Below, one piece after another: positions 1-22,773 of a DNA stretch of 22,773 nucleotides (position 1 is its first letter; every line of letters starts with the position of its first letter). This DNA comes from a virus. The DNA is taken from the UHGV virus genome UHGV-0256221. One strand, given 5' to 3'. Made by a program: the position numbers and the translations under genes. The notes under the pieces are model-generated. The model saw only the letters and a program-made list of their open reading frames with translations, made no database searches and was not told the DNA's origin.

Positions 1-204
1 AATTGATACCACGCCAGCCTCCGCAAACCTCCGACAAAAACACCTCAAGATCCCCATCAAATCAGCCTTTCCAAAAATTATACTGTTTGCATGTACAGTC
101 AACCTACGACATCATAAGTCATGGTTTTTGTGTCCACCAGCGCGTCCATATCCTATGATGGACACATAACCTCCCGTTCTGATGGACACACGCAGGGACA
201 AATC

Positions 205-1434
205 ATGGCTATTTCAGATAGTTATCTAAAGTCGTGCCTTGGGCGCGAACGAGACAAAGTTGAAGAAAAGGCAGACCGTGATGGTCTGTGGGTACGCATC
301 TCTAAAAAGGGGGCCGTTACTTTTTTCTACCGATTCCGCTTCCTGGGCAAACAGGACAAGATGACGATCGGCAGCTATCCGGAGTTCGGATTAAAAGCCG
401 CGCGCGATGAAGTCGCTAAGTGGGCCGCCATACTTGCCCGTGGCGAAAACCCACGGATCCGGCAAAGCCTCGACAAAGCCAAGATTAATAGGCAGTACAC
501 CTTCGAAGAGCTGTTTCGAGAATGGCATTCGATGGTGTGTGTTCAGAAAGAAACGGCAGGGCAGATTTTACGTACATTCGAATTGCACGTTTTCCCCAAG
601 CTTGGTAAATACCCTGCGCATCAGCTCACGCTGCATAACTGGCTCACTGTCCTTGACCGATTGGCCCAGGGGTACAGCGAGATCACCCGGCGCGTAATAA
701 GCAACGGCAAGCAGTGCTACTCTTGGGCAGTAAAACGCCAATTACTTGAGGTGAATCCTCTGTCTGAAATGTCAGGCCGTGACTTCGGTATTCAGAAACA
801 AATGGGGGAGCGAACTCTTGACCGTAATGAATTAGCTATGGTCTGGCGTGCTATCGACGATTCTCGCCTTATTGAGCGAAACAAGATCCTCTATAAATTA
901 TGCCTGATATGGGCGTGCAGGGTTGGAGAACTGCGGCAGGCAGAAACCGCGCATTTCGATTTCGAAGAAGGGATCTGGACCGTGCCATGGGAAAACCATA
1001 AGACGGGGCGGAAGAGTAAGAAACCGATAATCCGTCCAATTATTCCTGAAATGCTTCCGCTGATACAACGAGCCATTGAGCTGGCGCCGGGCCGCTTTGT
1101 TTTCTCAAAATATGAAGACAAGCCGATGAGCGAGGGCTTCCACATGAGCATCAGCAGTAACCTGGTCAAGTTCATGCTGAAGGCGTACAACGAGCAGGTG
1201 CCGCACTTCACTATTCACGATCTGCGCAGGACTGCGCGAACTAATTTTTCTGACCTGACAGAACCACATATAGCAGAGATCATGCTGGGGCATAAGTTGC
1301 CGGGTGTATGGTCTGTCTATGACAAGTATTCGTATGTAGAGGAAATGCGGGAGGCTTACGGTAAGTGGTGGGCCCGACTGATGAGCATCGTCGAGCCCGA
1401 TGTTTTAGAGTTCACGCCGCGTCAGGTCGGGTAA
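205..1434 (+). CDS. int: Tyrosine integrase, P4-like
   Basis: ORF 121..1434; N-terminus resembles P4-type integrase arm-binding domain (GLWVRISKKGAVTFFYRFRF), C-terminal catalytic-type motifs (HDLRRTARTNFSDL ... YSYVEEMREAYGKWW). Start refined to in-frame ATG at 205 (MAISD...). Confidence 0.85.
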   Translation: MAISDSYLKSCLGRERDKVEEKADRDGLWVRISKKGAVTFFYRFRFLGKQDKMTIGSYPEFGLKAARDEVAKWAAILARGENPRIRQSLDKAKINRQYTFEELFREWHSMVCVQKETAGQILRTFELHVFPKLGKYPAHQLTLHNWLTVLDRLAQGYSEITRRVISNGKQCYSWAVKRQLLEVNPLSEMSGRDFGIQKQMGERTLDRNELAMVWRAIDDSRLIERNKILYKLCLIWACRVGELRQAETAHFDFEEGIWTVPWENHKTGRKSKKPIIRPIIPEMLPLIQRAIELAPGRFVFSKYEDKPMSEGFHMSISSNLVKFMLKAYNEQVPHFTIHDLRRTARTNFSDLTEPHIAEIMLGHKLPGVWSVYDKYSYVEEMREAYGKWWARLMSIVEPDVLEFTPRQVG

Positions 1435-1666
1435 GTCTGCCCTTATCATCACGCGTTAGATTCAGATGAGACATTGGCTTACGGGTTGCCCGTGACATTT
1501 CTTTAATCTGCCAGGCCGTTACTTTGGTCTTAAGCCATTTATTGGGGCCGCCCATGTACGCGCAATCAGGTTCAGGAAAGGGATTCTCTTTTGTGTCTCT
1601 CTTCCTGTAACGTTCGAGAGTGCGTGAAGATATGCGCAGCTGATCGCAGACGTCCTTGGTACTCAT
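1412..1666 (-). CDS. AlpA/Xis-family small DNA-binding protein (putative excisionase or regulator)
   Basis: ORF 1412..1696; small basic protein, MSTKDVCDQLRISSRTLERYRK HTH-like N-terminus; adjacent and convergent to integrase, 3' ends overlap. Start taken at internal Met (MSTKD). Confidence 0.55.
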   Translation of the reverse strand: MSTKDVCDQLRISSRTLERYRKRDTKENPFPEPDCAYMGGPNKWLKTKVTAWQIKEMSRATRKPMSHLNLTRDDKGRLTRPDAA

Positions 1667-1736
1667 CAACTCAAATTTATTCGTTGTTTTGCTCATCTTT
1701 GTTCTCCAGTGGCCCCGGCGGGGCCATCGTGAATTT

Positions 1737-1997
1737 TCAGTGCGCCTGCGCCGGCAGGTTTCGAAGTTTACGAACGCTGATCATGGCGGTCGCGACATAG
1801 CTGGAGGCCCTGTTAACCACCTCGACGGTGACCTTTATTCCGTCAACAACGACGGTGTAATTGGTCCGATGCTTCTGTCTGCCATAGTCACCATATTTCG
1901 CGTGGTGCGTCGCTAATGCTGCATCGCACGCCCGACGCGCTAACGGGGATTGCTTACTACCTCGGTTAATTAGTCGCATGATCACCCCACTCAACAA
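1737..1997 (-). CDS. Hypothetical small protein, distal early-left operon
   Basis: 86-aa ORF overlapping the 3' end of the upstream peptidase-like gene; no recognisable motif. Confidence 0.35.
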   Translation of the reverse strand: MLSGVIMRLINRGSKQSPLARRACDAALATHHAKYGDYGRQKHRTNYTVVVDGIKVTVEVVNRASSYVATAMISVRKLRNLPAQAH

Positions 1998-2412
1998 CAG
2001 GAATTGCCAGGTCTATTGACCATGAGATGAGTTCACGTTCTTCGGAATGTTTGCATTCCCCGTAGACGTAGTATCTGGCACCATCGCGACCTTTTGCCGG
2101 GTCGAGAACTTCAACCACAGAACCTTCTTTTACTGCCACCAAAATTTGATGCGTCCCGCCAACGATATTCAGAGACGGAACGGTGAGGAAATAAACAAAG
2201 CCTGGGAGAAGTTCGGCCTTCCGCGGGTGTCCATAGAAATACGGAATGCTGTAATGGTCCATAGCATCATCAAGCCATGCTTCTTTGCTGTGAAATTTGT
2301 CATGCCATTGCGCGACAACATCAGTAACCGGCTGGCTTGATATCATTGCTACGCACGCTGACATGCAGGTATTGTGGGTTGGTTGTTGCTGATGTTTAAT
2401 GCTCATGTTCAT
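1966..2412 (-). CDS. Papain-fold (C39-like) cysteine-peptidase-like protein
   Basis: 148 aa; Gln10 then Cys16 (QPTHNTCMSAC), His88 (GGTHQILVAV), Asp104 (VLDPAKG): order and spacing fit a C39-type Cys-His-Asp triad. Not database-verified. Confidence 0.45.
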   Translation of the reverse strand: MNMSIKHQQQPTHNTCMSACVAMISSQPVTDVVAQWHDKFHSKEAWLDDAMDHYSIPYFYGHPRKAELLPGFVYFLTVPSLNIVGGTHQILVAVKEGSVVEVLDPAKGRDGARYYVYGECKHSEERELISWSIDLAIPVVEWGDHATN

Positions 2413-2440
2413 ACCGGGAGGGCGAACCCTCCCGCCTCCC

Positions 2441-3535
2441 TTAGTTCGCGTATTCCGGTTTCATGTCGTCGAGGGTGATACGGAACTGGTCATACAGTTC
2501 GTCGCCCAGGTGGCGGCGCGCCGCGGTAAGCGCTGATTCGGCCTTCGCAAACAGTTCTGCCGCGTCTGGTTCGCCGGGATTAGGCAGAGAGTTAATCGCC
2601 GCCTCGACTTTGTTGCGGTGATCCACCAGGTAGTAACGCTTAACGGCTTTGTTCTTCAGTTCGGTGAACAGTGCGGTACCCAGCAGCGCTTTCTGAGATT
2701 CGATATCCGCACGGATGGCTTTGGCCTGGTCGACGGAGCTGGCAGCTTCAATGCGATCACGAAGTTCGCCGGCTACATTGTCCGCGTTTGTTACCGATTG
2801 CTGATCGCAGCTGGCTGTAGTCACCGTCTCCCCAGTAATTTCGGTAACGCTCATTCGCTGTGGCGCTGGATTGATTTCCCGCTCTGGCTTGTCCTCAATC
2901 TCATCAGCGCTGTAAACGCCAAGAATTACATCTGGGCAATACAGTCGCGCCCAGCGCTTGACTGCGAGATATGCGAGTTGTTGACGGGGATCACTTGCCC
3001 AAAGTGTTGAGTTACGGACCTGAGCCTGAGATAGCATGAGCACCAACTCGCGTGGTTCATCCTCACCTTTCATAGTTGCCCATACTCGAATCCCAACGCC
3101 TGCTTCATCCTTTAAATCCCAGCCAGGGGCGATGTATTCATTCCCTTTGCCGCTGGTTTTCTTAATGAAGCGTCCAACGATATTTTCCCATTTCCCAAAC
3201 CAGTCATAATGAATACGGTCTTTCGTTGGGGACATGTTGGTAATAACCGCGTTGACCAACTGAGCCTCATACCCTAGGACTCCGCTATTGCCTACAATAT
3301 GAGTCTTCTGCGCGACTGCGAACGGGTCCATTCCCCAGCGGGCTGCCTGCATAACTACGGCCATACATGCGTCAGGCTTCTCGCGGAAATGACTCGGAAC
3401 GAATGCGCCGCTATTTGCCATCACGACTGATAATGTGCGCAGGCGGTCAAATAACTCGCCATTTGTTAAAATGGAGATGTTGTCGATCATTTGCGTCTTG
3501 TTTTCTGTGGTCGAAATTGCTGTAGACATGTTCAT
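2441..3535 (-). CDS. recT: RecT-family single-strand annealing recombinase
   Basis: 364 aa, recognised as RecT-like; immediately downstream of the recE-like gene with a 6-bp gap, as in Rac recE-recT. Confidence 0.8.
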   Translation of the reverse strand: MNMSTAISTTENKTQMIDNISILTNGELFDRLRTLSVVMANSGAFVPSHFREKPDACMAVVMQAARWGMDPFAVAQKTHIVGNSGVLGYEAQLVNAVITNMSPTKDRIHYDWFGKWENIVGRFIKKTSGKGNEYIAPGWDLKDEAGVGIRVWATMKGEDEPRELVLMLSQAQVRNSTLWASDPRQQLAYLAVKRWARLYCPDVILGVYSADEIEDKPEREINPAPQRMSVTEITGETVTTASCDQQSVTNADNVAGELRDRIEAASSVDQAKAIRADIESQKALLGTALFTELKNKAVKRYYLVDHRNKVEAAINSLPNPGEPDAAELFAKAESALTAARRHLGDELYDQFRITLDDMKPEYAN

Positions 3536-3541
3536 TTCCCC

Positions 3542-6500
3542 TTATGCCAAACGCAGCGCTTCAAGGCGGCGCATATCGAAATCATTCAGTTCGTCGGTGT
3601 AGTCGGCGGTGATCGGCGCTGGCCACTCACCCGTATCAAATCCGGTTGCGATGGCTCGCATGGCATTTCGATACTCGAGCATGCCCAGTTCCAGCAGTTC
3701 AGTGGACGCTTCAATAATGGCGATCCAGTGGTAGTTCTCGTCTTTGTTGACGAAAATCCAGAAGAACTGGTCAAGCGCTGCCGTCTCGCAGTACATGGCC
3801 GCGCTTAGGTGATAATCGCGGTCGATGATTTCGCGGTGTAACTTGGCGCGCAGACCTTCCTGTTTGATGTTCCACATGCTGATGGTTTTCAGGTCGGCAC
3901 CGATGCGCACACCGTCCAGGTCGATTTCCAGATCCGGACGTACACGGACTTCCAGCCCGGTTTCGTCGTCGAACCCGAAATAACTCACTTCTACAGCGCG
4001 GTTCGGGTGCGTTAGCAGCTTGCCGGCGGTCGGGTGCTGGAGCAGAGCTTTCTGGATATTCAGCGCGGTACTTAGCTGCTGGCGGGTGACCAGTACTTTT
4101 CCTTCAGGATTCTCGCGCCATGCATCGATAAGTTCGTCGGCAAATACAGCACCCGGGTTTACTGCCTTCACGGCCTGAATCAGATCTGCCTTCGTGCCGG
4201 ATACTTTCAGTGGCTGCGGCTTCTGCGCTTCCTGCGCGACCAGATCAGGATTGATGATTGCCAGTTGCTCAAGCAGCGAGTCGCGGCTACCGCTGGTTTT
4301 TACCGGCGCAGGCTTATTGGATTCTTCCTCTACCAAATCGGCGTTGATGACCGCCAGTTGCTCCAACAGCGCGTCGCGGCTGCCGCTGGTTTTCACTTGA
4401 GCGGGCAGGGTAGCGTTGTACTCTTTGATGCATGCTTTCATGGCAGCAGCAGTGAAGTTTTTTTCGTCGCCAACAATCCGCTTAAACTCAGCAGGCAATT
4501 CGAGATACGCCAGACCGATCGCGTCTTTATCGCCGCCTAAAGGCACTTGAGCGGGCAGGGTAGCGTTGTGCGCTTCCAGTAGCGCTTTGATATCGTCAGC
4601 AGATAGCGGCGCTGGCAGGCTAGTGTTGTACTCTTCCAGTAACGCTTTGATATCTTCGACTGACAGCAGCGCCTGCAGGCTGGCATTGTATTCATCGATA
4701 AACGCGCGGATCGTTGCGGTTGTCGTGAATGCGCCTTCCGGGATTTCTGGCTCAACGCTGAATTCAGCATCCAGTTGCTCAGGTTGCAGCGCCAGTGCAT
4801 GTACCAGGTTCCCCATATCCAGAACCGGAGAGCGTTCCTTCGTGATGGTCTTCTCAACATGGCGCGCATTGAAGTACATCAGGCTCACGCGAGCATCTTT
4901 AACCTGGGTGCTGCTGATACCGTTGGCGGCGTGATATACCTCGTTTGGTAAACCTTCATAACGGCCAGGCTCGAAGAATGCCGGGTACTCGATGGCTGGT
5001 TCTGCCTGCAGGTCTTCCGGCTCGCTGGCTGTTTCCATCGGCACTAATTCCTGTGCTGTGTCGTCTGCCGGAATCGGCGCTTCAGTTGTCAGAGTTTCCT
5101 GCTTGTTGGTGTCATGCTCCTGCGTGTCCAGTTCTTCTTTCAAACCGGATTCCATCGCTGCATATGTTGCATCACCCATCACAGCACCGCAGTCCTGGCA
5201 ATGCCCGCCACCAATAGCGCCGCATCCGGTACACACGGTTTCCGTTACGGTATCTGCCTGCGAATCATCTTCCACAGTACCTTCGCCTGCTGGTAACGCA
5301 GCGCTATTTTCGGCTTGGGGTTGCTCAGTCGTTTCCATCTGGCCATTGTTGGTGGTCTCGCTTTTGTTGCCGTAAAGTTTTGAGTTCGCCATCAAACCCT
5401 CAACCGAAAAGATGCCACCGCCAACGTTGGTGACTTCAGGCTGTTTAGTAGATGTCAGGTCTTCGCGCACCCACTTCGGATCTTCCGGGTCGCTGATTCC
5501 ATCAACAAATTCCCCGCGCTCCGCTGCGAGTGTGTCACTGATTTCCTTATCCCAGCTTTGTGCAGGGTTATGGCGAGCAGCCTTCAATGTTTCATCAGAA
5601 GGTTTTTCGTGGTTGCTTTCTGTCAGGTTAGCGTTGATGTATCCACTGAGACGGCCGGGATACTGGTAATGCTCTGGGTGGCACTCCCTGATCAGCGCGA
5701 AAATGGCTGCGCGGGAGTAATCGAGTATTCCGGCACGTTTGCGAAGAGCTGCTGACCATTCTTTGAAAGGGCTTTCTTTTTTGCTGACGATCTCTTTCGC
5801 CCGACGATAAACACCACCAGGAATGTCGTAGATGTTAAAGTCCATCGGTAGTGTGGCGAGTGCAATTTCAATGTCTAATGAGTCCAGCGTGTGGGTTAAC
5901 TCAGGGTTACGGTCGGTTTTATTGCCGCCGCCTGCGTTTGTGCCTACGTCAGTTCGTGTAACCGACTGTTTATCCAGCGTCGCCTTATTATGTTTTGCGA
6001 ACCACTTCGCCGTTACATCGTCGCGGGAAACGCGATCGCTCTGATGTGTATTGATCCATTCTGCAAAGAAGGTGATCAGGTCATTGAGCATCGGAGCTTT
6101 ACCGTCCACCGGCCAGATTGATTTTGTGGCCGTAAACAGGTCGGCCAGTGTTTCCGGGAACACGTGTTCAATAGGGCGAGTTTTGAAATCACGCGCGGAC
6201 AGCAATACGTTCTGTGCGTATGTTTCATCCATATCCAGCTCTACACGCGTAATCTCCTGCAACTGCTCAGTAGTCAGCGTATCGAAAAGACCGTACAGCC
6301 AGGTGCCGAGTACTTTTTTCTCATATGGAAATTTGCCGTAGGCGAACAGGTCAACAGCTTCCTTCTCTGTTTCTTGCGTAGTGGTTACTGCGTGCGCATC
6401 GGTAGACGCGGTGGCATCGGCGGCAGCCGCTGGTGTGCTTTCATTGTGAAATGCATCATCAGGCTTGCTGCCTGGCTTCAGTTGCCAGGTGCGCATGTCT

Positions 6501-6748
6501 TCCGCCAGCTCATAGCGTTCGCACCAGGTCAAATCAACGGTGCTTTCTTCCGGGAGGTCATTAAATACGGGAAAATCAGTGCGGATCGGCTTCTGATAAT
6601 CTTTACCGCGTCCGGTCTCGATATTCGCATCTTCCAGTTCAACATCGAGCTGGAGATTGGCGCGAGCTTCGGTTTTTGCCGTGAACCAGACGACTGCGTC
6701 TGGCTTGCCGGATTTCTGAGTGGCTTTAACCACGTAGAAGAATTCCAT
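3542..6748 (-). CDS. recE: RecE-like exonuclease VIII (large multidomain, C-terminal nuclease domain)
   Basis: 1068 aa; C-terminal region resembles the RecE PD-(D/E)xK nuclease domain; central acidic linker with tandem repeats and a Cys4 cluster; GAGGA RBS upstream of the ATG at 6748. Confidence 0.7.
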   Translation of the reverse strand: MEFFYVVKATQKSGKPDAVVWFTAKTEARANLQLDVELEDANIETGRGKDYQKPIRTDFPVFNDLPEESTVDLTWCERYELAEDMRTWQLKPGSKPDDAFHNESTPAAAADATASTDAHAVTTTQETEKEAVDLFAYGKFPYEKKVLGTWLYGLFDTLTTEQLQEITRVELDMDETYAQNVLLSARDFKTRPIEHVFPETLADLFTATKSIWPVDGKAPMLNDLITFFAEWINTHQSDRVSRDDVTAKWFAKHNKATLDKQSVTRTDVGTNAGGGNKTDRNPELTHTLDSLDIEIALATLPMDFNIYDIPGGVYRRAKEIVSKKESPFKEWSAALRKRAGILDYSRAAIFALIRECHPEHYQYPGRLSGYINANLTESNHEKPSDETLKAARHNPAQSWDKEISDTLAAERGEFVDGISDPEDPKWVREDLTSTKQPEVTNVGGGIFSVEGLMANSKLYGNKSETTNNGQMETTEQPQAENSAALPAGEGTVEDDSQADTVTETVCTGCGAIGGGHCQDCGAVMGDATYAAMESGLKEELDTQEHDTNKQETLTTEAPIPADDTAQELVPMETASEPEDLQAEPAIEYPAFFEPGRYEGLPNEVYHAANGISSTQVKDARVSLMYFNARHVEKTITKERSPVLDMGNLVHALALQPEQLDAEFSVEPEIPEGAFTTTATIRAFIDEYNASLQALLSVEDIKALLEEYNTSLPAPLSADDIKALLEAHNATLPAQVPLGGDKDAIGLAYLELPAEFKRIVGDEKNFTAAAMKACIKEYNATLPAQVKTSGSRDALLEQLAVINADLVEEESNKPAPVKTSGSRDSLLEQLAIINPDLVAQEAQKPQPLKVSGTKADLIQAVKAVNPGAVFADELIDAWRENPEGKVLVTRQQLSTALNIQKALLQHPTAGKLLTHPNRAVEVSYFGFDDETGLEVRVRPDLEIDLDGVRIGADLKTISMWNIKQEGLRAKLHREIIDRDYHLSAAMYCETAALDQFFWIFVNKDENYHWIAIIEASTELLELGMLEYRNAMRAIATGFDTGEWPAPITADYTDELNDFDMRRLEALRLA
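4240..4720. repeat. Degenerate in-frame tandem repeats (about 60 and 90 bp units) inside recE
   Basis: Near-identical DNA blocks such as gccagttgctc(a/c)a(g/a)cagcg(a/c)gtcgcggct(a/g)ccgctggtttt and cacttgagcgggcagggtagcgttgt occur twice or more; encode repeated LPAQV / SGSRD(A/S)LLEQLA(V/I)IN peptide units. Confidence 0.7.
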
Positions 6749-6879
6749 GTGAGATCCTCATTTTTGGATGTTAGAATCCCCGGGCCATTGATAGCGCCCA
6801 TTGGGTGTTCATTGGTTTTGTGTAATTTCCGGTGTAACTTTGGTCGGAAGCACCGGAGCGTTTCAGCATTGCGCTGGTT

Positions 6880-7377
6880 TTATAAATTTCTGGCGAATAA
6901 GCCGTGATTTGCTTCGCGGAAGTCTTTTATTGCTTCCGCTGCCTTTTCTAATTCAACAAAATTTCCTACCGTGTATCTTTTCCCATCAACGCGACAGATG
7001 GCTCTCCAGCGCTGCTTACCCTTGTGCCAGTACACGCCTTTCACTCCGCTTGTGTTGTTCTTCTGGAGTGACTTGTTGAAGTTGTTCTGCGAACAAGTTG
7101 CTTCGCGCAGATTCTTCAATCGGTTGTCAGAGCACTTCCCATTTACATGGTCAATCTGGTCTTCAGGCCATTTACCATGTACGTAGAACCAGGCCAGGCG
7201 GTGTGCGCGATACTTTTTCCCATCAATGATGATTCGAATGTATCCGCGTGAATCAAGATGACCTGCAACTTCACCTGCGGCAACGCGACCACGTTTTTCT
7301 AACCAGGTAAAATCACCTGTTTCCGGTGAGTAGCTGAGTAATTCTTTCAGGCGCTCAAGTGGTAACTTCTCGCTCAT
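6880..7377 (-). CDS. HNH endonuclease with AP2-like DNA-binding domain
   Basis: ORF 6880..7425; HNH-type motif (IDHVNGKCSDNRLKNLREAT) plus AP2-like segment (KGVYWHKGKQRWRA). Start refined to ATG at 7377 (MSEKLPLERL). Confidence 0.65.
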   Translation of the reverse strand: MSEKLPLERLKELLSYSPETGDFTWLEKRGRVAAGEVAGHLDSRGYIRIIIDGKKYRAHRLAWFYVHGKWPEDQIDHVNGKCSDNRLKNLREATCSQNNFNKSLQKNNTSGVKGVYWHKGKQRWRAICRVDGKRYTVGNFVELEKAAEAIKDFREANHGLFARNL

Positions 7378-7388
7378 ATCCGTCACCG

Positions 7389-7550
7389 TTAGCCTTCGTG
7401 AGCCATCTGGTCGAACGAAGCGCAACGTACTGAACAGTAATCACGTTGCTCGCGTTTCAACTGCGTGCCGTGGATAAAGAGCAGTTCGTTTTTAACTTCC
7501 TTCCCTTGCTTGATCGGCTTGCGGCAGTACGCGCATTTTTTCTCCTGCAT
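7389..7550 (-). CDS. Small zinc-ribbon protein (53 aa), not in the ORF track
   Basis: Hand translation: MQEKKCAYCRKPIKQGKEVKNELLFIHGTQLKREQRDYCSVRCASFDQMAHEG; CxxC ... CxxxC; GGAG RBS upstream; stop 12 bp before the HNH start. Position like Rac ydaE, homology unverified. Confidence 0.4.
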   Translation of the reverse strand: MQEKKCAYCRKPIKQGKEVKNELLFIHGTQLKREQRDYCSVRCASFDQMAHEG

Positions 7551-7561
7551 AACTCACTCCG

Positions 7562-7927
7562 TTAATGGCTAAGGCCATGTCCTAAACCGTTTAGATAAAC
7601 CTCAACCAGCAAATCTTTGGTGTAGGTACGTTCGATGCCACGGTGAAGATACAGGCGTCCGCGAGCGTTAGCTGATGCCGTCCAGGTTGAGTCTTTGTGT
7701 TTGACGAGCATCCCCGGCTGAACTGCGCCGCGGTTTACTGTCTGTGTACCGTAGTGCTGATGAACCATGATGTTCTCCACTATTGCTGAGTGAACTTCGC
7801 TGGTGGTGCCGTGGTGCTGATCTTCACAGTTGAGCGTTTTAACTCTGCAGTTCACCACCGCGAAACCCACTCTTATGTGCCTGTCTTTTATCCACTTCAG
7901 GCTCGGTGGTATGCTGGTAGTTCTCAC
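7562..7927 (-). CDS. Hypothetical protein, early-left operon
   Basis: 121-aa ORF with GTG start; true start may be the internal ATG (MVHQHYG...). No recognisable motif. Confidence 0.35.
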   Translation of the reverse strand: MRTTSIPPSLKWIKDRHIRVGFAVVNCRVKTLNCEDQHHGTTSEVHSAIVENIMVHQHYGTQTVNRGAVQPGMLVKHKDSTWTASANARGRLYLHRGIERTYTKDLLVEVYLNGLGHGLSH

Positions 7928-7947
7928 ACAGCCAGCAAGGAATAACT

Positions 7948-8241
7948 ATGAAATCAGTAACTAAGCCATGTCCTATTTGTGGTGAAGATTCTTTGTCTTT
8001 TAACCAGACAAATCAGTTGGTTAACATCAAAGTAAAACCACCAACTATTCGTGAAGTTCCATCAGTGGTTTACGTTTGCGATACTCACGGATGGTTTTCA
8101 CTTTCAGAACAGATAAACAGACTCGTCACATCTAATGACGACCCTGCGGCTAAGCAAAAACTGGCTGTTATTGTCAAAGAGCGATATGTGCCGGAACAGG
8201 ATCAGCCGTTAGCCCTGAAACCTATTGAGTCGCTCGCATAA
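7948..8241 (+). CDS. Zinc-ribbon protein encoded antisense to the early-left operon
   Basis: 97 aa; AAGGAA RBS 5 nt before ATG; CPICG ... VCDTHG (C-x2-C ... C-x2-H); candidate extended -10 (TGgTATGCT) about 35 bp upstream; 3' end overlaps the convergent N-like gene by 20 bp. Confidence 0.45.
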   Translation: MKSVTKPCPICGEDSLSFNQTNQLVNIKVKPPTIREVPSVVYVCDTHGWFSLSEQINRLVTSNDDPAAKQKLAVIVKERYVPEQDQPLALKPIESLA

Positions 8242-8491
8242 GGTCTTTTCGGCTCTCGCTGCGATATCCCAGGCGGTACATTTTCACGTAGGCTTTGCCG
8301 CGAGGAATGCCGCCTGTTTTGTTGAATCTCTGCTGGGCGCGGCGATGGTGTTTTGCTTCAGGGCTGTTTGAACCTTTCCCGCCATTCGATCGAGAACTTG
8401 GGAGTTGCATTGGCTTTTGGCGTGAATAGAATTTACGTGCCCAGCATGCTCCAAAGCCGATCATGCCTGTTTTCTTCGTATTACCTTTCAT
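8222..8491 (-). CDS. Small Arg/Lys-rich protein, first gene after the putative PL; N-like antiterminator candidate
   Basis: 89 aa, highly basic and low complexity; GAGGGG RBS; positional analogy to lambda N only. Confidence 0.3.
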   Translation of the reverse strand: MKGNTKKTGMIGFGACWARKFYSRQKPMQLPSSRSNGGKGSNSPEAKHHRRAQQRFNKTGGIPRGKAYVKMYRLGYRSESRKDLMRATQ

Positions 8492-8570
8492 CTCAATCCC
8501 CTCGTTTGCCCTTGTCGCCAGGCCAGCGGAACGTTTGAACTTGATGCGCTTAGTGTTTCTCGATGGGGTG

Positions 8571-8612
8571 ATGATAGCTAAGGCGATTTATTTTATCAAT
8601 CGCTTAAACGAT
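8571..8612 (-). promoter_or_regulatory. Putative PL promoter with OL operator half-sites
   Basis: Leftward strand: -35 TTGATA, 17-bp spacer, -10 TATCAT; overlaps ATAGC-N4-GCGAT and ATCGC-N4-ACGAT elements matching the OR repeats. Confidence 0.4.
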
Positions 8613-8936
8613 AATATTGTGATTTTGCCGATTATTATTTGATTTATAAAGTGATTTATTTTTGTATGAGATGCGTGATATGCTCAAAAAAACACCAGGC
8701 GGGGATATTGATATGGGTTTAGGAATGGATATGTCACGTGATGAGCTGCTGGAAGATCGCGCTGCTTTCATGGCTGGCGAGATTGGCGGTGCAGTTGTCG
8801 AGTAGATAATCAACGGTGTGGTGATAAGTCGAGATGCGATAGTAGATAGCTTGGAGACTAAGCGTCGCGCGGTTGGAAATGTGATTCACAAAGGAGTGTT
8901 GTGGGATGTCACTGCTATGGTGAGAAAAGGAATATG

Positions 8937-8970
8937 AAAACCGGCATAATGCCGGTTTACTTTGATTTTT
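8937..8970. terminator. Bidirectional intrinsic terminator at the end of the repressor-linked operon
   Basis: AAAACCGGC-ATAAT-GCCGGTTT hairpin with T-runs on both strands; overlaps the stop codon of the 210-aa gene. Confidence 0.55.
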
Positions 8971-9589
8971 CCTGTTGGTGAAGTACTCGTGGAGTAGTTG
9001 GTTCTTGAGGTAATTGGATGATAACAGGTTGCTGCGCTACTGGTTGAACTACGGGCGGATCACTCTTCAAGGCAGAAACAAGACTAGGTAATGCAACGAC
9101 AACCGCAATGATAACGCCAAAAATAGCAAGCCTAGTGGAAATACCTGATTGAATACCGCCAATCGCAGTGTTTATTCCTGTAATTTGCCCTTGTATACCT
9201 TCGAATTTGCCATTGATGGCTTTTACATCCCCATCAACGCTATCCATTTTCCCTTCAATTTTAGAAGAAATAGAGCTAATAGATGAATTGAGCGATGCCA
9301 GCTGAACGTTCATATTCTCGCGTGACAAAGCCATTTCAGCTCTAATCGAAGATGCAATGGACTCCATCTCCGCCTTATTGGCAGCTAGAAGTGCTTGCAT
9401 TTCTTCACGGCTAACTGATGACATTTCATTTCCCCCATCAGTTTCATTAGCTTCATCTGTTGATTTGATAAAGTTAGTATACATTTCTTCTTTATCGACG
9501 CGTAGTCTGTTTTGAACATTGGGGTACAGGTCATCTTTATCAATGCCAGAACCGCAGTCTGGGACAGCTTTGAGAGATGGGCCCATCAC
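8957..9589 (-). CDS. Tail-anchored coiled-coil membrane protein (candidate exclusion / abortive-infection effector)
   Basis: 210 aa; long heptad-like Ser/Ala/Glu-rich region, single C-terminal hydrophobic helix (LAIFGVIIAVVVALPSLVSAL), Pro/Gln-rich tail; start overlaps the upstream stop (ATGA); AT-rich. Confidence 0.55.
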   Translation of the reverse strand: MMGPSLKAVPDCGSGIDKDDLYPNVQNRLRVDKEEMYTNFIKSTDEANETDGGNEMSSVSREEMQALLAANKAEMESIASSIRAEMALSRENMNVQLASLNSSISSISSKIEGKMDSVDGDVKAINGKFEGIQGQITGINTAIGGIQSGISTRLAIFGVIIAVVVALPSLVSALKSDPPVVQPVAQQPVIIQLPQEPTTPRVLHQQEKSK

Positions 9590-9948
9590 TTCCCATCCTC
9601 TCCTTGATCTTCTTTTCTTTTATTAATCAGTGTCCTGGCTTTTTTATAAGAAAAAAGCAGTACATGTGCGCAGTGATCACACGTGATTCGAAATAGTGGC
9701 ATACCGCCAGGATATGTCACAGCACTATCAGTATCAGGTTTGTATTGTGCATAACTAAGTGTTTCGATCACATGATGTTTTGGCTGATTTTCTTCTACAT
9801 CAAGATCAAAGGCACCAACTACAGACCATGACTGGTTCCCGCAGATTTGGCAAGTTATTGGTTTTTTGAATGAATTTATGAAATCAATGAACTCATCCGC
9901 TGTGATAATCTCGGAGTTTGCTTCACTATGAAATAATTCCGATTTCAT
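9586..9948 (-). CDS. Zinc-ribbon protein, first gene downstream of the repressor gene
   Basis: ORF 9586..9972 (TTG); likely ATG at 9948 (MKSELFH) with AAGGA RBS; CQICG ... CDHCAH; only 44 bp after the repressor stop, no terminator between; AT-rich. Confidence 0.5.
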   Translation of the reverse strand: MKSELFHSEANSEIITADEFIDFINSFKKPITCQICGNQSWSVVGAFDLDVEENQPKHHVIETLSYAQYKPDTDSAVTYPGGMPLFRITCDHCAHVLLFSYKKARTLINKRKEDQGEDGK

Positions 9949-9992
9949 AATTATGATCCTTTTTTGGGCCAAAGTAGATAAAAAGTACAGTT

Positions 9993-10676
9993 TTACAATC
10001 GGTTATACTTTATTGATTCATGAATCAATGCCTTACCCATTACGTAGAGTTGATCCTGATTACCTTCGTTAATGTACCACTTCTCATAAGCTGAGTTATC
10101 AGACAAAACTGCCAACCTATCGCCCTGCATCTGCAAGCGCTTCACATGGAAATGTTGTCCGAAAACGAACGCATAAACACCGTCGACCTTGAAGTTTCTT
10201 ACAGAAATATCGAAAAACAATCTGTCACCAGACTGTATAGTTGGACACATGCTGTCGCCATCGACCGTCATTACTTTTACGTCTTCCTGAGAACGATTTC
10301 CGAAGAGTGAACGAGCGTGTTCGGTTGTGAACTCAATGGCGTGTAGAACCTCAACAAACTCAGAAATCATGAAAGAACCTGGCCCCGCGCTAAATGTCAG
10401 GTCAAGTACGTCAACTCTGAATATGTTTGAGTCTTTTTTTGTCGCGGTAATGGGAGGCGGTAGCTGGCCATCGTTACGCATCGGTCCGGATCCCGTGGAA
10501 AGCCATTCAGGGCGAACATTGAGAACAGAAGCTATCTCGACCGTTTTTCTTGAGCTTGATGCACCATTTAGCAGCTTGTTAACACTTGACTGTGCCATGC
10601 CAACTGCCTTAGCTAGCTTGCCCTGTGTATAACCCGCCTCATTCATTGCGCGATCTAATCGCTCAGAAAAACTCAT
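9993..10676 (-). CDS. CI-like repressor (N-terminal HTH, C-terminal S24 LexA-like peptidase domain)
   Basis: 227 aa; HTH (YTQGKLAKAVGMAQSSVNKLL); S24 motifs (GDSMCPT, KR); divergent from the cro-like gene across an operator-rich region. Confidence 0.85.
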   Translation of the reverse strand: MSFSERLDRAMNEAGYTQGKLAKAVGMAQSSVNKLLNGASSSRKTVEIASVLNVRPEWLSTGSGPMRNDGQLPPPITATKKDSNIFRVDVLDLTFSAGPGSFMISEFVEVLHAIEFTTEHARSLFGNRSQEDVKVMTVDGDSMCPTIQSGDRLFFDISVRNFKVDGVYAFVFGQHFHVKRLQMQGDRLAVLSDNSAYEKWYINEGNQDQLYVMGKALIHESIKYNRL

Positions 10677-10707
10677 TAAAGATACCCCCTAATAACCTTC
10701 ATAAATA

Positions 10708-10778
10708 TTATCGCCACAGCGATTAATAAGCAAAAAATCGCATAGGCGATTGACATTCGTTAAAGCGATAAACATAAT
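10708..10778. promoter_or_regulatory. OR operator cluster with PR (and presumed divergent PRM)
   Basis: Three ATCGC-N4-GCGAT elements (about 10710-10723, 10737-10750, weaker 10756-10769); PR -35 TTGACA (10750-10755), 17-bp spacer, -10 CATAAT (10773-10778). Confidence 0.6.
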
Positions 10779-10805
10779 CAACCTAAATTGATAGAAGGAG
10801 CGATT

Positions 10806-11036
10806 ATGAAAAACCCTGCTGTAGAAAAAGCGATTGCAATCGCCGGTAGTCAGAAAGAGCTAGCGAAGCGATGTGGTAAGGCCCAATCCACGGTCTGTGA
10901 CTGGTTAAATGGGAAAAAACAAATCTCCCCGATCCATGTTCCTGTTTTGGTAAAGGCAAGCGAAGGACAGATTCAAGCTCATGAATTCCGTCCCGACCTT
11001 CCTGAATTGTTTCCGCATCCACATTCAGCCGCCTGA
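10806..11036 (+). CDS. Cro-like / YdaS-family HTH regulator
   Basis: ORF 10788..11036; ATG at 10806 with GAAGGAG RBS; small HTH protein (SQKELAKRCGKAQSTVCDWLNG) transcribed from PR. Confidence 0.7.
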   Translation: MKNPAVEKAIAIAGSQKELAKRCGKAQSTVCDWLNGKKQISPIHVPVLVKASEGQIQAHEFRPDLPELFPHPHSAA

Positions 11037-11067
11037 CCGGCGGCGCTAACCATCAAGGGAAAGCACT

Positions 11068-11607
11068 ATGCAATCACTTACGTTTTACCAGGATACAGGA
11101 TTGCCGCAGCAGGCGGTGATAAATCGTGCTCAAGCGTGCAAGGGACCTAGCCATGAAGATATTCGTGATGCCGTTCGCTCATGGGCGGGTGTAGATGGTC
11201 AGGATGTCGTTTCTGCTCTGATCATCGAAGAGTACCAGGCGCAGGGTGGTGATGACATCACTTTCCCTGATGATCTCTGCCGAAAGCGCCAGAAGCTGTT
11301 TCGCTTCCTGGACAACCACTTCAACAGCGAGCGTTACCGCGAGAACGTCCGCCAGCTGACTCCGGCAATCCTCGCTGTCTTGCCGATTGTGTACCGCAGT
11401 CGCCTGCTGCCAGAAGACAACATCATGGCTCGCCTGGCACGTATGGAGAAAGAAACCAGCGAAGCAAAGATTGCCGTCGCAATGGATGCGCCACGCCATC
11501 AAAAGCTGAAAGAGTTGAGCGAGGGGATCGTGGAGATGTATCGCGTTGACCCTGGGTTAACCGGTCCACTGATGGAGATGGTGCAGATGATGCTGGGGGC
11601 TATATGA
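11068..11607 (+). CDS. YdaT-like protein in the CII position
   Basis: 179 aa directly after the cro-like gene; PAILAVLP segment resembles Rac YdaT (from memory). Confidence 0.5.
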   Translation: MQSLTFYQDTGLPQQAVINRAQACKGPSHEDIRDAVRSWAGVDGQDVVSALIIEEYQAQGGDDITFPDDLCRKRQKLFRFLDNHFNSERYRENVRQLTPAILAVLPIVYRSRLLPEDNIMARLARMEKETSEAKIAVAMDAPRHQKLKELSEGIVEMYRVDPGLTGPLMEMVQMMLGAI

Positions 11608-11691
11608 CCGGTTCAAAAATGGCGAAAGCCGCGGTGCGCGAACACCAACGGCTTTCAGGTGCAAAAACAGTGCGTAATTGCGGAGAACAGT

Positions 11692-12600
11692 ATGTCAAAC
11701 ACCGCTGAAATAATCAATTTCCCAAATAAAACCGAACAACCGGGAGGTCGTATGGCCGACCTGTCGAACGGGTATACCAAGGTCGCTAACGAGATCCAAC
11801 AGCTTAAGCCTCGCCTGAGACTGTCAGGCCGGGAATGGCAATGTTTTGAGGCGGTGATCTGGCTTACCTACGGCTGGAACAAGAAACAGGACCGCGTGAC
11901 AAATACGGTTATTGCCGAGCTTACGGGCCTGAGCGATACGCATGTATCGGACGCGCTCAAGTCTCTCGCAGAACGCAAAATCATCTTTTCACAGAAGCAG
12001 GGCATGATGAAAATCGTCGGTGTAAACACTGACCTTTCAGCATGGATTTTAGACAAACCGGAAACGGGAAGAAAATTCCCGAAAACGGGAAAATCCTTCC
12101 CGAAATCAGGAATAACCTTCCCGAAAACGGTAGACACCCAATACAAGAACAAGAACAGTATTAAAAGATCTTCGTCCGAGAATTCTGACGAATCCTCTGA
12201 CGCACGTCTGAAGAAATTTTTATCAACTCATCCTGAAGCTGCGGTCTACACACCATCCGGTGCGAAGTGGGGCTCTGCTGAAGACCTCAAGACAGCTAAG
12301 TGGATTTCCTCCAGGGTGAAGCTGATTAACCCAACCTGCAAAGCCCCGGACATGACCTCCTGGTCTAACACTGTTCGCCTGATGCGCCAGATAGACAACC
12401 GGTCGCACCAGGACATCTGCGCGCTGTATGACTGGGCTAGCAAACACCACTTCTGGCAGACCAACATCCTGAGTCCCGAAAGCCTGCGTAAGCAGTGGGA
12501 CAAGCTGACAATGCAACGCAACGCTGGTGGTGAGCAACGCACCGGAAAGCCAGATCTGGACTTCAACAACACTGACTGGGCCTATGGGGTGATGCCATGA
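11692..12600 (+). CDS. O: Replication initiator O (lambda O-like)
   Basis: ORF 11659..12600; start refined to ATG 11692 (MSNTAEIINFPN, GGAG RBS); N-terminus aligns with lambda O; ori iterons inside the gene; stop overlaps the P start. Confidence 0.8.
   Translation: MSNTAEIINFPNKTEQPGGRMADLSNGYTKVANEIQQLKPRLRLSGREWQCFEAVIWLTYGWNKKQDRVTNTVIAELTGLSDTHVSDALKSLAERKIIFSQKQGMMKIVGVNTDLSAWILDKPETGRKFPKTGKSFPKSGITFPKTVDTQYKNKNSIKRSSSENSDESSDARLKKFLSTHPEAAVYTPSGAKWGSAEDLKTAKWISSRVKLINPTCKAPDMTSWSNTVRLMRQIDNRSHQDICALYDWASKHHFWQTNILSPESLRKQWDKLTMQRNAGGEQRTGKPDLDFNNTDWAYGVMP
12055..12180. repeat. ori-lambda-like origin: four iterons at 21-bp spacing plus AT-rich tract
   Basis: AAACCGGAAACGGGAA, TTCCCGAAAACGGGAA, TTCCCGAAATCAGGAA, TTCCCGAAAACGGTAG starting near 12055, 12076, 12097, 12118; followed by caatacaagaacaagaacagtattaaaagatc. 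Confidence 0.7.
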
Positions 12601-13286
12601 AATCTCTTGCAGAGCAGATGCGCAACCACGACCGCGAGCAGATGAGCCGCATGGCCCATAACCTGCCAGAACAGTACCAGGAGCGTGCACCGGTCGAGCA
12701 GGTTGCGCAGGTATTCAACAAGCTGTTCAACGAGCTGCGCGCCGCGTTCCCGGCCAGCATGGCGAACTTCCGCAGTCAGGACGACCTGAACGAATTCCGC
12801 CGTCAGTGGCTGCTGGCGTTTCAGGAGAACGGGATCCACTCAATGGCCCAAGTCGATGCTGGTATGCGCATTGCCCGCCGCCAGGAGCGTCCATTCCTGC
12901 CGTCGCCGGGCCAGTTCGTAGCATGGTGCAAACAGAGTGGCGGGGCGCTGGGTATCACCGTTGACCAGGTGATCGCCGAATACTGGGACTGGCGTAACCG
13001 TTCGTTCGAATTCACATCCAGTGAGCAATTCCCTTGGTCGAAGCCGGTCATGTACCACATCTGCGTCGAACTGCGCCACCGCAGCACAGAGCGCCAGTTA
13101 ACGCATGGTGAACTTGAGCGCGAAGCTGGCGATCTGCTGGATATGTGGGAGAAGCGTGTCACTGAGGGTAAGCCTGTGCCGCCGGTACGCCGGGCAATTG
13201 CAGCACCTGCCGCCGAGCATGGTCCTACGCCGATCCAGCTGCTTAAGGCGAAGTACAACCGCAACAAGTCGAACGGGATGGTGTGA
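12597..13286 (+). CDS. P: Replication protein P (helicase loader, lambda P-like)
   Basis: 229 aa; N-terminal half closely parallels lambda P as recalled (EQM..R.A.N.PEQY, VAQ, RRQ.RPFLPSPGQFVAWC). Confidence 0.85.
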   Translation: MKSLAEQMRNHDREQMSRMAHNLPEQYQERAPVEQVAQVFNKLFNELRAAFPASMANFRSQDDLNEFRRQWLLAFQENGIHSMAQVDAGMRIARRQERPFLPSPGQFVAWCKQSGGALGITVDQVIAEYWDWRNRSFEFTSSEQFPWSKPVMYHICVELRHRSTERQLTHGELEREAGDLLDMWEKRVTEGKPVPPVRRAIAAPAAEHGPTPIQLLKAKYNRNKSNGMV

Positions 13287-13287
13287 G

Positions 13288-13629
13288 ATGGCCATAACAA
13301 TTCGTGAGCAACTGCTGGCAGCACTGCGTAATAACCCAGGGCTTAACTCCGCGCTACTGGCCTCAATGGTTGGCATGACCAGCAAAAAGATATCGGGAAC
13401 GATTAGCGCACTGATGGCCGATGGGTTGATTTCCTGTGAAGGCCGCTATGGCCAGCGTCTGTATAGCCTGACCAGTTACGGAATGCGCTATGCAGCTGAC
13501 ACAGTACCAGGCAGGAAGATTGGCACGACGAAGTTAATTCAGCGGACGGACACAAACGTGATCTGCCAGGAGTGCCGCAATAGCGCGGTGATGAAACGAA
13601 TTTTAAGCGTATACGGGGTGAGAGCATGA
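13288..13629 (+). CDS. Hypothetical winged-helix-like protein
   Basis: ATG at 13288 (MAITIREQLLAALRNNPGL); the longer 13105 ORF overlaps P and is rejected. Confidence 0.45.
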   Translation: MAITIREQLLAALRNNPGLNSALLASMVGMTSKKISGTISALMADGLISCEGRYGQRLYSLTSYGMRYAADTVPGRKIGTTKLIQRTDTNVICQECRNSAVMKRILSVYGVRA

Positions 13630-14114
13630 AACCAACCTATGAAGAACTTGAGCAGCAGCTTGCAGAATCACATCGCGCTCTGCGTGCAGAGACTACTGCT
13701 CACGATCACGTGAAGATGCATCTGGAGAAGATGGCTGCGGAGAATGCGGCACTGAAGAAGTTCTGCAAAGACGCTGCATTCGATGCCGATTACGAAGCAG
13801 AGCTAGGTATGGAGCGTGGTGGATTCAGTGATGCACTTAACGATATCGAAACCACAGCCACCGACGCTTTCCTGGCTGAAGTGAAGACTGAAGCACGCAA
13901 GGAGGGCGCTTACTTTGTGGCGAACAGAATGCTGGCTGCCTGGGAAGCTGGTTTTATTGATGATACTGCGAAGAACGCCGCGGATATTGCCCGGATGATT
14001 CTTACCTCTACTGAGTTTATGGCTAATGCGCCGGAAGGCGATTTTGACCGCTCATTCTCTGATGGCGTACTCGAAGACATCGCTGCCCAGCTTCGCAAAG
14101 GAGTGCAGTCATGA
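13626..14114 (+). CDS. Hypothetical nin-region protein (acidic, coiled-coil N-terminus)
   Basis: 162 aa; start overlaps previous stop. Confidence 0.5.
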   Translation: MKPTYEELEQQLAESHRALRAETTAHDHVKMHLEKMAAENAALKKFCKDAAFDADYEAELGMERGGFSDALNDIETTATDAFLAEVKTEARKEGAYFVANRMLAAWEAGFIDDTAKNAADIARMILTSTEFMANAPEGDFDRSFSDGVLEDIAAQLRKGVQS

Positions 14115-14371
14115 GCATTCTTGAAATTCTAAACACTGGCCTCGCTCTGATGGGGTGGTTATTCATCATGTTCAAAACGGGCCAGTGGTTTATCTCCATT
14201 GCGCTAAAGCAGTGGGATAAGCGTAGAAAGCTATCTCGTAGACAGAAGGCAGTAAACGAATTTTACGATGCGTTTGACCTGTCCAGCATCGAACCAGGAA
14301 CAACGGTGCGCCTGGCGACTAAAGGCGATCTGACAATCATGATGTATCGCACAGAAGGATCCGCCCAATGA
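14111..14371 (+). CDS. Small membrane protein
   Basis: 86 aa; N-terminal hydrophobic stretch (LALMGWLFIMF); coupled to neighbours. Confidence 0.4.
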   Translation: MSILEILNTGLALMGWLFIMFKTGQWFISIALKQWDKRRKLSRRQKAVNEFYDAFDLSSIEPGTTVRLATKGDLTIMMYRTEGSAQ

Positions 14372-14754
14372 GCAACATCGACAAACAGGCGCTGCGTGAA
14401 GCGGCGGAGAAGGCGACAAAAGGTCAGTGGGCTGTTGAGTTCGACGATGAGATTTACTCCACTGATGGCGTGAACCATGAGCAAATAGCCATGGTATTCA
14501 GTGAAAACGAAGCGCGTGATGCTGCATTTATCGCCGCAGCCAACCCCGCCACCGTGCTGGCGCTGCTGGATGAGCTGGAAGCCGCAGAGAAGCGCATAGC
14601 AGAACTGGAGGCGCGGACGGTGAAGCTGCCCGAATATCGCAATTCACCGGACATGCACACAAAACAGTTTTATGAGGCTATCGGATTTAATCAGGGGCTT
14701 GATGTTTTCATAGAAGCACTCCGCGCCGCTGGCATTGGCGTGAAGGGGGAGTGA
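14368..14754 (+). CDS. Ead/Ea22-like protein
   Basis: MSNIDKQALREAAEKATKGQW N-terminus typical of Ead/Ea22-like proteins (from memory). Confidence 0.55.
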   Translation: MSNIDKQALREAAEKATKGQWAVEFDDEIYSTDGVNHEQIAMVFSENEARDAAFIAAANPATVLALLDELEAAEKRIAELEARTVKLPEYRNSPDMHTKQFYEAIGFNQGLDVFIEALRAAGIGVKGE

Positions 14755-14755
14755 G

Positions 14756-15064
14756 ATGGATAAATTAATCAAACCTACTACCAAAGGTAAACATGATGGT
14801 TCATGTGATTATCTTTGCTCGGACGATGCGCGATTCATCGTTATGCGCGGCGATTATACGGAAGCGGAAATAATTCAGGCTTCTGTGTACCAAGATGTAA
14901 TCGACTCGGATGGCGCGGCTGATTTTGCAAGTAGCGCCCGCTATTACCAGTGCTGGTACAAAGTTAGCCCAGTAGGTGGTCAGGATGGCTATTCAGGCTG
15001 GCATCATCCTCGTGACTCGCCGTGTCGCGGTGCATATTTCGCATCAGTTTTGCAATGGGATTAA
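14756..15064 (+). CDS. Hypothetical nin-region protein
   Basis: 102-aa ORF in the coupled gene string. Confidence 0.4.
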   Translation: MDKLIKPTTKGKHDGSCDYLCSDDARFIVMRGDYTEAEIIQASVYQDVIDSDGAADFASSARYYQCWYKVSPVGGQDGYSGWHHPRDSPCRGAYFASVLQWD

Positions 15065-15077
15065 GGAGGACTAACCC

Positions 15078-15404
15078 ATGACAACTAACAACCACCCGGC
15101 GCACGGTCCTGTATCACTCGATCGCCTGCACCAGATAAGCGAAATACTCAGCAACGCAGCAGCACAAAGCGACGGCGGTAATCTCGGCTACGCAATGGCT
15201 GATGCTGTGAAGGTGATTGATGAAGTGCTGGCGGCGCGCGCTGAAACCGTGAAGCTGCCGGCAGGGTACAACGTCCGACCTGGGCATCCAATTAACGAAT
15301 CAGAGCGCGGCGTAATGATCCCCAAAGATAACGGCCAATGGCTTTCGCGTTTCGACGTTGAGCATGCCCTGCGAGTGGCGGGCGTCAGATTTAAGGAGGA
15401 CTGA
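15078..15404 (+). CDS. Hypothetical nin-region protein
   Basis: 108 aa; AGGAGGA RBS upstream. Confidence 0.45.
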   Translation: MTTNNHPAHGPVSLDRLHQISEILSNAAAQSDGGNLGYAMADAVKVIDEVLAARAETVKLPAGYNVRPGHPINESERGVMIPKDNGQWLSRFDVEHALRVAGVRFKED

Positions 15405-15661
15405 TGGAACCTCAACTGGAATACGCCACGAAACGCATCGTCGAACTGGAAAACCTGCTGCTGGTGGATGTGACCGAAACCGTCTGGCCTGCTGAGGTGG
15501 GAATGGTATATAGCCAGATTGAAAGTGCCGGGGATCTCCCGGCGCATCACCAGCGCCGCCTGAAGCATCACATCAACCGTATGTGGCTGGAGAAAATGCC
15601 GGTACCAGCCATCGTAAACGCCGCCCAGTCACTGGCCACCGCTATGGAGAAATACGCGTGA
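15404..15661 (+). CDS. Hypothetical nin-region protein
   Basis: 85 aa; stop overlaps the GTG start of the methyltransferase-like gene. Confidence 0.45.
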   Translation: MEPQLEYATKRIVELENLLLVDVTETVWPAEVGMVYSQIESAGDLPAHHQRRLKHHINRMWLEKMPVPAIVNAAQSLATAMEKYA

Positions 15662-15816
15662 GAGAAATCATCGTTGATAACTTTGCCGGCGGCGGCGGGG
15701 CGAGCACGGGCATTGAGCTGGCGATCGGTCGTAGTGTGGATATTGCGATTAACCACGACCCGAACGCTGTTGCGATGCACACTACGAACCACCCGGATAC
15801 ACTGCACTACTGGTGA
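15658..15816 (+). CDS. C5-methyltransferase N-terminal segment (motif I), ends at an in-frame stop
   Basis: GTG at 15658; translation (M)REIIVDNFAGGGGASTG...NHPDTLHYW-stop carries the AdoMet motif I; the rest of the enzyme continues in another frame. Confidence 0.5.
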   Translation: MREIIVDNFAGGGGASTGIELAIGRSVDIAINHDPNAVAMHTTNHPDTLHYW

Positions 15817-17374
15817 GACCTTCGAGGCTTTCTGCGGCATGCTATCCGGTGGTATTCCTGCCGGTCATCCGGCGCTGGCGGAGTGCTGCGAGTTCCTGGG
15901 TATTACTGCCGACGGCGAACTGGCGCAGCAACTGGTGGCCGGGCTGGGTTACGCTGTTGATCATCGTGAGCTGCGCGCCTGCGACTTTGGCGCACCGACC
16001 ATCAGGAAGCGTTTCTTCATGGTAATGCGTTGCGATGGTATGCCGGTGACCTGGCCGGACCCGACCCACGGCGACCCGAAATCTCCAGCTGTGCAGAGTG
16101 GAAAGTTGGCGCCATGGCGTACAGCTGCGGAGTGTATCGACTGGACCATTCCGGCACCGTCGATATTCGACCGCAAAAAGCCACTGGCTGAAAATACGCT
16201 CAAACGCATCGCTCGTGGCATCCAGCGGTTTGTGATCGAGAGCGCGTCGCCGTTCATCGTCAAGTGCAACCACACGACGACCAAAGGGAAATACGACTGT
16301 TTCCGTGGGCAGGCGCTGAGAGAGCCTCTGCAGACCATTACGAAAACCCACGGCTACGCGTTAGCCGTTCCACACCTGACAAAGTTCCGTACTGGCGCAA
16401 CCGGGCAGCCCGTTACCGAACCTGTGCCCACTGTCACAGCTGGGACGTCGGTGCGCCCGGGCGGCAATGGTCATGCTCTTGGGTTGGTTGAGGCGGCGAT
16501 CACTCCGTTCCTGGCTGGCAATGGGGGCAGTGAATATCAGGCGAAGCCGCGCCCACTAAATAAACCCGCTCACACTATTCTGAAGCAATCGCGCAGTTGC
16601 CTGGTGGCTCCGGTTATTGCCCGGCAGTTTGGTGCCAGTATCGGCCACCGGGCAGACGAACCGAGCGCAACTATCACCGCGGGCGGTGGCGGTAAATCAC
16701 AGCTGGTGACGCCAACGCTGATTCAGATGGGTTATGGCGAACGTCCAGGGCAAGAGCCGCGTGTGCTGAAACTTGATAGCCCGCTTGGCACGGTCACCGC
16801 TGGCGGTAATAAATTTGCGGTTGCCGCTGCACATCTCATTAAACATTACGGCGGGAATTACCAGGGCGCCGGAGTGGGGATGGATGAGCCGATGCATTCT
16901 GTGACCACCGTCGATCACCATGCTGTGGTTGCTTCTCACCTGGTTAAATTGCGCGGAACCTGCCGGGATGGACAACGCACCGACGCGCCAATGCCGACTG
17001 TCACGGCTGGTGGCCTGCATGTAGGGAACGTTGAAACTCATCTTGCCGTAGATGAGTACGACGAAGAACGCGCGCAACAAACGCTGGCGTTCCTGCGCAA
17101 ATACTGTGGTGAGGATTGTACCGGGTTGGTGGTGATCGATGGCGTGACGTATCGCATTGTTGATATTGGTATGCGCATGTTACAGCCGCGCGAACTGTAC
17201 CGGGCGCAGGGCTTCCCGGACTGGTACATCATCGACCAGGACTACCGGGGCAAGAAGTACGCGAAGGATAAACAGGTTGCCCGCTGCGGTAACGCGGTGC
17301 CACCGCCGTTCGCTGAAGCGCTGGTGCGTGCTAATTTGCCGGAACTATGCCAATCGAAACAAATAGCGGCTTAG
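15674..17374 (+). CDS. DNA (cytosine-5)-methyltransferase-like protein, main body in shifted frame; no canonical PCQ seen
   Basis: 566-aa ORF (TTG start is an over-extension) with motif VIII-like LRACDFGAPTIRKRFF, five P-x-x-T-V-T-A-G-G repeats, C-terminal motif IX/X-like QPRELYRAQGFPDWY and CGNAVPPPFAEAL. Confidence 0.55.
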   Translation: MITLPAAAGRARALSWRSVVVWILRLTTTRTLLRCTLRTTRIHCTTGETFEAFCGMLSGGIPAGHPALAECCEFLGITADGELAQQLVAGLGYAVDHRELRACDFGAPTIRKRFFMVMRCDGMPVTWPDPTHGDPKSPAVQSGKLAPWRTAAECIDWTIPAPSIFDRKKPLAENTLKRIARGIQRFVIESASPFIVKCNHTTTKGKYDCFRGQALREPLQTITKTHGYALAVPHLTKFRTGATGQPVTEPVPTVTAGTSVRPGGNGHALGLVEAAITPFLAGNGGSEYQAKPRPLNKPAHTILKQSRSCLVAPVIARQFGASIGHRADEPSATITAGGGGKSQLVTPTLIQMGYGERPGQEPRVLKLDSPLGTVTAGGNKFAVAAAHLIKHYGGNYQGAGVGMDEPMHSVTTVDHHAVVASHLVKLRGTCRDGQRTDAPMPTVTAGGLHVGNVETHLAVDEYDEERAQQTLAFLRKYCGEDCTGLVVIDGVTYRIVDIGMRMLQPRELYRAQGFPDWYIIDQDYRGKKYAKDKQVARCGNAVPPPFAEALVRANLPELCQSKQIAA

Positions 17375-17435
17375 AGTCTGAGTTTCAGGGCAGGACGTAA
17401 CAAATCCTGCTACTTCAATGACGTAGATTTAAACT

Positions 17436-17444
17436 TGATATAAT
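17436..17444 (+). promoter_or_regulatory. Candidate extended -10 promoter (TGaTATAAT) for the 17474 gene
   Basis: Perfect TATAAT preceded by TG; weak -35; about 30 bp before the RBS. Confidence 0.35.
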
Positions 17445-17473
17445 TGGGCTCCAATCGACAAAGGAGCTATAAA

Positions 17474-17710
17474 ATGCATCACTATATATTTCCACGCAAT
17501 AACGGCATAACACTGATTAAAACTGAGGAATTTATTCCTCAAGGCTCAATTTACGATATAGATGGTGGAGACCATTTGTGTATGCATGTGACGCTTAAAG
17601 ATGGTACTTACGGGTATCTTCTACCTGTAGGAACCGCCTACAATCATCAATGGGTCATTGGACAAATAAACGCTGTTCGCCCAAATCCACTGGCATTTGA
17701 TATCAACTAG
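17474..17710 (+). CDS. Hypothetical small protein (78 aa), stand-alone cassette
   Basis: ATG at 17474 with AAGGAG RBS; AT-rich; own promoter-like element and terminator. Confidence 0.5.
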   Translation: MHHYIFPRNNGITLIKTEEFIPQGSIYDIDGGDHLCMHVTLKDGTYGYLLPVGTAYNHQWVIGQINAVRPNPLAFDIN

Positions 17711-17741
17711 CCAGATATTGAGATGAATATTTGAAAACTAC

Positions 17742-17767
17742 AAAACCGCTTCGGCGGTTTTTCTTTG
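17742..17767 (+). terminator. Intrinsic terminator
   Basis: AAAACCGC-TTCG-GCGGTTTTTCTTTG hairpin with T-run, about 30 bp after the 17710 stop. Confidence 0.6.
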
Positions 17768-17802
17768 TATAATCCTTCTCAAAGCATTGAGGGGGATTCA
17801 TC

Positions 17803-18060
17803 ATGTCTAGCCATAACATCGCAGCAAAATCAAAAGAAGAACAGGACAAGGTGAACGTTGACCTTGCTGCTTCTGGTGTGGCGTACAAAGAACGCCTAAA
17901 CATGCCAGTTATCGCTGAGCAGGTGGCCCGCGAGCAGCCAGAGAATCTTCGCGAATACTTCATGGAGCGCGTTCGTTACTACCGCGAGCAGAGCCTGACG
18001 CTGCCGAAAGCATCCGATTCGCGTTATCTGGATATGGCTGCGCAGAATGAGAAGAAGTAA
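17803..18060 (+). CDS. Hypothetical small protein (85 aa), first of a coupled pair
   Basis: GAGGGGGA RBS; TATAAT about 30 bp upstream; stop overlaps next start (TAATGG). Confidence 0.5.
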
Positions 18061-18314
18061 TGGGCTGCCTCATTGTAAGCGGAATCAAGTTTTACGTTCT
18101 GGCAGAAGGTGACTCATATCCCGATCCGCATAATGATAATCGGTATGTCGGTGCATATGCCGTATTCCCGTTTGAGGGAAAGTGGGTTGCTCAGAAGTAT
18201 TTCAGGGGAGGACGCTGGAGTGATATCACCGAACGCCGATTTAACACTGAAAACGAGGCATTCAACTTCACATACGAATACGCGTTTCTCCCGGAAAACC
18301 GCTACAAATATTAA
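18060..18314 (+). CDS. Hypothetical small protein (84 aa), aromatic-rich
   Basis: Translationally coupled to the upstream gene. Confidence 0.5.
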   Translation: MGCLIVSGIKFYVLAEGDSYPDPHNDNRYVGAYAVFPFEGKWVAQKYFRGGRWSDITERRFNTENEAFNFTYEYAFLPENRYKY

Positions 18315-18336
18315 TCAGTTCAGCTAAAAGCAACAT

Positions 18337-18365
18337 TTGATTTTCCATTATCAGCTGTACATAAT
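18337..18365 (+). promoter_or_regulatory. Candidate sigma70 promoter before the 18416 gene
   Basis: TTGATT, 17 bp, CATAAT; followed by inverted repeat TGTCAG...CTGACA. Confidence 0.3.
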
Positions 18366-18415
18366 GTCAGTGTCAGCCTGAACAACTGACAACTTGATGC
18401 GCCACGGAGAGTACC

Positions 18416-19015
18416 ATGGCGCACGAACTACAACTCATTAAGCAATCATCAGGAATCCTGATCCCCGCTACGCCGGAGACCAGCGATATTCTGCAATCAA
18501 AAATCAAACTCGGCGCCGTGCTGGTAGCCGAATTTCGTCAGGTGAGGAATCCCGCATTCCATCGCCGTTTTTTTGCGCTCCTGAATCTCGGGTTTGAATA
18601 CTGGGAACCTACTGGAGGGGCGATCTCCTCCAACGAGCGCAAACTGGTAACCGGCTACGCCAAATTCCTTGCCTCATTCGCGGGAAGTGAAGCTGCACTC
18701 CTGGATGCAGCTGAGCAATATCTGGAGCGTATCGCTGATAAGCGAGCCGGTAGCATTAGCATCTGCAAATCCTATGATGCTTATCGTGCATGGGTGATCA
18801 TCGAGTCTGGTCACTACGACGCCATTCAGCTTCCCGACGGCACCCTTCGCAAACACCCCCGCAGCATTGCCTTCGCCAACATGGACGAAACCGAGTTCCA
18901 GCAGCTGTACAAAGCCGCGCTTGATGTCCTCTGGCGCTGGATATTGTCAAAAGCGTTCACGGACCAGCGCGAGGCGGAGAACGCCGCTGCGCAGCTCATG
19001 AGCTTCGCGGGGTGA
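18416..19015 (+). CDS. nin-region protein (DUF1367-like, from memory)
   Basis: 199-aa ORF; stop overlaps next start. Confidence 0.45.
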   Translation: MAHELQLIKQSSGILIPATPETSDILQSKIKLGAVLVAEFRQVRNPAFHRRFFALLNLGFEYWEPTGGAISSNERKLVTGYAKFLASFAGSEAALLDAAEQYLERIADKRAGSISICKSYDAYRAWVIIESGHYDAIQLPDGTLRKHPRSIAFANMDETEFQQLYKAALDVLWRWILSKAFTDQREAENAAAQLMSFAG

Positions 19016-19221
19016 TGGGGATGAAGCATACCTGGTTCCATCATACCGATTGCACAACCCAGCAGGCCGAAGAGCTCATGGAGGAATACCAGCGCCGCGG
19101 CGTAATGGTAGAGCGCAGCCTGAACTCCGATTATCTCACCTGGACCGTCAGCGCCCGGCTTCCTGAAGGCAATAAACCACCGCGTATAAATCGCCAGTGG
19201 CAAAACCGGATATGGGGGTGA
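19012..19221 (+). CDS. Hypothetical small protein
   Basis: 69-aa ORF coupled to neighbours. Confidence 0.4.
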   Translation: MMGMKHTWFHHTDCTTQQAEELMEEYQRRGVMVERSLNSDYLTWTVSARLPEGNKPPRINRQWQNRIWG

Positions 19222-19505
19222 GCGTGGCTATTTATCGCAGCAAGAAATGGCTCGCCGCCGTCGGGCAGATCGAACGTTGTGTTCTTTGTGGCGCATGGGG
19301 AACGCAGGTGGCACACCGGAACGAAGGGAAAGGCATGGGATTAAAAACTGATGACTGTGCGACAGCTGCGCTCTGCGTTTGCTGTCATGACAGCATTGAT
19401 AACGGGAATAAGCTGAACAGGGAAGAGCGCCGGCAGCTTATGGATCGCGCGATTGTTCTGACAGTGATTGAAGTTGCCCGCCGCGGGCTGGTGGTGCCCG
19501 CATGA
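19197..19505 (+). CDS. Cys/His-rich nin-region protein (possible zinc-binding)
   Basis: ORF has GTG start; alternative ATG at 19212 (MGVSVAIYRS); CVLCG ... CVCCHD; stop overlaps the rusA start. Confidence 0.45.
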   Translation: MAKPDMGVSVAIYRSKKWLAAVGQIERCVLCGAWGTQVAHRNEGKGMGLKTDDCATAALCVCCHDSIDNGNKLNREERRQLMDRAIVLTVIEVARRGLVVPA

Positions 19506-19858
19506 AAATTTACGAAATTACGCCGATTGGCAAGCCCAGGATGACTCAGCGTGACCGATGGCATAAACGGCCAGCAACGGCAGCGTACTGGGCTTACAAA
19601 GAACAGGTCAGGTTGCTCGGCATCCGTCTGCCTGAGTCCGGATATCACGTCACGTTCGTTATCCCCATGCCAAAGAGCTGGAGTAAGGCAAAGCGGGCGC
19701 AATATGTCGGCAAGCCACATCGACAAAAGCCGGACAAAGACAACCTGGAAAAAGCTTTGCTGGATGCAGTGTTTGACGAGGATAGCCATGTCTGGGACGG
19801 ACGGGTTACCAAAATCTGGGGAGAAACCGGGCAAATCATTATTGAGGAGGCCAAATGA
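19502..19858 (+). CDS. rusA: RusA-family Holliday junction resolvase
   Basis: 118 aa; RusA-like acidic motif (KPDKDNLEKALLDAVFDEDSHVWD); located just before Q. Confidence 0.8.
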   Translation: MKIYEITPIGKPRMTQRDRWHKRPATAAYWAYKEQVRLLGIRLPESGYHVTFVIPMPKSWSKAKRAQYVGKPHRQKPDKDNLEKALLDAVFDEDSHVWDGRVTKIWGETGQIIIEEAK

Positions 19859-19992
19859 AGCCAGAAACGCTTGAGATACTCCGCGCGCGCTGGCAGCGCC
19901 TTCGCATTTATCGCTACCGGGGATCGGTGCTGGTGGATTATCGCATTCTTCGTAATTTTGTTCGTATCTATCATTCAGCAGGAGCAGCCTAA
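19855..19992 (+). CDS. Possible 45-aa Arg-rich protein between rusA and Q
   Basis: Hand translation MKPETLEILRARWQRLRIYRYRGSVLVDYRILRNFVRIYHSAGAA; GAGGAGG RBS 4 nt upstream; start overlaps rusA stop, stop overlaps Q start. Confidence 0.3.
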   Translation: MKPETLEILRARWQRLRIYRYRGSVLVDYRILRNFVRIYHSAGAA

Positions 19993-20774
19993 TGAACCTC
20001 GAAAACACCGTGAAATATCACTTCGCCAAGTCGACGCTTATTAGCGACTCTCCGCGCGCCACTGGTTCAGATTCGCTGACCGGGACGGATGTCATGGCGG
20101 CCATGGGCATGACCCAGGAACGTGCCGCCATGGGATACAGTGCCTTCCTCGGCAAGATGGGCATAAGCAATAACGACCGGGATCGGGCGATCGGTCTGCT
20201 GGCTGAGTACGCGATGACAAAATGCGATAAAGTAGCCGCGCTGCGCAAGCTCGCCGACGGGGTTAGGCCGTTGGTTATACATCAGCTTGCTACCTTCGCT
20301 TTTGAGGACTATTCCCGCAGTGCCGCCAGCGTGAAGCAGTGCGATTGCTGCTCTGGCGTTGGATTCATTCAGGCTGATGTATTCACCAATAAATTCCGCA
20401 AGCCAGAAGGCAAAATGACAGTGTCCGGAATGGTGAAGGTCAAAGAGTCTGTGAAGGTGCTCTGCAAAAAGTGCAATGGTGCCGGAACCGTTAGCGCGGC
20501 ATGCAGTGATTGCCACGGGCGAGGAAAGGCAGTAAACCAAGACCTGACGGAAAAGCAGGGTATTCCTGTCCTGGCGGATTGTAAGCGCTGCGGCGGTCGC
20601 GGATATGAACGTATCCCATCAACTGAGGCCCACGCAGCTGTTTGCCAAATTACGGATGCTATCAGCCTGGATACGTGGAAGAAGTCTGTTAAACCGTTCT
20701 ATGATCAGCTGATTACGAAATTCGATATTGAAGAGGCATGGGCCGAAACACAGCTTAAGCAAATAACACGATAG
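19992..20774 (+). CDS. Putative late antiterminator Q (Cys-rich, four CxxCxGxG motifs)
   Basis: 260 aa between rusA and the late promoter/lysis module; CDCCSGVG, CKKCNGAG, CSDCHGRG, CKRCGGRG; call rests on position plus zinc motifs. Confidence 0.55.
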   Translation: MNLENTVKYHFAKSTLISDSPRATGSDSLTGTDVMAAMGMTQERAAMGYSAFLGKMGISNNDRDRAIGLLAEYAMTKCDKVAALRKLADGVRPLVIHQLATFAFEDYSRSAASVKQCDCCSGVGFIQADVFTNKFRKPEGKMTVSGMVKVKESVKVLCKKCNGAGTVSAACSDCHGRGKAVNQDLTEKQGIPVLADCKRCGGRGYERIPSTEAHAAVCQITDAISLDTWKKSVKPFYDQLITKFDIEEAWAETQLKQITR

Positions 20775-20810
20775 CGATTACGAAAATAGTCTGCGCTTTG
20801 ATTGCGGCTA

Positions 20811-20838
20811 TTTACTTTTCCCGAATCTGTGTTAATTT
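20811..20838 (+). promoter_or_regulatory. Candidate late promoter PR'
   Basis: TTTACT, 16 bp, TAATTT about 40 bp after the Q stop; weak match. Confidence 0.25.
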
Positions 20839-20869
20839 TATCCCAACGATGGGTTAATGCCTTCGTTTC

Positions 20870-20906
20870 AAGCCCTGCGGTTAACACCGTGGGGCTTTTG
20901 CGTTTC
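20870..20906 (+). terminator. Intrinsic terminator after the late promoter (tR'-like)
   Basis: AAGCCCTGCGG-TTAACA-CCGTGGGGCTT hairpin (two G-U pairs) followed by TTGCGTTTC. Confidence 0.5.
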
Positions 20907-21150
20907 TGGAGGGTAAGAAAATGCACCAGTAAACGGATAGACCGCAGCCGAAAGGCAAAGCAGCAGTCATGATGCTGCCCTGAGTCGCCATTGAGCGAGC
21001 CTGTGTAGCGATGGGTTAAGGTTCATGTATTAAAAATAGCTCCGGTAGAGCAGCGCGAACGCCAGACGCGCACCGGTTATAAGCGGCGATAGAGCGACAG
21101 CACCTCAAGGGCATGAGCGTGGCCACTCCGGGTAGTGGCAAAGAATTTAT

Positions 21151-21180
21151 AGCCTCGCTTATGCGGGGCTTTTCTATTTC
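21151..21180 (+). terminator. Second intrinsic terminator before the lysis genes
   Basis: AGCCTCGC-TTAT-GCGGGGCT hairpin followed by TTTTCTATTTC. Confidence 0.5.
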
Positions 21181-21288
21181 AGGCCTCACGGGAATCATCC
21201 GCTACGTGCTTTGTTGATAAATCCAGCCCGTGAAGCCTGACCCTTTTCAAACACACACAGCGCCATCCGAAAAATCGGAGGTGAGGCT

Positions 21289-21567
21289 ATGACCAGAATG
21301 AGCACCATTTACAGCAGACTTTCATATGGAACAGGCACCACGCTGACCGGCTGCGGTGTATCAGCGAAGGCATATGCCGAAACAGCTAAAACAGCAAAAG
21401 AGGTGTCCTGGATGTTGGCCGACAGAATTGCAGGGTTAAGCCTGAGCGACTGGGCAATTATTGTCGGTATCTCATGCACTGTTATCACCTGTGCAGTGAA
21501 CTGGTACTACAGGAAAAAGGAAAGGGAGGACCGGCTTAATGGCAATGTCACCAAAGCTGAAGAATAG
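21289..21567 (+). CDS. Pinholin (phage-21 S21-like)
   Basis: 92 aa; [32 protein letters not shown] resembles S21 (SPSQWAAIGVLGS...YFKIREDRR, from memory); GGAGGTGAG RBS; followed by a SAR endolysin. Confidence 0.6.
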
Positions 21568-22111
21568 TGTTATTGCAGCTATACCCGCTGGCGCTATTGC
21601 TATCGCTGCGGCGTTGATTACTGGCCCAACGGGTAATGATGGCCTTGAAGGTGTACGCTATCAGCCTTATCGGGATGTTGTTGGGGTGTGGACGGTATGC
21701 TACGGGCACACTGGCAGCGACGTCAAAATCGGGAAGACGTACACCGAGACAGAGTGTGCCATTCTGCTCACAAAAGATCTGAATACCATCGCACGTCAGA
21801 TTGACCCCTACATCAAGGTTCCGATCCCGGCAACAATGCGGGGTGCACTTTACTCATTCGCGTACAACGTCGGCGCTGGCAACTTCAAAACCTCCACGCT
21901 GTTACGCAAAATCAACCTGGGCGACACAAAAGGGGCTTGCGAACAATTACGGCGCTGGACATATGCCGGTGGCAAACAGTGGAAGGGTTTAATTACCCGG
22001 CGTGAGATTGAGCGTGAAGTTTGCCTGTGGGCAGAAAAACCTCAGGTTCTTGGTGATGGGCTCGGGCCGCTTAACCCTGGCATTCCGGTATCAGTTCCGG
22101 GGGTATTCTGA
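21539..22111 (+). CDS. SAR endolysin (GH24 lysozyme with N-terminal signal-anchor-release domain)
   Basis: Gly/Ala-rich N-terminal helix ([17 protein letters not shown]) then T4-lysozyme-type catalytic region ([25 protein letters not shown]). Confidence 0.8.
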
Positions 22112-22698
22112 TGAGCCCGAAACGCCAGATTATTGTTGGGTTGCTGCTGGTGGTCGTCGCATTCATCGCCGGCAGTGTATGGAGCAGTCGCGGGTGGGAA
22201 AAAAAGTGGGCGGAACGTGACAGCGTTGAATCATCGCAAACAGCGAACGCGCAGACCGCCGCCCGCATGATTGAGCAAGGGCGAGCCGCTGCCCGTGAAG
22301 AGGCTGTGAAAGATGCACAACAACAAGCGGCAAAAGCTGCTGCCACTGCTGCTGGTCTGTCTGCCACTGTTAGCCAGCTGCGCACCGAAGCAACAAAACT
22401 TGCCATCCACCTGGATGCCGCAAAGCACACCGCAGATCTTGCCGCTACCGTCCGAAGCAAAACAACCGACACCAACGCAGGATTGCTTGCCGACATGCTC
22501 GGAGATATTGCAGCAGAAGCTAAACGATATGCTGGAATCGCTGACGAACGCTACCGGGCAGGAATGACGTGTGAGCGCGTTTACGACTCGGTGAGAGAGT
22601 CAAATAACGGGATCTGGCAAAAAGCGGGGACGAATCCCATAAGCGCTAACTTAAGGGTTGAACCATCTGAAGAATGCGACGCCTCGGTGCCTCGTTAA
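22111..22698 (+). CDS. Rz-like i-spanin
   Basis: N-terminal TM helix ([15 protein letters not shown]), Ala/Gln-rich coiled-coil periplasmic domain; start overlaps endolysin stop; Rz1-like ORF embedded. Confidence 0.6.
22313..22567 (+). CDS. Rz1-like o-spanin lipoprotein embedded in Rz
   Basis: Signal peptide with lipobox LLASC, Pro-rich mature region, fully inside the Rz ORF in another frame. Confidence 0.55.
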
Positions 22699-22773
22699 GA
22701 CGATGCCTCGCGTTCTTCAATTGCGTTTTGTAGGCTGTCAGGGATACTGTCCCACGAATGGCCACCTGTAAGC

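Follow-up and report, generated by a model that had tools for sequence, protein, structure and literature searches.

What is encoded by a reading frame of 45 codons that is placed between a resolvase gene and a late-gene regulator and overlaps both of them? The frame lies in a stretch of viral DNA of 22,773 nt (UHGV virus genome UHGV-0256221), referred to below, at its full length, as the window. An earlier note on this DNA had allowed two answers: the ORF could code for a real small protein, or the segment could serve only to couple translation of the regulator gene, Q. As a whole the window is a lambdoid phage or prophage of mosaic structure, most closely related to HK225 and mEp237.

The two neighbours proved to be the genes that had been proposed. 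Upstream, rusA (19502..19858, + strand) codes for a Holliday-junction resolvase (PF05866 RusA, E 5e-14; PHROG 140, E 2e-28). Downstream, Q (19992..20774, + strand) codes for a late-gene antiterminator with DnaJ-like CxxCxGxG zinc-finger motifs (PF03589, E 2e-45; PHROG 127, E 2e-103); a terminator-like hairpin is situated at 20870-20897, 96 nt 3′ of Q. The ORF between them occupies 19855..19992 on the + strand and has, according to the ORF list, a product of 45 aa followed by a stop codon: MKPETLEILRARWQRLRIYRYRGSVLVDYRILRNFVRIYHSAGAA.

The junctions can be read directly from the sequence. The Shine-Dalgarno motif GAGGAGG (19844-19850, + strand), carried by the final rusA codons GAG GAG GCC AAA TGA, is separated by a 4-nt spacer, CCAA (19851-19854), from the ATG at 19855-19857. 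The rusA stop codon TGA is at 19856-19858, and the tetramer ATGA (19855-19858) is common to the end of rusA and the start of the ORF, a termination-reinitiation geometry that is conserved across loci. At the other end, the stop codon TAA (19990-19992) and the Q start codon ATG (19992-19994) have one base in common; this TAATG overlap (19990-19994, + strand) is conserved across loci as well. The Shine-Dalgarno motif of Q, AGGAG (19980-19984, + strand), is situated within codons 42-44 (A-G-A) of the ORF, 7 nt 5′ of the Q ATG. Both the ribosome-binding site 4 nt before an ATG overlapping the rusA stop and the overlap of the ORF stop with the Q start are thus present as described earlier; the same is true for the very basic, Arg- and Tyr-rich composition of the product (9 Arg, 1 Lys, 4 Tyr and 3 acidic residues; net charge +7, pI 11.2).

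Taken alone, these features do not exceed the level expected by chance: a frame of 45 codons would stay open with probability (61/64)^45 ~0.12, with several overlapping ORFs as long or longer being listed, and GAGGAGG is present in the window in a single copy, against 1.8 copies expected from shuffled sequences. Therefore, the case for a real ORF rests on comparative evidence. Rfam and tRNA scans of the whole window returned nothing.

The comparison placed the ORF in an already named and catalogued family of phage genes, ylcG (or orf45), a name that the earlier note did not give. The match of the product to the NCBIfam model NF033498 (YlcG_phage_expr) scored 90.9 bits against a cut-off of 30 (E 2.9e-26), with protein residues 1-40 aligned to positions 1-40 of the 41 positions of the model; the match to PHROG 2705, which carries a ‘function unknown’ label, covered positions 1-44 of 46 (E 6e-28). 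A local Pfam-A scan of the 45-aa protein yielded no family; the library copy was probably one without PF26818, to which every homolog has a precomputed match and whose name, Phage_YlcG, was returned among the results for homologs. In complete genomes of E. coli found by megablast, the three genes of the rusA-ylcG-Q segment are annotated by PGAP, in this order, as ‘RusA family...’, ‘YlcG family protein’ and ‘antitermination protein’.

By tblastn we found ylcG matches in records of 75 phages of Escherichia, Klebsiella, Salmonella and Enterobacter. A profile search in a collection of 5.8 billion proteins produced 1006 clusters at 90% identity, from Enterobacterales prophages; all the named clusters among them are called YlcG family protein. 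An exhaustive HMMER search in 1.84 billion representatives produced only 85 clusters at 50% identity, nearly all of proteins of 40-50 aa. Domain fusions of YlcG were considered as clues to function; the longer family members turned out to be read-throughs, frameshift fusions and upstream mis-starts, and since these are artefacts, no informative fusions were left. YlcG is a stand-alone microprotein within the range of ~40-50 aa, with 45 aa in the window and 43-47 aa in the 41 loci described below, and it ranks among the most widespread lambdoid microproteins without an assigned function.

In a set of 57 diverse members a 25-residue core, residues 10-34 (R.RW..LR.YR..G[ST]VLVDYRIL.N), is close to invariant; the first nine and the last eight residues are variable. 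Residues W13, L16, R17, G23, D28, Y29, R30, I31 and N34 do not vary at all or show at least 90% conservation, and all of these, along with R10 and R20, are at least 88% conserved. Every core residue of the family pattern, R-x-R-W-x-x-L-R-x-[YF]-R-x-x-G-[ST]-V-L-[VT]-D-Y-R-I-L-x-N, is present in the window protein. Judged from its sequence, the product of 19855-19992 is a YlcG family member by every testable criterion.

Does selection act on the peptide? We compared 41 loci, which came from the window, 34 of 35 genome contigs, four phage records and K-12; contig L007 was excluded, with the 5′ end of its ORF cut off. The ylcG frame was intact in all 41 loci, with a length of 43-47 aa and the start codon at the aligned position (ATG in 29 loci, GTG in nine and TTG in three). 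Conservation of the frame at homologous junctions was a check that the earlier note had named for a coding gene, and the frame is open wherever we looked in this set.

The second check, the pattern of synonymous and non-synonymous change, had been named as the one that could speak against coding; its outcome favours coding. Among the 39 distinct nucleotide sequences the mean column entropy came to 0.75 bits at the first codon position, 0.65 bits at the second and 1.35 bits at the third, i.e. the third-position entropy was about twice that of the other two. The median dN/dS in the ylcG frame was 0.23 (Nei-Gojobori), with a pooled pN/pS of 0.42. Among the control frames, two shifted sense frames and two antisense frames gave dN/dS of ~1.4-1.5 and contained many stop codons; in the remaining antisense frame, whose wobble position is that of the ylcG frame, dN/dS was 0.37, yet this frame was interrupted by stop codons in 39 of the 39 sequences. 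The overlapping ORFs at 19871-20044 (+ strand), 19645-19974 (− strand) and 19385-20008 (− strand) were rejected as genes because homologs have stop codons in these frames.

An intact frame combined with a low in-frame dN/dS argues that the peptide itself is under selection; as the substitutions indicate, this selection on YlcG is purifying. The proposal of a real small protein thus holds, with the NF033498 match standing beside the intact frame and the low dN/dS.

We then considered what surrounds the gene. Upstream of ylcG we observed NinG in 18 loci, RusA in 15 loci and other genes in the remaining eight (Dam methylase, YbcO-like nuclease, Ref-like nuclease and three unknowns). The downstream gene was of the PF03589 type, as is the window Q, in 16 loci, of the PF06323 type (Q82, Gifsy-1) in 16, of the PF06530 type (QuuD) in six and DUF1133-like in three, where for most loci the label is that of the best BLAST match to references classified by Pfam, rather than of a Pfam assignment made for each locus. 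The genes found in the Q slot thus come from four mutually dissimilar families of late regulators; there was no detectable similarity of the window Q to Q82 or to QuuD. The DUF1133-like gene is followed on its 3′ side by ~700 nt of non-coding DNA and then, in locus L029, by a recognisable holin-lysozyme lysis cassette.

With neighbours as variable as these, the position of ylcG is constant. It is located directly 5′ of the Q-slot gene in 41 of 41 aligned loci and in two more distant loci (L042 and L043); the same slot, after the last nin gene and before Q, is occupied in phage 82, DLP12, Gifsy-1, Klebsiella phages and 35 genome loci. A divergent member of 42 aa, P0232, is found in the order NinG-YlcG-Q, and in a decayed prophage an intact ylcG precedes a split DUF1133-like gene. 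Pairs of YlcG proteins that are 91-98% identical adjoin different Q families and either resolvase; because such close relatives have different neighbours, YlcG does not co-vary with its neighbours. From these comparisons of sequence and gene order we conclude that ylcG very probably codes for a genuine protein of the YlcG family. As the last of its small genes it closes the delayed-early ‘nin’ operon of a lambdoid phage or prophage, directly before the late-gene regulator Q.

Two members described earlier permit a close comparison. In K-12, ylcG (b4509) is part of the cryptic prophage DLP12, with rusA on one side and quuD on the other; in phage 82 (X92588) orf45 is annotated after rus and before Q, each of which it overlaps by 4 nt. 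The window protein (45 aa) is 55% identical to its counterparts in K-12 and phage 82 (46 aa) and has the core in common with them, whereas the N-terminal eight residues and the C-terminal tail differ. In all three the gene follows rusA and precedes Q, and an ATGA overlap joins it to the rusA stop. The 3′ side is where they differ: the Q gene belongs to PF03589 in the window, to PF06323 in phage 82 and to PF06530 in DLP12, and the junction with it is TAATG in the window and ATGA in phage 82, with 85 nt separating the two genes in DLP12.

In PMC12844172, rusA-ylcG is taken to be an operon that HusR activates in stationary phase, and Hemm et al. 2008 are cited there for the stationary-phase induction of K-12 ylcG. 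In the supplement to a small-protein survey there is no ylcG entry. When ylcG was over-expressed from the ASKA library, the cells had a glycogen-deficient phenotype (PMC2853380). In Gifsy-1, an ‘antQ operon’ of four genes has been defined, the last being the Q-like antQ (PMC4825925); the third gene of this operon should be the YlcG homolog STM2618, a mapping made by position. The ORF named ‘orf45’ in Gifsy-1 was considered as a further YlcG homolog and rejected; it is a different ORF, downstream of Q (PMC4825925).

What could such a peptide do? All 41 YlcG proteins are strongly basic (pI 10.4-12.0, net charge +5 to +9). With the diverse alignment of 57 sequences AlphaFold2 produced a model with pLDDT 89.2 and pTM 0.61; with a shallow alignment the pLDDT was 73 and the topology was the same. 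The predicted fold has a helix at residues 3-18, a loop at 19-24 around the invariant Gly23 and a second helix at 25-41. The hydrophobic residues of helix 2 (V25, L26, Y29, I31, L32, F35, V36, I38 and Y39) occupy more than one of its faces. Since the predicted helix 2 is more hydrophobic than a lone hairpin needs, self-pairing or a partner is suggested; going by the model, the YlcG hairpin may pair with itself or with a partner.

None of the structural or sequence relatives that were sought proved informative. The BFVD structure search returned only a YlcG from an Erwinia phage. The Foldseek search of the model against the PDB gave 0 hits, the sequence profile search of the PDB gave nothing significant (the best match was eL15, E = 0.27), and PADLOC defence models gave no match to YlcG. 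In these sequence and structure comparisons we found no relation of YlcG to a demonstrated binder of RNA or DNA.

The reading that we prefer, tentatively and with rather less than even expectation of its being correct, is that of a strongly basic two-helix hairpin, pairing with itself or with a partner, that may bind nucleic acid or an acidic host surface. The target would be something that all these lambdoid phages have in common, and not Q or the resolvase specifically, because YlcG proteins with 91-98% identity adjoin dissimilar Q families and RusA or NinG. The survey narrows the hypotheses in this way: YlcG always occupies the position in front of Q, does not co-vary with either Q or the resolvase, and is predicted with confidence to be a basic hairpin. 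Three more specific roles can be set beside this reading, each with a lower probability.

One could speculate that YlcG is a trans-acting accessory of late control, a basic hairpin that would act on nascent late RNA, RNA polymerase or an elongation factor and would tune Q-dependent antitermination or the timing of lysis whichever Q family is present. The gene adjoins the Q slot in the 41 aligned loci as well as in L042 and L043, across four dissimilar regulator families, the protein is Arg-rich and very basic, and in Gifsy-1 the gene at the ylcG position, as inferred from the gene mapping, appears to be part of the antQ operon. However, the order of nin genes is conserved anyway, and for this reason the adjacency of ylcG and Q says little; also, neither sequence nor structure searches revealed similarity to a known RNA- or polymerase-binding protein. 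We consider such a role unlikely. In a more definite form YlcG would be a generic trans-acting cofactor of the lytic switch, probably a dimeric basic hairpin, binding late leader RNA, RNA polymerase or an elongation factor independently of the Q family. If true, this would explain the constant retention of ylcG directly before the Q slot, but in this form the proposal is quite doubtful.

In lambda, the ninG stop is overlapped by 4 nt by a small gene, ninH. One could ask whether YlcG, in the slot that NinH has after NinG in lambda, might be a DNA-binding accessory to the module for recombination and the resolution of junctions. A junction resolvase (RusA or NinG) is encoded upstream in 33 of 41 loci, and a tblastn search with NinH found nothing in any of the YlcG loci examined, which fits alternative occupants of one slot. 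Like ylcG, ninH is a small gene of the same operon shortly before Q; unlike ylcG, it codes for 68 aa rather than 45, and ninI is located between ninH and Q. YlcG and NinH have no sequence similarity, with no BLASTP alignment even at E = 100. Eight loci carry other genes upstream, and YlcG proteins that are 96-98% identical are found after either RusA or NinG, i.e. there is no co-variation. A part in resolution of junctions therefore has a low probability.

It could also be proposed that YlcG is a small host-directed inhibitor or a toxin-like peptide, comparable to other phage peptides of <60 aa that block host proteins. The glycogen-deficient phenotype of cells over-expressing K-12 ylcG was listed beside those of hokA and yoeB (PMC2853380), and the hydrophobic face that is predicted to be exposed suggests binding of a partner. 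The phenotype is, however, a single entry of a screen and is non-specific; cryptic prophages, DLP12 among them, retain an intact ylcG with no obvious harm, and the PADLOC models, as mentioned, gave no match. Such a role we regard as improbable.

The second of the two answers allowed at the outset was that the segment serves only to couple translation of Q. The geometry is conserved: an NTGA overlap of the upstream stop with the ylcG start was observed in 37 of 41 loci, irrespective of which gene is upstream, with a GTG or TTG start in 12, and an overlap of the ylcG stop with the start of the Q-slot gene (ATGA, TAATG or TAGTG) in 36 of 41. In the other five loci, with Q of the QuuD type, a gap of 70-85 nt precedes Q, Q has its own ribosome-binding site and YlcG is retained. 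Shine-Dalgarno-like sites are present before both starts across loci. The duplex of the ylcG Shine-Dalgarno with the 3′ end of 16S rRNA has an energy of -12.0 kcal/mol in the window and of -8.2 kcal/mol on average in the family (41 loci); the window value is the equal-strongest of the 41, tied only with that of the identical HK225 junction. For the Q Shine-Dalgarno, AGGAG, the value is -6.6 kcal/mol, and the element GCAGGAGC recurs in most loci with an overlapping Q. The near-invariance of Gly43 is probably due to the position of this Shine-Dalgarno in codons 42-44 of ylcG.

In such a geometry ribosomes ending rusA would reinitiate at the overlapping ATGA, aided by the strong Shine-Dalgarno, and ribosomes ending ylcG would be delivered onto the Q start at TAATG, where the AGGAG in the ylcG tail would assist too. 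With ribosomes handed from ylcG to Q, translation of ylcG would add in cis to Q output. This sequence of events, reinitiation at ATGA and then handover from ylcG to Q at TAATG, is to our mind reasonably probable given the geometry, though Q could also initiate independently by means of its own Shine-Dalgarno. The earlier suggestion of translational coupling thus stands as regards the overlaps, which are conserved, and the coupling itself may be deduced from their geometry.

There is little in the junctions that looks like a dedicated device. Overlaps of 4 nt are the rule along the nin operon, in the window (19012/19015 and 19502/19505) as well as in phage 82, and this means that they are nothing specific to ylcG and Q. 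A structured RNA element that would mediate coupling at the junctions was considered and dropped, since the predicted fold of 19830-20030 was no more stable than folds of shuffled sequences (z = +0.39); by the same measure we saw no sign of a Q ribosome-binding site masked by RNA structure that translation would open. The promoter scan of 19000-21400 found no sigma-70-like site, and hence nothing points to an internal promoter that would serve ylcG or Q. Coupling is likely and would be in the ordinary operon style of the nin region, without being a special device or the reason why the ORF exists.

A precedent for an ORF with coupling as its only role comes from Gifsy-1, in the isrK-orf45-anrP segment, where orf45, also an ORF of 45 codons in a lambdoid prophage, has a stop that overlaps the next start (AUGA), and coupling was shown experimentally (PMC4825925). 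It belongs to another locus, downstream of Q, and is not homologous to ylcG (PMC4825925). The Gifsy-1 orf45 is a pure coupler with conserved nucleotides and a peptide that is not conserved; in YlcG, by contrast, the peptide is conserved and synonymous sites drift. That the window ORF might likewise be only a cis coupling or leader frame, crossed by ribosomes on the way to Q with the peptide sequence irrelevant, is therefore very improbable: the overlaps with both neighbours in most loci, the Q Shine-Dalgarno inside the ORF and the precedent with its conserved nucleotide (not amino-acid) sequence speak for it, but the dN/dS and the third-position entropy are not those of a peptide free to vary, the core is close to invariant over diverse members, no stable RNA structure is present for translation to open, and the five loci that keep YlcG at 70-85 nt from a Q with its own ribosome-binding site argue that ylcG is not merely a coupling device. 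The conserved amino acids and these five loci speak against the second of the two original answers, and the substitution pattern has largely refuted it already.

As a discovery the gene matters little: the family has been named since 1996, when it was orf45 of phage 82, curated models exist and PGAP annotates it routinely. Some deposited phage records still omit ylcG, one of them being that of HK225 (JQ086371), where a YlcG 100% identical to that of the window, with RusA upstream and identical junctions, is left unannotated in the GenBank record; the HK225 Q next to it is only 79% identical to the window Q.

Non-ATG start codons were found in 12 of the 41 ylcG genes compared, which begin with GTG or TTG (homologous loci L005, L012, L013, L015-L017, L019, L025, L030 and L032-L034). 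Eight of these 12 starts share bases with the stop codon of the upstream gene, in the form GTGA or TTGA. The other four, in L030 and L032-L034, lie 85-88 nt downstream of the end of the NinG gene. The starts with an overlap are consistent with reinitiation rather than free initiation, an argument that applies only where the overlap exists.

We also considered the opposite strand, where two ORFs of the window, of 207 aa (19385-20008, minus strand) and 109 aa (19645-19974, minus strand), span both rusA and ylcG. Neither is conserved: within the ylcG portion, each of the three antisense frames is interrupted by stop codons in homologs, and we rejected both ORFs as genes.

At the 3′ end of ylcG, the loci with a QuuD-type gene in the position of the late regulator Q (L038, L027, L031 and L010) still have ATGA at the ylcG stop; in the variant seen in L027 the stop codon is TAA, with an ATG a few bases later. 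A short ORF opened by this ATG (L038 3368-3457, L027 2632-2713, L031 2638-2714 and L010 2638-2700) precedes the ribosome-binding site of quuD itself. In K-12 this ORF encodes MKSEITIN*; in L027 and L031 it encodes MKLE[AS]SLKHFS.QG..., a peptide similar to MNLENTVKYHF, with which the window-type Q begins. Judged from these sequences, the short ORF appears to be a vestige of a former Q start of the overlapping type, and this vestige would in turn appear to mark a junction between mosaic segments immediately 3′ of ylcG.

Still other loci have in the Q slot a gene for a DUF1133-like protein of ∼200 aa (L029 2638-3279, L035 2638-3237, L037 2611-3219 and L043 3126-3727), which overlaps the ylcG stop. 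A long non-coding stretch follows this gene in L029 and L035, and in L029 a holin-lysozyme lysis cassette lies beyond it; the DUF1133-like proteins may represent an additional late-regulator family. In two prophages, L017 (2638-3328) and L043 (3126-3727), the Q-slot gene is split in two pieces while ylcG is intact.

Downstream of the window's Q gene, 96 nt 3′ of its stop codon, we observed a strong terminator-like hairpin (20870-20897) whose 12 bp stem runs into a stretch of T residues. Rfam gave no match at this hairpin; its relative position matches that of a rho-independent terminator annotated in phage HK225, and the hairpin probably serves as the promoter-proximal late terminator overridden by Q.

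The HK225 genome (JQ086371) carries at 41894-42031 (L001 2501-2638) a ylcG ORF 100% identical to that of the window; its GenBank record goes from the RusA gene to Q, leaving the ORF between them unannotated. A Pfam-A scan of the window protein (19855-19989) matched no family, the scanned copy of the library probably being one without PF26818 (Phage_YlcG); precomputed annotation lists PF26818 for every homolog. Enterobacterial-type ylcG was also found in a 667-nt contig labelled Actinomadura rugatobispora (L007; 98% identity to the window over the 40 residues that this contig contains) and, as protein homolog P0173, under the label Bacillus amyloliquefaciens; its presence in these unrelated Gram-positive assemblies is probably due to assembly contamination.

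Follow-up and report, generated by a model that had tools for sequence, protein, structure and literature searches.

The question raised by this locus is what a phage keeps between its late antiterminator gene Q and its pinholin gene, at positions 20775-21288 of the window (the whole stretch of 22,773 nucleotides analysed here, from the virus genome UHGV-0256221), where two intrinsic terminators enclose about 240 bp. The preliminary description had seen there a weak PR'-like promoter, two hairpins and no convincing ORF; it proposed that the first hairpin is a qut-proximal pause site and the second tR', or that the stretch between them is a separate small RNA, in a slot used for cargo such as tRNAs or toxin genes. 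Lambdoid early and late leaders are among the best-studied regulatory regions, yet a covarying fold of ~235 nt located in them has gone unannotated. The features needed to follow the argument are listed here.

Late Region between Q and the Holin

19992..20774, + strand: late antiterminator Q gene, 260 aa (ORF list; Pfam PF03589 Antiterm, E 2e-45)
20810..20838, + strand: predicted PR'-like late promoter (alignment with lambda PR'), with the -35 region TTTACT at ~20810-20816 and the -10 region TTAATT at ~20832-20838
20845..20858, + strand: predicted transcript start and lambda-type initial transcribed region AACGATGGGTTAAT, identical to lambda directly 3' of PR'
20870..20908, + strand: first intrinsic terminator, assigned as tR'; 12-bp hairpin 20870-20897 followed by TTTTGCGTTTC (terminator scan)
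20908..20913, + strand: Shine-Dalgarno sequence GGAGGG of the mini-ORF, 7 nt 5' of the ATG
20921..20932, + strand: mini-ORF ATG CAC CAG TAA (M-H-Q-stop), with a start codon conserved in the family
20933..21140, + strand: structured RNA domain (leave-out HMM and pair counts)
21151..21180, + strand: second intrinsic terminator, closing the cargo slot; 8-bp hairpin 21151-21170 followed by TTTTCTATTTC (terminator scan)
21289..21567, + strand: class II (P21/HP1-type) holin, first gene of the lysis cassette (ORF list; Pfam PF16080, PF04971)

The Q gene ends with the stop codon at 20772-20774, and its product contains a DnaJ-type CxxCxGxG zinc-finger region. The promoter was missed by a consensus promoter scan, and it is the homology with lambda that bears out the position given to it in the preliminary description: in the alignment of 20810-20865 with lambda PR', the -35 region reads TTTACT (TTGACT in lambda) and the -10 region TTAATT (TAAATT in lambda), the spacer is 1 nt shorter and the sequence between the hexamers differs, while the columns otherwise align. 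The lambda initial transcribed region, reproduced here without changes, carries a sigma-dependent pause and the site of Q engagement. Counting from a start at ~20845, as given by the lambda alignment, the first hairpin would span about +26 to +53, in agreement with the earlier estimate of 25-60 nt.

Both hairpins were found at the sites where they had been described, and both are G+C-rich and lie directly 5' of a U run, as intrinsic terminators do. The terminator scan placed the U tract TTTTGCGTTTCT directly 3' of the 20870-20897 hairpin, and the first terminator folds with -19.8 kcal/mol (z = -4.5, with none of 200 shuffles equalling it), the second with -14.7 kcal/mol (z = -5.2 against shuffles). 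In each of them the U tract is short, consisting of four U before an interruption. Across 19500-22773 we counted 9 terminator-like sites, against 3.4 +/- 1.8 in shuffled sequences.

The identity of the two terminators is given by the comparison with related phages. In HK225 the same first hairpin is annotated as a rho-independent terminator, and in relatives the hairpin plus GCGTTTCTGGAGG recurs directly 3' of PR' whatever the cargo that follows, a position also taken by hairpins of differing sequence. By contrast, the 3' half of the second terminator, its U tract and the holin leader behind it are common to prophages that carry other cargo. As judged from these alignments, the first hairpin is tR' and the second belongs to the downstream holin-leader module, closing the slot, contrary to the first of the two proposed assignments. 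The second terminator lies 110 bp before the start of the holin gene, as had been estimated, and the holin is of class II; further 3' are a lysozyme gene (PF00959) and then a gene for a DUF2514 protein, at the position of the annotated Rz of HK225.

The contents of the stretch from tR' to the second terminator swap between phages that share both flanks. L320 and HK225 have the same tR' and the same holin leader, with a 171-aa protein gene in the slot of the former and a reverse-strand 136-aa ORF in that of the latter; on this comparison the stretch is a cargo slot. The idea of a slot was therefore right, although the cargo of the window is neither a tRNA nor a toxin gene. Morons such as stx, tRNAs and further accessory genes are known from the same slot, which lies 3' of Q and 5' of the lysis genes and is similarly bracketed by tR' and a second terminator; unlike these, the window carries an RNA fold in place of a protein gene or tRNA, and the fold is additionally found outside classic moron slots. 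A joined-flank query of 5426 E. coli genomes found no empty junction between tR' and the second terminator, only other cargo; there is thus nothing to indicate that a mobile-element mechanism inserted the module, nor were terminal repeats seen.

A Structured RNA Family

There is little doubt that 20908-21140 is a self-contained, non-coding, structured RNA module on the + strand, carried as cargo between tR' and the second terminator. The earlier suggestion of a separate small RNA between the terminators holds in that the segment is an RNA entity of its own, but not in its simplicity, the entity being a multi-helix module of ~235 nt with a mini-ORF. Homologues were retrieved by two exact-word scans of IMG/VR, one scan of GTDB and BLAST, and confirmed by HMM. 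The module is sharply bounded and widespread in Enterobacterales, where phages, prophages and plasmids carry it at more than 220 loci: 221 from the first phage set and the viral and genome sets, plus 8 others from phages or plasmids. When all members with 80% or more identity to the window were left out of the HMM, it matched 20905-21140 with 217.8 bits (E 1.2e-66), its sole match in the window, which thus carries the full ~235-nt profile together with the mini-ORF at the 5' edge. Identity is 70-90% across distant hosts, and loops and linkers are nearly invariant from Xenorhabdus to Escherichia, that is, between families of Enterobacterales; since both exact seeds sit inside the module, the conservation of these two stretches is overstated. 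By sequence, the flanks of 196 loci form 86 clusters on the upstream and 106 on the downstream side, and with such diversity outside, the edges of the module must be sharp.

The following hairpins were assigned to the domain, all on the + strand.

20947-20956: hairpin with a GNRA loop
20960-20978: hairpin
20985-20998: hairpin
21000-21015: hairpin
21042-21076: hairpin with a two-part stem and loop AACGCCAGA
21083-21098: hairpin
21104-21117: hairpin with loop AGGGCA
21122-21139: hairpin

In addition, a 3-bp pseudoknot between 21007-21009 and 21039-21041 is possible. Fold prediction, one of the checks proposed in the preliminary description, was uninformative on the single sequence (z = -0.9), and the structure became visible only by comparative analysis. 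For this we combined RNAalifold with manually defined helices in 77 sequences, using slid partners as controls: 91.6% of the cells were paired, against 27-39% in the controls; double-sided, compensatory changes were seen at 35 of the 47 proposed pairs (15-23 in the controls) and in 228 cells (40-78 in the controls), and none of these values was attained in 500 shuffles. G·U exceeded A·C by 270 to 63, from which we conclude that the + strand is the RNA. A long-range closing helix proposed by RNAalifold (module positions 30-32 with 215-217), adjoining the stop codon of the mini-ORF, was left tentative, as it had no support from covariation: its only variable pair, 30/217, is G-C in 30, A-U in 14, G·U in 13 and A·C in 16 sequences, which is not significant covariation, and its bases are contested by a local hairpin.

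The Mini-ORF at the 5' Edge

The module opens with a Shine-Dalgarno sequence, a start codon at appropriate spacing, few codons and an in-frame stop. Among 168 distinct 5' ends the median energy of the duplex with the anti-Shine-Dalgarno sequence is -8.7 kcal/mol, compared to -1.7 in random windows of the same loci, and the start codon occupies the same model position in all 168 (ATG 157, TTG 7, ATA 2, ATC 1, GTG 1). Counting the start, the frame has one sense codon in 23 members, two in 33, three in 105, six in 5 and 16-17 in 2. The peptide varies and the stop is retained; the usual TAA is often CAA in members with an earlier stop. This pattern of substitutions, with alternative starts, a kept stop and a changing peptide, is what speaks for the predicted translation of the mini-ORF.

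Known minigenes resemble it in part. Those of lambda bar are located in the PL operon. Together with the LEE1 leader (PMC3262186) and axe-txe (PMC8708949), they share with the mini-ORF a strong Shine-Dalgarno sequence, a start, 1-3 codons and a stop in the leader of a phage or mobile element. They are, however, short and stand-alone, whereas the mini-ORF of the module invariably forms the 5' edge of a large conserved fold. Since 23 of the 168 variants are bare start-stop pairs, peptidyl-tRNA drop-off cannot be a function common to all. It is unusual for a frame of 1-3 codons to be fused to a conserved fold of this size, and the design offers direct experimental handles.

Protein-Coding Capacity and Known RNA Families

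The earlier statement that the ~240 bp hold no convincing ORF was confirmed: the ORF list has none above 60 aa between the hairpins, none is conserved, and stops are present in every frame in many members. The lengths of 77 members are distributed 27/25/25 over the three residues modulo 3, and on neither strand did we find a kept frame or indels in multiples of three.

A covariance-model search of 20775-21288 had also been proposed, and it returned no family at gathering thresholds or at E<=10. With Rfam 15 there were no matches at gathering thresholds in the whole window; at E<=10 the region 20600-21450 gave only chance-level matches, mostly on the terminators, the best with 25 bits against a gathering threshold of 55. 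The divergent copies of phiKO2 and of a Pantoea plasmid likewise matched no family. ARAGORN found no tRNA or tmRNA in the window, and near the module tRNAs occur only downstream, at 11 of 221 loci, as an occasional association. Candidate prophage small RNAs of loci close to Q and the lysis genes were considered as well. The families of STnc100, AgvB and AsxR (RF02076, RF02702 and RF02703) gave no match in the window, a partial STnc100 match of chance level (E 0.1) lying upstream of the Pantoea copy, and by-eye comparison showed that the PasA/PasD fragments of the supplement of PMC8550237 are absent from the module. Inspection by eye for resemblance to hammerhead, C/D-box, k-turn, ops, boxB, group I and group II elements gave nothing convincing. 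Literature searches with 14-18-mers from the module, in DNA and RNA spelling, matched no paper, and no description of the element was found in the searchable papers by keywords for a lambdoid structured RNA or minigene. By these searches the ~235-nt module is a widespread family that has no entry in Rfam 15.

Genomic Contexts

The module is found after tR', after nutL and before N, between lysis and terminase genes, and before the pil operons of conjugative plasmids. Among 117 contexts it lies directly 3' of tR' in 43 and 51-61 nt 3' of a nutL boxA in 8, six further boxA matches being 88-132 nt upstream, and in MPF_I conjugative plasmids it stands 60-63 nt 5' of the first pil gene. In one plasmid type with a pil operon it is located downstream of a gene for a NusG paralogue (PF02357), none of which was found near any other copy examined. 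All 14 annotated records have the module co-oriented with the next annotated gene, and in 95 of 103 distinct downstream flanks a gene on the same strand starts within 600 nt. The distance to the next gene has a median of 121 nt (range 0-600), and no fixed spacing to the next start codon was found. The downstream genes are unrelated to each other (N, holin, terS, pilL, rdgC, TerB-like, tRNAs); the upstream flanks are also unrelated, so that the module brings no conserved promoter with it.

An intrinsic terminator follows the module in 25 of the 117 contexts (21%), including the window and phiKO2, and is absent in the other 92; in 21 of the 25 it starts 6-12 nt past the module. The copy of phiKO2 comes last in the lysis region, and an annotated terminator lies 13 nt 3' of it. 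Besides this telomere phage, the carriers include Stx2c phages and conjugative plasmids of plant-associated enterics. The family is present in 121 of 5426 complete E. coli genomes (~2%), and this sporadic occurrence indicates that the module is dispensable. Being portable between unrelated operons, it is of interest for phage and plasmid biology and could be a part for engineering.

Comparison with Known Phage RNAs

The transcript from PR' to tR' in lambda is 194 nt long, and our alignment gives ~190 nt in lambda from the aligned start to the terminator hairpin, while the corresponding RNA of the window would measure only ~60 nt. The layout itself is shared with lambda 6S and StxS, namely a PR' with identical initial transcribed sequence and then an intrinsic terminator, and the separate stretch of ~60 nt at 20845-20906 fits it in the lambda alignment. 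In lysogens PR' is constitutively active and its transcripts are terminated at tR', with a by-product RNA that can be functional; StxS-L, of ~247 nt, corresponds to the +173 cleavage plus a 74-nt product (PMC7547250). The module is not an RNA of this type, because 20908-21140 lies wholly beyond tR'; in addition, it is found in N leaders and on plasmids, where no PR' exists.

HK022 put, Bacillus EAR and Salmonella RARE are, like the module, structured leader RNAs of long operons, located 3' of the promoter and 5' of terminators, gene-independent and on mobile elements, and the module stands in the leader position of the put/EAR type, upstream of terminators and of a long operon. The put element consists of two stem-loops in ~70 nt and has no translated element. 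The module, instead, comprises at least 8 helices in ~235 nt, always begins with a mini-ORF, is found together with N and Q, and often has a back-up terminator behind it; no sequence relation to HK022 put was found among the BLAST matches to three divergent queries. With ROOL, GOLLD and similar ornate prophage RNAs it shares a complex, covariation-supported fold in phages without a protein partner gene; tRNA genes sometimes adjoin those RNAs, as they do here at 11 of 221 loci. ROOL/GOLLD-type RNAs are 2-4 times longer, come mostly from Firmicutes and metagenomes and have no conserved translation signals; they are represented in Rfam, where none matches the module.

Possible Functions

For the observations as a whole we consider it an even call that the module is a cargo RNA acting as a ribosome-loading, gene-independent leader; that it works in cis as such a leader is, taken by itself, a claim we make with slightly less confidence. 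The anatomy suggests that transcription from PR' would begin near 20845. Without Q, most polymerases would halt at tR' and release an RNA of ~60 nt, and those leaking through would halt at the second terminator, giving an RNA of ~335 nt that includes the module; with Q, both terminators would be read through and the module would become the 5' leader of the lysis mRNA. The strong Shine-Dalgarno sequence and the start codon would load a ribosome, which would terminate after 1-3 codons. The stop of the mini-ORF lies 1-8 nt from the first helix, hence our proposal that ribosome occupancy and folding of the 5' hairpins compete. A parked or fast-cycling ribosome, followed by the compact multi-helix fold, could form a 5' barrier that insulates the module from the upstream sequence and shields the long downstream transcript of the mobile element from 5'-side RNase E scanning or Rho loading. 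N- and Q-modified polymerases resist Rho, and for this reason an anti-Rho role looks redundant in the phage contexts.

Some observations run against this leader model. The close 3' terminator in 25 of 117 contexts would be expected of a discrete RNA gene but is strange in a leader; the slot holds protein-coding cargo in relatives; the invariance of loops and linkers exceeds the needs of a mere roadblock; the distance to the next gene is broad; and the family is sporadic.

We put forward, only tentatively, a wider reading, namely that the module represents a new class of ribosome-engaging structured RNAs at the heads of antiterminated operons of mobile elements in Enterobacterales, which would serve either operon protection and control or, as an RNA-only factor, takeover or anti-defence. 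In the first case the start-stop pair or mini-ORF would recruit a ribosome, and the compact fold behind it would either hold or redirect this ribosome or else be a binding site for RNA polymerase, Rho or RNase E, with operon-wide protection or control as the outcome and no protein factor required. In the second, early and late transcription would yield, within seconds of their onset, an RNA-only factor for host takeover or anti-defence.

It is rather unlikely, though the strongest competitor in kind, that the module is a trans-acting RNA gene, an 'RNA moron' whose product would be freed by RNase processing or when transcription ends at the second hairpin. Its target might be a conserved one of the host or of a rival phage, for example the ribosome, RNA polymerase, an RNase or a defence system, and the mini-ORF might serve ribosome binding or RNA stabilisation. 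The two-terminator slot with protein cargo in relatives is what such a gene would occupy, and the terminator close behind the module in 25 of 117 contexts (6-12 nt past it in 21), like the annotated one 13 nt behind the phiKO2 copy that ends the lysis genes, is likewise in favour. The near-invariance of loops and linkers despite unrelated flanks points the same way, as does the position, always in the promoter-proximal stretch transcribed before N or Q acts (after nutL, or after a tR' with four U). There is also precedent, lambda 6S and StxS both being derived from PR' and StxS acting in trans (PMC7547250). Against this stand the lack of an own promoter, the 92 of 117 contexts with no terminator behind the module, an orientation that is always that of the next gene (in plasmids ~60 nt from the first pil gene) and the absence of a match to any Rfam sRNA family.

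We find it improbable that the module acts in the manner of HK022 put, Bacillus EAR or Salmonella RARE, as an RNA for processive antitermination or against Rho that would bind RNA polymerase or Rho as it emerges and so sustain transcription of the long operon behind it. Each context is a long operon of a mobile element under a processive antiterminator (N-dependent early, Q-dependent late, or a plasmid pil operon behind the NusG paralogue gene, PF02357), and the module is gene-independent, cis by position, and always has terminators on its 3' side and a loading site (nutL, or PR' plus its pause region) on its 5' side. On the other hand, if leaky PR' transcripts were made resistant to termination, lysogens would express the lysis genes; a back-up terminator right behind the module also argues against this function. 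N and Q co-occur with the module and already do the job, the NusG paralogue is near no other copy examined, no HK022 record was among the BLAST matches to three divergent queries, and the translated mini-ORF has no counterpart in put or EAR.

Still less probable is an attenuator or riboswitch-like sensor, in which expression of the lysis genes would be set by what the fold, or translation of the mini-ORF, makes of termination at the second hairpin. A large conserved fold followed at a fixed short distance by a terminator, in the window and in 24 other contexts, would suit it, and a leader mini-ORF adjoining the first helix recalls ribosome-mediated attenuation. Sensors of this class have a platform in most members and a consistent class of downstream genes; here the terminator is present in only 21% of contexts, the downstream genes are unrelated and the distance to the next gene varies. 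Between the mini-ORF and the terminator are ~220 nt, and the codons of the mini-ORF lack conservation. Q-modified polymerase ignores terminators in any case. The sole alternative pairing that we found, of GCGUGGC at the 3' end of the module with the 5' arm of the second terminator, is, by eye, not kept in other terminator-bearing members and was rejected as an antiterminator.

Least credible of all is that there is no RNA function and the segment is a small protein gene, a DNA site or a recombination linker: a 60-aa minus-strand ORF does exist at 21016-21198 and across the 3' core one frame of the minus strand is free of stops in 53 of 77 members, but the start of that ORF lies outside the conserved module, so that other contexts are without it, indels do not keep to multiples of three, sharp edges together with 70-90% identity between distant hosts are unlike a passive linker, and compensatory changes at 35 of 47 pairs, the G·U excess on the + strand and conserved translation signals on that strand argue for an RNA. 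The RothC record, in which two minus-strand ORFs are annotated across its copy and could be cited in favour of a protein, is better taken as a case of gene callers putting spurious ORFs on the module, a point of practical relevance for annotation.

Terminators and a Cargo Slot Downstream of Q

The gap of about 500 bp previously described between Q and the lysis gene was confirmed with both of its intrinsic terminators, and the gene called a pinholin is here assigned to the class II holins. The features of the region are the following:

19992-20774, + strand: Q ORF, late antiterminator (PF03589)
20870-20897: first terminator (tR') hairpin, 12 bp, then TTTTGCGTTTCT (terminator scan)
20921-20932, + strand: mini-ORF, ATG CAC CAG TAA
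21016-21198, - strand: ORF of 60 aa, with its start outside the RNA module described below
21151-21170: second terminator hairpin, 8 bp, then TTTTCTATTTC (terminator scan)
21289-21567, + strand: class II holin gene, the next gene after the second terminator

Besides its PF03589 domain, the Q protein contains a DnaJ-type CxxCxGxG zinc-finger stretch, for which the Pfam match is sub-threshold (28 bits, cut-off 32.7). Upstream of rusA, a 102-aa ORF (19197-19505) has a Cys/His-rich motif and shows weak similarity to YbcO, a putative nuclease, and to DUF968. The PR'-like late promoter proposed after Q was missed by a consensus promoter scan downstream of this gene, but is supported by the sequence alignment of 20810-20865 with lambda PR': the -35 hexamer is TTTACT (TTGACT in lambda), the -10 hexamer is TTAATT (TAAATT in lambda), and the initial 14 transcribed bases, AACGATGGGTTAAT, show no differences. 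This alignment places the predicted transcript start near 20845 and the first hairpin at about +26 to +53, in keeping with the 25-60 nt estimated earlier. The stretch between the hexamers, which in lambda is the Q binding site, is unlike that of lambda, and this divergence suggests a different Q-binding element in the window.

The folding energies, -19.8 kcal/mol (z = -4.5) for the first hairpin and -14.7 kcal/mol (z = -5.2) for the second, are far better than those of shuffled sequence. Since both U tracts are short, with four U followed by an interruption, some leak past tR' is plausible. In relatives with other Q types and other hairpin sequences, a hairpin plus GCGTTTCTGGAGG is again found directly after PR'. 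Phage HK225 has the same Q and holin as the window and retains the first hairpin and GCGTTTCTGGAGG; here the module is replaced by a reverse-strand ORF of 136 aa (locus L001, 1733-2143, minus strand). In an E. coli prophage (L320) the order is Q, PR', tR' hairpin, GCGTTTCTGGAGG, a gene for a 171-aa protein (350-865, + strand), a second terminator and then the holin leader known from the window. Neither of these slot ORFs has a Pfam match. Many E. coli prophages have the sequence of the window beginning with the 3' arm of the second terminator, and other sequence upstream. From these layouts, tR' and the second terminator bracket a cargo slot, the cargo of which in the window is an RNA module. 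The interpretation in the preliminary description was partly right, and its suggestion of such a slot was upheld; no tRNA or tmRNA was found in the window. No empty slot, with tR' joined to the second terminator, was found among 5426 E. coli genomes. Downstream of the holin lie a lysozyme gene and then a DUF2514 protein, at the position of the annotated Rz of HK225.

A New RNA Family in Enterobacterales Phages and Plasmids

A BLAST search of the region against phage records matched the inter-terminator stretch to unannotated DNA at 78-87% identity, in unrelated places of the phages. Members were collected by two exact-word scans of IMG/VR, with words from two different parts of the module, and one scan of GTDB species genomes, and were checked with profile HMMs, which left 221 loci. 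The 69 confirmed genome loci (in Kluyvera, Citrobacter, Enterobacter, Morganella, Xenorhabdus, Providencia, Proteus, Pectobacterium, Rahnella, Edwardsiella, Erwinia, Tatumella and others) are all from Enterobacterales, except two contigs that look misassigned. These, from a Vagococcus sp. (L273) and a Bacillales MAG (L300), are assigned to Firmicutes, yet their module copies are typically enterobacterial, and contamination or misbinning is likely. Among complete E. coli genomes, 121 of 5426 carry the module, which is annotated in none. An HMM limited to members whose identity to the window is below 80% matched 20905-21140 (E = 1.2e-66), its sole match in the window. The flanks are unrelated among 196 loci (86 upstream and 106 downstream sequence clusters), so that the edges of the module are sharp, from the Shine-Dalgarno sequence (SD) to the last hairpin. 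It is well supported that the formerly 'empty' segment represents a new family of structured RNA, unusual in being fused to a mini-ORF, and common to Enterobacterales phages and plasmids.

The Rfam search proposed for the gap gave nothing: no Rfam 15 family matches the module, in the window or in divergent copies, and the searched literature held no paper containing its conserved words or describing it. Identity with Pas sRNA, STnc100, AgvB or AsxR was rejected. A weak partial match to the 3' part of STnc100 (E = 0.1; 17.5 bits, gathering score 47), just upstream of the module copy of a Pantoea plasmid and overlapping its start (L321, 3950-4019), is probably due to chance.

Structure, Strand and Non-Coding Character

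Fold prediction, also proposed earlier, was useful for the two hairpins but not for the module alone, for which single-sequence folding was uninformative (z = -0.9); it was the comparison of members that settled the matter. Compensatory changes were already visible by RNAalifold with 45 sequences. A model of 12 helices and 47 pairs, partly derived from the same sequences used for testing, was evaluated on 77 sequences against controls in which every 3' partner was slid by 1-3 columns: standard pairs occupied 91.6% of cells (27-39% in the controls), 35 of the 47 pairs were changed on both sides (15-23), double-change cells were 228 (40-78), the covariation score was 0.264 (at most 0.055), and none of 500 shuffles equalled any observed value. 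Helices 4-6 have lower values because three variant sub-modules are combined in the central part of the alignment, and for the stretches of the two seed words the apparent conservation is inflated. As an example, the stem 21053-21057/21067-21071 occurs as GCGCG/CGCGC, UCAGG/CCUGA, GUUAG/CUAAC, GAACG/CGUUU and CGUGA/UCACG. The excess of G·U over A·C in paired cells (270 vs 63) assigns the RNA, on sequence grounds, to the + strand, that of late transcription.

The earlier view that no convincing ORF lies between the hairpins also held: none exceeds 60 aa, member lengths are evenly spread modulo 3 (27, 25 and 25 of the 77), and each frame is interrupted by stops in many members. In Klebsiella phage RothC (L006, 2418-2754, minus strand), gene callers put two 'hypothetical proteins' on the module; these and the 60-aa minus-strand ORF of the window look like annotation artefacts of the G+C-rich fold. 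The peripheral parts vary in a manner typical of functional RNAs: a GNRA-loop hairpin is extended or absent, one sub-type has an inserted hairpin, and the phiKO2 sub-type a replaced one. Several copies have an additional 3' hairpin that lacks a U tract and lies between CATTACA and GATAAT (L080, ~6255-6300; L005, ~2735-2790); it may be an optional further module.

The Mini-ORF at the 5' Edge

All members start with an SD rich in purines, followed at a fixed position by a start codon and, very few codons later, by a stop in the same frame. Among 168 distinct 5' ends, 157 use ATG as start codon, 7 TTG, 2 ATA, and one each ATC and GTG. Three sense codons are seen in 105 of them, two in 33, six in 5 and the start codon alone before the stop in 23; the remaining 2 are outliers. 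The SD pairs with the anti-SD at a median duplex energy of -8.7 kcal/mol, compared to -1.7 in random windows. There is no conservation of the peptide (MHQ, MVH, MKQ, MKH, M alone and others), and in members with an early stop CAA often stands in place of the usual TAA three codons in. Such substitutions agree with selection for initiation and prompt termination, and do not agree with selection for the peptide or for base pairing. A distance of 1-8 nt separates the stop from the first helix; judging from footprint sizes, a ribosome at this stop would thus cover the first hairpins.

Genomic Contexts and Possible Function

The module is upstream of an N gene in mEp213, Hafnia phage yong1 and Stx2c phages, after Q and ahead of tRNA genes in RothC, between lysis and terminase genes in vB_EcoS-733R5, between the repressor region and rdgC in Edwardsiella phage EPP-1, and behind the lysis genes in phiKO2, with an annotated terminator 13 nt further on. 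Among 117 non-redundant contexts, an intrinsic terminator is immediately upstream in 43 (the tR' arrangement of the window) and downstream in 25, beginning 6-12 nt past the module in 21 of these; a boxA match lies upstream in 14, at 51-61 nt in eight (the nutL arrangement) and at 88-132 nt in six. The flanking proteins are Q families, cI-type repressors and endolysins upstream, and lysis proteins, N-like proteins, a TerB-like protein and terminase small subunits downstream. tRNA genes occur within 1 kb downstream at only 11 of the 221 loci. The next annotated gene is co-oriented in 14 of 14 annotated records, 45 to ~190 nt away, and same-strand predicted gene starts follow at broad distances (median 121 nt, 103 distinct downstream flanks).

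Nineteen plasmid records carry the module, several of them prophages or phage-plasmids. In conjugative plasmids of the MPF_I type, from Pantoea, Rahnella and Pectobacterium, it stands shortly before the type IVb pilus operon; the proteins upstream of it are unrelated between the two plasmid types. In Pectobacterium plasmid pLPa1526 the order is traA, a NusG-like gene, a gene for a 223-aa protein, the module and the pil genes. The NusG paralogue (PF02357; L322, 2439-2948) was not found near the other module copies examined.

No member has a promoter of its own, and the module is always oriented with the operon. Its position is at the start of long mobile-element operons or close to it, irrespective of the genes encoded. 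We infer from this, tentatively, a cis-acting and gene-independent leader, in which a ribosome loaded at the mini-ORF would adjoin the compact fold, and the two together would insulate the module from upstream RNA and protect the transcript downstream against scanning by RNase E or loading of Rho. The main rival, a trans-acting RNA gene, is possible but more doubtful: the slot carries protein cargo in relatives, a terminator ends the module in a fifth of contexts, the phiKO2 copy is at an operon end, and the invariant loops point to a partner that is both specific and conserved. An antitermination or anti-Rho role of the put/EAR kind agrees with the operon types, but is unlikely, since neither the back-up terminator nor the presence of N and Q is easily reconciled with it. 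A riboswitch-like attenuator is quite improbable given the variable platforms and genes, and a coding or DNA-level explanation is still more so, since covariation, strand asymmetry and indel lengths contradict it.

Observations Near Individual Copies

In mEp213 (L002), two different annotated N-type antiterminator genes (1330-1662 and 2815-3087) are present in one early-left operon. The module separates them and is close to the start of the second N, which is HK620-like. In N-leader copies (L003 and L004, both 2715-2765) the module is followed by a further conserved stretch, GGCTTTGGGGTGTGGTGAATGCGCAGGCTGATGCG, in which a hairpin GCGCA...TGCGC is possible, and the similar GTTGTGGTGAATGCGGCCAGCGCACGC is found upstream of the Pantoea plasmid copy (L321, 3843-3875); this stretch could be an associated motif or a feature of N leaders.
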